In this document: piece by piece, positions 1 to 59,350 of the stretch | How the letters are laid out: the number at the start of each line of letters is the position of its first letter | How positions within the stretch are numbered: position 1 is the first letter of the stretch | Program-made: the position numbers and the translations under genes | Origin: Bacteroidota bacterium | Lineage (GTDB): Bacteria > Bacteroidota > Bacteroidia > AKYH767-A > OLB10 | Reading direction: 5' to 3' | Length of the DNA stretch: 59,350 nucleotides | Assembly (NCBI GenBank): GCA_024638565.1 | Contig: JAHEKC010000007.1 | Location: 1-59,350, forward strand | Notes under the pieces: model-generated | Seen by the model: the letters and a program-made list of their open reading frames with translations, nothing else | Told to the model about the DNA's origin: nothing | Database searches by the model: none

Positions 1-174
1 GAACACGAACATGCTGTAGTAATAACTCCTTGCGGTATCCCACTCGAGTGCATTGAGAACAAAAACGCCGGCCATTGCGAAAACCACGAGCCCGAAAATG
101 TTTTTCCGGATCCGGAATATTTCCGTCAGCAAAGCAAGGACGCCTATTCCCGTTATGCACACCAGCGTAATCAT
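1..174 (-). CDS. nuoN: NADH-quinone oxidoreductase subunit N, 5' part (truncated by window edge)
   Basis: ATG at 174-172 overlaps the nuoM TGA (ATGA). Open hydrophobic frame MITLVCITGIGVLALLTEIFRIRKN... runs to position 1. Follows nuoM in canonical order. Confidence 0.85.
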   Translation of the reverse strand, partial: MITLVCITGIGVLALLTEIFRIRKNIFGLVVFAMAGVFVLNALEWDTARSYYYSMFVF

Positions 175-1625
175 CCCTTTGACAGCATTAAAAGGTTAGA
201 GATTGCCGGCTCGGTGACAGAAGTTATGCATGAAGGCCAGATACCTGTAATCAGCACGAGCGCCGCCACGATAACCAGCAGGGCTTTTTCGTTAAGATGC
301 AGCGGGGTGAAGTCATTATTGGCCTCCCGGTCTTCACCCAGCATGATTGCCTTGTACGCGCGAAGCATGTATACGGCACCCAGGATAACGGTAGTTCCTG
401 CAAACAGCGCGGTCCAAGGGCCGTATTGGAATATGCCGTTCAGCAGCAGGAACTCTCCCACAAACCCGTTGGTCAGTGGCAGCGCGATACTTCCCAGCAA
501 AACGATCATGAAACAAACGGAAAAGATCTTTTCACGATGCGCCAGCCCGCCAAGCTTTGCCATCTCACGCGTGCGCATCCGATGCATAAGCATATCGGCA
601 ATGAAGAACAACCCGATGGCATTAATTCCATGCGCCACCATCTGTACCACCCCTCCCTGCAGCCCTTCTGGCGTTCGGGTAAGGATGCCCGCGCTGATAA
701 GTCCTACATGTGCGATGGAGCTGTAGGCAATCAGGCGCTTGAAATCTGCCTGCATCAGTGCGATACAGCTTGCGTAAACGATACCTGCCACAGCACCCAT
801 CATGGCCAGGTGCCCCCATTCATCGAGTGCTGCCGGAACAACAGGGATAAGCCAGCGGATCAGCCCGTAAATACCCATCTTGAGCATGATGCCGCTCAGC
901 AGCATCGTTCCTGGCGTGGGGGCGTCCGTATAGGTGTCAGGCTGCCAGGTGTGCAGCGGAAACAACGGTATCTTAACGGCAAAACCCGCCAGGAGCATCC
1001 AGAATACGAGGGCCTGACGCCCGGGTTCGAGTTCCAGCGCATAAAATGCATCCAGGTCGAAGGTATGCGGTGCGGGTGTTTGCAGGTACAGGAAAATCAA
1101 TGCAAAAAGCATGCACAGGCTTCCTGTCAGCGTATAAATGAAAAACTTCAGGGTAATCCGCGGACTGTCCTCGCCACCCCAAACCAGACAAATAAACCAA
1201 ATGGGAATCAGGGCCAGTTCCCAGAAGATGTAAAACAGGAATCCGTCCTGTGCGGTAAACACGCCGTTCAGTGCGAACTGCATGAACAGGATCAGGCTGT
1301 AAAATGCTTTCGGCCTGGTAATGTCCCTGTTAAAAGATGAAAGGATAATCAGCGGCACCAGCAAGTTGGTCAGCTGTACCAGTATAAAGCTGATCCCGTC
1401 CATTCCCACTTTGAAATGGACCCCAAGCGATGAAATCCACGGGACGTCCACCAGGAATTGTACGGCGCCGTTCTGCCGGATTTCGAAAAACATATGCGCG
1501 GAAAAAAGGAAGGAAACCGCCGATAAAACCATGGCAGTGAACCTGACACGTGCATTTGATGAAACCAGGCACGCTGCCGACGCAAGCAACTGGAATCCGA
1601 GCAGGTATATAAGATCAAGCGACAT
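171..1625 (-). CDS. nuoM: NADH-quinone oxidoreductase subunit M
   Basis: 484 aa polytopic protein with FYIFWE, KIPLFPLHTWQPDTY, LIAYSSIAHVG and LPLTNGFVGE motifs; operon position. Confidence 0.97.
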   Translation of the reverse strand: MSLDLIYLLGFQLLASAACLVSSNARVRFTAMVLSAVSFLFSAHMFFEIRQNGAVQFLVDVPWISSLGVHFKVGMDGISFILVQLTNLLVPLIILSSFNRDITRPKAFYSLILFMQFALNGVFTAQDGFLFYIFWELALIPIWFICLVWGGEDSPRITLKFFIYTLTGSLCMLFALIFLYLQTPAPHTFDLDAFYALELEPGRQALVFWMLLAGFAVKIPLFPLHTWQPDTYTDAPTPGTMLLSGIMLKMGIYGLIRWLIPVVPAALDEWGHLAMMGAVAGIVYASCIALMQADFKRLIAYSSIAHVGLISAGILTRTPEGLQGGVVQMVAHGINAIGLFFIADMLMHRMRTREMAKLGGLAHREKIFSVCFMIVLLGSIALPLTNGFVGEFLLLNGIFQYGPWTALFAGTTVILGAVYMLRAYKAIMLGEDREANNDFTPLHLNEKALLVIVAALVLITGIWPSCITSVTEPAISNLLMLSKG

Positions 1626-1638
1626 CCTGTTCCTGAGT

Positions 1639-3507
1639 TTACAGCAGCATTGAAACTATTAGCAGAAAGACCACGCCCGCGGCTGTGCCCAGCACATAAA
1701 CGCCAATGTTGCCCTGCTGGATCAACCGTAACCTGCCGCTGGCGGATCGAATGATCCGGGGTATGGCATTGACCACCGCATCCAGGATATAACGGTCAAA
1801 TACTGCAAACAGCGCTGACAATCCCCTGAGCGGAGCGGTGATCATCGAATGATACAGCTCGTCAATAAAATATTTGCGTGATAATATGCGTCCAAGTCCG
1901 CGTTCCTCACCAGGCTCAAGCGGAATCCGGCTGCGGGTGACATACATGTACCGGGTTATGAAGATAACAGCAACCAGCACGATGACAGATATGCCGGCCA
2001 GCGCATATTCGAATGAATGGCTCACCACATGTGCGGCAGGCATGGCGATCACCGGCTCGAGAAAGCTTTTCAGGCCATGAGGCAGGTGCAGGTACGAGGG
2101 AGCGCCTATAAAACCACCGACAGCTGCAAGCAGCGCAAGCACCACCAGAGGCAGGGTCATGACGGAAGGAGATTCATGCGCATGCTTGTCCCCGCGGTAC
2201 GCGCCGTGAAAGGTGAGCCAATACAGCCTGAACATATACACGGCCGTCAGCACCGAGGCAAAAGCAAGCGCAACAAATACCATGGCAGCATGCGACCAGC
2301 CCATGGCCAGGATCTCGTCCTTGGAAAAGAATCCGGCCAACGGTGGGATTCCGCTGATGGACAACGTGCCAACCAGGAAGGTCGCATGGGTACGTGGCAT
2401 GTGCCTGCGCAACCCGCCCATCTGCCGGATATCCTGTTCCCCGTCCAGCCCGTGTATGACACTTCCGGCCCCCAGGAAAAGCAATGCCTTGAAGAAAGCA
2501 TGTGTGACCAGGTGAAAGACCGCAGCTGTATATGCGCCCATCCCCGCGGCAACGAACATGAAGCCAAGCTGTGAAATGGTGGAATACGCCAGGACCTTCT
2601 TGATGTCATTCTGCCGCAGCGCGATGGTTGCAGCCAGAAGTGCCGTGGCGAGCCCAATGGCCAGGACGGCAGTGGCAGCGGGTTCCGCAAGGGTGTAAAT
2701 GACATTTGACCGGACAATCATGTATACGCCTGCCGTCACCATCGTCGCCGCGTGAATGAGTGCGGACACAGGTGTGGGTCCGGCCATGGCATCCGGCAGC
2801 CAGGTGTGCAGCGGGATCTGTGCACTTTTTCCAATCGCACCCACGAACAGCAAAAGGGCAATCCCGACCAGGGCAGGGTCGCCGGCGGGCATAAGCCTGG
2901 CAGACTCAAATACCGTCTGATAATCGAGCGATCCGAACTGTCGGTAGATAAGAAACATACCAAGCAGGAAACCGAGGTCCCCTATCCTGTTCATGACAAA
3001 TGCCTTCCTGGCCGCTTCGTTGAATTCATGGTTCCTGAACCAGAAACCGATCAGCAGGAACGAGCACAGCCCTACCCCCTCCCAGCCGGCGAACATGACC
3101 ACGAAATTATCACCCATGACCAGCAACAGCATGAAGAACACGAACAGGTTCATATATGCCATGAACCTGGGATAGGCTTCATCGGCCTTCATGTAACCGA
3201 TCGAATACACATGAATGAGGAACCCGACGCCGGTGACCACGAGCAGCATGACGGATGAAAGAGGGTCCAGCAGGAAAGACAGGTCGATATGTAGTGATCC
3301 TGCATGAATCCAGCTGAACGCGTGTACAGTCACAGATTCCTGTCCTGCTGATAGCTCCAGGAAAAGTTTTACGGACAACGCGAAGGAAACCAAGAGGCTG
3401 CCGCATGACACCCAGCTGACCACACGACCCGGCATCCGGGGTCCTATGGTGCCGTTCAGGGCAAAACCCAGCAGCGGCAGCAATGGTATAAGCAGGTAAG
3501 GATTCAT
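1639..3507 (-). CDS. nuoL: NADH-quinone oxidoreductase subunit L
   Basis: GKSAQIPLHTWLPDAMAGPTPVSALIHAATMV, KKVLAYSTISQLG and HAFFKALLFL motifs. Confidence 0.98.
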   Translation of the reverse strand: MNPYLLIPLLPLLGFALNGTIGPRMPGRVVSWVSCGSLLVSFALSVKLFLELSAGQESVTVHAFSWIHAGSLHIDLSFLLDPLSSVMLLVVTGVGFLIHVYSIGYMKADEAYPRFMAYMNLFVFFMLLLVMGDNFVVMFAGWEGVGLCSFLLIGFWFRNHEFNEAARKAFVMNRIGDLGFLLGMFLIYRQFGSLDYQTVFESARLMPAGDPALVGIALLLFVGAIGKSAQIPLHTWLPDAMAGPTPVSALIHAATMVTAGVYMIVRSNVIYTLAEPAATAVLAIGLATALLAATIALRQNDIKKVLAYSTISQLGFMFVAAGMGAYTAAVFHLVTHAFFKALLFLGAGSVIHGLDGEQDIRQMGGLRRHMPRTHATFLVGTLSISGIPPLAGFFSKDEILAMGWSHAAMVFVALAFASVLTAVYMFRLYWLTFHGAYRGDKHAHESPSVMTLPLVVLALLAAVGGFIGAPSYLHLPHGLKSFLEPVIAMPAAHVVSHSFEYALAGISVIVLVAVIFITRYMYVTRSRIPLEPGEERGLGRILSRKYFIDELYHSMITAPLRGLSALFAVFDRYILDAVVNAIPRIIRSASGRLRLIQQGNIGVYVLGTAAGVVFLLIVSMLL

Positions 3508-3546
3508 TTTTCGTATCGGCTCACGGGAAGTCCGCGGACTGGCGCT

Positions 3547-3858
3547 TTACCACCTGATTCTGTTTAACCGGTTAATATCAACTGACCGGACGTTCCTGTA
3601 AATCATGACAAGGATGGCCAGCCCGACCGCCACTTCGGCAGCGGCCACCGCCATGATAAAGAATACGAATACCTGACCTCCCGCCTCATTATGCATGGCT
3701 GAAAAAGTTACCAGCAGCAGGTTTACGGCATTCAGCATCAATTCTATGCACATAAATACAATAATGGCATTGCGCCGGATCAATACCCCCAGCACCCCGA
3801 TCGTAAACAGGATCGTTGCGAGAATGATATAATGATTTACCAGCAGGCTTTGCATCAT
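3547..3858 (-). CDS. nuoK: NADH-quinone oxidoreductase subunit K
   Basis: 103 aa; IELMLNAVN and [10 protein letters not shown] motifs. Confidence 0.97.
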
Positions 3859-3862
3859 CGTT

Positions 3863-4363
3863 TCAACTATGAGTTGCTTCCTTACGTCCCAGTTTCACGG
3901 CTCCGACCATGGCGGTCAGGAACAGCAGCGCCGACACCTCGAAAGGCATCATGTACTCGTTATAAAGTTTCAATCCCACATGCCTCACCAGTCCCACACC
4001 TGATGCACTGGTATCCAGGATGACGGGCTCCGCACTCTTCACCGCCGCCAGTAAAACCAGAAACAGCAGACCGGCGGTTGAAACCGCTGCTACCCTTGCG
4101 ATGACTGATTTCCTTGGTTCCGATTCCAGGTTCAGGTTCAGCAGCATGATAACGAACAGGAACAATACCATGATGGCCCCTGCATATACAATGATGTGCA
4201 CAGCGAACAGGAATTGGGCGTTCAGCATCAGGTAATGCCCGGCAATCGTAAAGAAACAGGCAATAAGGTAAAGTACCGAATGGACGGGCTTCCGTGCCAC
4301 TACGACCATGAGGGCGCAGAACACAGAAAGCATGGCCAGGATATAAAATATGGGCAGCGTCAT
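3863..4363 (-). CDS. nuoJ: NADH-quinone oxidoreductase subunit J
   Basis: [17 protein letters not shown] and PFEVSALL motifs. Confidence 0.96.
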
Positions 4364-4466
4364 AAAAGCAAGTCAGCGGATTGCCCGCAAACCGGGCAAG
4401 GAAGCAGTTGTGTTCGTTTCAGGTTCGGTGTCAAGCCGCAATGGATGCGAAATTATAAATTCAACC

Positions 4467-5021
4467 CTAAGCTGGCGGGTCCTCTTTCCGGTGCGCCTGC
4501 CCCCGCTGGCTGATATCGATCCGCTTCCCGGGCTCCACTCCTTCCGTAAGCTTATCCTTGCCGAAAATAAAGTTCTCCCTGACCATATCCGAGGGGACAA
4601 TGCGGTCCGTGAGGAATATTGCCTCCTTGGGACAGGCTTCCTCGCACAGCCCACAGAATATGCACCGCAGCATATTGATCTCGTAAACCGATGCATACTT
4701 CTCCTCCCTGTATAGGTGCTCTTCCCCTTTTTTTCGTTCTTCGGCTGTCATGGTGATGGCTTCGGCAGGACATGCCACGGCACACAAACCGCAGGCCGTA
4801 CAGTTTTCCCTGCCCTGTTCATCCCGCTTCAGCACATGCCACCCGCGCCAAACCGCGGCAACAGGCCTTTTCTGTTCAGGGTACTTAATGGAAACCTTGC
4901 GCTTAAAAAAATGCCGTATAGTAATGGATAGTCCGTGCAGGATAGCTGGCAGGTACAGCCTTTCCACCCAGGTCATCTTCTTGTTGACCACCACTTGTCT
5001 CCTGTTCGTTAGCGCTTGCAT
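4467..5021 (-). CDS. nuoI: NADH-quinone oxidoreductase subunit I
   Basis: Two 4Fe-4S motifs (CTACGLCAVACP, CIFCGLCEEACP) and YPEQK. Confidence 0.97.
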   Translation of the reverse strand: MQALTNRRQVVVNKKMTWVERLYLPAILHGLSITIRHFFKRKVSIKYPEQKRPVAAVWRGWHVLKRDEQGRENCTACGLCAVACPAEAITMTAEERKKGEEHLYREEKYASVYEINMLRCIFCGLCEEACPKEAIFLTDRIVPSDMVRENFIFGKDKLTEGVEPGKRIDISQRGQAHRKEDPPA

Positions 5022-5043
5022 GATTAATATTTTCTTGTCCCTG

Positions 5044-6078
5044 TCAGAATAAATCGTTGCGCCAAAGGATTACGATGCCCGTGACCAGGACATTGATAAT
5101 GGCTACAGGTATCAGGACCTTCCAGCCGAGGTTCATTAGCTGGTCATACCTGAACCGCGGTATGGTCCACCTGACCCACATGAACAGAAATATGAAAAAC
5201 GATGTTTTGGCGAAGAAGATCAGCACGCCGAGGATCGTTTGCACATTATGCGAGAGGCCCAGGCTGTCAATAAACGGAAAATTATACCCGCCAAAATACA
5301 GGGCGGCAATGATGGCAGAGGAAATAAACATGGCGATATACTCGGCAAACAGATAAAAGCCGAGCTTCATCGATGAATATTCGGTATGGTATCCACCCAC
5401 GAGTTCGGTTTCGCATTCCGCCAAATCGAAAGGCGTGCGATTGCACTCGGCAAAGGCGCATATGATAAACAGCAGGCATCCGAGCGGCTGGTAAAAGGCA
5501 TTCCACTGAAGGCCCGCCTGTTGTTCCACGATTTCCCTGACGCTAAGTGTGCCGGCCGCCATCACCAGGGCAATGATCGACAGGCCCATGGCCAGCTCGT
5601 AGCTGACCATCTGTGCCGAGGCACGCAGCGAACCCAGGAGAGAATACTTGTTGTTGGAAGCCCAGCCGCCTATCATTATTCCGTAAACGCCAATGGATAC
5701 GACTCCGAAAACATACAGCAAACCCACGTTCACATCAGTGATCAGCAGTTCGTATTCCCGTCCGTTGATGACAAGGCTTTCTCCCCAGGGAATCACCACC
5801 CCGGTCATGCAGGCAGTAAGCATCATGATGCAGGGCCCGAGAATGAACAGCGCCTTGTCTGATTTGGCAGGGATGATCTCTTCTTTCATGAACATCTTCA
5901 CCCCGTCAGCCAGCGGTTGAAGGATCCCGAAAGGGCCGGCCCGGTTGGGGCCGATGCGGTCCTGGAGAAAAGCCGCCACCTTCCGTTCAGCATAGGTGGA
6001 ATACATCGCCACCAGAAGCGATATCCCGAATATCGCCACCACGAAAACCATTTTGAATATCAGCTCACCCGAATCCAT
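5044..6078 (-). CDS. nuoH: NADH-quinone oxidoreductase subunit H
   Basis: ERKVAAFLQDRIGPNRAGPFGILQPLADGVK, NRTPFDLAECE and PRFRYDQLM. Start moved to MDSGE (6078), downstream of the -7 promoter. Confidence 0.97.
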   Translation of the reverse strand: MDSGELIFKMVFVVAIFGISLLVAMYSTYAERKVAAFLQDRIGPNRAGPFGILQPLADGVKMFMKEEIIPAKSDKALFILGPCIMMLTACMTGVVIPWGESLVINGREYELLITDVNVGLLYVFGVVSIGVYGIMIGGWASNNKYSLLGSLRASAQMVSYELAMGLSIIALVMAAGTLSVREIVEQQAGLQWNAFYQPLGCLLFIICAFAECNRTPFDLAECETELVGGYHTEYSSMKLGFYLFAEYIAMFISSAIIAALYFGGYNFPFIDSLGLSHNVQTILGVLIFFAKTSFFIFLFMWVRWTIPRFRYDQLMNLGWKVLIPVAIINVLVTGIVILWRNDLF

Positions 6079-6103
6079 GAAAATGCCCCACGGCAGGGCG
6101 TCG

Positions 6104-6111
6104 CAAAGGTA
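6104..6111 (-). promoter_or_regulatory. Bacteroidota sigma-A -7 element driving nuoH-N
   Basis: TACCTTTG on the minus strand matches TAnnTTTG, 25 nt upstream of the nuoH ATG. Confidence 0.65.
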
Positions 6112-6149
6112 ATGCAAATCGAATGTTCAGGCTCATTTGTTACATTTAT

Positions 6150-6157
6150 TATTTTTG
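6150..6157 (+). promoter_or_regulatory. Bacteroidota -7 element for the T9SS cargo gene
   Basis: TATTTTTG matches TAnnTTTG, 25 nt upstream of ATG 6183. Confidence 0.6.
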
Positions 6158-6182
6158 CAAAAAACCTGCCAACCAAAGATTT

Positions 6183-7040
6183 ATGAAAAAAGCACTCCTT
6201 GCCTGCCTCGCCTGTGCCACCATGCCGGCGACATCCGTATTCGCACAAAATCCGGTGCCTAATTCCAGCTTCGAAAATTGGACGAGTGGCGAGCCGGACG
6301 ACTGGTTTACCTCCAACGTCCCGGGATTCGCCACCAATGTCATCCAAACCACGCCTGCATACAGCGGAAACCTCGCTGCAAGGGGTGATGTTATCAATTC
6401 ACCGGCTGGCGCATACCCCCCCAGCCTGTTTTCAACGGATATCAATGGAAATGGCTTCCCGGTTTCCCAGTCATACGGTGCCGTTGAATTCTATTATAAA
6501 TTTACCAAAGCGGCCACCGCGAGTTTCCTTATGGTTTCCTCGTTAATAGACGCGAATTTGCAGGGTGTAGCCGCCTCCCTTTTCTCCACCACCACGGCAA
6601 CCAGTTCATTCACACTGGCAACAGCTCCATTCCTTTATGTAGGCGCCAACCCTGATCAGTGTGTGATCCAGTTCACGATAATTGACTCCCTATCCGGGGG
6701 GCCGGTTGCGGGCAATTCATTCGTGGTGGACGAGGTCTCCCTAACCGGTACCGTTAGCATCTCCGAACAACGGGGGCCGGTATTCATGATCGAAAAGATC
6801 ACACCCAACCCTGCCTCGGGACAGGCCACCGTTTATTACGGCACCACCCTGCAGGGAAATGTGGAGTTCCAGGTCATGGATTTGCATGGAAGGATCATCC
6901 AACGGTTCGGGGTCCCGGCCGAAATCCCCGGAAGGCATAAATTGGATGTTGATGTAACGGGCCTTGCCCCGGGTGTATACCTGGTTCGCATGCAGTCAGC
7001 CGAGGGAAGCGCCGTGCTGCGGATGGGTGTGACGAGGTAA
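6183..7040 (+). CDS. Secreted T9SS type-A CTD protein with an N-terminal CBM-like/jelly-roll domain
   Basis: Signal peptide MKKALL...VFA-Q; VPNSSFENW start typical of CBM-like domains; C-terminal PNPA...DLHGR...LAPGVYLVR T9SS CTD. Confidence 0.85.
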   Translation: MKKALLACLACATMPATSVFAQNPVPNSSFENWTSGEPDDWFTSNVPGFATNVIQTTPAYSGNLAARGDVINSPAGAYPPSLFSTDINGNGFPVSQSYGAVEFYYKFTKAATASFLMVSSLIDANLQGVAASLFSTTTATSSFTLATAPFLYVGANPDQCVIQFTIIDSLSGGPVAGNSFVVDEVSLTGTVSISEQRGPVFMIEKITPNPASGQATVYYGTTLQGNVEFQVMDLHGRIIQRFGVPAEIPGRHKLDVDVTGLAPGVYLVRMQSAEGSAVLRMGVTR

Positions 7041-7194
7041 CAGGTAAGGGGTTTGGTCAAAGCAGGAAGGATAGGGAAACTTTGGCTGCTGCCCAGCAAC
7101 TCGTGGATGAGCCGTTAGCCAATCACGAATCACCGGTCCTTCCGGCCGGCATGGCTCTTGCAAAGCGGCCACGCAAAGGCGATGCATACGGGGG

Positions 7195-8193
7195 TCACTC
7201 ATTATGCGCCTTCTCCGACAATTTCTTTTGTCTCGAAATGTCAATCTTGAGCTGTTTCAGCGTCTCGTAGTGGTTCTGTGAGATCACGGAATGGCGGTCG
7301 ATGTGTCTTGGACCCTCGATGGTCCAGTCGGCCTCGTTCTTCTTGTCGAACCTGCATGTATTGCAGATCCAGCCCGTCCGGCCCTCTGCATCCTTCTCCA
7401 GTTCACCGTAGGCATCCTTCCGCCCGGTAACGCGCAGGACTTCATCTCCGCTGAGCCAAAGGGCGACACGGCCGCAGCACGTTTCGCAGGTACGATGCGC
7501 ATTCACGGGTTTTGTGAACCACACCCGCGACTTGAAACGGAAGGTCCTGTCGGTTAGTGCTCCAACCGGACAAACGTCTATCATGTTCCCGCTCATCTCG
7601 TTATCGACGGCATTTTCGATGTAGGTGGAAATCTCTGCCACGTCGCCCCGGTTGATCACCCCGTGCACACGGCCGGGGCAGAGCTGGTCGGCCACCTTTA
7701 CACAGCGGTAGCAAAGAATACACCGCGTCATGTGAAGTTTGATCTTGTCTCCAATGTCGATTTTTTCAAATTCACGCCGCTTGAATTCATAACGGGACTT
7801 GGACAAGCCATGTTCGTAACTCAGGTCCTGTAAGTGGCATTCCCCGGCCTGGTCGCAAACGGGGCAATCCAGCGGATGATTGATCAACAGGAACTCCACC
7901 ACACCTGCCCTCGCTTCCAGCAGCTTCGGGGAAGTGGTGTTCTTCACTTCCATGCCGTCCATCACAACCTGCCTGCAGGAGGGCACCGGCTTCGGCATCG
8001 GACGCGGATCCTTTTCGGAACCCTTGCTGACTTCCACTATACAGGTTCTGCAGTATCCACCGCTCGTCTCCAGGCCGGAGTAATAACACATGGCCGGGGG
8101 TACCGCTTCACCACCGATCATCCTGGCAGCCTGGAGGATGGTGGTGCCTTCTTCCACTTCTAAAGTATGTCCGTCTATGGTGACTTTTGGCAT
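7195..8193 (-). CDS. nuoG: NADH-quinone oxidoreductase subunit G, short form (Fe-S domain only)
   Basis: CYY...CRTC...SC, HPLDCPVCDQAGEC and CILCYRC...CPVGAL motifs; about 332 aa. Start at MPKVTIDG (or GTG 8211). Confidence 0.93.
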   Translation of the reverse strand: MPKVTIDGHTLEVEEGTTILQAARMIGGEAVPPAMCYYSGLETSGGYCRTCIVEVSKGSEKDPRPMPKPVPSCRQVVMDGMEVKNTTSPKLLEARAGVVEFLLINHPLDCPVCDQAGECHLQDLSYEHGLSKSRYEFKRREFEKIDIGDKIKLHMTRCILCYRCVKVADQLCPGRVHGVINRGDVAEISTYIENAVDNEMSGNMIDVCPVGALTDRTFRFKSRVWFTKPVNAHRTCETCCGRVALWLSGDEVLRVTGRKDAYGELEKDAEGRTGWICNTCRFDKKNEADWTIEGPRHIDRHSVISQNHYETLKQLKIDISRQKKLSEKAHNE

Positions 8194-8207
8194 TTCGTTG
8201 CTTTTTA

Positions 8208-9518
8208 TCACACCTGGCCTGCAGGCTCAGTTATTTGGCTGGTCAGTTCCTCGAATTCCGCTCTGAAATGACGGATGGCAGCGGCCACGGGCCATGCGGC
8301 GGCTTCCCCGAGGGGGCAGATGGTCTTGCCTTCAATATTCTTCTGGATATCCCAGAGCAGATCGATGTCTGCACGGGTACCTTTTCCCGCAAGAATCTTG
8401 TGCAGGACCTTTTCCATCCATCCGGTTCCTTCGCGGCAGGGTGAACACTGACCGCAACTCTCATGATGGTAGAACCGGGTGAAGTTCCAGAGGTTTTTCA
8501 CGATACTCGTATCCTCATCCATGACGATGAAACCGCCTGATCCAAGCATCGTGCCTGTTTCGAAGCCGCCATCGCTGAGGGATTCATAGGTCATCAGGCG
8601 CGGTTCCCCGGCAGCGGTCTTCAGGATAAGCTCAGCAGGAAGCACGGGAACCGACGAGCCACCCGCTACCACTGCTTTTAACTTCTTCCCTTTCGTGATA
8701 CCACCGCACCACTGTTCGGAATAAATGAATTCCTCTACCGGCAGCCCCAGTTCGATCTCGTATACGCCGGGATTGTTGATATGACCGGATGCCGAAATGA
8801 GCTTGGTGCCTGTTGACCTGCCGATGCCGATCCTGGCATAGGCGTCGCCGCCATCCCTGACGATGGGCACCACGGCGCTGATCGTTTCCACGTTGTTGAC
8901 CACGGTGGGACATCCCCACAGCCCCTTGACCGCCGGGAAGGGAGGTTTGATTCTCGGGTTGCCACGCTTGCCTTCCAGCGATTCCAGTAAGGCAGTTTCC
9001 TCCCCGCATATATATGCCCCGGCGCCGCAATGCACATGAAGATCCAGGGAGAATCCTGAACCCATGATATTACTGCCCAACAGGTTATTGGCATAGGCCT
9101 CATCTATGGCTGCCTGCAGGATATGATAGACATACATCATCTCCCCGCGTATGTATATATAAGAGGTCTCCGCACCCAGCGCAAAGCTGGATATGGCCAT
9201 GCCTTCGATCAACAGGTGAGGGATATGTTCCATCAGGTACCTGTCCTTGAAGGTACCCGGCTCACTCTCATCCGCATTGCACACCAGGTACCTGGGCACC
9301 CCTTCAGGCTTGGCAAGGAAACCCCATTTCATGCCCGTGGGAAATCCGGCACCGCCGCGACCGCGCAATCCAGACTTCTTCACCTCCCCGGTGATGTCGT
9401 CCGGCTTCAGCGTCCGAAGGGCCTTTTCAAGCGTCTGGTACCCGCCATGAGACCGGTACCCTTCCAGGTTACGGATGCCTGGCTTATCTAAATGTTCGAA
9501 CAGCAGCTTGACTGACAT
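8208..9518 (-). CDS. nuoF: NADH-quinone oxidoreductase subunit F
   Basis: GLRGRGGAGFPTG, NADESEPGTFKDR, GAYICGEETAL and ESCGQCSPCREG. Confidence 0.98.
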   Translation of the reverse strand: MSVKLLFEHLDKPGIRNLEGYRSHGGYQTLEKALRTLKPDDITGEVKKSGLRGRGGAGFPTGMKWGFLAKPEGVPRYLVCNADESEPGTFKDRYLMEHIPHLLIEGMAISSFALGAETSYIYIRGEMMYVYHILQAAIDEAYANNLLGSNIMGSGFSLDLHVHCGAGAYICGEETALLESLEGKRGNPRIKPPFPAVKGLWGCPTVVNNVETISAVVPIVRDGGDAYARIGIGRSTGTKLISASGHINNPGVYEIELGLPVEEFIYSEQWCGGITKGKKLKAVVAGGSSVPVLPAELILKTAAGEPRLMTYESLSDGGFETGTMLGSGGFIVMDEDTSIVKNLWNFTRFYHHESCGQCSPCREGTGWMEKVLHKILAGKGTRADIDLLWDIQKNIEGKTICPLGEAAAWPVAAAIRHFRAEFEELTSQITEPAGQV

Positions 9519-9532
9519 AGGAGTTCGTGTAT

Positions 9533-10078
9533 TCAGGCTTTATCGTTTTGTATGCGTTTCACGGACCAGTGGGTCACCCGTTCGCCATTTTCCCTGCAGG
9601 CGTCCAGGATTTCACCGCACTTTTCATCCGTAAGCCGTTCATGGTATTTCTCCCCGATTTGCATCATGGGTGCGGTGCCGCATGAAGCCAGGCACTCAAC
9701 GGTTTTGAGTGTAAACATGCCATCGGGCGAAGTTTCACCGGGTTTAATGCCGATTTTCTTTTCAATGTACGATAGTAAACCGTCGGAACCTGACAACCAG
9801 CACGGCCCTGTATGGCAAACTTCAATCAGGCACTTGCCCACTGGCTTCAGGTTGAACATCGAGTAAAAAGAAGCTACTTCATAAACCTCGATGGTCTGCA
9901 TCCTGAGCAGGCCGGCCACGTAATCCATTACCGGCACCGGCAGCCACCCGTCAAATTCAGCCTGTGCAATATGGAGTACAGGGAGAATGGCGGATTTCTG
10001 CTTGCCCTCAGGGTACCGTGAAGTGATCCGGTTTACCAGTTGAAGCGCGTCATCGGAGAACCTGACTTCCTTATCCAT
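9533..10078 (-). CDS. nuoE: NADH-quinone oxidoreductase subunit E
   Basis: EVASFYSMF; 2Fe-2S ligands CHTGPC and ECLASC. Confidence 0.96.
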   Translation of the reverse strand: MDKEVRFSDDALQLVNRITSRYPEGKQKSAILPVLHIAQAEFDGWLPVPVMDYVAGLLRMQTIEVYEVASFYSMFNLKPVGKCLIEVCHTGPCWLSGSDGLLSYIEKKIGIKPGETSPDGMFTLKTVECLASCGTAPMMQIGEKYHERLTDEKCGEILDACRENGERVTHWSVKRIQNDKA

Positions 10079-10138
10079 TCGCTAATCGTTATTCATTTTT
10101 CGTTATTCGGTCAAATGCCTGAAACTGTCAATTTTTCT

Positions 10139-11377
10139 TCATGCATCCAGCTCTCCCGCTATGACATTCATGGAACTCATCGTCAGGATGGCATCGGACA
10201 ACATCCCGCCAACGATCATTTCAGGGTAGGCCTGGTAATATATGAAGCAGGGACGCCGCATATGCAACCGGTAAGGGGTACGGCCGCCATCGCTCACAAG
10301 GTAATATCCCAGTTCACCATTGCCTCCTTCCACCGGATGGTACACCTCCCCTTTCGGAACTTCGGTCTCACCCATGACAATCTTGAAATGCCAAATGAGC
10401 GCCTCCATGCTATTATATACCTCTTCCTTGGGAGGCAGGTAAAACGCTGGAACATCCGCATGGATGGATGTTTTATCCTCCAGCTTTTCCAGCTTTCGAA
10501 TGGCCTGTTCAATGATGCTGATGCTTTCCCACATTTCACGTTCGCGTACCATGAACCGGTCATAAGTATCTCCCTGGGTGCCTACCGGGATGATGAAGTC
10601 GAAATCCTCGTACGATGAATAAGGGCTGGCCACACGGACATCGTAATCCACACCCGTGGCCCGCAGGTTAGGTCCTGTGAAACCGTAAGACAAAGCGCGC
10701 TCTGCATCAATGGGACCGCATCCTATCGTACGGTCCATGAAAATCCTGTTGCGCACCAGCAGGTTCTCGAATTCCCGGAGTCCCTCCGGCAATTCCTTGA
10801 GCAACTTGTCGATCTTGCGCCAGGCTGTTTGTGAAAAATCACGTTCCAGCCCTCCTATCCTGCCGATATTGGTGGTAAGCCGTGCTCCGCAAATCTCTTC
10901 GTAAATCTCGTAAATGTGTTCCCTGAACTGGAAGATGTAAAGGAATCCGGTCATGGCACCGCTGTCGACGCCTATCACGCTGTTGCAGATGATGTGGTCT
11001 GACAGCCGGGCAAGTTCCATGATGATTACGCGCAGGTAGTCCACACGCTTGGGAAGCCGGATGCCACCAAGTTTTTCGACCGTCATGTGCCAGCCCATGT
11101 TGTTGATGGGCGAGGAACAGTAATTGAGGCGGTCCGTAATGGGTGTTACCTGGGCATAAGGCCGTCGCTCCGCCAGCTTTTCAAAAGCCCTGTGTATATA
11201 CCCGATGGTAGGCGTGGCGGAAACAATCTTTTCGCCGTCCATTTGCAGAACGTTTTGAAAAATGCCATGGGTGGCGGGATGTGTGGGGCCCAGGTTGAGC
11301 GTGGTGTATTGCTTCTGCTCCAGCGCACCTCCGGCCTCTCCTGGCTGCAACTGTTCACCGGCTTCCTTGTTACTCAT
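10139..11377 (-). CDS. nuoD: NADH-quinone oxidoreductase subunit D
   Basis: NLGPTHPATHG, GYIHRAFEK, DRLNY and C-terminal GELDA. Confidence 0.97.
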   Translation of the reverse strand: MSNKEAGEQLQPGEAGGALEQKQYTTLNLGPTHPATHGIFQNVLQMDGEKIVSATPTIGYIHRAFEKLAERRPYAQVTPITDRLNYCSSPINNMGWHMTVEKLGGIRLPKRVDYLRVIIMELARLSDHIICNSVIGVDSGAMTGFLYIFQFREHIYEIYEEICGARLTTNIGRIGGLERDFSQTAWRKIDKLLKELPEGLREFENLLVRNRIFMDRTIGCGPIDAERALSYGFTGPNLRATGVDYDVRVASPYSSYEDFDFIIPVGTQGDTYDRFMVREREMWESISIIEQAIRKLEKLEDKTSIHADVPAFYLPPKEEVYNSMEALIWHFKIVMGETEVPKGEVYHPVEGGNGELGYYLVSDGGRTPYRLHMRRPCFIYYQAYPEMIVGGMLSDAILTMSSMNVIAGELDA

Positions 11378-11871
11378 CTCCCGAACATTTTATCGTCCTT
11401 GTCGTAGCGAGCCTGGTCTTCGAGCGGGTATTCCTTCCTGAGAGGCCACCCTTCCATGTCATCCATGTTAAGGATGCGACTGAGGTTGGGATGACCCTGG
11501 AAGCGGAACCCGTAAAAATCATATGTTTCACGCTCCATCCAGTTGGCACCCGCAAAAACCGGAATCATGGAAGGAAATTCCGGCGGGTCATCGGCCGTAA
11601 AGGCCTCCACCCGTACGCGCAGGTTGCGCGGCAGATCGTGCAGGTGGTAGACCATGCCGAACGGTTTGTCCCGGTCCGGGTAATGCATTCCATGGCAACT
11701 GGTCAGGAACGCGTAACCGGCATCTTTCAAGGTGCGAATCGCCGTATCAAGTACTTCCGGCCCGACCGTGGCCACGGAAATATCAGTGTGTTTAACCACT
11801 CCCAGCAAACCCGCTCCACACGATTCCTGCAATTGGGCCTCCAGTTCGGCCGGTTCGGGTGAGGATAGCAT
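11374..11871 (-). CDS. nuoC: NADH-quinone oxidoreductase subunit C
   Basis: ANWMERETYDFYG, GHPNLSRIL and PLRKEYPL. Confidence 0.96.
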   Translation of the reverse strand: MLSSPEPAELEAQLQESCGAGLLGVVKHTDISVATVGPEVLDTAIRTLKDAGYAFLTSCHGMHYPDRDKPFGMVYHLHDLPRNLRVRVEAFTADDPPEFPSMIPVFAGANWMERETYDFYGFRFQGHPNLSRILNMDDMEGWPLRKEYPLEDQARYDKDDKMFGR

Positions 11872-11879
11872 ATGCAGGT

Positions 11880-12416
11880 CTATTGGATTCCGTAAGAGGC
11901 GAGCAGCTCCTTGTATTCGGCCGAATCCCGCCTTCTTAACGATTCGCCTTTAACGAGTTTTTGAATCAGAAGGATCCCGTCAAGGATCTGCTCCGGCCTG
12001 GGAGGGCAGCCGGGAACGTAAACGTCGACCGGGATGATTCGGTCGATACCCTGCAGCACCGAATAGGTATCGAAAATACCGCCGCTGCTCGCGCAAGCCC
12101 CCACGGAAAGCACCCAGCGCGGTTCCGCCATCTGCTCATATACCTGCCGCAGCACGGGACCCATTTTCTTTGCAATAGTTCCCATCACCATCAGCAGGTC
12201 GGCTTGCCGGGGTGAAAAGCTGAGCCTTTCCGCGCCGAAACGCGCAAGATCGTAATGCGAAGCCATGGTGGCCATGAATTCGATGCCGCAGCAGGAGGTG
12301 GCAAACGGCAGCGGCCACAGGGAATTGGCACGGGCAAGCCCGACAGCCTGGTCCAGCTTGGTGGCGAAAAATCCACTGCCCTGGTATCCTTCCGGTGTAT
12401 TGACGACCTTGACCAT
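11880..12416 (-). CDS. nuoB: NADH-quinone oxidoreductase subunit B
   Basis: [21 protein letters not shown] and VPGCPPRPE. Confidence 0.98.
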
Positions 12417-12472
12417 TTAATTTTTTCCGTTACGGATGTGTTATGCTTCCAATAATTTCGACGTTGTCATGG

Positions 12473-12835
12473 TCACTCCCACTTGAGCGCCCCTCTCCTA
12501 ATAATATAGGTAAATCCCACCAGGAAAAGCGAAAGGAAGATGAGCATTTCCACAAAGCCGAACATCCCCATATCCTTAAAGTTAACAGCCCAGGGATACA
12601 TAAAGATTATCTCCACATCGAAAAGGACGAAAAGGATGGCAACCAGGAAGTACTTGATCGAGAATGGCATCCTGGCATTCTCCTGGGATTCGATCCCGCA
12701 TTCGAAGGGCTCGAGCTTTACCTCCGTTTTCCGGCGGGGGCCCAGCAAATGTGTGACGAAGATGGTGAACAGGACGAATCCTGAAGCCACGACAAACATC
12801 ATGGCAATGGGCAGGTAGTCAGCGGGCGTACTCAT
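12473..12835 (-). CDS. nuoA: NADH-quinone oxidoreductase subunit A
   Basis: PFECG, FVLFDVEIIFMYPWAV and GALKWE. Confidence 0.97.
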   Translation of the reverse strand: MSTPADYLPIAMMFVVASGFVLFTIFVTHLLGPRRKTEVKLEPFECGIESQENARMPFSIKYFLVAILFVLFDVEIIFMYPWAVNFKDMGMFGFVEMLIFLSLFLVGFTYIIRRGALKWE

Positions 12836-12917
12836 GTCCGGGCACCGGCTCGTTCAGTCATTTAGCTGTATATCCTTCAAAACGAAAGCCTTGAATGCAA
12901 GCAGCGAGCCTCGGAGG

Positions 12918-12925
12918 CAAATTTA
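12918..12925 (-). promoter_or_regulatory. -7 element for nuoA-G
   Basis: TAAATTTG on the minus strand, 82 nt upstream of nuoA. Confidence 0.6.
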
Positions 12926-13031
12926 GCTTTTTTACGTGTACCGTCACAGCGCGGGCATTCGTACCTAAGCGGCTGAACCTCATTTAATTTTAATCTAAAA
13001 TCAATATCATTGCAATTCAACAACATCCGCT

Positions 13032-13412
13032 ATGAAAATTTCCCGAATCCTTTCGCTGCCACTTTTCGTTTTAATGCTAATCGTGGCCGCTTGCGGCAGC
13101 CCGTCCGGCGAGGAACAGGCTGGCGAGGGCACGGCTACCGAGGAAGAAGGGCCTGCCGTGATTACAGACCTGGCGGGGGTTTCTTCCTATTACGAATGCC
13201 CCATGAAATGCGATGGGAAGCAATACGACGGGCCCGGTGCATGTCCGGACTGCGGAATGCCCCTGGCGCTCGTGGAGGAAGACGGTGAAAACGGCGATGC
13301 CGGGAACCAGGAGGAACACGACCATGAAGGACACGACCACGAGGGACATTCCCATGAGGACGCTCCGGCTGATGGAGGGGATGGGGACGACCAAACGGGT
13401 GCCGAAGGTTAA
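13032..13412 (+). CDS. Lipoprotein with heavy-metal-binding domain and His-rich tail
   Basis: Lipobox VAAC; YECPMKC...PGACPDCGMPL; HDHEGHDHEGHSHE. Confidence 0.85.
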   Translation: MKISRILSLPLFVLMLIVAACGSPSGEEQAGEGTATEEEGPAVITDLAGVSSYYECPMKCDGKQYDGPGACPDCGMPLALVEEDGENGDAGNQEEHDHEGHDHEGHSHEDAPADGGDGDDQTGAEG

Positions 13413-13440
13413 CCGGCAACCGGTATTAAATACCTTTTGA

Positions 13441-13788
13441 ATGAAAAGGATTTTAACCATAGCAATACTCGCTTCCATTGTGCTGAGCACTACCGGCATC
13501 GTGGTGGCTCGTCATTACTGTAAGATTGCGTTCAGCGAGAGCTGCAATAAAAATTGCTGTGAAAAATCCACGGTACCCTGCTGCAATACCGAAGTAAAAT
13601 TTTATCAACTTGATTACGTCACTCTTGTCTCTGACCAGGTACGTGTGGAAGCAGGGTTGATTCCCGCCAAACCTGTTTATTTACCTGAATTATACAACCA
13701 GCGGTTTACCGCATCCTATTCCTGCCTGGCATTCCGCGCCCCGCCGGGCCCGCCGGCACAGGCACTTTTGCAATCCTTCCTCATTTGA
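13441..13788 (+). CDS. HYC_CC_PP-type Cys-rich small protein with C-terminal RAPP motif
   Basis: Hydrophobic N-terminus, HYC, two CC pairs and FRAPPGPP near the C-terminus; directly upstream of a TonB-dependent receptor. Confidence 0.8.
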   Translation: MKRILTIAILASIVLSTTGIVVARHYCKIAFSESCNKNCCEKSTVPCCNTEVKFYQLDYVTLVSDQVRVEAGLIPAKPVYLPELYNQRFTASYSCLAFRAPPGPPAQALLQSFLI

Positions 13789-13850
13789 ATTGACAGGCGG
13801 GCGACCAGCCCGGACGGAGATTTCCTGTTTTACCTTTCAATTCTATCAAC

Positions 13851-16046
13851 ATGAAAATTATATCTGCAATTATAGTTGCGGTCGTGTGTGTCTGCCCGGC
13901 CGCTGCACAAACGATCAGGGGTATCGTGTTCGAACAAAACGAACATGGCAAAAAGTCGCCGTTGACAGGCGCCAGCGTCTATTTCCCCGGGACCGCGACC
14001 GGTACGACCACCGGCAGCGACGGGCGGTTCACCATTGAAAAGACCGGGGACCTGCCGGATTCGCTTGTATTCAGCTTTATCGGCTATTTGAGGGATACGC
14101 TCGCCATTACCGGCCATCCCATGAAAGTGGTGCTGGACCGTTCCCTGACGCTCGAGCAGGTCGAAATACAGGCCCGGCAGCCGGAGTCATACATTTCTAT
14201 GCTCGAACCCATCAAGACCGAAATCCTGACCACTGCTGAACTGAAAAAGAACGCATGCTGTAACCTGAGCGAAAGTTTCGAATCCAATCCCACGGTAGAT
14301 GCGTCGTACACGGATGCCGTCACCGGTGTGCGGCAAATCCAGATGCTGGGTCTCTCCGGCAGGTACGTTCAGAAATTGCAGGATGTGCTGCCGGCAGCAC
14401 GCGGTTTGAATACGGTCATGGGCTTCAATAATATTCCGGGTCCCTGGGCGCAGGATATCAGCGTGGTCAAGGGGGCAGGCAGCGTGGTTAATGGTTACGA
14501 GTCTGTATCCGGCCAGATTAACGTGGAACTCAAGAAGCCCGAGCAAACAGACAACTGGTACCTGAACCTTTACGGCAACGGGGAAGGACGGGCGGAAATC
14601 AACCTGTTGCATGCCATTCCGATTAGCGAAAAGTGGAGCACCATGTTCCTGACCCATGGCAGCGTGCTGGAGAACAAGAATGATCACAATGGCGACAACT
14701 TTCTCGATATCCCCCGCTACCGCAGGTACAGCCTGATGAACCGGTGGAAATACGACTCCGGTCACCGGGTGGAAGGCATGGCAGGAGTCATTTACCACGA
14801 TGACGACCGCACGGGAGGTGACATCCGGTTCGATGAAAAAACAGACAAGCTATCCGACCGCTATTACGGGATCGGGATCCGGAGCAGGCGCGTGGAAGCC
14901 TTTTCTAAGACAAGCCTGGGATTTATCGGTCATGAGTACAAGAGCGTGGGGCTTCAGCTATCCTATTCCATGCATGATGCGGAAAGCTATTTCGGACAGA
15001 AGCCCTATGCGGGCGAACAACATACGCTCTGGGCCAACCTGATATACCAGTCGGTATTCACAGATACGCGGAACAAATTCAGGATGGGGGCAAGCTTTAT
15101 GTATGACGATATCGAAGAACAATACCTCGAGCAGCCGTTTTCACGCCTCGAGACAGTACCGGGCGTGTTTTTCGAATACACTTACGACGATCTCAAGCAC
15201 TGGACCCTCCTCCTGGGCGTGCGAGGCGACTACCACAATGAATACGACCTTTTCTATTCGCCAAGAATACATGCCCGGTACCGTCCCGGCGAGAACACAA
15301 CCATCCGGTTGTCCGCCGGACGCGGGTATCGCGTGGCCAATTTCTTCGTCGAACAGATGCAGGTGCTGGCCTCGTCCCGGGACATCGTGTTTCTGGACGA
15401 TCCGGGAGTGGAACACGCATGGAATTACGGTATGAACGTTTCACATTGTATCGAGATCGCAGGCCGGCTGGCCAGCCTGTCGGTTGATTTTTACCGAACG
15501 GATTTTACAAATAAACTGGTGGTCGACCTGTATGCCGACGCCACACGCGCATACGTGTTTCACCTGGAGGACCGGTCCTGGTCCAACAGTTTCCAGGCCG
15601 AGATTTCGTACGAACTGACGCTTAACCTCAAGGCAAAGGCAGCCTTTAAACTTCAGGAGGCGCGCAGCCAATACCTTTCAGGCGAGCGCAAGACGCCTTT
15701 TAACCCGTCCAGCCGCGGACTGGTGAACCTGGCCTATGAAACACCATCGGGAACCTGGAAGTTTGATTTTACCACGCAATGGGTCGGCCCGCAGCAACTC
15801 CCGCTTTACCATGACCAGGACGAAATCATGCGGGAATCACCCGAATACGTGCGGTTGCTGGGACAGGTAACGCTTCGCCGCGGCCGCTGGGACCTGTACA
15901 TCGGCGGTGAGAACCTTGGTGACTTCAAACAAGAAAAGGCGATCATTAACCCGGATGATCCGTTCGGCGAATTTTTTGATGCCGGAATCGCATGGGGCCC
16001 TATTACCGGCAGGATGTTCTATGGTGGGCTCAGGTATGTGCTCTGA
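13851..16046 (+). CDS. TonB-dependent receptor (probable metal uptake)
   Basis: Signal peptide; carboxypeptidase-regulatory-like N-domain; plug with KNACCNLSESFE and VVKGAGSV; aromatic barrel-type C-terminus GLRYVL. Confidence 0.92.
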   Translation: MKIISAIIVAVVCVCPAAAQTIRGIVFEQNEHGKKSPLTGASVYFPGTATGTTTGSDGRFTIEKTGDLPDSLVFSFIGYLRDTLAITGHPMKVVLDRSLTLEQVEIQARQPESYISMLEPIKTEILTTAELKKNACCNLSESFESNPTVDASYTDAVTGVRQIQMLGLSGRYVQKLQDVLPAARGLNTVMGFNNIPGPWAQDISVVKGAGSVVNGYESVSGQINVELKKPEQTDNWYLNLYGNGEGRAEINLLHAIPISEKWSTMFLTHGSVLENKNDHNGDNFLDIPRYRRYSLMNRWKYDSGHRVEGMAGVIYHDDDRTGGDIRFDEKTDKLSDRYYGIGIRSRRVEAFSKTSLGFIGHEYKSVGLQLSYSMHDAESYFGQKPYAGEQHTLWANLIYQSVFTDTRNKFRMGASFMYDDIEEQYLEQPFSRLETVPGVFFEYTYDDLKHWTLLLGVRGDYHNEYDLFYSPRIHARYRPGENTTIRLSAGRGYRVANFFVEQMQVLASSRDIVFLDDPGVEHAWNYGMNVSHCIEIAGRLASLSVDFYRTDFTNKLVVDLYADATRAYVFHLEDRSWSNSFQAEISYELTLNLKAKAAFKLQEARSQYLSGERKTPFNPSSRGLVNLAYETPSGTWKFDFTTQWVGPQQLPLYHDQDEIMRESPEYVRLLGQVTLRRGRWDLYIGGENLGDFKQEKAIINPDDPFGEFFDAGIAWGPITGRMFYGGLRYVL

Positions 16047-17094
16047 TTTGTATCTTGTACACGTGCGCAGAACGATTTTAGCATTATGCATAGCCGGCCT
16101 GTGGCCAGCGGCGCAGGCACTGGCCCAGAAAGAATATGTGCTTGACACGATGCGGCTCACGTACCATGCGAACTTCAGGGGCTTGTCCGTGGTGAATGAC
16201 AAGGTCATCTGGATTTGCGGCAACAATGGATTCGTCTGCCGCTCCGTCAATGGCGGACAATCCTGGGATACCATGCAGGTGGCCAGTTACGAGGGAAGCG
16301 ATTTCAGGGACATAGAGGGGTTTGACAGCAGAACGGCGGTAGTGATGAGTTCCGGGACGCCGGCCCTTATACTGAAGACCACTGACGGGGGGAAGCGCTG
16401 GAAGCGTGTTTTCCGCGATGAAAGGCCTGAAGTCTTCCTTAACGGCATGGCATTCTGGGATCACAAACGCGGAATCGCTTTCGGCGACCCGGTGGATCGG
16501 AAGCTGTTTTTATTGCAAACCAGCAACGGGGGCGGCAACTGGAAGGAAATTCCCTTCCGGGACTGCCCGGTAACCCAGGATGGTGAGCATGGCTACGCAG
16601 CCAGCGGAACCTCTGTGCGCGCCACTGGACAAGGATACGCCTTTATCGGAACAGGAGGTCGTGCCGCACACCTTTTTACCAGTGGTGATTACGGCAAAAC
16701 CTGGCAAAAAAAGTCATGCCCTATTCTTAAAAAGCCGGAGTCCGGCGGGGTATTCAGTGTGGCTTTCAAGGATGCCCGTACCGGCGTAATCATGGGTGGC
16801 GATTACAAGGCTGACACCTCTGCAGTGGAAAACTGTTTTCTGACTTACAACGGGGGGATATCCTGGAAGCCTCCGTTGAAAGCGCCGGGAGGTTTCCGGT
16901 CGTGCGTGGAATACATCAACCAGACCACCCTGATGGCGACCGGGCCCACCGGGACGGAGTATTCGCGGGATGGCGGAAATACCTGGGTCCCCATCTCTGC
17001 CGCCGGCTTCAACGTGGTGCGGAAAGCCAAAAAGGGAACACGGATCTTCCTTGCGGGCCCCGGCGGCCTGATCGGGATCATCTCGAAGTACTAG
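16036..17094 (+). CDS. BNR/Asp-box beta-propeller protein (YCF48-like)
   Basis: Repeated S/T-x-D/N-G-G-x-x-W Asp boxes; signal peptide ending ALA-Q. Start uncertain (16036 ATG or 16063 GTG). Confidence 0.85.
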   Translation: MCSDLYLVHVRRTILALCIAGLWPAAQALAQKEYVLDTMRLTYHANFRGLSVVNDKVIWICGNNGFVCRSVNGGQSWDTMQVASYEGSDFRDIEGFDSRTAVVMSSGTPALILKTTDGGKRWKRVFRDERPEVFLNGMAFWDHKRGIAFGDPVDRKLFLLQTSNGGGNWKEIPFRDCPVTQDGEHGYAASGTSVRATGQGYAFIGTGGRAAHLFTSGDYGKTWQKKSCPILKKPESGGVFSVAFKDARTGVIMGGDYKADTSAVENCFLTYNGGISWKPPLKAPGGFRSCVEYINQTTLMATGPTGTEYSRDGGNTWVPISAAGFNVVRKAKKGTRIFLAGPGGLIGIISKY

Positions 17095-17202
17095 CCCCCT
17101 TACTGCAATTCCTGCGCAATCAACATTTTCCTGTTGATTAAATGTATGCATTAGAACGTGTTACAATTTAAAGTGAGGGCTTGCCGTTCTTATTTTTGTA
17201 TC

Positions 17203-18153
17203 ATGAAAAGATATGTCCTGCTTCTTCCTGCCGTGTTCGGCATATGCGCCAGCATTGCCGTGGCGGGCCAGCCCGATTCTCCGCGTATTACCAAGGAGAC
17301 ATATATCGCCACGTACCGCGATCATGCCATTTCCAACATGATGAAATCCGGTGTTCCGGCAAGCATTACGCTGGCACAAGGCATCCTGGAATCCGAATTC
17401 GGCAACAGCTACCTGGCCCGCAAGGCCAACAACCACTTCGGCATCAAATGCCACAGTGGCTGGAAAGGCAGGAAGGTGTACCAGGATGACGACAAGCGGA
17501 ATGAATGCTTCCGCAGATACAAATCAGCGTCGGAATCGTTTGACGACCATTCGGATTTTCTGCGAACCCGGCAACGCTATGCTTTTCTGTTTGACCTGAA
17601 GATCACCGACTACAAAGGCTGGGCCCGGGGCCTCAAAAAGGCCGGATATGCCACCAACCCCAGTTATGCCGGCCGCCTCATCCGCATCATAGAGGAACAC
17701 CGGTTGCACGAGCTGGACCGGATGGGAGCGAACATGCCTGTGGCCTCTTCCGGCAAGCCTGCCGTGAAGCCCCGTAAGCAGCGCAAGCGCAGCCGCAGCG
17801 CATTTCCGGCGCCTGCACCCGCGTCGTACAAGATGACGGAGAACAACGTTCCTTTTGTAACGGTCAGGGAAGGCGAGACCTACTACTCCATCGCCAAAGC
17901 GAATCACCTGGAGCTTTGGCAGGTCTTCAAATACAATGACGCTGATATCCATGACATCCTGCATGTGGGCGACGTACTTTATGTAAAGCCCAAGCGCAAG
18001 AAAGCCCGGCAGGAAACGCACGTCGTCATCGAAGGTGAAACCATGCGTGACATCTCACAACTTTATGCCGTGAAGCTGAAAAAACTTTACCGGCATAACG
18101 ACATGCGTTGCTGCCAGGAGCCCAAACCCGGGCAGGTGATAAAGTTGAAGTAG
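17203..18153 (+). CDS. GH73 glucosaminidase with LysM domains (peptidoglycan hydrolase)
   Basis: ASITLAQGILES, NNHFGIKC and AGYATNPSYA; two LysM-like C-terminal repeats; TATTTTTG promoter at 17191-17198. Confidence 0.92.
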   Translation: MKRYVLLLPAVFGICASIAVAGQPDSPRITKETYIATYRDHAISNMMKSGVPASITLAQGILESEFGNSYLARKANNHFGIKCHSGWKGRKVYQDDDKRNECFRRYKSASESFDDHSDFLRTRQRYAFLFDLKITDYKGWARGLKKAGYATNPSYAGRLIRIIEEHRLHELDRMGANMPVASSGKPAVKPRKQRKRSRSAFPAPAPASYKMTENNVPFVTVREGETYYSIAKANHLELWQVFKYNDADIHDILHVGDVLYVKPKRKKARQETHVVIEGETMRDISQLYAVKLKKLYRHNDMRCCQEPKPGQVIKLK

Positions 18154-18426
18154 TCCGGGTTTTGCCGCTTTGCGGCTTAAGGTTGCTGAACGGTTGCGTT
18201 TTTGGTGCGGAATTGACAAAACCTCAAATTTCCGGCCCGAATGACCATGCCATCGGTCGGGCGGGCAACTTTCAACATAACCCGTGCCCCTGGCGTGGAA
18301 AGGTCCCTTCATGGCAGCACGACCTGGAACTTAAACCAGCAACTGATCACGGTTCACCCGCCCGCTTCGGCGTTCGGGCAGGGGATCACGGACTTCGCAT
18401 GCCGGAGCCCTGGCGAAGGCGGATCA

Positions 18427-18817
18427 CTGTTCACTGAACACATCTAAAAAGCAAATATTTAATGCATAACGCGTAATGCATAATGCATAATGCTTAAGGA
18501 TAGGCGATTGGCCGTACCTGTACCTGCGCCCTTGAATGTTCAATTTTCAACACTCAACTCTCAATGCGCAAGGGTGCCAATATTTCAGCTGATGTATGGC
18601 CTGAAGCAGATCCGGTCAACGGATAACGGACTTCGTGCGCCATGGCTGAGGCGGGCCGCTGTTCACTGAACACATCTAAAAAGCAAATACTTAATGCATA
18701 ACGCGTAATGCATAATACTTAAGGATCGGTGATTGGCCGTACCTGTACCTGCGCCCTTGAATGTTCAATTTTCAACCCTCAACTCTCAATGCGCAAGGGT
18801 GCCAATATTTCAGCTGA
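18427..18817. repeat. Intergenic direct repeat, two copies (18427-18592 and 18659-18817)
   Basis: The 166 and 159 bp copies differ by 5 substitutions and one TAATGCA unit, and are separated by 66 bp. Confidence 0.95.
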
Positions 18818-18905
18818 CTTCCAGCATGACTTGATTCCGGATCACCCTGCTTCCCGCGTTATCCGGGCAGGGGACCACGGCATACAGGTCACTGTTCCCC
18901 TGCGC

Positions 18906-19340
18906 TCAGCTGTGTCCTGAAATATAACTCTTAAGCATATTAATTGTTTCCTGCTGGTCGGCGATAACGGCCCTGACCACGTCGCCAATGGAAATCACGC
19001 CGGCAAGCTTACCGTCGTCCATCACGGGTAAATGCCGGAAATTATTATCCGTCATCAGCTGCATACAGTCGATGATGGACTGGTTGCTGCTTACCGTGAG
19101 TACCTTGGAAGTCATTATTTCCCTGACAAAAGTTTCGCGTGATTTTTTACCCTTCAGGATGATCTTACGGGCGTAATCCCGCTCGGACACGATGCCCACC
19201 ATCTTTTCATCCTCCATGACCAGCAGCGCGCCCACGTTATGCTCACCCATAACCTTTAGCGCCTCGAAAACCGTGGCGCCGGGACCCACGTGCAGGATGC
19301 CCTCCTTTTTTTTCTCGAGTAGATGTCTTAGTGTGATCAT
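18906..19340 (-). CDS. CBS domain pair protein
   Basis: GIVSERDYARK, FRHLPV and GVISIGDVV. Confidence 0.93.
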   Translation of the reverse strand: MITLRHLLEKKKEGILHVGPGATVFEALKVMGEHNVGALLVMEDEKMVGIVSERDYARKIILKGKKSRETFVREIMTSKVLTVSSNQSIIDCMQLMTDNNFRHLPVMDDGKLAGVISIGDVVRAVIADQQETINMLKSYISGHS

Positions 19341-19375
19341 ATGCAGATGTTTGGATTTCAGTAGCCAATGTGGTG

Positions 19376-19888
19376 TCAGCGCGTCTCTTTAATGACCGCC
19401 GGTGCCGAATCCGCCTCACTCGCCGGTATGAATCGCAACGAACTTGTGTTGACACAATGCCGGGTATCTTTCGCGGTAAACCCCTCACCCAGGAAAACAT
19501 GCCCCAGGTGACCGCCGCAGTTGTTGCAAATGATCTCCGTCCGTCGGCCATCGGCATCTGGAACGCGGCGTACGGAACCGTCGATTTCGTCGTCAAAGCT
19601 GGGCCACCCGCAATGAGACTCAAATTTATCTCCTGACCGGTAAAGCCGTGCATTGCATTGCCTGCACAGGTACAGGCCCTCATCCTTTTTCTGGTAGTAA
19701 TCGCCGGTAAACGCCCGATCGGTTCCTTTTTGCAGGATGACATATTCCTCCTGCGGTGAGAGTTTATTGTATTCCATATTTACATTGGTATCGGATTGTT
19801 GAGGTTGCCCGGTGGGATGCTGGCAACCCGCCAGCAAAGGCCAGCAGAGGAAACACCCTGAAATGATATTCATTAAGAGCCTTGACAT
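19376..19888 (-). CDS. msrB: Methionine-R-sulfoxide reductase, with possible lipoprotein signal
   Basis: CRQC/CNNC Zn ligands, GWPSF, HLGHVF and RHCVN; N-terminal LLAGC. Confidence 0.92.
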   Translation of the reverse strand: MSRLLMNIISGCFLCWPLLAGCQHPTGQPQQSDTNVNMEYNKLSPQEEYVILQKGTDRAFTGDYYQKKDEGLYLCRQCNARLYRSGDKFESHCGWPSFDDEIDGSVRRVPDADGRRTEIICNNCGGHLGHVFLGEGFTAKDTRHCVNTSSLRFIPASEADSAPAVIKETR

Positions 19889-19928
19889 AAATGATCGCCG
19901 GGTATGGCGGCGACCATAATATAATAAA

Positions 19929-21749
19929 TTATCGCTTTGAAGGATCTCCCGGTCCGGTCTCTTCCAGCAGTTGCCGCTGATGCAGTGCTTTGTACACCTG
20001 CCCCTTGCGCATCAGCACCGCATGTGTTCCCTTTTCCACCACCTTTCCCTTTTCCAGCACGACAATTTCATCGGCATGCCGTACCGTACTCACCCGGTGG
20101 CTGATGATTAGCGTGGTCCGGCCCTTCATCAGTTCCCGCATGCTTTTTAGGATGGCCTCTTCGGTACGGGTGTCCACGGCGCTAAGGCAGTCGTCGAAGA
20201 CCAGCAGTCCCGGGTCGCGGATAATGGCCCGTGCAATGGAAACCCGTTGCTTCTGCCCGCCTGACAGCGTGATTCCCCGCTCACCAACCATGGTCCCGAA
20301 TCCCTTCGGAAATGACATGATGTTGTCGTATACCGCGGCCTTCCTCGCAGCTGCTTCGACATCTTTCATCTGCAGGCTGTCTCCCTGCTGATCCAGGCCA
20401 AACGCGATGTTATTCGCTATGGTATCACTGAACAGGAAAACATCCTGGGGCACGAAGCCGGTCTGCCGGCGAAAAGCATCCAGGTTTATTTTCCGAAGGT
20501 CCTCCCCGTCGACCAGGATGCGACCATGCGTGACATCCATCATCCGCATGAGCAGGGCAGCCACGGTGGACTTGCCGGATCCCGTTCTGCCGGTAATGGC
20601 CAGCGATTTTCCGGGCACAATCCTGAACGACACCTCATGAAGGGTATCGAATGACGCACCCGGGTACCGGAATGAAACCTCTTCGAAAACGATATCGCCT
20701 TTTATAGTAAGCGGGGCGTCAGATGGCGATTTGATCTCGGGCTCCGTATGAAGAAACTCGTTAATCCGCCGCTGCGATGCAGCGGCACGCTGTACCAGGC
20801 TTACCACCCAGCCCAGTGAAGCCACCGGCCAGGTAAGCATATTGACGTAAATGACAAATTCAGCAATATTCCCAAGCGTAACGGTCCCGGCCATTACCTC
20901 CATGCCGCCGATGTATACGGTCATGATGGTACTGATGCCCACCATGAGTAACAGGGAAGGAAAGAACAGGGCGTTTGTTCGTGCCAGCCCAAGCGACAGG
21001 TTTCGGTAACGCTGTGCTTCATCCCGGAACCCGGCTTCACGCTCTTTCTCCCGGACAAAAGATTTAATGACACGGATCCCTGAAAAGGTTTCCTGTACAA
21101 AAGTCGAAATAGCGGATAGTTGTGCCTGCACTTTTTCGCTCTTTCGGTTGATGATGTCCTGCACAAAATAAACAAGCAGGCTCAGCACCGGCAATGGTAC
21201 GAGGACAAACCATGCAAGCCTTGCATTGACATGGAACATCGCATATATAACCATGATAAAAAGCACGGACAGGTTTATGGTATACATGATGGCAGGGCCG
21301 TAGTACATGCGAACCCTGCTTACGTCTTCACTGATACGGTTCATCAGGTCGCCGGTGTTCTGGCGGTTATAAAATGAACTACCCAGCTTCAGGTAGTGAT
21401 TGAAAATTTCGTTTTTCTGATCGTATTCGATAAACCGGCTCATGACAATGAGGGTCTGCCGCATCAGGAACATAAAGAAACCCTTGAGGAGCGTCATGGT
21501 CATGATCATGACGATGAACACGAATACAGCAGCAGATACGGAAGCGTAAAATGTATCCTGCAGGCTGAAGCCGTCCAGCCATTTGTACATGTCGATGTTT
21601 TCTGAAACAAGGTCCAGGGCAATGCGCACGAGTTGCGCAGGCACCAGTGCAAAAACATTGGATATAATGACAAACAGGACACCCAGCACGAACCGTCCAC
21701 GGTACCGCAGAATGAACTTATGAACTACGCGCAGGTGCTTCATTCCCAT
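19929..21749 (-). CDS. ABC exporter, fused permease/ATPase (MdlA/MsbA-like)
   Basis: 6-TM domain, GRTGSGKS Walker A, LSGGQKQR and DDCLSAVD. Confidence 0.93.
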   Translation of the reverse strand: MGMKHLRVVHKFILRYRGRFVLGVLFVIISNVFALVPAQLVRIALDLVSENIDMYKWLDGFSLQDTFYASVSAAVFVFIVMIMTMTLLKGFFMFLMRQTLIVMSRFIEYDQKNEIFNHYLKLGSSFYNRQNTGDLMNRISEDVSRVRMYYGPAIMYTINLSVLFIMVIYAMFHVNARLAWFVLVPLPVLSLLVYFVQDIINRKSEKVQAQLSAISTFVQETFSGIRVIKSFVREKEREAGFRDEAQRYRNLSLGLARTNALFFPSLLLMVGISTIMTVYIGGMEVMAGTVTLGNIAEFVIYVNMLTWPVASLGWVVSLVQRAAASQRRINEFLHTEPEIKSPSDAPLTIKGDIVFEEVSFRYPGASFDTLHEVSFRIVPGKSLAITGRTGSGKSTVAALLMRMMDVTHGRILVDGEDLRKINLDAFRRQTGFVPQDVFLFSDTIANNIAFGLDQQGDSLQMKDVEAAARKAAVYDNIMSFPKGFGTMVGERGITLSGGQKQRVSIARAIIRDPGLLVFDDCLSAVDTRTEEAILKSMRELMKGRTTLIISHRVSTVRHADEIVVLEKGKVVEKGTHAVLMRKGQVYKALHQRQLLEETGPGDPSKR

Positions 21750-21891
21750 GCATTACCACACCACATGTGCAGCATGTCGGAGGCATTGACTTACGTTGAA
21801 ATATTGGATTAAAAAACATACCTTTGCTATGCCTTTCGAACCCGAGATCCCTATTAAGCGGTTCAAAATTATCATAATACATTTGAACTTT

Positions 21892-22995
21892 ATGCTCGAC
21901 ATCCATGAAATCACCCAAACGCTTCCGAAATCCCAGATGGTGTTCGAGCGGATTGCAGCGGGTAATCATGAGCAGGTCGTTTTTTGCTATGACCGGGCAA
22001 CAGGGCTGAAGGCGATTATTTCCATCCACAGTACAATTCTTGGACCCGCACTTGGCGGCACAAGAATGTGGCAATATAAATCCGAAGCCGAGGCGCTGAA
22101 CGACGTTTTGCGGCTTTCACGTGGCATGACATACAAGGCCGCTGTTGCCGGCCTGAACCTTGGTGGCGGCAAAGCCGTGATCATGGGCAACCCCAAGACG
22201 GACAAGTCAGAAGCCATGTTTCGTCGTTTCGGACGCTTTATCAATAACCTCCACGGCAGCTATATCACGGCCGAAGATGTGGGAACGAATACCCGCGACA
22301 TGGAGCATATCGCTTCGGAAACCAAACATGTCACGGGGCTACCCGAGTCCATGGGCGGCGGCGGAAACCCCTCCCCTGTCACCGCCTACGGGGTTTACAT
22401 GGGCCTCAAGGCTGCCGCCATGCACGCCTGGAACGAAAGCGACCTGAAAGGAAGGCGAGTGGTAGTACAGGGCATCGGACATGTCGGGGAAAACCTCGTG
22501 AAGTTGCTGCGCAAGGAAGATGCTACCGTTTTTGTTACCGACATCAATGCAGGCCTGTTGGATCGCGTGGCTTCCGAACTCGGCTGCACGGCTATTGCGC
22601 CGGATGAGGTTTTTTCAGTTGCCGCAGATATTTATGCGCCCTGTGCGCTGGGCGCCACGCTGAATACCGAGAATATCGAAAAACTTAATTGCAAGGTCGT
22701 GGCCGGCGCGGCCAACAACCAGCTTGCCGATGAGGACGTGCACGGCAGGATGCTGATGGATAAAGGAATCGTCTATGCACCTGACTTCCTGATCAATGCC
22801 GGCGGTCTGATTAACGTATACAGCGAATTTACCGGTTATGACCGTGAAAAGGCACTGAGCCAGACGGAACGGATCTTCGATGTGACACTCGATATTCTGC
22901 GCAAAGCGCAGAAAGAGAAAATACCATCCCAGGAAGCCGCCATGCGGATGGCTGAAAAAAGGCTTACTGACCACCTGGCAAGCACCGGCGACTGA
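21892..22995 (+). CDS. Leucine dehydrogenase (Glu/Leu/Phe/Val family)
   Basis: GPALGGTR, LSRGMTYK, GGGKAVI, TAEDVGT and GAANNQL; TACCTTTG promoter at 21819-21826. Confidence 0.93.
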   Translation: MLDIHEITQTLPKSQMVFERIAAGNHEQVVFCYDRATGLKAIISIHSTILGPALGGTRMWQYKSEAEALNDVLRLSRGMTYKAAVAGLNLGGGKAVIMGNPKTDKSEAMFRRFGRFINNLHGSYITAEDVGTNTRDMEHIASETKHVTGLPESMGGGGNPSPVTAYGVYMGLKAAAMHAWNESDLKGRRVVVQGIGHVGENLVKLLRKEDATVFVTDINAGLLDRVASELGCTAIAPDEVFSVAADIYAPCALGATLNTENIEKLNCKVVAGAANNQLADEDVHGRMLMDKGIVYAPDFLINAGGLINVYSEFTGYDREKALSQTERIFDVTLDILRKAQKEKIPSQEAAMRMAEKRLTDHLASTGD

Positions 22996-23037
22996 CCTGT
23001 CGGCCGAAAAAGGTTTCATGTTTTTGTTTTTTAATTA

Positions 23038-23982
23038 ATGCTTTCCAGGAGACATTTGCGCAAACGGGCCCTTCAGGTGCTTTACGCCTTCTACCAGTCG
23101 GAAGAACGTGACCTGAAAATAGCCGAAAAGCAACTCCTGCATGGCATCGACCGGACGGAAGACCTGATTTATTTCCTGCTTGATTTCCTGCCCAGCCTGG
23201 CAGCCGCTGAACACCGGTATATTGCCGATGCCCCCAGAAAGCTGCTGCAGGGAGACACACCGGCACGCCGCCGGACGCTTGAAGAGAACGTACTTGTAGA
23301 CCTCCTGTCCAAGGACGCCACATTCCGGAAATCCCTTTCCCGTAGACACATGGGGTGGGACAACGATGCAGAACAGCTTGTGATCATATTCAACAAGGTC
23401 CGTAAAAGCGAAGAATACGAGTCATACATCGCCCGTGAAAACGTCTCACCGGAAGATGAATGCGCATTTGCCGTCACCATTTTCAAAAATCACCTTGTCA
23501 AGTCGGATTCCTTCAGGCAATACATCGAGGAAAAGAACATATTCTGGGCAGACGGATTTCCCTTTGCCACGGAGATGACAGCGAAGATTCTGAAGTCAGT
23601 GAAGCCCGCTCCCGCTGCAGGGCTGGTCATACCGACCATGTTCCGCGACGAACGGGACGACAAGGCCTTCCTCCACAAGTTACTTTTCGAAACGGCACGC
23701 AATGACAGCTATTTTGAAAGCCTCATCCGTGACAAGGCACGCAACTGGGACCTCGACAGGATTGCCATGGTGGATATGATCCTCATGAAGATGACCCTGG
23801 CTGAAATCCTGAACGTGGAAAGCATTCCCGTAAAGGTGTCCATCAATGAATACCTTGAAATTGCCAAGGAGTTCTCCACTCCCAAAAGCCGCATTTTTAT
23901 CAATGGCATCATCGACAAGCTGGTGATGGACCTGCGCAGCGAAAACAAGATCCTGAAAACAGGCCGGGGACTGGTAGAATAG
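23038..23982 (+). CDS. nusB: Transcription antitermination factor NusB (long Bacteroidota form)
   Basis: MLSRRHLR...QVLYA, NWDLDRIA and SINEYLEIAKEFS...FINGIID. Confidence 0.93.
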   Translation: MLSRRHLRKRALQVLYAFYQSEERDLKIAEKQLLHGIDRTEDLIYFLLDFLPSLAAAEHRYIADAPRKLLQGDTPARRRTLEENVLVDLLSKDATFRKSLSRRHMGWDNDAEQLVIIFNKVRKSEEYESYIARENVSPEDECAFAVTIFKNHLVKSDSFRQYIEEKNIFWADGFPFATEMTAKILKSVKPAPAAGLVIPTMFRDERDDKAFLHKLLFETARNDSYFESLIRDKARNWDLDRIAMVDMILMKMTLAEILNVESIPVKVSINEYLEIAKEFSTPKSRIFINGIIDKLVMDLRSENKILKTGRGLVE

Positions 23983-24195
23983 GTTTGCGTTTAGAGGTTC
24001 GTCATGCGAATACTCGAGTTCTCGATTGTTCAAGCAATCGAACAACTGAATACATTCCGTGACTGCCATTGTTACTGTTTTACCCGACTAGCTTTGACGA
24101 AGGCGGGCCACTGCCGCTGCTACTTTACCATTCAATGACCCTCTGTTCACTGGTAACTGATTACCCATAATCCTATTCTTCATTCCTTTGACCCC

Positions 24196-25113
24196 ATGCA
24201 ATCCGACCTCCGGTTCCGGCGCTGGCTGTTCCTTGTCATCCTGGCAGTGATCTGGGGCAGCTCGTTTATCCTCATGAAATGGGGGCTGATAGCATTCCGT
24301 GCCGACCAGGTGGCTGCCATCAGGATGGCCGTGGCATTCGGCGGCCTGCTCCCGTTTGCCCTGCAGCATCTACGAATGGTATCCGCAACGGACCTGAAAT
24401 GGATTTTCGCGACCGGCATCGTGGGTAACGGCATTCCCGCATTCCTGTTCGCATTCGCCCAGACACGGATCGACAGCGCCGTGGCGGGTATGCTCAACTC
24501 CCTTACCCCCGTTTTTGTGGTGCTGGTGGGCATGCTGTTTTTCGCTACGCGGTTCAAAAAGTCACACCTGACGGGTGTGCTGATCGGACTGGCAGGCGCT
24601 GCAGGTCTAATCCTGCTCAGACATGACGGAAGCGTTGACCTGGCGCAATCGCGTTACAGCATGCTGGTCATCGCGGCAACCGTCTGCTATGCCGTTTCCG
24701 TCAACATCATGCGGAACAAGCTGCACCATGTGAAATCCATTGTCATCACGGCCTTTGCACTGGTGGCGGCCGGCCCTCCCTGCCTGGTATACCTGCTGGC
24801 CACTGATTTTACCGCGCGGCTTGAAGGGCCGTCCGGCTGGTTCAGCTTCGGCAGCGTGGCCACACTCGCACTGCTGGGTACCGCTTTCTCCACGGTGCTT
24901 TTCACCAACCTCATCAAAATCTCCAGTGCGCTGTACGCCTCTTCGGTGACCTACCTGATCCCGGTGGTTGCGTTGTTGTGGGGGCTGGCGGACCAGGAAC
25001 CGGTTGGATGGATGCACCTCGTGGCCCTCGCCGGCATCCTGCTGGGCGTCTACCTGATCAATCTGGAGTCCATCCGGGAGGAGTCCGCCCGGAAACAGGG
25101 CCGTGCAGGCTGA
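24196..25113 (+). CDS. EamA/DMT family transporter
   Basis: IWGSSF, about 10 TM helices, VTYLIPVVA. Confidence 0.9.
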
Positions 25114-25165
25114 AACCCGGTCGATTTCCCCGATCCCGGGGCTTCCATAATCGTAACCGGATTAC

Positions 25166-25173
25166 TATCTTTG
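25166..25173 (+). promoter_or_regulatory. -7 element for rplU-rpmA
   Basis: TATCTTTG, 26 nt upstream of rplU. Confidence 0.7.
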
Positions 25174-25199
25174 CCAACCCTTTCCCGAACACCAAAGTC

Positions 25200-25514
25200 A
25201 TGAAGTACGCTATAGTTGATATCGCCGGCCAGCAATTCAAAGTAGTTGAGGACCAGCATGTATTCGTCCATCGCCTGGAAGCCGGCGAAGGCGAGAAGGT
25301 AAATTTCGACAAGGTCCTCCTGGTGGACAATGCCGGCAAGGTCAAGGTAGGCAAGCCCACCGTGGCAGGAGCCCAGGTCTCCGCCAAGGTGGTATCTCAT
25401 GTGAAAGGCGACAAGGTGTTGGTTTTCAAAAAGAAAAGACGCAAGGGCTTCCAGACGCTGAACGGGCACCGCCAGGCGCTCACGAGGCTTCATATCGAAA
25501 AGATCAAAGGCTAA
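25200..25514 (+). CDS. rplU: 50S ribosomal protein L21
   Basis: [15 protein letters not shown]...KKKRRKG...GHRQ. Confidence 0.97.
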
Positions 25515-25558
25515 TCATATCACAGGTGCCGGAATTCCGGCACGCACCACTAAATCTC

Positions 25559-25831
25559 ATGGCACACAAAAAAGGAGTCGGTAGTTCCAAGAACGGCCGC
25601 GAATCACACAGTAAAAGGCTTGGCGTAAAGATCTTCGGGGGACAAAAGGCCATCGCGGGCAATATCATCGTACGCCAGCGCGGCACCAGGCACCGGCCGG
25701 CCGAAGGCGTGGGCATGGGACGCGATCATACCCTCTTCGCCACACGTGACGGCATTGTCGTATTCCGCAAGAAGCGTGACGACAAGTCATACGTATATGT
25801 ACAGCCATTTGACCAGGCCGGCGAAGCCTGA
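25559..25831 (+). CDS. rpmA: 50S ribosomal protein L27
   Basis: [24 protein letters not shown]...IIVRQRGT. Confidence 0.98.
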
Positions 25832-25852
25832 TTGGACACACACTAAACCCCT

Positions 25853-25880
25853 GTCCGGCAGATATTTCCGGACCTTTTTT
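25853..25880 (+). terminator. Probable intrinsic terminator after rpmA
   Basis: GTCCGG/CCGGAC stem followed by a T6 run. Confidence 0.55.
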
Positions 25881-25970
25881 GCCCCCGGGAGGCATTTTGT
25901 TATCTAGAAAAAAATATTTTCCTTTGTCATCTAATCCCGTAAACCATTAAACCTAGCATCTAAAGACCGT

Positions 25971-27971
25971 ATGATGAAGAAATTGCAATATCTTTTAGTC
26001 TGCGTATTGTCCCTGTCGCTGGTCACCGGCGCCTTCGGAGACGATAAGCCGAAGAAGAGCAAGACGCCGAAAGCGGACGAAAAATTCGAGCGTGGCATGT
26101 ATAGCGATGCTATGGAACTTTACAAGAAGTGCTATGCCAAGCAGAAGAAGAAGGAAGACAAGTCGCGGTCCGCATACATGGTCGCTGAATGTTACCGCCT
26201 GAACGGCAACTATGTCGAAACTGCCAACTGGTATGAAAAGGCCTACTCCAGCGGTAATCGTGAACCCAATACAATCATGCGCTGGGCCGAAGCGCTGAAG
26301 AGCAACGGCAAGTACGATGAATCCGTTGCCAAGTACAACGAATACAAGGAAATGAAGGATGCGGACGTGGCCGCGGCGACCGAAGGGATCAAGCAGGCGG
26401 AACAGGCACAGGCCTGGACGGACAAGCCCACACGCTTCGAGGTGAACAACGAAAGCGCGCTAAATACCAAGTACTACGATTTTGCGGTGGCCCGGAACCC
26501 GATGAGCAAAAACGGAATCCTGCTCACCTCCTCACGGGAAGCTTCTACCGGCACCAAGTTTGACGGCTGGTACGGGCAAAAGTATTTTGACCTGTTCAGT
26601 GCTGAACAGGACAACAATGGCAAATGGAGCACCCCTGTACCCATGCCCGAACCCGTGAACGGGAAAGCCAGCGACGGCGCCTGCACGTTCGACAGCAAAG
26701 GGACCACCATGTACTTCACCCGCTGCGAATCCGTGGATGACGAGTACGGTTCATGCAAGATCTTCATGACCAGGTACCAGAATGAGGTCTGGAGTGAACC
26801 TGAACCCCTGCCTTTTAACTCAAACGAATACTCCGTGGGTCATCCGTCCCTTTCAGTCGATGGCAAATCCCTTTACTTCTCCTCCGACATGCCCGGCGGG
26901 CAGGGAGGACATGACCTTTATATCTGTACATGGGACGAGGCAGCCGGCAACTGGAGCGCACCCAGGAATATGGGTGCCGCTGTCAATACGAGGAAGGACG
27001 AAATGTTCCCGCATATTCATGAGAACGGGAAACTATATTTCTCCTCCAACGGGCACAGTGGAATGGGCGGCCTCGATATCCTGTCGGCAACAGACGACGG
27101 CGGCAACTGGATTGTAAGGAACCTCAAGTCACCCATCAATACCGGTGCGGACGATTTCAATATCCAGTTCACCACCGTCACAAGCGGGTATTTCTCTTCA
27201 AACCGCCCCGGCGGACAGGGCAGCGACGACATTTACTCCTTCGTGATGCCCCCGCCGAATTTCGCTGTCTATGGCAGGGTGTACGACACCGATACCAAGG
27301 AAAGCATCTCAGGTGCCACGGTAGAGCTGTTCGGCAGCGACGGCACTTCACTGAGCGTCAAAACCGAGGATGACGGCAACTACAGGTATCAGCTAAAGCC
27401 GAATGTCAAGTACAAGATTTCCGCATCGTTTACCGGCTACCTGACCAAGTTCGCAGAAGTTTCCACCGTGGGGATCGATGAATCCATGGACTTCGAGGAA
27501 AACTTCGACTTCCCACTCAAGTCATCGGCCAAGCCCATCACCTTGCCCGAGGTATTCTATGACCTCGACAAATCGACGCTGCGTCCTGTATCGCGGACCG
27601 CGCTTGACGGCCTCGTGACGGTACTTAACGAAAACCCAACCATCACCATCAAGATGACCGCGCACACTGACCTTCGTGCCAGTGACGAGTATAATATCCG
27701 GCTGTCAGACCGCAGGGCCAAGTCATGCGTGGATTACCTGATCAAGAAAGGTATTGCAAAAGACAGGCTTTCCTCGGAAGGCAAGGGCGAAACCACACCC
27801 AAGGAGGTCGAGAACGATGAGGAATACCTCCCATTCAAGCGTGGCGACGTGCTGACACCGGCCTTCATCGAAAAACTCGAAACGACAGAGCTGAAGGAGA
27901 AAGCCCACCAGTATAACCGGAGAACAGAATTTGAAGTGCTCCGCACTGACTATGTACCCAAAGAGGACTAA
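25971..27971 (+). CDS. PorE-like TPR/PD40/carboxypeptidase-regulatory/OmpA peptidoglycan-binding protein
   Basis: TPR helices, YFSSDMPGGQGG PD40 repeats, and OmpA C-domain HTDLRASDEYN...LSDRRA...NRRTEF. Confidence 0.88.
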   Translation: MMKKLQYLLVCVLSLSLVTGAFGDDKPKKSKTPKADEKFERGMYSDAMELYKKCYAKQKKKEDKSRSAYMVAECYRLNGNYVETANWYEKAYSSGNREPNTIMRWAEALKSNGKYDESVAKYNEYKEMKDADVAAATEGIKQAEQAQAWTDKPTRFEVNNESALNTKYYDFAVARNPMSKNGILLTSSREASTGTKFDGWYGQKYFDLFSAEQDNNGKWSTPVPMPEPVNGKASDGACTFDSKGTTMYFTRCESVDDEYGSCKIFMTRYQNEVWSEPEPLPFNSNEYSVGHPSLSVDGKSLYFSSDMPGGQGGHDLYICTWDEAAGNWSAPRNMGAAVNTRKDEMFPHIHENGKLYFSSNGHSGMGGLDILSATDDGGNWIVRNLKSPINTGADDFNIQFTTVTSGYFSSNRPGGQGSDDIYSFVMPPPNFAVYGRVYDTDTKESISGATVELFGSDGTSLSVKTEDDGNYRYQLKPNVKYKISASFTGYLTKFAEVSTVGIDESMDFEENFDFPLKSSAKPITLPEVFYDLDKSTLRPVSRTALDGLVTVLNENPTITIKMTAHTDLRASDEYNIRLSDRRAKSCVDYLIKKGIAKDRLSSEGKGETTPKEVENDEEYLPFKRGDVLTPAFIEKLETTELKEKAHQYNRRTEFEVLRTDYVPKED

Positions 27972-27989
27972 CATCCTATGAATCCATTT

Positions 27990-28022
27990 AAACTCCTTCG
28001 CCCAGCGGAGGAGTTTTTTATT
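27990..28022 (+). terminator. Intrinsic terminator
   Basis: AAACTCCTTCGC/GCGGAGGAGTTT stem plus T tract. Confidence 0.75.
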
Positions 28023-28028
28023 TAACCC

Positions 28029-29198
28029 ATGTCCGACCGATACAGCTCCAGGGGCGTGTCATCCCAAAAGGAAGATGTGCACAAGGCCATCCGCAAAAGT
28101 GGAAAGGGTCTTTACCCTAAAGCGTTTTGCAAGGTGCTGCCGGACCTGATCGGCGGCGACCGCCGGTACTGCAACATCATGCATGCCGACGGTGCAGGCA
28201 CCAAGTCTTCACTGGCCTATGCCTACTGGAAGGAAACCGGCGACCTTTCCGTATGGAAAGGCATCGCGCAGGACGCACTGGTCATGAACATAGACGACCT
28301 GCTCTGCGTGGGCGCCACGGACAGGATCCTGGTCTCCTCCACCATTGGCAGGAACAAGCACCTTATCCCGGGAGAAGTCATCTCGGCCGTCATCCGCGGT
28401 ACGGAAGAATGCCTTTCCTGGCTGCGTGATAACGGGATCCGGATCGAATCCGCGGGAGGTGAAACGGCCGACGTGGGTGACCTGGTAAGGACCATCATCG
28501 TGGATTCCAACGTGACCTGCCGGCTGCCCAGGAAAGATGTCATCGACAACAGGAAAATCCGGGCCGGGGACGTCATCGTGGGCCTGTCCTCCGCGGGAAA
28601 GGCAAACTATGAGAAGACGTACAACAGCGGTATCGGCAGCAACGGACTTACCTCCGCGCGCCATGACGTGCTCAGCCGATACATCGCCCGTAAATACCCG
28701 GAAACATACGATCCTAAGGTTCCCCGCCGCCTCGTCTATTCAGGGACCCGGAAGCTGACTGAAAAGGTCAGGATCGGGCGCTTTCAAACTACCGTGGGAA
28801 AGCTGCTGCTGTCCCCCACCAGGACATATGCACCCGTGATCCGGAAAATACTTTCCCGCCACCGCGCACGTATCCACGGAATGATACACTGCAGCGGCGG
28901 GGGCCAGACGAAGGTGTTGCACTTTGTCGATGGGCTGCATGTGGTCAAGGACCACCTCTTCCCTATTCCGCCCGTATTCGAAATGATACAGGAGGAATCA
29001 GGAACCGCATGGCACGAAATGTACCGGGTGTTCAATATGGGACACCGGATGGAACTTTATGTATCACCGGCTTACGCCGATGACCTTATTGCCGTTTCGA
29101 AATCATACGGCATCGATGCGCGAGTGGTCGGCCGCGTGGAAAAGGCGAAAAAAAGCGTGTGTACGATCGATTCCGTTCACGGGACATTTGTTTATTAG
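28029..29198 (+). CDS. purM: Phosphoribosylformylglycinamidine cyclo-ligase (AIR synthase), Bacteroidota type
   Basis: HADGAGTK, GGETADVGD, GSNGLTSARH and VFNMGHR. Confidence 0.92.
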   Translation: MSDRYSSRGVSSQKEDVHKAIRKSGKGLYPKAFCKVLPDLIGGDRRYCNIMHADGAGTKSSLAYAYWKETGDLSVWKGIAQDALVMNIDDLLCVGATDRILVSSTIGRNKHLIPGEVISAVIRGTEECLSWLRDNGIRIESAGGETADVGDLVRTIIVDSNVTCRLPRKDVIDNRKIRAGDVIVGLSSAGKANYEKTYNSGIGSNGLTSARHDVLSRYIARKYPETYDPKVPRRLVYSGTRKLTEKVRIGRFQTTVGKLLLSPTRTYAPVIRKILSRHRARIHGMIHCSGGGQTKVLHFVDGLHVVKDHLFPIPPVFEMIQEESGTAWHEMYRVFNMGHRMELYVSPAYADDLIAVSKSYGIDARVVGRVEKAKKSVCTIDSVHGTFVY

Positions 29199-29247
29199 CT
29201 TGGCAGAATTCTATTAATGAAAGCAGGTCGTTAATCCTGCGGGTATC

Positions 29248-30324
29248 ATGGACCTCCTCGAAAAACTGGAAGCCATCCGGCAGAAATACCTCGATATCGA
29301 GATGCAACTCAGCAGCCCCGAGGTGACGGCTGACATGAAGAAGTATACCACCCTGAACAAGTCCTACAAGGACCTCCAGGATGTGGTTGAGCTGTACGAT
29401 CGCTACAAATCGGTGCTGGAAAACATCTCCCAGTCACGCGAGATCCTGCAGAACGAAAAGGATGCCGGATTCAGGGCGCTGGCCAAAAGTGAACTGGAAA
29501 CCCTTGAGCCGGAACAGGAACAGCTGGAGGAGACCATCCGGCTGAAACTGGTCCCGAAGGACCCGGAAGACGAAAAAGATGTGGAAATGGAAATCAGGGC
29601 CGGCACCGGCGGCGATGAAGCCAGCATCTTTGCAGGTGACCTGTTCCGGATGTATACCAGGTATTGTGAGAAGCGGAAGTGGAAAACGGAAATCATGGAC
29701 TTCAACGAGGGCAATACGGGAGGCTACAAGGAAATGGTCTTCAGCGTGAAGGGAGATAACGTGTACGGGCAGCTCAAATACGAATCCGGTGTGCACCGGG
29801 TGCAGCGTGTGCCGGAAACAGAGACCATGGGCCGCGTACATACATCGGCCGCCACCGTGGCGGTGCTGCCCGAGGCAGAAGAGGTGGATGTGGAAGTCAA
29901 TCCCGCCGACCTTGAATTCCAGACGGCCCGTTCCAGCGGTGCCGGCGGCCAGAACGTGAACAAGGTGGAAACGAAGGTGCAGCTCACGCACAAGCCCACC
30001 GGCATCGTGGTGACCTGCCAGGTGGAACGCTCCCAGCATGGCAACCGCGAAAGGGCACTGCAGATGCTGCGAACGAAACTTTACGAAATGGAACTGCAGA
30101 AGCACCAGGCGGAGATTTCACAGAAAAGAAAGACCATGGTGTCAACCGGCGACCGCAGCGCCAAAATCCGAACGTACAACTACGCCCAGAGCCGGGTGAC
30201 CGACCACCGCATCGGGCTGTCGACTTATAACCTGCCCACATTCATGAACGGCGATATCCAGGAATTCATTGATGCGCTGCAAATCGCGGAGAATGCGGAA
30301 AAAATGAAAGAAGGATCGGGATGA
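29248..30324 (+). CDS. prfA: Peptide chain release factor 1
   Basis: [25 protein letters not shown] (PxT motif) and GAGGQNVNK. Confidence 0.97.
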
Positions 30325-30442
30325 AAATAGTAGCAGTGGCAGTCATTGAACGTACTCGAATACCCGGTTGCCCGAATACCTGAATGACGGATCGTGACTC
30401 GCGAATGCAAACCTTGAACTTTGAACCATGAACAGCCATTAG

Positions 30443-31240
30443 ATGGACCGCCTCACCCTCATCAGCCAGATACGAAAGAAGCGCTCATTCCTCTGCGTGG
30501 GCCTGGATACGGATCCCGCACGCATTCCCGGTCACCTGCGCAAGTCGGATGACCCCGTATTCGAATTCAACAAGGCCGTCATAGAAGCGACCCGGGATCA
30601 TTGTGTGGCGTACAAGCCCAACATCGCATTCTATGAAGCTATGGGGCCAAAAGGCTGGCACACCCTGGAAAAGACACTCGCACTGATCCCCGATGACATC
30701 TTCACCATTGCGGACGCCAAGCGCGGCGACATCGGCAATTCCTCGAAAAAATATGCCGAGACGTTCTTCCAGACATTCGATTTTGATGCCGTGACCCTGT
30801 CCCCGTACATGGGTGAGGATTCGATCCGTCCGTTCCTCGAATTCGAAGGCAAATGGGCCATCCTGCTGGCGCTGACCTCCAACCCGGGCGCGGAAGATTT
30901 CCAGTCAGCAGGCGATGAGCCCCTGTACCGGCGCGTACTGGAGGTCTCCAGCCGCTGGGGTCATGACGGGAATACGATGTATGTGGTGGGGGCCACGCGA
31001 CCGGAAGCATTTACCGCCGTCCGGCAGGTGGTACCGGGGCATTTCCTGCTCGTGCCCGGTGTGGGCGCCCAGGGCGGCGATTTTGACCGCCTCTGCGATG
31101 CCGGCCTGAACAAGGACACCGGGCTGCTGGTCAACGCCTCCCGCAGCATCCTGTACGCCTCTTCCGGCACCGACTTCGCGGAAAAAGCCGGCGAGCAGGC
31201 AGCCGCCATGGCCAGGCAGATGGCCGGCAGGATATCATAA
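30443..31240 (+). CDS. pyrF: Orotidine-5'-phosphate decarboxylase
   Basis: LCVGLD, DAKRGDIGN, PGVGAQGG and VNASRSI. Confidence 0.96.
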   Translation: MDRLTLISQIRKKRSFLCVGLDTDPARIPGHLRKSDDPVFEFNKAVIEATRDHCVAYKPNIAFYEAMGPKGWHTLEKTLALIPDDIFTIADAKRGDIGNSSKKYAETFFQTFDFDAVTLSPYMGEDSIRPFLEFEGKWAILLALTSNPGAEDFQSAGDEPLYRRVLEVSSRWGHDGNTMYVVGATRPEAFTAVRQVVPGHFLLVPGVGAQGGDFDRLCDAGLNKDTGLLVNASRSILYASSGTDFAEKAGEQAAAMARQMAGRIS

Positions 31241-31337
31241 CCACACCAGCCCCCTGAAACCTGTATTTTAATACCTTAGTATTAAACCATCAGACCTGCC
31301 GGAAGTCAAAACCCGGTATCAATACAGCCTGAAACCC

Positions 31338-33677
31338 ATGAGAAGAACAATTGTGCTGATTAGCCTCTGCTCCGCACTGCTGGCACCCGCCGTGTACGGC
31401 CAGAAACTGCCCGCTGAATGGCGTATCACGCCTGACGGCAGGATGCTCATTCTCGGCGACCAGGACAAGAAGGCCACGCTGTACGACCACCTGATCGTTC
31501 GAGACATCCACCTCTCATTCACGCAGCCGAACTACTGGCAGATCATGCAGGGGAATTACCAGTCGCAGACCAATCTCATGGCCACCATGGTTGTGGATGG
31601 CATCACTTACGACAGCGTGGGTGTCCGGTTTAAAGGCCAGACTTCCTACTCGCAAACGGGCAATGCCCAGAAGAAATCGTTCAACATAGAAACAGACTGG
31701 CTCGTTCCCGGGCAGAAGCTGATGGGCTACGACATCCTGAACCTGCACAACTGCTTCCAGGATGAGTCCTTCATGCGGGAAGTGTTTTTCCAGCACCAGC
31801 TCCGGAATCATATCCCTATCGCCAAGTCGGCATTCACGAAATTGTATATCAACGGCCAGAACTGGGGTGTGTATCCCAACATAGAACAGGTCAGCGGCGA
31901 GTTCCTGAACGAATGGTTCCTCAGCAACGACGGATCGCTGTGGCGTGCCGACCGCCCACCGGGCTCACCCGGCGGTCCCGGCGGTGGCTGGGGCGACGGT
32001 ACGGCGGCACTAAACTATCACGGGCCTGACACCTCCCTCTACCAGCCCTATTATACGCTGAAGCGGTTTACGAAAACGAATCCATGGGATGACCTGGTGA
32101 ACACCTGCGATGTACTCAACAACACGCCGCTGGCCAACCTGCCCCAGACCCTGGCCGGCGTCATGGATATCGACCGGACCCTTTGGGTCCTCGCCGCGGA
32201 GATCCTGTTCTCTGACGACGACAGCTATGTCCACAAGGGAAAGATGGACTACTATGTCTACTACGAACCCGAAACGGGAAGGATGGTCGCGCAGGAATAT
32301 GACGGCAACAGTGTCATGAGTCCGAATTACCAGTACTGGAGCCCGTTCTACCATGAAACAAATCCCAACTACCCCCTGCTGAACCGCCTGTTGGCTATCC
32401 CCGGGCTCCGGCAGCGGTACCTGGCGCATTTGCGCACACTCATCGCGGAAGCATTTGACACCACGACCGCATTTCCGCTTATTGACGGTTACAAGGCGCT
32501 GATCGATACCATGGTGCAGAACGACCCGAAGAAGCTGTACTCCTACAGCCAGTTCGTGAATGAAATAACGGTACTGAAGAACTTTATCACCCTGCGAAAA
32601 GGATTCCTGAATAATAACCCGGAGGTCATGCAGACCGGTCCGTCGATCAGCAACACAGTTTACTATACCAATGGCAACGCCTGGACGGCACCTTCCGATT
32701 CCGATGACGTGGTGGTCAACGCCTCACTGGCCCATACCAGTGGCATCCAGGACGCCCGGCTGTATTACAGCAACGGGCTGGTGGGCAATTTCACCCGGAC
32801 CGATATGTTCGATGACGGGCAGCATGACGATGGGGCGGCAGGCGACGGCGTATACGGGGCTACCATCCCGGGTCATGCCGCCGGAAGCTGGGTGCGGTTC
32901 TACGTGGAAGGTGCCGCGGCCAACAATGCACAAACGGTCACCTATGACCCGCCGGGCGCCGAGCATGACGTATACATATACGTGGTGGCTCCCAAACTGG
33001 CCAACGACACCCATGTGGTCATCAATGAACTGATGGCCTCCAACATTTCAGCCGTCACAGACAATGCCGGTGAGTATGATGACTGGATCGAATTGTACAA
33101 CAACTCCACCAGCCCGGTGGATATCAGCGGCTATTTCCTTACGGATAACACGGTCAACCTGACCAAGTACACCTTTCCGCAGGGCACCGTCCTGCTGCCG
33201 AACGCGTACCTGATCGTGTGGGCAGACGAGGATGCCAGCCAGGGTGCCTTCCATGCCAACTTCAAACTTTCCGCGGCCGGTGAACAGCTTTACCTGCTCA
33301 ATCCCGGCCAGGAGCTGGTGGATTCCATCAGCTGGGGTCAGCAGGTCGCGGACATGGGATTTGCACGTGTCCCCAACGGGGTGGGGAATTTCATCATCCA
33401 GCAGCATACCTATGCCGCCAACAACAACCTGACCTCGGTCCAGGAGCTGGAGCCGGCGGTCACCGACCTGCTTCTCTTTCCCAACCCCGCCAGGGAGGTC
33501 TTGAATATAAAGGCCGTGGGAACGGAACGTGCTGAGCTGACGGTCACCGACATGCCCGGCAGGCTCGTTTACAGGAGTGAGCTGCACGGCGAGGCCCGCA
33601 TTTCACTGGCAGGCTGGAAAGCCGGTATATACCTGGTACGCTGCGGGGCTTTGACGCGGAAACTGGTGGTGCAGTAG
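31338..33677 (+). CDS. Secreted CotH-family kinase with lamin-tail domain and T9SS CTD
   Basis: Signal peptide; VGVRFKGQTS, KKSFNI, DESFMRE, LYINGQNWGVY...EQV; FDDGQHDDGAAGDGVYG; VVINELMASN...DDWIELYN; FPNPA...GIYLVR. Confidence 0.88.
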   Translation: MRRTIVLISLCSALLAPAVYGQKLPAEWRITPDGRMLILGDQDKKATLYDHLIVRDIHLSFTQPNYWQIMQGNYQSQTNLMATMVVDGITYDSVGVRFKGQTSYSQTGNAQKKSFNIETDWLVPGQKLMGYDILNLHNCFQDESFMREVFFQHQLRNHIPIAKSAFTKLYINGQNWGVYPNIEQVSGEFLNEWFLSNDGSLWRADRPPGSPGGPGGGWGDGTAALNYHGPDTSLYQPYYTLKRFTKTNPWDDLVNTCDVLNNTPLANLPQTLAGVMDIDRTLWVLAAEILFSDDDSYVHKGKMDYYVYYEPETGRMVAQEYDGNSVMSPNYQYWSPFYHETNPNYPLLNRLLAIPGLRQRYLAHLRTLIAEAFDTTTAFPLIDGYKALIDTMVQNDPKKLYSYSQFVNEITVLKNFITLRKGFLNNNPEVMQTGPSISNTVYYTNGNAWTAPSDSDDVVVNASLAHTSGIQDARLYYSNGLVGNFTRTDMFDDGQHDDGAAGDGVYGATIPGHAAGSWVRFYVEGAAANNAQTVTYDPPGAEHDVYIYVVAPKLANDTHVVINELMASNISAVTDNAGEYDDWIELYNNSTSPVDISGYFLTDNTVNLTKYTFPQGTVLLPNAYLIVWADEDASQGAFHANFKLSAAGEQLYLLNPGQELVDSISWGQQVADMGFARVPNGVGNFIIQQHTYAANNNLTSVQELEPAVTDLLLFPNPAREVLNIKAVGTERAELTVTDMPGRLVYRSELHGEARISLAGWKAGIYLVRCGALTRKLVVQ

Positions 33678-33738
33678 GCATTACTGCACGCGCCTCATTT
33701 TCATGCCCTTCCGTCTTCCGGGATAATAAAAAAGTTCT

Positions 33739-33746
33739 TACTTTTG
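33739..33746 (+). promoter_or_regulatory. -7 element for the tRNA pair
   Basis: TACTTTTG, 48 nt upstream of tRNA-Gly. Confidence 0.65.
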
Positions 33747-33794
33747 CCGTCCTCGCGGCCACGGGCTTCGTTTTCAGGGCCCCGCGTCGCTTAA

Positions 33795-33867
33795 GCGGAT
33801 GTAGCTCATTTGGTAGAGCGCGACCTTGCCAAGGTCGAGGTGGCCGGTTCGAGCCCGGTCATCCGCT
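33795..33867 (+). tRNA. tRNA-Gly(GCC)
   Basis: GCGGATG/CATCCGC acceptor stem, CGACC-TTGCCAA-GGTCG anticodon arm, GTTCGAG T-loop; CCA not encoded. Confidence 0.97.
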
Positions 33868-34077
33868 CGGTTTAAGTTATTGGGTAATCGTTAATTGTTA
33901 TTTGATCGGCATGTCGCCAGGTAACATCAACGAAACTCCGGTAACTTTTTTTTTACCCGTTACTTTAACATCTCCGGTTCCCGGTCCACGCAAACTTTCA
34001 GCTTCTCAACAACTCGATAACTCACTAACTTACCCCCTCAATCTCGAACATTGGATCTCGAAATTTAAACTGGTTAT

Positions 34078-34162
34078 GCCCGGGTGGTGGAACTGGTAGA
34101 CACGCAGGACTTAAAATCCTGTAGCCATTGCGGCTGTGCGGGTTCGACCCCCGCCCCGGGTA
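34078..34162 (+). tRNA. tRNA-Leu(TAA)
   Basis: GCCCGGG/CCCGGGT acceptor stem, CAGGA-CTTAAAA-TCCTG anticodon arm, long variable arm, GTTCGAC. Confidence 0.96.
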
Positions 34163-34181
34163 CTAAATCAGAGTGAGTGTG

Positions 34182-34355
34182 AGAGCGGGAGCGAGCACAC
34201 GAGCTCTGATTTTACCTCGCGCTCACTCTGACGCTCACTCTATAAGGCAATTTGTCAACGCTTCCAAATCTTAATTACATTACCAATCTAAGAGCGGGAG
34301 CGAGCACACGAGCTCTGATTTTACCTCACTCGCACACTGACACTCACGCTATGAG
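34182..34355. repeat. Direct repeat downstream of tRNA-Leu (about 65 bp x2, 37 bp identical core)
   Basis: AGAGCGGGAGCGAGCACACGAGCTCTGATTTTACCTC at 34182-34218 and 34291-34327, with degenerate extension. Confidence 0.92.
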
Positions 34356-34360
34356 TATCA

Positions 34361-34876
34361 ATGTCACAGCTCCCAGGCATTCGGATATCAATCATGCTTT
34401 TGACGGCATCAATGGTTTTAGCCGCATGCACGCCGACCAGAGACAGGATAAACCAGGGACAGCAATCATCCCAATCCACCACTTATGCGGAACCGTTATC
34501 GGAACTTACCCTTGCCCAACAATCTTCCTTCGATGCCCTAAACATGCTGCAAACAAGCACGGACGAGAAGAACCGTCTTTACTCCACTTTTACAGGTATT
34601 GTTCAATCCTGCTATCCGCCCGATACCAGCTTTACAATTGCGCGTACTGATTTACGTACTGCCATGGAACAGTTTGTGACAAGGCATTGCACGAACCTGG
34701 CTCTAAAGAAGCGCAATGAGCTCGCGGCAACTGCGGCTTTAGCACAAGAGGAATATATCGTATTGCATTGCCACGGCAACTCTCCCGATATTAATTACGA
34801 AAACGGGCTTCCCCTTTCAGGTACATGGGTGATGCCAGGTGTTCTTGGCCGAAGGGATGTTATTCTGGTGTGGTGA
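34361..34876 (+). CDS. Hypothetical lipoprotein
   Basis: Lipobox VLAAC; 171 aa; no family recognised. Confidence 0.6.
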   Translation: MSQLPGIRISIMLLTASMVLAACTPTRDRINQGQQSSQSTTYAEPLSELTLAQQSSFDALNMLQTSTDEKNRLYSTFTGIVQSCYPPDTSFTIARTDLRTAMEQFVTRHCTNLALKKRNELAATAALAQEEYIVLHCHGNSPDINYENGLPLSGTWVMPGVLGRRDVILVW

Positions 34877-35005
34877 CTGATGAAAAATGAAATAATGTTG
34901 CACCACAACGCAATAATGCAATGATCTCTTTTCATCTTGTCTGCGAAAAGCAATCAACGGCTTAACCCGATTCCGTCCATTGCCCTTTGGAATACAGGGC
35001 TTAAT

Positions 35006-35230
35006 TCACACATATAGGTAATAGAATTTCTTTCCATCCTTTACCTCGTCCTCGTTTCCGGAGAAGGCGCAACCGAGATAGGAAACAACGGCCGTATCAG
35101 GAACCCTAACCTTCCCGGGGCCCATTTCCTTCATGGTGGATCCTCCGAATTTATTAATCTTTTGGGCCGGCACACACGGAATGCCCGGAATTACAATTCC
35201 GTATACGAAAGCGGCAATAACTTTTCTCGT
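35006..35230 (-). pseudogene. LipL32-like protein N-terminal remnant
   Basis: Signal-like TRKVIAAF...PA-Q starts at ACG. VRVPDTAVVSYLG...DEVKDGKKFYYLYV is followed by TGA where LipL32 has Trp (KKAYYLYVWIP). Confidence 0.6.
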
Positions 35231-35352
35231 AATGATATTGGTTTCGTGGTTTGTAATAAAAGCGTCTAAAAATTGGGACAGGCGTCGAAGTAACAGGGCA
35301 ATACAATGGGGTTCCATGGGACCTTCAGCCTTGAAGACTTATGTCCTTGAAG

Positions 35353-36345
35353 TTAGATAGCCAGGTAGTACATCAGCACCAGGTATATGCATATGATCAC
35401 CACGGAGTCCAGCCCGAACAGCCATACTTTGCGCTGCGGCCTTATCATGATGCCCAGTCCCACGACCGCCGTCATCACCACGGTGGCCATCACCGACTCC
35501 ATGTGTGCCTTACTGATGGCGGCATACAATGAACCGCCTGTATAAAACAGGTCGTCGATACCCAGGATGAGGATATTGAAGATATTGCTCCCCAGCAGGT
35601 TCCCCACCACCATGTCATACGCCATCAGCCGCACGGCGGCAATGGATACGACCAGCTCCGGCAGCGAGGTGGCCGCGGCAAGGAAGAGCGTGCCGAAGAA
35701 GGTATCAGAGATGCCATACCAGGCAGCCAGCTCCTCACCGAAATACGGCAGGAACAACGCCGCCACAAGTACGACAAGTGCATTCAGCCCGTAAACGATC
35801 AGGGAACGCCTCAGCGAAGGCGGCTTCCCGCCGGATATGGCTGTCGTCTCCCGTTCCGGCATAACCTTACCCGACCTGCCGAAACGGTAGATCGCGTAGA
35901 TCGTGGCCAGGTACACCACGAAGATGACGGGCGTGAAAGCACTGACCCAAAAAAAGACAGGAGTCTTTTCCGCCGTAAGGATGGCCACCCCCGAAACCGT
36001 GAGCAGGATCAGGCTGAAAAAGCCAGCCACCACGTGGCTGCGCTCCACCAGGGACGTAAGCGGTTTCCTGATACGGGCGTCGAGCAATGAGAGGATCAGC
36101 AGGTTGAAAACACAGCTCCCGAAAATGTCCCCTGCGGCCAGGTCCGGCGCCTTGACGACCGCCACCGCACTGATGCCATTGACAAGTTCAGGCAAAGAGG
36201 TGATCGATGCCATTAAGATGAGCCCGATCCATGCCTTGCTCAGGCCCGTCAGCTCGGAGATCCGGTTGCCATGGTAGGTCAGCCGGATGCCGCTGACCAC
36301 GATCAGGGCCGTGCATATTATAAAACCTGCCAGTGCCTGCCACAT
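35353..36345 (-). CDS. Ca2+/cation antiporter (Na+/Ca2+ exchanger, YrbG-like)
   Basis: Two alpha repeats: ITSLPE...GDIFGSCVFN and ATSLPE...GNLLGSNIFN. Confidence 0.92.
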   Translation of the reverse strand: MWQALAGFIICTALIVVSGIRLTYHGNRISELTGLSKAWIGLILMASITSLPELVNGISAVAVVKAPDLAAGDIFGSCVFNLLILSLLDARIRKPLTSLVERSHVVAGFFSLILLTVSGVAILTAEKTPVFFWVSAFTPVIFVVYLATIYAIYRFGRSGKVMPERETTAISGGKPPSLRRSLIVYGLNALVVLVAALFLPYFGEELAAWYGISDTFFGTLFLAAATSLPELVVSIAAVRLMAYDMVVGNLLGSNIFNILILGIDDLFYTGGSLYAAISKAHMESVMATVVMTAVVGLGIMIRPQRKVWLFGLDSVVIICIYLVLMYYLAI

Positions 36346-36465
36346 AACTTTATCTCTCCGTTTGCCAATTTACAACTGGCGGCCGTATCTGTTCAATCCG
36401 CTGGGTCAAACCTGCACCGTTTATTCGTTTATCAGCCGGGAAAGGCAATACTTTTCATTTGCCGT

Positions 36466-37134
36466 TTAAAGGCTTATCTCAATATCCACCCCTACCACGT
36501 AATCCGTCACCGGTGCCACTACATTCACTTCCTTGTTGATCATGTAATACAGCCCGAGGGCATAGGTCTTGTTAAACTTATAATCGGCTCCCACGCGATA
36601 CCTGAGATTGTCCACCGTATTGCCCCCGACACCATTGAGCTGGTAATTCCATTCGAACGAAAAATAAGGGCGGTAGGGGCGGTCCATGTCTGCACGTGCC
36701 GTGATTTTACTGCGCAGGTGGCTCTCGGGAGAAAGTGTCTTGCGGTCGCTGCGCGCCTGCCTGTACTGGGACTGGTAGCGCTCACGGAAAATGAAGTCCA
36801 CGTACCGGGTCCGGTATCTGTATGAAACATCGGCATACCACCGTTGCCGGGACTCGTAATAATCATCCAGCTGCTTCTTGCGGATAAACCGGTAGTGCAG
36901 CTCCACATCCACATGCCTGTTTATCTCGTACCCGACGCCGGCATCCGTATATATCGTGCTGATTTCAGATGCATTCTCGTAAAACCGGACATCTTCCGCG
37001 AGGCTCACTGATAATTCCTTTGTCAGGGCCTTGCCCACGGAAATACTCGTCCAGATCCCGAAGTCATTTACCTGCGAAGCGCCCAAAAACGGGAGGCATA
37101 CAAGCAATGCCATTGCACCAGACACTCTATTCAT
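36466..37134 (-). CDS. DUF2490-like outer-membrane beta-barrel
   Basis: Signal peptide, DFGIWTSISV, RERYQ...HLRSK, amphipathic strands; 8-nt overlap with the upstream gene. Confidence 0.78.
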   Translation of the reverse strand: MNRVSGAMALLVCLPFLGASQVNDFGIWTSISVGKALTKELSVSLAEDVRFYENASEISTIYTDAGVGYEINRHVDVELHYRFIRKKQLDDYYESRQRWYADVSYRYRTRYVDFIFRERYQSQYRQARSDRKTLSPESHLRSKITARADMDRPYRPYFSFEWNYQLNGVGGNTVDNLRYRVGADYKFNKTYALGLYYMINKEVNVVAPVTDYVVGVDIEISL

Positions 37135-37744
37135 AGTAATACACCTGCAGCTGGGCGGAATCCCGCAGAAAATCGACGGTATTGATGTTTACATGATTGA
37201 CCTTCACCCCCAGCCTTTTCTCGAGGTCGTCTATAAGCTCCTGCCTGCGTTCAGGACGGATCAATTCGATCTTCTCATAATTCACAACCTTCGACACCTC
37301 GTTCCTGATGAGCACATTATACTCCATCAGGTAGGTAAAAATCAAAATGATTCCCCCCAGTATGCTGAACTCATCCCAGCTGCCCCTGCTCACGGCCATG
37401 ATCAGCCCGATCGAGATGGACAGGAACAAATAGGTCATATCCTTCATGGAGATGTTCTCCGTCCGGTAGCGAAGCATCGAAAAGACGGCAAAAAGACCGA
37501 AAGCCGCACCGATACTCATTTCCACCTTGTTCAGCAGGTAGGTAACCAGAAAAATGAGAATGTTGAAGATGAAATAGGTGAAGACGTACTCCCTGTTCCT
37601 TCTCGACGGCAGGTAAATCAGCCGCAGCAGCACCCACATGGTCACCAGGTTGATCCCGAGCCGCATGAAGAACTTCGGCGGAAGCCGGTTCAGGAACTCC
37701 ATCGCATTGTTCGTTTCGTTCAGGATCAGTTCAGGCAATAGCAT
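37127..37744 (-). CDS. DUF4956 membrane protein
   Basis: GAAFGLFAVFSMLRYRTENISMKDMTYLF signature, about 5 TM helices, and C-terminal YEKIELI...DLEKRLG...VDFLRD. Confidence 0.87.
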   Translation of the reverse strand: MLLPELILNETNNAMEFLNRLPPKFFMRLGINLVTMWVLLRLIYLPSRRNREYVFTYFIFNILIFLVTYLLNKVEMSIGAAFGLFAVFSMLRYRTENISMKDMTYLFLSISIGLIMAVSRGSWDEFSILGGIILIFTYLMEYNVLIRNEVSKVVNYEKIELIRPERRQELIDDLEKRLGVKVNHVNINTVDFLRDSAQLQVYYYE

Positions 37745-38495
37745 TTTGCTTTAGTTTTTGAATGCGGATCATCCGCGGTTTGAAATTGTTTTGCCGGATT
37801 CCGGCATGAAGCCTGGCCACGCCAAAGCAATACTTACTCAGCGAACCCTTGCGGATATGCCGTTCCCGCAACAGCTCGACGAATTCCGACCTCCGGGCCC
37901 GTTCCTGCTTTATTTCCACGATCACCAGTCCGTCGAGGCCCACCGTTCGTTCGCCGTTCCGGAAAGTAACCTCCCGGTCAATGGTTACCCGCTCCGGACT
38001 GTGCCTGTTGACGATCGTAATGCGCGTGAAGTCGACATGCAACCGGGCTTTAAGCATGGAGGCGTCCATCGGTGTGAGCGAGCGTAACAGCTCGTCTTCC
38101 GGGCCGGCTATATATTCCATGTTTCGTGGCACCTTGATCCGGTTCTTAACGGTTCGCCCCTTATTATTCTTGAACTTGATCTCGAAAAAACTGATCCCGG
38201 ATTCCACGTAGGTCCGGTACCTGATCTTGAAACGGTTCAGCTTGCCGCACTGGTGCTGGTGGTACAGGCGGAGGTCCGGTGTATCGAAATACACGGAGGT
38301 ATAATGGATCATCCTGGCCCCGCTGACCTCCAGCGCACGGTACGACGGAAGCAAAGCCTCGAAAAGCCCCGGCAGCAGGTTCTCATGAAATACATACTTG
38401 GTATCGGTACGATCCATCAACCGGACGCTATCCATCTCTTTCAGCGTGATTGGATCGAAACGGGCCACGACCTCTGAAACAGATGCGGCTGACAT
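37731..38495 (-). CDS. VTC-domain (CYTH/TTM) polyphosphate polymerase
   Basis: RTDTKYV, SVYFDT, RFKIRYRTY, FFEIKFK, ERVTID, IVEIKQ and SKYC tunnel motifs; no signal peptide. Confidence 0.9.
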   Translation of the reverse strand: MSAASVSEVVARFDPITLKEMDSVRLMDRTDTKYVFHENLLPGLFEALLPSYRALEVSGARMIHYTSVYFDTPDLRLYHQHQCGKLNRFKIRYRTYVESGISFFEIKFKNNKGRTVKNRIKVPRNMEYIAGPEDELLRSLTPMDASMLKARLHVDFTRITIVNRHSPERVTIDREVTFRNGERTVGLDGLVIVEIKQERARRSEFVELLRERHIRKGSLSKYCFGVARLHAGIRQNNFKPRMIRIQKLKQNAIA

Positions 38496-38499
38496 GGGA

Positions 38500-38898
38500 T
38501 CAGTTGCGCTTGATGATGAATGTTCCGGCATCCACCACCTGGTCATTGCCGGTGATCTCCACGTTGTGGATCACGGGAATCTTGCCCACGGTATCCGACA
38601 GCGTGGTATCACCTGAATAAACATACACCCGGTAGTTGCCTTTTCGCAGGTACTTGAACTCAAAGCGACCGTCAGGGCTTGTCCACAACCGGTCGCCATA
38701 GCTGATATCGTCGCCGTAGATGATGAAAACCTCTTCGTCAGCACCGTCATGCTCCCCGAGCACCTGCGTGTAGAAGGCATTGTACTGGACTACTTTCACG
38801 TACCCGGTGATGGAGGAGCTCCCCCCCTCACCCGGCCCTTTCTTGCAGGAAACGAGTATAACAGCCAGCAGGAATACAAAAGGAATACTTCTGATCAT
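38500..38898 (-). CDS. Small lipoprotein with Ig/transthyretin-like fold
   Basis: Lipobox LVSC-KK; GEGGSSSITG; DGRFEFKYLRKGNYRVYVY; stop 4 nt before the VTC start. Confidence 0.8.
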   Translation of the reverse strand: MIRSIPFVFLLAVILVSCKKGPGEGGSSSITGYVKVVQYNAFYTQVLGEHDGADEEVFIIYGDDISYGDRLWTSPDGRFEFKYLRKGNYRVYVYSGDTTLSDTVGKIPVIHNVEITGNDQVVDAGTFIIKRN

Positions 38899-38958
38899 AA
38901 GTCTTTGACCATTTAGAATGCGCGTGGATTAATCGCCGCGGTACGGCAAACCAAGGCC

Positions 38959-41496
38959 TTATCGTTCCGGAGCGTATACCAGCCTGACGGATTTGCGATG
39001 TTTACCCGCCCGCAGCTCCAGTAAGTACACGCCGCCTGCAAGCCCGCTTCCGGAGAGGTTCAGGTTGACGGAGTGGTTGCCCGGCATGGTGACACCGCCT
39101 GGCGCGGCAAGCTGCATGATCTCCGCACCCATGAGGTTATAGAGCCTGATCGATACAGGCATGGCTTCCGCAAGACTGAAGTGGATGGTGGTTTCGTCGC
39201 TGAACAGGTTCGGGCTGGCGCTCACCAATGGACCGTCCAGCGGCAGCAGTTCCGGCACGCCCGTGGTCAGGAAGTGGGCCACGATGGTATCCGTAGATCC
39301 CAGGCTGACAGCCGCCTGGATGGAAGTGGCTGAAGGGTTAAAGGCATGAGCACCGGAGGTCCACTGGGAGAACTGGTTTCCGCCCGTGGGCACTGCTTCC
39401 AGTTTCGTATCAATCCCACTGAAATACTGTCCTGTCCAGGGCAGGTTCTGCAGTGACAGCGAGTTGAGGTTTGCATATCCCGCTCCTTTCGGTGCCGCCT
39501 CAATGGTGACCTGGTGCAGGGCGCCCAGGTTGTAGCAGTTCTGCCAGCCGGGAATGAGGGTTGTGCAGCGCGCCACGATAAAGGCACGCAGGTCGGCTAC
39601 ATTCTGGACCCACTGGGCATAGGTGCCACCCCACCGGGTGCTGTGCCAGGTCATCTCCGGGTCTATTACGGCCACAGTACTGTCGAACTGCGCCAGCATG
39701 TTGTCGCACCTGAACGTGGTATTCCAAAGGTCTAGTTGTCGTGCAATGTAGAACTGGTTGAAATCCGGGTTTTGCCTGAGCGCCAGCAACACGCCGATAT
39801 GGTCATCGGGATCCGAATTGCCATTGAGGGTTTCCGGATCGCACGGGCTTGCCGTGGGTGTCGTGTTCGGGATACCCGTGTAGTTGATGTAGTGGCCCCA
39901 GGTGGCATCGTTATCCCAGAGCTGGTAGCCCCATTTCAGGTGGGTACCGGTACTGTCGAGCCCGCGCCACCAGCAGACATTCCAGTTCAGCCAGTCGGAA
40001 CAAACGGAGAACATATTGGCAAGCACATAGTCTGTGAGGCTTGCCACGTCCAGACGGTCGTAAACGTATTGGTAGCTTGCAGGGTTCGCCATGCTGTTAC
40101 CCATGATGTAGTTGTACAGGTTCAGCCAGTCTGTATTGGCTGCCGCCCCGCCATACTCGGACCATTTGTTGCCCCATCGCTTGAGCATGTACAAATTGTA
40201 CTTGTCCTGCCCGTAATAAAACTTGGTGAGGTCATGGTTATCGGGGTTGTCGCGAATATCGTACACCCCCCAGTAGATGTTGTTCAGGTATACGATGGCC
40301 TTTGAGCCTCTCCGGACTTCCATGTTCATTCCGCCGGAAAGCACCAGGTTATGCAGGTAGGCATCCCGGACATGCGCGCTCCCGCTGTTGGCGGGCTTGA
40401 AGTCGGCCGGGAAGTTGTCGTCACCGGCCGCGCGAAGCATCACCCGCTGGAAGTTATCCATGGTGGTGGTACTGAAGAGCGGGTGTTCGACCGAATGGTT
40501 GTACCCCATCTCGTCCCTCGAGATGAAGTCGAGGCTGCGCTGGCTCAGGGCCCAGGAATCCTGCCCGTGACGGTTGAACTCACCGTATGTATTGGACTTA
40601 CGTACCCCGGAGGTATCAAACAGTTCGAATGTCCCGTGCGGCTCCAGGTTGCCGTTACCGTTGGCAAGCGCATCCAGACTGTTGCCTGCGATCGAAACCA
40701 CCGGCAGGGTATGTGTCTGCCCAATGAAATAGGTATGGAACTCGATCCTGCTGGGAAGGATGGATGGGTCGGACGAATAGGTGATGGCTTTTAATACGGT
40801 AGTGTTCGCAATGGAAAGAGGGCCGGTATATAAAGGGGAGGTGATGGTAGGCCGTGTGCCATCTATGGTATAGCGAATATCGGACGCCGGCTCTGTGTTG
40901 GTGATGATCACGGTGATGCCCGTGGGATAGAACCCGGCTACCATGCTGTAGTCGGGCCTGTCTGCATACCCGGCATAAGGGGTACCGGTATCATTGGTGG
41001 CCCCGAAGGTGGGACTTACGAAAATGGCCCATGTGGGCGAACCGTCTTTCACACGACCCCGGGAGTGGCCCAGGTGGGTGTTGGGCGACATGTAGGTGTA
41101 ATCAATAATATTCATGGAGGCGTCTGACAGCATCACGTATTCACCGTTGTTCTTGGTCTGTGTCAGATTAAAGTTGGTATGGTAATGGCCGCCCGCCACT
41201 TCGTTTCGGCCATCGCACCATACGATAAGGTACCCTCCTGCGGGGATGGTCGTGCCGGCGGGAAACTGCCAGCGTGTCAGGTTGAGCGAATCGTCGCTCA
41301 GGTAATACCCGCCGATGTTGGCCCCCGTGGCGCCCATGTTGTGAAGTTCCACCCAGTCGCCGAAGTCACTGTGGTTATCCACGAACTGGTCGAGGTTGGA
41401 ACATGAGTACTCGTTGATGACGACCTGCGCCCGCGCGCCGGCCCATATGCTCATACATACTAAAAAAAGGATCGTTTTCCTGGAAATCATTTTCAT
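38959..41496 (-). CDS. Secreted CotH-family kinase with N-terminal lamin-tail domain, FN3-associated/chitobiase-like domain and T9SS CTD
   Basis: QVVINEY...DWVELHN; IRYTIDGTRP; RHGQDSW, MLRAAGDD, VRD, YWGVYDIRD, SDWLNWN, LWDNDATWG; CTD LAGGVYLLEL. Confidence 0.88.
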   Translation of the reverse strand: MKMISRKTILFLVCMSIWAGARAQVVINEYSCSNLDQFVDNHSDFGDWVELHNMGATGANIGGYYLSDDSLNLTRWQFPAGTTIPAGGYLIVWCDGRNEVAGGHYHTNFNLTQTKNNGEYVMLSDASMNIIDYTYMSPNTHLGHSRGRVKDGSPTWAIFVSPTFGATNDTGTPYAGYADRPDYSMVAGFYPTGITVIITNTEPASDIRYTIDGTRPTITSPLYTGPLSIANTTVLKAITYSSDPSILPSRIEFHTYFIGQTHTLPVVSIAGNSLDALANGNGNLEPHGTFELFDTSGVRKSNTYGEFNRHGQDSWALSQRSLDFISRDEMGYNHSVEHPLFSTTTMDNFQRVMLRAAGDDNFPADFKPANSGSAHVRDAYLHNLVLSGGMNMEVRRGSKAIVYLNNIYWGVYDIRDNPDNHDLTKFYYGQDKYNLYMLKRWGNKWSEYGGAAANTDWLNLYNYIMGNSMANPASYQYVYDRLDVASLTDYVLANMFSVCSDWLNWNVCWWRGLDSTGTHLKWGYQLWDNDATWGHYINYTGIPNTTPTASPCDPETLNGNSDPDDHIGVLLALRQNPDFNQFYIARQLDLWNTTFRCDNMLAQFDSTVAVIDPEMTWHSTRWGGTYAQWVQNVADLRAFIVARCTTLIPGWQNCYNLGALHQVTIEAAPKGAGYANLNSLSLQNLPWTGQYFSGIDTKLEAVPTGGNQFSQWTSGAHAFNPSATSIQAAVSLGSTDTIVAHFLTTGVPELLPLDGPLVSASPNLFSDETTIHFSLAEAMPVSIRLYNLMGAEIMQLAAPGGVTMPGNHSVNLNLSGSGLAGGVYLLELRAGKHRKSVRLVYAPER

Positions 41497-41663
41497 GGTA
41501 GTTGGAAATTAGGGTTTGCCGGTTACAAATAGATCACATACCGTTCATGCAAAGTAAACATAAAAAAACAATGCAACCGTAAAGCACGGTCAACCATAAG
41601 AGGCTGATGATCAGTCTCAAAGACAGGCAAGCTTCCCCGGGAAACGCTTCCGGCTAACGCCCC

Positions 41664-43124
41664 TTATTGTCGTTCGTAGGCTCCCAGGTCGGGATCTGAG
41701 GTACGGTCCCTGCCCAGGAAATCCTCCATTGTTTCCGGGACCAGCCATGCCGGATCGGCAATATCGAGCGCCGGCGAACCGGCATTCAGGCGGAAATCGT
41801 TGTCTCCCGTTGCCTTGAAAAGCGGGTCGCTGTTCGTGAGGATATCCTCGAAATGGTTGATATCAGTGACCGGTGTGGTACCATCCACTTTCACCAGGCA
41901 ATCGTAAAAGTTATGTGCAGATGCGGCAGATGCTTCAAAGTCCAGTTCAAGTTCGTTGTCGGCCGTTCCGTAGATAATGCAATTCCGGAACGTGGCCTTA
42001 ACGAGGTCGTTGCCCATGGTACCGGTAGTGCTGTTGTAAAAGTTGTTGATGTACACAACCGGTGCGCTGCGCTGGGCCGGGAAGTAATTGGCAAACGTAC
42101 ATTGGTTAAACTCGTACGAACCGCCGATTGTCAGTGCCATGTTATTGGATCCGCAGTTGCCGACAACCATGTTGTATCCCGTAACTGTATAGTCACGTGC
42201 CAGCATTCCTATGCCACTGGCATTTTTCACGATCGTATTCCTGATCTCGAGGGTCGCCTGGTTTTGGCCGTAGGGAGAAAGGAAGTTCTCGGGCTGGAGC
42301 CCGATGAATGAATTTTTAATTACGGCATTCCGGATGAGGTGCTGGTTGCCTACCCCCCCTTCGTTGATCCATATCCGGTCCCATTGCCCGGGAACGTTGT
42401 CATAAGCTGGTTCCAGCCGCGTACCCTGGAACGTAACGGGATGCTCCACGCTGCCCAGGACCTCCAGCGTGCCATACCGGTATACCCAAAGCCCGGCGCC
42501 CTGGAAGAAGTGGATCCGCGTGCCTTCATGGATCCGGAGTGTATAGCAGGAGTCGACCACCGCATAACCATATACCACGTGCGGCAGGATACTGTCCCAC
42601 TCTATCACGCTGCACGGCGGCAGGGTGTCGCCGTCTATCACGGAATACGGCAGGCCGCCGAAACTGCGGTCCGGGATATGAAAGATGGCATTCTGCCCGA
42701 ATGCCAGCAGGTCCACATCCTGGACCGATCCTTCGCTTTCAAATAGGATGGAGTCTGTCACCAGGAATGGCGTGGCGGCGTTATTGGGATCGATGGTCAC
42801 CTCGATAAAAATCCACAGGCTGTCTTTCGGGCCTATCACCACGTCGTGAACCGTGTGTCCGGGTACGCCATCCACGTTCATCCTGTACGAAGATGCAGCG
42901 CCACGTGCCAGCCGGATGGTGGAGATCCTGACCGCTGAACCCTGGTTGTTGTATACCAGGAGGAATTCCGTGGTGGATCCCAGGGTGGTGAATACGGTAT
43001 CAAACAGGATCGTATCCTCAGAAAACTCCAGGTTGACCGCATTCCCGGTAAGCACATCATCCTCCTTTTTACAGGAGCCGGCGAGCAATGCCAGGGCGAA
43101 GGCTGCGGGTATCCACTTTCTCAT
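41664..43124 (-). CDS. Lipoprotein with Ig-like and right-handed beta-helix (pectin-lyase-like) domains
   Basis: LAGSC-KK lipobox; LEFSEDTILFDTVF; PGQWDRI; FNQCTFAN; DFRLNAGSPALD; PDLGAYE; TATCTTTG at 43139-43132. Confidence 0.8.
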   Translation of the reverse strand: MRKWIPAAFALALLAGSCKKEDDVLTGNAVNLEFSEDTILFDTVFTTLGSTTEFLLVYNNQGSAVRISTIRLARGAASSYRMNVDGVPGHTVHDVVIGPKDSLWIFIEVTIDPNNAATPFLVTDSILFESEGSVQDVDLLAFGQNAIFHIPDRSFGGLPYSVIDGDTLPPCSVIEWDSILPHVVYGYAVVDSCYTLRIHEGTRIHFFQGAGLWVYRYGTLEVLGSVEHPVTFQGTRLEPAYDNVPGQWDRIWINEGGVGNQHLIRNAVIKNSFIGLQPENFLSPYGQNQATLEIRNTIVKNASGIGMLARDYTVTGYNMVVGNCGSNNMALTIGGSYEFNQCTFANYFPAQRSAPVVYINNFYNSTTGTMGNDLVKATFRNCIIYGTADNELELDFEASAASAHNFYDCLVKVDGTTPVTDINHFEDILTNSDPLFKATGDNDFRLNAGSPALDIADPAWLVPETMEDFLGRDRTSDPDLGAYERQ

Positions 43125-43309
43125 GAACGGGCAAAGATAGAAACTGCAATTCCCCGGATTTAGTATCAATGCAGATCGCGCGGTTACCCCTGGGAAGGCC
43201 GTGCGCGTTCTTTTCCTGATACTTCAAAACCAGGCTTTTCCGCAATTTTCTTTTTTTATTACGGGGTTTGGTCGTGTCGCATGATTCTCTATATTTGCAG
43301 TACAGATTT

Positions 43310-43576
43310 ATGAAAGAAGGCATTCATCCCAAGAGTTACCGTCCGGTCGTTTTCAAGGACATTTCTTGTGATTACACATTCCTCAGCCGCTCCTGCGCGG
43401 AAACCAAGGATACGATCAAGTGGACTGACGGAAAAGAATATCCGCTTATAAAGCTGGAGATTTCTTCAGCTTCTCACCCGTATTATACCGGCAAAATGAA
43501 GCTGGTCGATACAGCAGGCCGTGTGGACAAGTTCCGCACCCGCTATGGCAAGAAAAAGCCTGCTGATAAAAAATAA
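43310..43576 (+). CDS. rpmE2: 50S ribosomal protein L31 type B
   Basis: [15 protein letters not shown] and [13 protein letters not shown]...GRVDKF; no CxxC motifs; TATATTTG at 43290-43297. Confidence 0.95.
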
Positions 43577-43606
43577 CGTTTTCATGGCTATTAGTTTTTA
43601 AAGGTT

Positions 43607-43634
43607 AGCCCGCCTCCGGCGGGCTTTCTTTATT
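43607..43634 (+). terminator. Intrinsic terminator after rpmE2
   Basis: AGCCCGCC/GGCGGGCT stem plus T-rich tail. Confidence 0.8.
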
Positions 43635-43775
43635 AATGAGACCGGCCATTCACAAGCCCGCAGGGTGCGGTGAATGGCCATGGTCGAATTAAAGCATAGC
43701 TGGTAAGAACAACACATACCGCAATCGCGTCACTTTAAATTACGAAGCCCGGAAAACCCTATTTTCGTGAACCCC

Positions 43776-44948
43776 ATGAATTACATTCTCTGCGATATCG
43801 ATCGCGAGCACTTTTTCCCGTTCACCATCACGAAACCGGTCGCCGATTTGCGGGTGGGTATCCTCACCATCCGGGAAAAATGGGAATGCTTCCTCGGGGA
43901 ACGGCTTTCCACGGTCACTGAGCCGTACCTCATACCGAAGTTTCCTTCGCGGAAAGCAGCTCAAAATACCTGTATCAATGCATCTGTTTTGCCGGACACG
44001 CATCTCGTCGAAGCGATCCGGTCCCTGCACAACGGCGAATCGCTCTGGCGCGGAAAGTTGTTCATCGCCGCATGTGGCGGAAAGGATATGATCGCCTTCC
44101 CTCCCGTTGAAATGCTCCGTGCCGGTAAAAAGAAAAGCTATCGCCGTAAGGCCGGTCACCTGCAACGCATCTGGGACCTGTTCCTGCATAACGACGCGCA
44201 GATCCGGGCCGATTTCGACTTGCTTACCGCTGGACGTAAATCCGCTGCCATCCCGAAAAGCGTCAGCGTACGCAACAAAAGCCAGGTATTCATTGAACCG
44301 GGCGCCGTGGTTACCGATTCCGTACTGAATGCCGGTACCGGGCCCATTTATATCGGCGCCGACGCCGAGGTCATGGAAGGATGTACGGTCCGGGGGCCAT
44401 TCGCCCTTTGTTCGCATGGGGTCCTGAAGATGGGTGCCCGTATTTACGGGGCCACTACCCTGGGGCCCTGGTGCAAGGCGGGCGGGGAGATCAACAACAG
44501 CATCATGTCCGGGTACTCCAACAAGGCGCACGAGGGTTTCCTGGGAAATTCCGTCATCGGCGAATGGTGTAACCTGGGTGCCGGCACCAACAACTCCAAC
44601 CTGAAAAACAATTACAGTGATGTGTCCGTTTGGAATTTCAGGAGCGGGGGAATGAAAACTTCCGGGCTCCGGTTTTGCGGCCTGTTTATGGGAGACTATT
44701 CCAGGTCCGGCATCGATACCATGTTCAATACCGGTACGGTCACCGGGGTCAGCGCCAATATTTTCGGTGGCGGCTTTCCACCAAAGTTTATCCCGTCGTT
44801 TTCATGGGGTGGCGCTGAAGGATTTGAGCGGTACAGGCCCGCCAAGGCCATGGAAGCCGTGGCAGCCATGTACAAACGTCGCGGTAAGAGATTCGGAAAA
44901 AAGGACAGTGATCTTTTCAGGGTACTTTATAAACGCAGGGACATCTGA
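43776..44948 (+). CDS. GlmU-like sugar nucleotidyltransferase/hexapeptide-repeat protein
   Basis: PFTITKPVADLRVGILTIREKW; NKAHEGFLGNSVIGEWCNLGA left-handed beta-helix. Confidence 0.85.
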   Translation: MNYILCDIDREHFFPFTITKPVADLRVGILTIREKWECFLGERLSTVTEPYLIPKFPSRKAAQNTCINASVLPDTHLVEAIRSLHNGESLWRGKLFIAACGGKDMIAFPPVEMLRAGKKKSYRRKAGHLQRIWDLFLHNDAQIRADFDLLTAGRKSAAIPKSVSVRNKSQVFIEPGAVVTDSVLNAGTGPIYIGADAEVMEGCTVRGPFALCSHGVLKMGARIYGATTLGPWCKAGGEINNSIMSGYSNKAHEGFLGNSVIGEWCNLGAGTNNSNLKNNYSDVSVWNFRSGGMKTSGLRFCGLFMGDYSRSGIDTMFNTGTVTGVSANIFGGGFPPKFIPSFSWGGAEGFERYRPAKAMEAVAAMYKRRGKRFGKKDSDLFRVLYKRRDI

Positions 44949-45068
44949 TTCATGGCAGCCCGGCTGCATCAAGTGCTATTACCGCACGAAGGTGGCACAG
45001 CTATTGAAATAGGGGGCTTTTGCCCAATTGAGACGTATAGTTTGACAAATTGACACAGAGATATTTAC

Positions 45069-47555
45069 ATGTTTGAAGATCAAAAAAAGGCCCAACAGCT
45101 TGTTATTGGAGGGATTGCGGATGATGACGGGGACCTGATTCCGCTTTTGACCCCGGGTGACGAGGAATCCATTAATGCTGAAAAAATACCCGATGTACTG
45201 TCAATATTGCCGCTTAAAAATACAGTGCTTTTTCCAGGGGTGGTGATTCCCATTACCGTGGGCCGTGACAAGTCCATCAGCCTTATCAAGGATGCATACA
45301 AGGGAAGCAAGATCATCGGAGTTGTGTCGCAGAAGGACGCCTCTATTGAAGATCCTGAATTCAAAGACCTGAACAAGGTAGGGTCAGTGGCATTCATCCT
45401 GAAGATGCTGCGCATGCCTGACGGCAACACCACGGTTATCATTCAGGGCAAAAGGAGATTCGAAACCACAGAGGAGGTGCAGACGGATCCGTATATGAAG
45501 GCGAGAATCAACCCGCTGCCTGACACCAAGCCGCCAAAAGGAGAAAAGGAGTTCCTGGCGCTCGTGGATTCCCTCAAGGACATCTCGAACCAGATCATCC
45601 AGCAGTCCCCCAATATCCCCTCGGAAGCCGGATTTGCACTCAGGAACATCGAAAGCCCCGGGTTCCTGATCAACTTCATATCATCAAACATGAACGCCGA
45701 TGTGTCCCAGAAGCAGGAACTGCTGGAACTCGTCGATGTGAAGGCACGGGCCACCCGCCTGCTGGAACTCCTGACCAAGGAATTGCAGATGCTGGAACTC
45801 AAAAACCAGATTCAATCCAAGGTCAAGGGAGACATCGACAAACAGCAACGCGAATATTTCCTGAATCAGCAGCTGCGGACCATACAGGAGGAACTCGGCG
45901 GCACACCCGTGGACAAGGAGCTGAACGAACTGAAGGAACGGGCCTCCAAGAAAAAGTGGAGCAAGGAGGTGGCCGAGGTATTTCAAAAGGAGGTGGAACG
46001 GCTGGGCCGCATCAACCCTGCCGCTGCCGAATATTCCGTCACGCTGAATTACCTGGACCTGCTGCTGGACCTGCCCTGGAATGAATTTTCAAAGGACAAT
46101 TTCGACCTGAAACACGCACAGAAGGTCCTGGACAAGGACCATTACGGGCTCGAAAAGATAAAAGCACGCATCATGGAGTACCTGGCCGTGCTGAAGCTGA
46201 AAGGCAATATGAAATCGCCTATCATGTGCCTGGTGGGCCCTCCCGGGGTGGGCAAGACTTCGCTTGGCAAGAGCATCGCCGCCGCGCTGGGCCGTAAGTA
46301 TGTGCGCATGTCGCTCGGTGGCTTGCGGGACGAAGCGGAAATACGGGGACACCGCAAGACCTATATCGGTGCCATGCCCGGGCGCATCATCCAGAATATC
46401 AAGAAAGCCAAATCCAGCAATCCTGTATTCGTGCTGGACGAGGTGGACAAGCTTACAAGCGACTTCCACGGTGATCCGTCATCCGCGTTGCTCGAGGTGC
46501 TCGACCCGGAACAGAACAACGCTTTTTACGACAATTTCGTCGAGATCGAATACGATCTTTCAAACGTGCTGTTCATCGCTACAGCCAATACGCTGAGCAC
46601 GATCCAGCCCGCCCTGCGTGACCGGATGGAGATCGTCCAGCTGGACGGCTACACGGTGGAGGAGAAAGTCCAGATTGCACTCAGGCACCTGGTACCGAAA
46701 CAGCTGAGGGCGCATGGCGTGAAGAAAAAGCAGGTGCAGTTCAATGGCGCTGTTATCGAATCAATCATTGACAAGTATACGAGTGAATCCGGTGTACGAA
46801 GCCTGGAACGGAATATCGCTTCGGTAATCAGATTCCTGGCCAAGTCCATTGCGATGAACGAAGCATATGAATCCAGGGTAAGCATAGACCGGCTGGGTGA
46901 TATCCTGGGACCCCCAAGGTTTATCAAGGACCGGTGGCTGGACAATACGCATGCCGGGGTGGTGACCGGGCTGGCGTGGACGCCTAACGGCGGTGATATC
47001 CTTTTTATCGAAACAAGCCTTAATCCCGGCAAGGGAAAGCTGGCGCTCACCGGCAACCTCGGGGATGTGATGAAAGAATCGGCCGCGATAGCGCTGGCAT
47101 ATGTCAAGGCGCATGCGGGCGACCTGGGCCTGGAGCCGGGTGTATTCGATTCCAATGACATCCATCTGCATGTGCCGGAGGGTGCCACGCCCAAGGATGG
47201 CCCTTCGGCGGGCATTACCATGCTTACCTCCCTGGCCTCCGCCTTCACCCAGCGCAAGGTCAAGAAGAAGATGGCCATGACAGGTGAGATCACCCTCCGC
47301 GGCCGGGTGCTTCCCGTGGGCGGGATCAAGGAGAAGATTCTGGCAGCCAAACGGGCCGGAATCAGCACGATTGTCCTGAGTGCCGATAACAGGAAGGACG
47401 TGGATGACATCAAGGAAGATTACCTTAAAGGCCTGAAATTCCACTATGTAGAGGAGATGATCGAGGTTCTCGATTTCGCCCTGCTGCGGGAAAAGGTCAG
47501 GGACGCCAGGATGCCGGCCGTGGGCCCTGCCAGGCCCGGAAACGGCATAAAATAA
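45069..47555 (+). CDS. lon: ATP-dependent Lon protease
   Basis: [22 protein letters not shown] and VGGIKEK. Confidence 0.98.
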
Positions 47556-47622
47556 TTCAAAAGGACAGCAATATTCCCAGGGGCATGCCGTTATAAGGCC
47601 ATGAACTCACCAAATTATACAT

Positions 47623-47874
47623 ATGGGAAAAACGTCTACCACGAATGATCTGATTCTTTACCTCTACAACGAAACACCACTTACCGAAACGGTCCTGATC
47701 CAAAAGGACATCGACACAGATCCCGCCACAGAAGCGGAATTCGAAAGCCTGAAAAAGGCACAGCATTTACTGGATTGTATGTTGGAACGGCCGGCAAACA
47801 GTTGCCTGAGAAGCATCATGCGCTATTCCGGTCGCACGAGCCGGGGCCGGAAATCCCGTGCGGTGACGCATTGA
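47623..47874 (+). CDS. Small conserved hypothetical protein (anti-sigma N-terminal-like)
   Basis: NDLILYLYNET...I...D helical pattern resembling small Bacteroidota proteins usually found after ECF sigma genes. Confidence 0.6.
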   Translation: MGKTSTTNDLILYLYNETPLTETVLIQKDIDTDPATEAEFESLKKAQHLLDCMLERPANSCLRSIMRYSGRTSRGRKSRAVTH

Positions 47875-47926
47875 TCCGGACCTGTTGTTTTCGTTAAATT
47901 GGCGGTCCTTCAACCGCCGGATTCCA

Positions 47927-48625
47927 TTGCGTAAAGCTGATCGCTACAGGTATATCCTTTCCTGGTTCGAACATCACGCGCCCGCTCCCGAAACGGAGCT
48001 GATGTACGAAAATCCATACCAGTTGCTCGTGGCAGTAATCCTGTCGGCGCAATGCACTGACAAGCGCGTGAACATGACCACGCCTGATTTTTTCAGGGCT
48101 TTTCCGGATGTCGAGACCCTTGCCGCGCACAGTGACCGGGAGATATACCCGTTAATCAGGAGCATCAGCTACCCCAATAACAAGGCACGGCACCTCGCGG
48201 GCATGGCACGCATGCTTCGTGACCAATTCACTTCCGAGGTTCCTTCCACGGTGGAGGAACTGCAGCAGCTGCCCGGGGTCGGCAGGAAAACTGCCAATGT
48301 AATTGCATCTGTCGTTTTTGAAAAAGCAGCCATGGCCGTTGACACGCATGTATTCAGGGTATCGGCCCGAACAGGGCTTACCACCAATGCACGTACCCCA
48401 CTTGCGGCTGAGCGGCAGCTGGTACGACATATCCCGGAAGAGAAGGTTCGTCTCGCCCACCACTGGCTGATCCTTCACGGCCGGTATGTCTGCAAGGCAC
48501 GCCGGCCGCAGTGCGAATCCTGCGGCATTCGGAGCTGGTGCAAGTATTATGAGGCCCTCGTCAAACGAACCGGCATTAAAGGGCGTGCGGTGAAACGGGC
48601 TTCCCCAAAAAAACAAGTCAAGTGA
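47927..48625 (+). CDS. nth: Endonuclease III
   Basis: LSAQCTDKRVN, LPGVGRKTANV, VDTHV and CKARRPQCESC...C. TTG start at 47927 is inferred. Confidence 0.96.
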   Translation: MRKADRYRYILSWFEHHAPAPETELMYENPYQLLVAVILSAQCTDKRVNMTTPDFFRAFPDVETLAAHSDREIYPLIRSISYPNNKARHLAGMARMLRDQFTSEVPSTVEELQQLPGVGRKTANVIASVVFEKAAMAVDTHVFRVSARTGLTTNARTPLAAERQLVRHIPEEKVRLAHHWLILHGRYVCKARRPQCESCGIRSWCKYYEALVKRTGIKGRAVKRASPKKQVK

Positions 48626-49107
48626 AAACCTTCCTGATAACCACGCTGCTCATTTCCCTATCTTGCAGTTTACTGAGGGCGCAGTCCGCCACAGGCCGCC
48701 CGCAAACCGAAGAAAAGGTGAACTATAAACGAGTTGTTATCAAATCGGAACAGGCCCCGGAGCCTATTGGCGCGTACAGCCAGGCGGTTCGGGCTGGAAA
48801 CCTGCTTTATGTATCAGGGCAAATTGCGATCGACCCTGTAACAGGTGAATTGATCAAAGCCAATATCAGTGTCGAAACCAGGCAGGTGATGCGCAACATC
48901 AAAGCTATTCTGGAAGAAGCAGGAAGCGGGATGCACCAGGTTATCAAATCAACCATCTTTCTCAGGGACCTGGAACAGTTCGGAGTGGTAAACGAGGTTT
49001 ACGAAAGCTATTTCGAGGACACCTATCCCGCCCGCGAGACCGTGCAGGTAGCCCGGTTGCCCAAAGACGTAAGCCTGGAAATTTCAGTCATTGCCTGGGT
49101 CGACTGA
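48622..49107 (+). CDS. RidA/YjgF family imine deaminase with N-terminal signal peptide
   Basis: PIGAYSQAV, YVSGQI, PAR (catalytic Arg) and LPK..LEI; hydrophobic N-terminus ending LRA-Q. Confidence 0.9.
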   Translation: MKTFLITTLLISLSCSLLRAQSATGRPQTEEKVNYKRVVIKSEQAPEPIGAYSQAVRAGNLLYVSGQIAIDPVTGELIKANISVETRQVMRNIKAILEEAGSGMHQVIKSTIFLRDLEQFGVVNEVYESYFEDTYPARETVQVARLPKDVSLEISVIAWVD

Positions 49108-49114
49108 AACGGTT

Positions 49115-49831
49115 TCAGGTTAAGGCGAAAAGATCACCTATGCCAATGCGGCGTTCAGCGTTAAAACCCTCAGCATATGGCACCCCTATCATCCGGCCCC
49201 ACTCGAGCGCGCGGAATTCGAGCGCGTCCAGAAACTGCCTGCTCGAAATGGGGGTTTCCGGTTCCCTGGATTTTTCATCATAGAACTGTGACTTGAATGC
49301 CATGATGGCACTCATGCGCTTATCCACGAATCCGCTAATATCGACAAGCAGGTCAGGCTTCGGCATCCGGTCCTGGATATAATGCAGCACGATACGCGGA
49401 CGGAAAGCCACCTGGTGCTTGCCTTTATATGTCGTCTTAACCTTGGGCAGACCTGCCAGGAAACAGGCATCCGCCACCAGGCGCGCGCCAACGGCATGAT
49501 CGGGATGGCGGTCCTCCAGTGCATTGGCAAGCACGATATGCGGCCTTGCGGCACGAATCTTCCGTACCACGGCCATGCGGCTTGGCTTGTCGTTAACCAG
49601 GAAACCATCCTTCATGCCCAGGTTCTCCCTGAATGAAACCCCCAAAACCTTCGCAGCTGCTTTCGCTTCTTTTAACCGGGTGGCGGCGTTGCCCCGTGTT
49701 CCCAGTTCTCCATTGGTCAGGTCAACAATGCCGGTTTTACGCCCTTCCGCCACGTGCCGGGCAATGGTACCGCTGCAACACAGGTCCACGTCGTCCGGAT
49801 GGGCGCCAAAGGCAAGAATGTCTACTTTCAT
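49115..49831 (-). CDS. bshB1: Bacillithiol biosynthesis deacetylase (PIG-L family)
   Basis: GAHPDD, GELGTRG, DRHPDH and YAEGF. Confidence 0.85.
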   Translation of the reverse strand: MKVDILAFGAHPDDVDLCCSGTIARHVAEGRKTGIVDLTNGELGTRGNAATRLKEAKAAAKVLGVSFRENLGMKDGFLVNDKPSRMAVVRKIRAARPHIVLANALEDRHPDHAVGARLVADACFLAGLPKVKTTYKGKHQVAFRPRIVLHYIQDRMPKPDLLVDISGFVDKRMSAIMAFKSQFYDEKSREPETPISSRQFLDALEFRALEWGRMIGVPYAEGFNAERRIGIGDLFALT

Positions 49832-49902
49832 GTCTTCCGTTTGTGCAAAAATGTTTTTTTTAATTTACTTAGCAAAAGCGGCACAATGGCCGCTCCCGGG
49901 GC

Positions 49903-50556
49903 ATGCGCAATATCTTCACACTGGTCGGAAAGGAAATCACGCTTGAATGGCGGAATAAATATGCGCTGAGCGGGGTCTTCATATATGTGATCTCGACCAT
50001 TTTCATCTGCTACAATGCCTTCCGGCAGATGATCGACCCGCAGGCCTGGAATGCACTGTTCTGGATAATCCTTCTTTTCGCCGCCGTAAATGCCGTGGCC
50101 AAAAGCTTCATGCAGGAGACCAGGGGGCTTCAGCTATTCTATTATTCCTTCCTCGACCCCCAGCAGGTCATCCTGGCACGCATCGTTTACAATAGCGTTT
50201 TGATGACCGTGATCTCCCTGGCCAGTTTCGGTTTTTACACGGTATTTCTCGGCAACCTCGTTGCCGATGTACCGATGTTTCTACTCGGGCTGCTGCTTGG
50301 TTCAACGGGATTTGCCGCCGTGCTTACCCTGGTTAGCGCCATCGCATCCCGCGCGGGCAACAGCGCCTCATTGATGGCGGTGCTCAGCTTCCCCATCCTG
50401 CTGCCGTTGCTGATCACGGTGATCCGGTTCTCGCGCAACGCCATGGAAGGCTTCAGCTGGTCGGTCAACAACCCGCACCTGCTCGTATTGCTGTCCTTAA
50501 ACGCCCTGGTGATCGCACTTGCCTATTTATTATTTCCCTATATTTGGAAGGCTTGA
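49903..50556 (+). CDS. ccmB: Heme exporter protein B
   Basis: KEITLEWR and LMAVLSFPILLP; 6 TM helices; upstream of ccmC. Confidence 0.88.
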   Translation: MRNIFTLVGKEITLEWRNKYALSGVFIYVISTIFICYNAFRQMIDPQAWNALFWIILLFAAVNAVAKSFMQETRGLQLFYYSFLDPQQVILARIVYNSVLMTVISLASFGFYTVFLGNLVADVPMFLLGLLLGSTGFAAVLTLVSAIASRAGNSASLMAVLSFPILLPLLITVIRFSRNAMEGFSWSVNNPHLLVLLSLNALVIALAYLLFPYIWKA

Positions 50557-50677
50557 GGCAGGGCCGATTTTTACCAGTAAATCATTGAATTTCAGCTATT
50601 TTGATACGTCTAACTACGGCGTTTTTGATGCGTGAACTATCCCCGCCGCAAGGGGCCGGGAGACCTGCCAGCCGCGG

Positions 50678-51337
50678 ATGATGAGATACGTTTGGAAAAT
50701 AGCGGCCGCCCTTTTGGTTTATTATTCCCTGGTTGCCGGGCTGACCGGAGAGGTTCCGCGTATGGCCATCCTGAACGAAACGATCCGTAACATTTATTTT
50801 CATGTGCCCATGTGGTTCACCATGATGGCGTTGTTCCTGGTTTCGCTGATCTATTCCCTGAAATATCTTTCCGGCTCCTCCCCGGATCACGACCTGGTGG
50901 CCGCCGAGGCCGCACGTGTGGCCATGGTCTTCGGTATTGCCGGCCTGCTGACCGGAATGCTATGGGCCCGGTTTACCTGGGGCGCCTGGTGGGTCAACGA
51001 TACGAAGCTGAACGGATCAGCTGCCACCATGCTGGTCTATGCCGCGTATTTCATCCTGCGGAATTCGGTTCCGGAAAAACAAAAACGTGCCAGGCTGTCG
51101 GCCGTCTATGCGATCTTTTCGTTCAGCCTGATGATCGTTTTCATCATGGTGCTCCCCAGGCTGACGGACTCGCTGCATCCCGGTAACGGCGGGAATCCGG
51201 CATTCGGTTCATACGATCTCGACAGCAGGATGAGGGCAGTGTTCTATCCCGCGGTTGCGGGCTGGATCCTGGTAGGTCTCTGGATCCTTCAAATCAGGAT
51301 ACGAACCCGCAAACTGGAAAATACGGTGAGCATATGA
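50678..51337 (+). CDS. ccmC: Heme exporter protein C
   Basis: YFHVP, WWD motif GMLWARFTWGAWWVND, and SLHP. Confidence 0.9.
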   Translation: MMRYVWKIAAALLVYYSLVAGLTGEVPRMAILNETIRNIYFHVPMWFTMMALFLVSLIYSLKYLSGSSPDHDLVAAEAARVAMVFGIAGLLTGMLWARFTWGAWWVNDTKLNGSAATMLVYAAYFILRNSVPEKQKRARLSAVYAIFSFSLMIVFIMVLPRLTDSLHPGNGGNPAFGSYDLDSRMRAVFYPAVAGWILVGLWILQIRIRTRKLENTVSI

Positions 51338-51555
51338 AGAAATTTCAACTGATACTGGCCTTATGCATGACATGCCTGCCGGCCTTCGCCCAGCAGGGTG
51401 TTGATATGGCCGATACCATGCGGTCCGAAGGCAAGATCTACGTGGTGGTGGGCGTTATGGCCATCGTATTCACGGTGGTACTCGTTTACCTGGTCCTGCT
51501 CGACAGGAAGATCGGCCGGCTTGAACGCAAAATCCGGAACAGAGCCGGAACTTAA
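51334..51555 (+). CDS. ccmD: CcmD family protein
   Basis: MRSEGKIYVVV, a single TM helix and a charged tail LDRKIGRLE; lies between ccmC and ccmE. Confidence 0.75.
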   Translation: MKKFQLILALCMTCLPAFAQQGVDMADTMRSEGKIYVVVGVMAIVFTVVLVYLVLLDRKIGRLERKIRNRAGT

Positions 51556-51574
51556 CCTGCAAGTTATTTAACAC

Positions 51575-51976
51575 ATGAAAAAATCATATATTATAGGTAT
51601 CGTTGTGATCGCGGCCGCATTCGCCATCATCGTAAGTACGGTCAGCAAGTCGTCCACGTACGCTGATTTCGGTACGGCGGCGGACCATCCGGGCAAAGTG
51701 TATCACGTGGTAGGCACACTCAACCTGGACCGGCCTTTTGAATACGACCCGGAGGTGAATGCGAATATTTTCGGATTTTTCATGAAAGACAACAACGGTG
51801 TTGAGTACAAGGTCCTTTACAACGGTACAAAGCCGCAGGATTTTGAAAAGTCCGAACAGATTGTCATTATCGGAAAGATGAAAGACGAGGTTTTTGTGGC
51901 TTCGGATATCCTGATGAAGTGCCCGTCGAAATACGCGGGGAATGAAATGCAGCAACAAAACCTGCCAAATCCATGA
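51575..51976 (+). CDS. ccmE: Heme chaperone CcmE (Cys variant)
   Basis: N-terminal TM helix, OB-fold-like body, and ILMKCPSKY. Confidence 0.9.
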   Translation: MKKSYIIGIVVIAAAFAIIVSTVSKSSTYADFGTAADHPGKVYHVVGTLNLDRPFEYDPEVNANIFGFFMKDNNGVEYKVLYNGTKPQDFEKSEQIVIIGKMKDEVFVASDILMKCPSKYAGNEMQQQNLPNP

Positions 51977-52025
51977 GTTCGCATGCCCCGGATTGACACC
52001 CGGTTCGTACGTCAGCAGAAATTAG

Positions 52026-54431
52026 ATGGAATACCTGGGTGAACAGCTTATATATGGCAGGATCGGCAACCTGTTGATTGCCGTTTCATTTGCCGCTGCC
52101 CTGCTGGCGGTATGTGCCTACCTTTTCAATATGAAGCGGCCGGAGGACGCCGCCTGGCGCCGGGTGGGCCGCATCTCCTTTGGGCTCCACGCGGTTTCCG
52201 TGATCAGCATCTTCGGTGTTCTTTACTACCTCATCGTCAACCACCGTTTTGAATACTATTATGTCTGGCAGCATTCAAGCACCATATTGCCGTTGCGTTA
52301 CATTATGTCATGCTTCTGGGAAGGCCAGGAAGGCAGTTTCCTGCTCTGGACCTTCTGGCATGTCGTCCTGGCCGTGTTCATCCTTCGGCGCGGGGGCACC
52401 TGGGAGCCCCCGGTGATGGCCGTGATCATGATGGTACAGGTGTTCCTCTGCTCCATGGTGCTGGGTGTTTACCTGGGTGATTTCCGGATTGGCAGTAACC
52501 CGTTTGTCCTGTTGCGGGAACACCCTGAAATGGCGAACCTCCCATTCGCCAGTATGCCGGATTACCTTGACCGCATCGAGGATGGCCGCGGGTTGAATCC
52601 GCTCCTTCAGAATTACTGGATGGTGATTCACCCGCCCGTGTTGTTTCTTGGTTTTGCCGCCACCCTGATGCCATTCGCGTTCGCGGTGGGTGGTCTTTTG
52701 TCAGGCCGCGTGACCGAATGGATCCGACCCGCCCTGGGATGGGCATATTTCGGGGTCATGGCGCTGGGAATGGGCATCCTCATGGGCGCGGCATGGGCTT
52801 ACGAAGCGCTCAGCTTCGGTGGTTTCTGGGCCTGGGATCCCGTGGAGAACGCATCACTCGTTCCCTGGCTTACGCTGGTAGGGGCCGCACATGTGATGAT
52901 CATCCAGAAACGCAACCAGGAATCCCTGCTGAGCAGCTACCTGTTATGCGTCATCACGTTCATCCTCGTGCTCTACTCCACCTTCCTGACGCGGAGCGGC
53001 ATCCTGGGCGACACCTCCGTGCATGCCTTTACAGATCTTGGTATGTCAGGACAGCTGCTTGTCTACATGGGTTTCTTCGTATTGCTGGCCGTCGTGTTGC
53101 TGATCCGCCACCGCAAATCCGTCATCCGGCGCAATCCCGAGGAGCATGCCACGTCGCGGGAGTTCTGGATGTTCGTGGGCATGCTGGTGCTGGCCATTTC
53201 CGCGACCCAGATCACCTTTACCACCTCCCTGCCCGTAATCAACAAGATTTTCGGTACCAACATGGCACCGCCGGCAGAACCGGTTGAATTTTATAATTCC
53301 ATCCAGGTTCCGGTGGCCGTAATCATTTGCATGCTGGTGGGAATCGGTCAGTTTTTCAAATACAAACGCTCCGATGTCCGCAAGGTCATGCAAAGCCTTG
53401 TCGTGTCGGCCGCCGCCTCCGTTATCATTACAGTTGCGGTGGCATGGGCCATGGGTTTCACGCGCATCCACTATATCGCATTGCTGTTCGCTTCCATTTT
53501 CTCAGTGACGGCCAATGCCGATTACCTGTTCCGGGTACTCCGGGGACGGCTCCGGCACAGCGGCGCATCCATCGCACATGTGGGCATTGGCCTTATCCTC
53601 CTGGGCACACTTGTGTCCAATGCCCGTAGCAATATTATATCCAACAACGTGCTGAATATCGACCTGGGTGAGGATTTTCCCAATAATGAAAACATCATGC
53701 TGGTCCGGAATGACACACTCCGGATGGCGGACTACTATGTGACTTACAGGGAAAAGCGCCGCGAGGGCGTAAACATCTTTTACACCATCGACTACCTGGA
53801 GCGCAGGGAAGACGGAACGTATGAAAAGGCCTTTACGCTCGAACCCAGGGTGCAGCTGAATGCCCGCATGGGGAACGTGGCGGAACCTGATACCCGGCAC
53901 TTTCCGGACAGGGATATTTACACCCATGTCACCTACGCTGACCTTGAAACAGGGGGGCTGGATGATGACAGGGCCTACCAGGAACCCCGGGAATGGACAG
54001 TCCGGCTGGGTGACACCATCATCAATTCGAACAGCGTGATGGTGCTCAGGTCACTGAATAAAAGCCCGGATACAACACGGTGGACGGTCTCCGGCAGCGA
54101 TATCGCCGTATCCGCCCTGTTGCAGGTCTCCGATGTCAACATGAAGGGATATACTGCCGAACCCGTTTTTGTCATTCGCAACAATATAGCATTCACGATC
54201 GAGGATGTACTGGATGAACTCGGGCTGAAAATCGGGTTTACGCGCATTGACCCGGGAACGGAGCAGTTTACCATCACCGTCGCGGAGAAAAAGGGAAATA
54301 AAAAGGACTTCATTATCATGAAGGCAATCGTTTTCCCGTACATCAACATCCTGTGGACAGGCTGCATATTCATGATCATCGGTACGGCCATGGCGGCCCG
54401 GCGGCGTTTCAGGCAGGCGAGGCAGGACTGA
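52026..54431 (+). CDS. ccmF: Cytochrome c heme lyase CcmF
   Basis: WEGQEGS, GLNPLLQN, HPP, WAYEALSFGGFWAWDPVENASL, TRSG and SVHAF. Confidence 0.95.
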   Translation: MEYLGEQLIYGRIGNLLIAVSFAAALLAVCAYLFNMKRPEDAAWRRVGRISFGLHAVSVISIFGVLYYLIVNHRFEYYYVWQHSSTILPLRYIMSCFWEGQEGSFLLWTFWHVVLAVFILRRGGTWEPPVMAVIMMVQVFLCSMVLGVYLGDFRIGSNPFVLLREHPEMANLPFASMPDYLDRIEDGRGLNPLLQNYWMVIHPPVLFLGFAATLMPFAFAVGGLLSGRVTEWIRPALGWAYFGVMALGMGILMGAAWAYEALSFGGFWAWDPVENASLVPWLTLVGAAHVMIIQKRNQESLLSSYLLCVITFILVLYSTFLTRSGILGDTSVHAFTDLGMSGQLLVYMGFFVLLAVVLLIRHRKSVIRRNPEEHATSREFWMFVGMLVLAISATQITFTTSLPVINKIFGTNMAPPAEPVEFYNSIQVPVAVIICMLVGIGQFFKYKRSDVRKVMQSLVVSAAASVIITVAVAWAMGFTRIHYIALLFASIFSVTANADYLFRVLRGRLRHSGASIAHVGIGLILLGTLVSNARSNIISNNVLNIDLGEDFPNNENIMLVRNDTLRMADYYVTYREKRREGVNIFYTIDYLERREDGTYEKAFTLEPRVQLNARMGNVAEPDTRHFPDRDIYTHVTYADLETGGLDDDRAYQEPREWTVRLGDTIINSNSVMVLRSLNKSPDTTRWTVSGSDIAVSALLQVSDVNMKGYTAEPVFVIRNNIAFTIEDVLDELGLKIGFTRIDPGTEQFTITVAEKKGNKKDFIIMKAIVFPYINILWTGCIFMIIGTAMAARRRFRQARQD

Positions 54432-54466
54432 GCACCGCTAGCCTTCGTTTTTATACCTTCGCTCAG

Positions 54467-55114
54467 GTGTACGCGCCTTCCTACAACAAATCGGGAAACC
54501 ACGCCGAGATCATACGTTTTATCCGTGCACATGAGTTTGCCACGCTGGTCACGCATGACGGCAGGGTCCCGCTTGCCTCCCACCTCCTTTTCATGGTTGA
54601 AAAGGAGGACCCGCTTACCCTTACCGGGCATATGGCAAGAGCTAACAGGCAATGGCAGACTTTCGGCCAGCAGGAATCGATGGTCATCTTCCAGGGCCCG
54701 CATGCATACATTTCTCCATCTGATTACCGGGACGCTGATCCCATTCCCACGTGGAATTACGTGGCGGTGCATGCATACGGCCATATTGATGTCATCGAAA
54801 ATCCTGATGATATGACCCGCCTCATGCACCGGCTGGTCCGCCATCATGACCCCGGGTTTTATGAAAAGACTTTCACCAGTGTCCCTGATGATTTTATTTC
54901 TGAAAAGCTTAAGCGCGTGGTCGCGTTTACGATCAGGGTTACACGCGTGGAGGAACGATTCAAGCTTAGCCAGGACAAATCAGACCAGGACCGCGCTTCT
55001 ATTGTGACCGGCCTGGGCCGTTCCGGCGCCGGCGGCCAGGCGGTAGCCGAAGAAATGTCCCGATTCGGGAAGGAAAAGGGGAAAACGAACCATGACAACG
55101 AAGCCGGCAAATAA
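54467..55114 (+). CDS. PaiB-like FMN-binding split-barrel protein
   Basis: GHMARAN.QW, GPHAYISP, PTWNYVAVH and KLSQDK; GTG start. Confidence 0.88.
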   Translation: MYAPSYNKSGNHAEIIRFIRAHEFATLVTHDGRVPLASHLLFMVEKEDPLTLTGHMARANRQWQTFGQQESMVIFQGPHAYISPSDYRDADPIPTWNYVAVHAYGHIDVIENPDDMTRLMHRLVRHHDPGFYEKTFTSVPDDFISEKLKRVVAFTIRVTRVEERFKLSQDKSDQDRASIVTGLGRSGAGGQAVAEEMSRFGKEKGKTNHDNEAGK

Positions 55115-55931
55115 CCGGGTAACGCATCCCCTGGATGTCGTGATTGCCGGTACCGGCAATGTCGCATGGCACATGGCCTATCTCCTGCAGCACGCGGGAC
55201 ACACGCTGAAACAGGTATACGGACGCCGTGCGGCGGCGGCCCGCCGGTTCGGCAGGGAGTTTCAATGTTCCGGCACCACCCGGCCGGAAAAAATCAGGCC
55301 TGACGCCGACCTGGTAATCATCGCCGTTGCCGACACCGCTATTTCCGGCCTGGCCGCCGGGATTCCCGTTTCTGAATACCTGGTGGTGCATACCTCTGGC
55401 AGCGAACCCCTTTCATCGCTCAAGCGGTTTACCCGGCATGGCGTCCTCTACCCGCTCCAGAGCCTGGTACGGGGCCGGAAGGTCAGCCCGGACGATATTC
55501 CGTTGTGCGTGGAAGCGGGGGACACCGTAACGATGCGATTGCTATCCGGTCTCGCACGCACGCTGGGCGGAAAGGTATGGAAGATGGACAGCGAACAACG
55601 GTTTACCGCGCACCTGGCGGCCGTATTTGCTGGAAACTTTTCGAACTACATGTACACGGCCGCCGGGGAGTTGCTCGACCGCGACAGGCTGCCCATGGAA
55701 TTGCTGTGGCCGCTGATCCGCGAAACGGCTGACCGGCTGCATGCCGGAAAACCGCATGATGCGCAGACAGGACCGGCACGCCGGGGCGACGACCAGGTAA
55801 TCAAAAGGCACCTGCAGGCGCTCAGGGATCAGCCCGGATCCCGCAGGATATACAAACTGGTCTCGGACGAAATCATGAAGCGATATTCGACCCGGGAAAA
55901 AACGGTTTCAACGAGAAATGGAAAACTTTAA
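55092..55931 (+). CDS. Rossmann-like/DUF2520 oxidoreductase
   Basis: GTGNVA, HTSGS, YPLQS, HLAAVFAGNF and QTGPARRGD. Confidence 0.88.
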   Translation: MTTKPANNRVTHPLDVVIAGTGNVAWHMAYLLQHAGHTLKQVYGRRAAAARRFGREFQCSGTTRPEKIRPDADLVIIAVADTAISGLAAGIPVSEYLVVHTSGSEPLSSLKRFTRHGVLYPLQSLVRGRKVSPDDIPLCVEAGDTVTMRLLSGLARTLGGKVWKMDSEQRFTAHLAAVFAGNFSNYMYTAAGELLDRDRLPMELLWPLIRETADRLHAGKPHDAQTGPARRGDDQVIKRHLQALRDQPGSRRIYKLVSDEIMKRYSTREKTVSTRNGKL

Positions 55932-56424
55932 ACAGAAGCTCAGGCATATTTCGTGCTTTGCCCTGGACATGGACGGCGTCCTGACAAACGGCCTGCTCAC
56001 CATTATGCCCGACGGGCAACTGCTGCGGACCATGAACATCAAGGACGGTTTCGCCATGCAGCATGCCGTGAAAAACGGTTACCATGTGGTCATTATCTCC
56101 GGGGGCACCCCGCCGGGCGCCGTGGAACGCCTGCACAAGCTGGGTGTGCGGGAGGTATACACGGCCGTGACGGATAAGCTCGGCAAATTAACGGAAGTGA
56201 TGGATCGCCTTAAACTCAAAACCGAAAATGTCCTTTTCATGGGGGATGACGTTCCTGATGTGGAGGTGATGAAGCATGCAGGCATTGCGGCGGCACCGCG
56301 GGACGCCATGGCCGAGGTCCGGGAAATAAGTCATTATGTTTCGGAATACCGCGGGGGCGAAGGATGTGTGCGTGACGTCATTGAACAGGCCATGCGCCTC
56401 CATGAAAAATGGCATCAAAACTGA
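55918..56424 (+). CDS. kdsC: KDO 8-phosphate phosphatase (HAD family)
   Basis: DMDGVLT, KDG, GDDVPD and GGEGCVRDVIE. Confidence 0.9.
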   Translation: MENFKQKLRHISCFALDMDGVLTNGLLTIMPDGQLLRTMNIKDGFAMQHAVKNGYHVVIISGGTPPGAVERLHKLGVREVYTAVTDKLGKLTEVMDRLKLKTENVLFMGDDVPDVEVMKHAGIAAAPRDAMAEVREISHYVSEYRGGEGCVRDVIEQAMRLHEKWHQN

Positions 56425-56425
56425 A

Positions 56426-57310
56426 ATGACCCTGGCAAAAAGGCTGCGGACCGGCAACCTGGCCATGATCGCCATTGCCCAGGCCCTCCTCTACTATACA
56501 GTCGTAACGCCCATGCTCGGTGCAGCCGGCCTCGCAACCGCGCTGGGGCCGTTCGAATTCTGGCTGCTGGTGGTATCCGTGCTTTGCATTGCCGCGGGTG
56601 GCTATCTCGTAAACGATCTCCAGGATACACAGGAAGATGGGGTCAACAAGGCCGGTAATCCGCCGGGCAGGTCGGTAAGAATCGCCTATGTCGTCACCAC
56701 CCTTGCGGGCCTGGCCATTGGGTTTTACCTGTCCTGGTTCCGGCACGTGCCGCTTGTCCTGCAGGTCCACCTGCTGGCTTCCTTTCTGCTGCTGGCCTAT
56801 TCCGGTTTTCTGCGCCAATGGAAGTTCCTGGGAAACCTTGTAGTGGCTGCACTGGTGGCTATGGCATTGTTGATCGTGCCCATGTCCGACCAGCTGGCAC
56901 GCGCGGATCCCGGCATCAGGAATATTGCCTTCGGATACGCATTTTTTGCATTCATGCTTTCCTGGATCCGTGAAATCATCAAGGACCTCGAGGACCTGGA
57001 AGGCGACCGCAGGTTCGGAAAAAAAACGATTGCCGTACTTGCCGGCCCGGCGGCAGCACGTTTGGTGGCTTTAATGCTCACGGGTGCGGTAGTGCTGTCA
57101 CTGGCCTGGCTGCAATACAGCGAGCGGCAATGGGAAGCCCTGCTGCCATTTCTCTACATCGTCGCACTGGTACAGGTACCGTTGATGGTGCTTGCGGCCG
57201 GCCTCGTGCGGTCGCATTCGTCAATAGGCTATGGCAGGCTCAGCACGCTGGCCAAGGGCATCATGGCTGCCGGGATCATGTCCATGTACGTATTTTATTT
57301 ACTTTACTGA
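56426..57310 (+). CDS. UbiA-family prenyltransferase (DGGGP synthase-like clade)
   Basis: AAGGYLVNDLQDTQED..NK and REIIKDLEDLEGD; multi-TM. Confidence 0.85.
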   Translation: MTLAKRLRTGNLAMIAIAQALLYYTVVTPMLGAAGLATALGPFEFWLLVVSVLCIAAGGYLVNDLQDTQEDGVNKAGNPPGRSVRIAYVVTTLAGLAIGFYLSWFRHVPLVLQVHLLASFLLLAYSGFLRQWKFLGNLVVAALVAMALLIVPMSDQLARADPGIRNIAFGYAFFAFMLSWIREIIKDLEDLEGDRRFGKKTIAVLAGPAAARLVALMLTGAVVLSLAWLQYSERQWEALLPFLYIVALVQVPLMVLAAGLVRSHSSIGYGRLSTLAKGIMAAGIMSMYVFYLLY

Positions 57311-57316
57311 ACTCCC

Positions 57317-57910
57317 ATGGATTCCTTTTACAATGCCATCGACCGGTTTGACATCATCCTCGGGTCAGGCTCGCCGCGCAGGCACCAGCTGCTTGGTGCC
57401 CTGGGTATCCGGCACCGGGTGGTGGTCCGCCCCGTGGATGAGTCCTTTCCGGACAACCTGCAGCAGGAAGCCATCGCCATGCACCTCGCAAAAAAGAAAG
57501 CTGCTGCTTTTGACGACCTGCTGCTCACGGAAAAATCGCTTGTCATCACGGCGGACACGATTGTTTGCCTGGATGACACGCTCCTGGGTAAACCAACAGA
57601 CCGTGATGACGCGCACCGAATCCTGTCATCCCTTTCCGGACGGAAGCACGAAGTGTTCACGGGGGTGTGTATTACCTCGGGTGAAAAGCAGGAGTTGTTT
57701 TACGATTCATCATCCGTATTTTTCAAGGAACTCAGCGACCAGGAGATCGGTTATTACATCGATAAATACGAGCCATTTGATAAAGCAGGTGCGTATGGGG
57801 TGCAGGACTGGTTCGGACTCACGGCCATCGAGCGCATCGAGGGATCCTACCACAATGTCATGGGACTCCCCGTAAAGAAACTTTACGAGCGGCTCCCTGT
57901 ATTTTTCTGA
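57317..57910 (+). CDS. maf: Maf family nucleotide pyrophosphatase
   Basis: GSGSPRR, TADTIV, LGKP, DKAGAYG and NVMGLP. Confidence 0.93.
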   Translation: MDSFYNAIDRFDIILGSGSPRRHQLLGALGIRHRVVVRPVDESFPDNLQQEAIAMHLAKKKAAAFDDLLLTEKSLVITADTIVCLDDTLLGKPTDRDDAHRILSSLSGRKHEVFTGVCITSGEKQELFYDSSSVFFKELSDQEIGYYIDKYEPFDKAGAYGVQDWFGLTAIERIEGSYHNVMGLPVKKLYERLPVFF

Positions 57911-57917
57911 ATCCCGG

Positions 57918-58793
57918 ATGAAAAGAGCCTACCTGCTGATGCACCTCGCTATTTTCCTGTGGGGGTTTACGGGTATTTTCGGAAAAGCCATTGCCATGAA
58001 CGAAGGCATGATCGTCTGGTACCGGATGTGCATCAGCGCCGCGGCCCTGCTGGTATATATGCGCTGGAGGGGCAAGGCACTCAGGACGTCGCCCCGCATG
58101 CTTTGGCGCATGTGCGCCATCGGCGCCATCGTGGCCGTTCACTGGCTTACTTTCTATGCATCCATTAAGGCTTCTAACGTTTCGGTAGCGCTCGCCTGCT
58201 TTTCCTCCATCGCGTTGTTTACTTCCGTACTGGAGCCGTTTTTCTTTCGCGTACGGCATCATTTTTCCGAACTCATGCTTGGCATCGGGGTGATCGGGGG
58301 CCTGTACCTGATCTTCGCATTCCAGCAGGCCCATATATACGGAATGGCCCTGGCGCTTTTCAGCGCCCTGCTGGCTTCCATATTCACGATCCTTAACAAG
58401 AAAATGGTTGCAGGAGAACAGCACGAAAAAGTTACATTCTACGAACTCGCTTCCGGGTTTGTCTTTCTCACGCTGTTGCTGCCATTGTATTACCGGTTTG
58501 CCGGGGGTACGTTTGAGGTTCCCGGCGGTCAGGACCTCCTGTACCTGGTTTTACTGAGTGTGATCTGCACCACCTTTGCCTTCACCATTTCGATGGAAGC
58601 CCTGAAAAAGGTAAAGGCTTTTACCATGAACCTTTCAGTTAACCTGGAACCCATTTACAGCATCATACTGGCCATGATCTTTTTTAACGAACAGCGGTTC
58701 CTGACCGCCGGCTTCTTCTGGGGCGCAGTTGTCATCATCGGGTCCGTGGCGGTGCATGGACTGTATACAGCCCGCAAGACCGGAAGCATATAA
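57918..58793 (+). CDS. EamA/DMT family transporter
   Basis: LWGFTGIFG, HWLTFY and NLEPIYSI; about 10 TM helices. Confidence 0.9.
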   Translation: MKRAYLLMHLAIFLWGFTGIFGKAIAMNEGMIVWYRMCISAAALLVYMRWRGKALRTSPRMLWRMCAIGAIVAVHWLTFYASIKASNVSVALACFSSIALFTSVLEPFFFRVRHHFSELMLGIGVIGGLYLIFAFQQAHIYGMALALFSALLASIFTILNKKMVAGEQHEKVTFYELASGFVFLTLLLPLYYRFAGGTFEVPGGQDLLYLVLLSVICTTFAFTISMEALKKVKAFTMNLSVNLEPIYSIILAMIFFNEQRFLTAGFFWGAVVIIGSVAVHGLYTARKTGSI

Positions 58794-58825
58794 AAAAGCG
58801 AAGCAGGCCAGGGGCCTGCTTCGCT
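58792..58825 (-). terminator. Intrinsic terminator between convergent genes
   Basis: 13-bp stem AGCGAAGCAGGCC/GGCCTGCTTCGCT with an A6 flank (U tract on the minus strand). Confidence 0.8.
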
Positions 58826-58845
58826 GTCAGAAAAGGGTTCGTCTT

Positions 58846-59349
58846 TTAGTTTGTTTTGGCAACCTTCATAGTCTGCCGCAGCGTGGGACCCTGCGTGAAT
58901 TCGACCATGTAGACTCCGGGAATCAGGTCATCTCCGAACCGGAACTGATCGTTCGAAGGATCTACTTCATGAGACTGGATCATACGGCCGGTCATATCAT
59001 ACACGTTGATCCCTACGAGTTCCGTCTGGTTGGTAAAAAGGCTGACCGTAAAGATGTCATTGCTCGGGTTCGGGTTTATGCCGAAGTTGAGGCCATCACG
59101 CACCTGGATGACTTCACCGCTTTCGTCGATGATCGTGCGCAGGGTATAGTTACCTGCAGGCGGCATGGCACTGGAAATACCAATCTGGCATACGTTCCCG
59201 TAGCACATGCCCACCCCGTCAATAACCGCGCGGGTACGTACATCGTAGAAGCTGCCCACCTGGAGCGCAGGCTGTACATCGCTGAGCTTAACCCACCGTG
59301 AGGCGGAAGTGTGCGTGGATACATTACCCGGATTGGAAGCATCCGTGAA
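58846..59349 (-). CDS. T9SS type-A CTD protein, 3' part (truncated by window edge)
   Basis: Frame open to the window end; PNPSND...YDMTGR...PGVYMV...KVAK CTD. Confidence 0.85.
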   Translation of the reverse strand, partial: FTDASNPGNVSTHTSASRWVKLSDVQPALQVGSFYDVRTRAVIDGVGMCYGNVCQIGISSAMPPAGNYTLRTIIDESGEVIQVRDGLNFGINPNPSNDIFTVSLFTNQTELVGINVYDMTGRMIQSHEVDPSNDQFRFGDDLIPGVYMVEFTQGPTLRQTMKVAKTN

Positions 59350-59350
59350 C

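What the first reader, a model, noticed from the sequence alone, without database searches (positions are those of the whole stretch)
36466..41496. Candidate trans-envelope polyphosphate export and ecto-kinase system (CotH kinase, lipoprotein, VTC, DUF4956, DUF2490)
Seen: five co-oriented genes with tight coupling (gaps of 60 and 4 nt, overlaps of 14 and 8 nt). They place one product in each compartment: a cytoplasmic VTC-domain enzyme with intact tunnel motifs, an inner-membrane DUF4956 protein, an outer-membrane barrel, a lipoprotein, and a T9SS-exported CotH kinase. Known: yeast Vtc4 makes polyP from ATP and threads it through a membrane channel. CotH kinases are ATP-dependent spore-coat protein kinases. 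Bacteroidota do not sporulate, and ATP is scarce outside the cytoplasm. Inference: VTC plus DUF4956 act as a split Vtc4-like synthase/translocase, DUF2490 passes polyP across the outer membrane, and the surface kinase uses it as phosphoryl donor for proteins or glycans, or nucleates Ca-phosphate. These domains are familiar neighbours in annotations, but I know of no functional characterisation.
Basis: partly seen in the sequence, partly recalled or inferred. Interest (0 to 1): 0.85.

Follow-up and report, generated by a model that had tools for sequence, protein, structure and literature searches.

The report
Bacterial polyphosphate synthase-exporter gene cluster
A conserved Bacteroidota gene cluster pairs a yeast-like polyphosphate-making enzyme with an unstudied membrane protein, an outer-membrane barrel and a secreted kinase, and probably pushes polyphosphate out of the cell, which no known bacterial system does.

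Summary

**Core pair.** VTC then DUF4956 is a near-obligate, translationally coupled pair:
- 39 of 42 VTC matches in 251 genomes of the phylum have DUF4956 directly downstream.
- 53 of 54 closer relatives keep the pair.

**VTC enzyme.** It keeps 8 of the 9 triphosphate/Mn ligands of yeast Vtc4. This includes the lysine that separates active Vtc4 from inactive Vtc2/3.

**Envelope parts, the new evidence.** The parts beside the pair change with lineage but are always envelope-crossing parts:
- DUF2490 barrel plus lipoprotein, as here
- an EmrA-like periplasmic adaptor (24 of 41 loci)
- an adaptor plus a TolC-family protein
- a phosphate-porin-like barrel

This supports trans-envelope export.

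**CotH.** It tracks the system by genome (38 of 38 VTC genomes). It is adjacent in only 11 of 41 and 12 of 54 loci.

**Not shown.** PolyP synthesis, translocation and the use of polyP by CotH are all inferred. DUF4956 shows no detectable likeness to the yeast VTC channel, and it also occurs without VTC.

The neighbourhood is already noted in print for Gram-positive pel operons, without any functional test.

**Verdict:** observation confirmed, interpretation partly supported, interest high.

The parts
38959..41496 (-). Secreted multidomain CotH-family kinase: signal peptide, LTD 21-132, CHB_HEX_C_1/Fn3_assoc 187-243, CotH 310-644, sub-threshold T9SS CTD 762-840
   Evidence: Pfam and NCBIfam. 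A profile of 17 CotH domains hits B. cereus CotH 5jd9 at E 5.1e-41. The Asp, the Asn five residues on, and the WD-x-D Asp are kept in the window protein. They correspond to D228 and D251, whose mutants are inactive (PMC7821199 passages).
38500..38898 (-). Small lipoprotein (132 aa; signal peptide ending LVSC) of a Bacteroidota-only family with no Pfam model
   Evidence: Sequence. Only a weak fn3_3 hit. The nearest Atlas clusters are unnamed Bacteroidota proteins. Homologues sit in the same cluster in 35 of 54 relatives and in L039, L041 and L045.
37731..38495 (-). Stand-alone cytoplasmic VTC-domain protein, predicted polyphosphate polymerase (Vtc4 catalytic-domain homologue)
   Evidence: PF09359 at E 2.4e-30. 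The profile hits Vtc4 3g3q at E 1.6e-25, better than Vtc2/3. Residue mapping: K33=K200, R92=R264, R94=R266, K107=K281, R158=R361, E194=E426, S220=S457, K221=K458, F156=Y359. No TM segment.
37127..37744 (-). DUF4956 inner-membrane protein: five helices plus a C-terminal beta-alpha-beta-beta domain; candidate polyP channel or exporter
   Evidence: PF16316 at E 1.6e-53. AF2 pLDDT 89.8. R94 is invariant; G83, R92 and F107 are nearly invariant in 55 sequences. It lies directly downstream of VTC in 39 of 42 and 53 of 54 cases.
36466..37134 (-). DUF2490 outer-membrane beta-barrel (putative porin family TC 1.B.81) with conserved arginines inside its strands
   Evidence: PF10677 at E 4.3e-20. AF2 gives 11 strands at pLDDT 85.9. 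23 Foldseek hits at E<=1e-3, which I read as outer-membrane-type barrels. R50, R82, R98, R141 and R178 are conserved in 11-12 of 12 sequences. The TC class comes from a PMC4827864 passage.
31338..33677 (+). Second CotH-family kinase of the window, with LTD and an above-threshold T9SS CTD; a possible further user of the system, not part of the operon
   Evidence: Pfam: CotH 9e-44, LTD 4.8e-21, Por_Secre_tail 34.3 bits against a cut-off of 27. It is one of four CotH genes in the genome.

Best explanation
The conserved heart of the cluster is the pair VTC plus DUF4956. I propose three steps.
1. The soluble VTC protein makes polyphosphate from a nucleoside triphosphate in its basic tunnel, as yeast Vtc4 does.
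2. It hands the growing chain to an oligomer of DUF4956 in the inner membrane, which passes it to the periplasm.
3. A lineage-specific outer module takes it across the rest of the envelope. Here that module is the arginine-lined DUF2490 barrel with a small lipoprotein. Elsewhere it is an EmrA-like adaptor, with or without a TolC-family duct, or a phosphate-porin-like barrel.

Secreted CotH-family kinases are the most likely beneficiaries at the cell surface.

**Shown:** gene order and coupling, domain identity, conservation of catalytic residues, predicted folds and compartments, co-occurrence.

**Inferred:** polyP synthesis, translocation by DUF4956, passage through DUF2490, and any use of polyP by CotH.
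For: **VTC enzyme.** 8 of the 9 Vtc4 triphosphate/Mn ligands are identical in the window protein and invariant or nearly so in 39 homologues. This includes K458, which is I/L in inactive Vtc2/3.

**Pairing.**
- 39 of 42 VTC matches in 251 genomes have DUF4956 immediately downstream, and 2 more have it within 3 kb.
- 53 of 54 closer relatives keep the pair.
- 83 of 94 junctions overlap or are 20 nt or less apart; a 4-nt overlap is the commonest form.
- All 38 VTC genomes have DUF4956.

**Envelope partners next to the pair in 41 VTC loci**:
- periplasmic adaptor: 24
- DUF2490: 9
- Porin_O_P-like: 1
- none: 7

The adaptor profile hits EmrA at 1e-18, and also MacA and AcrA. L030 holds CotH>DUF4956>adaptor>OEP/TolC (63 bits)>VTC>LTD protein on one strand.

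**DUF2490.** It is a barrel with five conserved arginines inside its strands.

**A specialised second system.** 34 of 38 VTC genomes also have PPK1.

**CotH.**
- 38 of 38 VTC genomes (28 of 28 genera) have CotH, against 100 of 251 genomes overall.
- 74 of 77 DUF4956 genomes have CotH.
- In family f27 the 33 DUF4956 genomes are exactly the 33 CotH genomes.
- Among 14 named control genomes, VTC and DUF4956 ring in the same three, and all three have CotH.

**Precedent.** Yeast VTC couples synthesis to translocation (passages of bioRxiv 10.1101/2023.01.27.525886).
Against: - No biochemical or expression data exist for any bacterial member in the papers I could search.
- DUF4956 has no sequence match to any VTC chain in the PDB and no clear fold match, so its role as a channel rests on context alone.
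- DUF4956 with an adaptor occurs without VTC in 39 of 77 genomes. G134 and G198 among these also lack PPK1, so polyP need not be its cargo.
- Vtc4 Y359 is F in the window and in 12 of 39 homologues. Y359F lowers polyP in yeast.
- The window's genome has no PPK1 or PPK2 (completeness 97.5%). Here VTC could simply be the housekeeping polyP synthase.
- 7 of 41 loci have the bare pair among housekeeping genes.
- CotH is adjacent in only 11 of 41 and 12 of 54 loci.
- 26 of 100 CotH genomes lack DUF4956.
- Related genomes are not independent, so the co-occurrence figures overstate the case.
Confidence: 0.5

Rival explanations
1. VTC plus DUF4956 is a membrane-anchored polyP synthase for internal use, such as phosphate or energy storage or granules at the membrane. 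DUF4956 acts as anchor or regulator through its ACT-like C-terminal domain. The neighbouring envelope genes and CotH are not mechanistically tied to it.
For: - The window's genome and its operon-sharing relatives G074 and G118 lack PPK1. The window's genome also lacks PPK2. VTC may therefore be their only polyP synthase.
- 7 of 41 loci hold the bare pair.
- The S. intermedius preprint suggests that polyP may stay cytoplasmic (passage).
- The C-terminal domain gives only weak ACT-like matches.
Against: - 34 of 38 VTC genomes keep PPK1 as well.
- 34 of 41 loci place a periplasmic adaptor or an outer-membrane barrel next to the pair, co-oriented with it.
- The perfect genome-level tie to secreted CotH proteins is hard to explain by storage.
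Confidence: 0.2
2. DUF4956 is the inner-membrane part of an efflux or export system for something other than polyP. The VTC-domain protein is a triphosphate-tunnel hydrolase or regulator that powers or gates it, not a polymerase.
For: - DUF4956>adaptor>TolC-like clusters without VTC occur in 9 of the 14 DUF4956-only loci fetched.
- 39 of 77 DUF4956 genomes lack VTC.
- TTM enzymes act on varied triphosphate substrates (abstract of PMC9582702 in the listing).
- Y359 is F here.
Against: - The profile fits active Vtc4 better than Vtc2/3.
- It keeps K458, the residue lost in the inactive paralogues.
- One locus has a phosphate-porin-like barrel in the outer position (22 bits against a cut-off of 20.9; weak).
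- Basic residues are conserved in both DUF4956 and DUF2490.
Confidence: 0.15
3. The four genes lipoprotein, VTC, DUF4956 and DUF2490 form the functional unit. The CotH gene upstream is a frequent but independent neighbour, one of many T9SS cargo genes that gather around such loci.
For: - A terminator-like hairpin lies upstream of CotH, but none was tested between CotH and the lipoprotein gene. The 60-nt gap is the widest in the cluster.
- 13 of 54 relatives have lipo>DUF2490>another T9SS protein>p158>VTC>DUF4956 with no CotH domain found.
- Other T9SS cargo flanks the pair in other loci: amylases, GH66 and peptidases.
- The genome has four CotH genes, and three of them are not in the operon.
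Against: - 38 of 38 genomes and 28 of 28 genera with VTC have CotH.
- CotH is on the same strand beside the unit in 12 of 54 and within 10 kb in 11 of 41 loci.
- The same trio is reported beside Gram-positive pel operons and in C. perfringens NELoc-2 (passages).
- One database protein fuses DUF4956 to CotH (a single member, possibly an artefact).
Confidence: 0.3

Closest known systems
Yeast VTC complex (Vtc4/Vtc3 or Vtc2/Vtc1), polyP polymerase coupled to a vacuolar membrane channel
   Same: The catalytic tunnel domain is homologous (3g3q at E 1.6e-25), with 8 of 9 ligand residues kept. An enzyme paired with a membrane protein suggests coupled synthesis and translocation.
   Different: - The bacterial enzyme is a separate soluble protein with no SPX domain and no fused TM domain.
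- The membrane partner DUF4956 has five helices plus an alpha/beta domain. It shows no detectable likeness to the three-helix Vtc1-type domain.
- The destination would be the cell exterior, not a vacuole.
- All 150 best library matches are stand-alone proteins of 229-349 aa.
cotH / 'polyphosphate polymerase' / DUF4956 accessory genes of Gram-positive pel operons, and C. perfringens NELoc-2
   Same: The same three families are neighbours, and the authors note that the hosts do not sporulate and that the function is unknown (passages of bioRxiv 10.1101/768473, 10.1101/2024.04.20.589940 and PMC2879425).
   Different: - Those clusters are in monoderms, next to exopolysaccharide genes, and lack outer-membrane parts.
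- This cluster adds a DUF2490 barrel, a lipoprotein and T9SS-type secretion.
- The operon figures are in supplementary files that I could not see.
Tripartite envelope exporters such as EmrAB-TolC and MacAB-TolC
   Same: In 24 of 41 VTC loci an EmrA/MacA-like adaptor is co-oriented with the pair. One locus adds an OEP/TolC-family protein.
   Different: - The inner-membrane partner would be DUF4956, not an MFS, ABC or RND pump.
- The window itself has no adaptor within 6 kb and uses a small barrel instead.
Bacillus CotH spore-coat Ser/Thr kinase
   Same: Same Pfam family. The profile hits 5jd9 at E 5.1e-41, and the catalytic Asp, Asn and metal-binding Asp are kept.
   Different: - The Bacillus enzyme works with ATP inside the mother cell (recalled; ATP assays are in PMC7821199).
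- This protein has a signal peptide, LTD and glycan-binding-type domains and a T9SS-like tail, so it should act outside the cytoplasm, where ATP is scarce.
Anion-selective small or phosphate porins (OprO/OprP; the 12-strand NanC/KdgM type, recalled from memory)
   Same: A small monomer-sized barrel with conserved basic residues in its strands. One relative has a Porin_O_P-like gene in the same position.
   Different: There is no sequence membership. DUF2490 is its own putative porin family with no established function (PMC4827864 passage). The pore size and its openness were not measured.

Membership tests
VTC domain / Vtc4-type polyphosphate polymerase (TTM superfamily) | Match to the VTC domain model above the curated cut-off, over the whole domain | tested here: met
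   PF09359 at 106.3 bits against a cut-off of 23, covering profile positions 2-235 of 235. The profile also hits the Vtc4 catalytic domain 3g3q at E 1.6e-25.
VTC domain / Vtc4-type polyphosphate polymerase (TTM superfamily) | The nine triphosphate/Mn ligands of Vtc4 (K200, R264, R266, K281, Y359, R361, E426, S457, K458), with K458 marking active subunits | tested here: inconclusive
   8 of 9 are identical in the window protein, K458 included. Y359 is F in the window; 27 of 39 homologues have Y and 12 of 39 have F. Y359F lowers polyP in yeast.
VTC domain / Vtc4-type polyphosphate polymerase (TTM superfamily) | Makes polyP from ATP | not testable with these tools
   This needs an enzyme assay.
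Eukaryotic VTC complex | SPX domain and a C-terminal three-helix Vtc1-type membrane domain on, or beside, the catalytic subunit | tested here: not met
   The VTC protein has no other Pfam domain and no TM segment. The DUF4956 profile finds no VTC chain in the PDB at E<=1. The fold searches are inconclusive.
CotH protein kinase family | CotH domain match, and the catalytic Asp, Asn and metal-binding Asp (B. subtilis D228 and D251) | tested here: met
   PF08757 at 77.3 bits against a cut-off of 23.8. 5jd9 at E 5.1e-41. The residues are kept. Mapping to D228/D251 assumes a 4-residue offset in chain numbering, which is my inference. The inactive mutants are described in PMC7821199.
CotH protein kinase family | ATP-dependent protein kinase activity; spore-coat context | not testable with these tools
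   Activity needs an assay. The protein carries a signal peptide, so it is not a mother-cell coat protein.
T9SS cargo | C-terminal sorting domain above threshold, and a T9SS in the genome | tested here: inconclusive
   The CTD scores 16.6 bits against 27 (Pfam) and 20.8 against 23 (TIGR04183). SprA is present at E 4e-149. The second CotH passes at 34.3 bits.
DUF2490 putative porin (TC 1.B.81) / outer-membrane beta-barrel | Family match, signal peptide and a closed beta-barrel fold | tested here: met
   PF10677 at 72.6 bits against a cut-off of 29.8. The AF2 model has 11 strands at pLDDT 85.9. Its best PDB matches are porins, the PgaA barrel and autotransporter barrels.
DUF2490 putative porin (TC 1.B.81) / outer-membrane beta-barrel | Open pore that conducts a defined solute | not testable with these tools
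The family's function is not established.
Tripartite (adaptor plus outer-membrane factor) exporter | A periplasmic adaptor gene beside the inner-membrane component | tested here: not met
   The window has no adaptor-cluster member within 6 kb of DUF4956. The feature is met in 24 of 41 related VTC loci.

The most novel reading that the evidence does not exclude
The cluster is an ATP-independent system for extracellular phosphorylation. PolyP is made by VTC and threaded out through DUF4956 and an outer conduit. It then serves as the phosphoryl donor (or the polyphosphoryl group) that secreted CotH-fold kinases transfer to surface proteins or glycans. This would explain why non-sporulating bacteria and archaea keep secreted CotH kinases.
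Probability: 0.17. Interest if true: 0.92.

Novelty: new variant of a known kind. Interest (0 to 1): 0.72.

Why it matters
Bacteria are reported to release or display polyP. Abstracts listed report it, for example PMC10653871 and PMC12772234. Yet 'polyphosphate export' and 'polyP exporter' occur in none of the 20 papers listed, and I know of no bacterial polyP exporter.

The VTC-like family is large: 4,478 clusters at 50% identity reach E<=1e-30. In the papers I could search it is nevertheless mentioned only as an unexplained neighbour.

If the model holds, it would:
- give the first route for polyP across a bacterial envelope
- assign a function to DUF4956 and to part of DUF2490
- offer a testable answer to what secreted CotH kinases use as donor

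It would also bear on biofilm matrices (the pel link in Gram-positives), on phosphate cycling in sediments (this genome comes from a sediment metagenome), and on gut Bacteroides, which carry the DUF4956-adaptor module.

Tried and rejected
- **Complex prediction, VTC with DUF4956 (each as an alignment).** Verdict 'no answer', score 0.00 in both runs, controls not folded. This is no evidence either way.
- **Single-sequence PDB searches.** They found nothing useful. Profiles were needed.
- **Fold searches with the DUF4956 model.** Foldseek gave no hit at E<=1e-3. In VIA-align wide the best Z was 8.8, in the range the tool says is common for helical bundles. No VTC chain appeared in the 50 rows shown. 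I cannot say the fold is new.
- **First iterative HMMs for CotH and the 501-aa neighbour.** They were contaminated by the shared T9SS tail, as Pfam showed. I dropped those labels and rebuilt a domain-restricted CotH model.
- **The c7 protein (412 aa) as a TolC-like protein.** No Pfam hit and no PDB profile hit. There is only an Atlas lead to 'putative TolC family' clusters, 9 of 30 hits, with OEP on 11% of members. I treat it as a lead.
- **Sigma-70 promoter and terminator scan.** Counts equal the shuffles, so it is uninformative.
- **Expression.** No RNA holder is listed; there are three DNA runs of one sediment sample.
- **Fusion searches.**
  - VTC 'longer' found only a Plasmodium SPX protein.
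  - DUF4956 'longer' found P0005 (DUF4956 plus CotH, one member) and P0006 (DUF4956 plus phosphorylase on a 2.9-kb contig, probably an artefact).
  - The length windows of these searches (535 aa and up; 488 aa and up) would miss a VTC-DUF4956 fusion of about 460 aa.
- **Na/Ca exchanger (35353..36345) and the 501-aa lipoprotein (41664..43169) as parts of the system.** Rejected. The exchanger had no homologue in any other locus. The 501-aa protein had one, in L049, about 5 kb from a VTC-less DUF4956.
- **VTC as a replacement for PPK1.** Rejected as a general rule, since 34 of 38 VTC genomes have both.
- **Supplementary files.** They are closed. The operon drawings of the pel papers (Figs S4, S5) were not seen.

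Full report
**1. The observation**

Five ORFs lie head to tail on the minus strand:

| Gene | Coordinates | Length |
|---|---|---|
| CotH | 38959..41496 | 845 aa |
| lipoprotein | 38500..38898 | 132 aa |
| VTC | 37731..38495 | 254 aa |
| DUF4956 | 37127..37744 | 205 aa |
| DUF2490 | 36466..37134 | 222 aa |

The spacings are 60 nt, 4 nt, a 14-nt overlap and an 8-nt overlap.

NCBIfam adds only a sub-threshold T9SS tail.

The 132-aa protein begins with a signal peptide ending LVSC. I read this as a lipobox; the consensus is recalled.

Three caveats apply.
- The VTC start may be about 20 codons further in.
- The T9SS tail of this CotH is below both cut-offs, although the genome has SprA.
- DUF2490 may start 7 codons later.

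**2. The enzyme**

A profile of 39 VTC proteins matches the catalytic domain of yeast Vtc4 (3g3q, E 1.6e-25). That is better than its match to the inactive Vtc2 and Vtc3.

The cryo-EM preprint on VTC (passages read) names the ligands of triphosphate and Mn: K200, R264, R266, K281, Y359, R361, E426, S457 and K458. K458 is replaced by I/L in the inactive paralogues.

In the window protein these are K33, R92, R94, K107, F156, R158, E194, S220 and K221.
- All are invariant or nearly so in the 39 sequences.
- The exception is the tyrosine: Y in 27 and F in 12, the window among the latter.
- The Y359F mutant makes less polyP in yeast, so this is a real difference.

The protein has no SPX domain and no membrane segment.

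The family is large. 18,661 library representatives reach E<=1e-3 and 4,478 reach E<=1e-30. The best 150 are all stand-alone proteins of 229-349 aa.

**3. The membrane partner**

The AF2 model of DUF4956 (55-row alignment, pLDDT 89.8) has three parts:
- an N-terminal helix
- five helices between residues 23 and 146
- a C-terminal beta-alpha-beta-beta domain

Only three of the helices are strongly hydrophobic. The other two carry the family's most conserved residues: G83, R92, invariant R94 and F107.

By the positive-inside rule (recalled), I infer N-out and C-in, with the R-x-R motif at the cytoplasmic mouth.

No solved structure matches convincingly, and no VTC chain is found by sequence. So DUF4956 is not a recognisable relative of the Vtc1-type channel. 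If it is a channel, it is an analogue.

**4. The pair is nearly obligate**

I searched the same sample of 251 genomes of the window's phylum, all at least 90% complete, with each family model:

| Family | Genomes |
|---|---|
| VTC | 38 |
| DUF4956 | 77 |
| DUF2490 | 89 |
| CotH | 100 |
| PPK1 | 214 |

- Of the 42 VTC matches, 39 have DUF4956 immediately downstream on the same strand. Two have it within 3 kb, and one is a fragment (my reading of the coordinates).
- Among 54 species-level relatives found with the window's DUF4956 (nearly all Bacteroidota MAGs, 38-61% identity), 53 have VTC>DUF4956.
- Of 94 junctions, 83 overlap or are 20 nt or less apart, and a 4-nt overlap is commonest (longest-ORF starts).
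- In the 14 named control genomes, VTC and DUF4956 ring in the same three: B. thetaiotaomicron, C. glutamicum and M. acetivorans.

**5. What sits around the pair**

This is the main new evidence. I fetched 40 VTC loci and 14 loci that hold DUF4956 without VTC, called ORFs and clustered the neighbours.

The commonest neighbour is a protein of about 330-370 aa with one N-terminal membrane helix.
- It lies directly upstream of VTC in 18 loci.
- It lies directly downstream of DUF4956 in 5 loci.
- It is present in L030.

Its profile hits EmrA (1e-18), MacA and AcrA. HlyD_3 is above its cut-off in two of the three representatives tested. It is a periplasmic adaptor.

Counting the window, the 41 VTC loci divide as follows:

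| Envelope part beside the pair | Loci |
|---|---|
| periplasmic adaptor | 24 |
| DUF2490 barrel | 9 |
| Porin_O_P-like protein (22 bits against a cut-off of 20.9) | 1 |
| no recognised envelope part | 7 |

L030 is the most telling. CotH>DUF4956>adaptor>OEP/TolC-family protein (63 bits against 22)>VTC>LTD protein all lie on one strand.

The VTC-less loci mostly read DUF4956>adaptor-like>412-aa secreted helical protein. The last is TolC-like only by an Atlas lead.

An inner-membrane protein that is repeatedly wired to adaptors, ducts or barrels is most simply an exporter.

**6. The window's version**

Among the 54 closer relatives:
- 10 have CotH>lipoprotein>p158>VTC>DUF4956>DUF2490.
- One has CotH at the other end.
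- 13 have lipoprotein>DUF2490>a 555-aa T9SS protein>p158>VTC>DUF4956.
- DUF2490 lies on the same strand within 7.5 kb in 38 loci, the lipoprotein in 35 and CotH in 12.

p158 is a secreted 158-186-aa protein with a weak RHS/YD-repeat hit. It is present in 39 of the 54 and absent from the window.

DUF2490 folds as an 11-strand barrel (pLDDT 85.9). Its PDB matches are porins, the PgaA barrel and autotransporter barrels. Five arginines inside strands are conserved in 11-12 of 12 operon-linked homologues. Charged residues in membrane strands should face the lumen (inference), which would suit an anionic chain.

The family is listed as a putative porin family of unknown function (PMC4827864 passage). 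DUF2490 is far commoner than the system, and most copies lie elsewhere in the genome.

**7. CotH**

The kinase domain matches B. cereus CotH (5jd9, E 5.1e-41). It keeps the Asp, the Asn five residues on and the WD-x-D Asp. With a 4-residue numbering offset (my inference), these are D228 and D251, whose mutants are inactive (PMC7821199 passages).

It has a signal peptide and glycan-binding-type domains, so it should work outside the cytoplasm.

Linkage to the pair:
- By genome, all 38 VTC genomes have CotH. These cover 28 of 28 genera, while 60 of 126 genera have CotH overall. The nominal hypergeometric P is 1e-11, overstated because relatives are not independent.
- 74 of 77 DUF4956 genomes have CotH.
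- In family f27 the two sets of 33 genomes are identical.
- By position the link is weaker: a true CotH domain lies within 10 kb in 11 of 41 VTC loci. Some loci are cut short by contig ends.
- 26 CotH genomes lack DUF4956.

One database protein joins DUF4956 to CotH through a hydrophobic, lipobox-like stretch (P0005). It is a single record and may be a read-through.

**8. Other context**

- The window's genome (97.5% complete) has no PPK1 or PPK2 but has a Ppx/GppA homologue. VTC would then be its only recognisable polyP synthase.
- That cuts both ways. Across the phylum, however, 34 of 38 VTC genomes keep PPK1, which argues that VTC has a separate job.
- The Na/Ca exchanger downstream and the 501-aa lipoprotein upstream are not conserved neighbours.

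**9. Literature**

- The trio cotH, 'polyphosphate polymerase' and DUF4956 is described as accessory genes of Gram-positive pel operons (bioRxiv 10.1101/768473 and 10.1101/2024.04.20.589940, passages).
- VTC, a membrane protein and CotH genes also appear in C. perfringens NELoc-2 (PMC2879425 passages).
- BT3498-99 (DUF4956, DUF2490) appear in a B. thetaiotaomicron expression table (PMC10434189 passage).
- None of these papers tests a function. One suggests that polyP may stay cytoplasmic.
- My searches for a characterised bacterial VTC protein or a polyP exporter found none.
- The library lacks most subscription journals, and supplements were closed.

**10. Verdict**

The best-supported reading is a bacterial, split analogue of the VTC synthase-translocase with lineage-specific envelope conduits (confidence about 0.5).

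That CotH uses the exported polyP is an attractive inference, backed only by co-occurrence (about 0.17).

The neighbourhood is known, but the envelope-module pattern and the mechanism are not. I rate it a new variant of a known kind, with interest 0.72.

Noticed in passing
window 31338..33677 (+): A second CotH-family gene (779 aa: CotH, LTD, above-threshold T9SS tail) lies 2.8 kb from the operon on the other strand. The genome has four CotH genes in all: C21, C149 twice and C158.
   Followed up: partly
G000, whole genome: No PPK1 (PF02503) or PPK2 (PF03976) match in a genome 97.5% complete, but a Ppx/GppA match on C10. The relatives G074 and G118, which share the operon, also lack PPK1.
   Followed up: partly
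L060-L112, e.g. L066:6729-7205: A secreted 158-186-aa protein with a weak RHS/YD-repeat hit sits between the lipoprotein and VTC in 39 of 54 relatives. It is missing from the window, where the two genes are 4 nt apart.
   Followed up: partly
L052-L059 (family f27 and others): There is a VTC-less module on one strand: DUF4956>adaptor-like>412-aa TolC-like (lead only)>short-chain dehydrogenase, preceded by YceI and DUF6580 genes. In f27 the 33 genomes that carry it are exactly the 33 with CotH.
   Followed up: partly
P0005 (database protein, 671 aa): DUF4956 (34-207) is joined through a hydrophobic, lipobox-like stretch to a CotH domain (318-628). It is a single-member cluster and could be a true fusion or a read-through of two genes.
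   Followed up: partly
L012, L016, L017: In one family, T9SS alpha-amylases with three CBM26 modules lie directly upstream of adaptor>VTC>DUF4956. A 741-aa protein with a weak MFS hit lies downstream.
   Followed up: no
L007, L008, L013, L019: An SdiA-regulated/phytase-like beta-propeller protein (about 260 aa) lies next to DUF4956 in 4 loci.
   Followed up: no
L027:8300-10633; L080 and L081: Some VTC domains carry long N-terminal extensions with no Pfam match: a 778-aa protein with VTC at residues 518-743, and 397-aa forms.
   Followed up: no
L073-L079 and others, e.g. L075:5056-6723: In 13 relatives a 555-aa protein sits between DUF2490 and p158. It has a T9SS tail and no other Pfam domain, and it occupies the place a CotH might hold.
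   Followed up: no
L062, L063: Two loci with Bacteroidota-like operons (50-61% identity) sit on contigs of MAGs labelled Methanoperedens and Hydrocarboniphaga. These are possibly mis-binned contigs.
   Followed up: no
window 35353..36345 (-): A Na/Ca exchanger gene lies 120 nt downstream of DUF2490 on the same strand, with no terminator-like site in the gap. It is not conserved in any other locus examined.
   Followed up: yes
L049, L050: A divergent DUF4956 converges on a 625-631-aa protein with a PPDK_N (pyruvate phosphate dikinase ATP-binding) domain.
   Followed up: no
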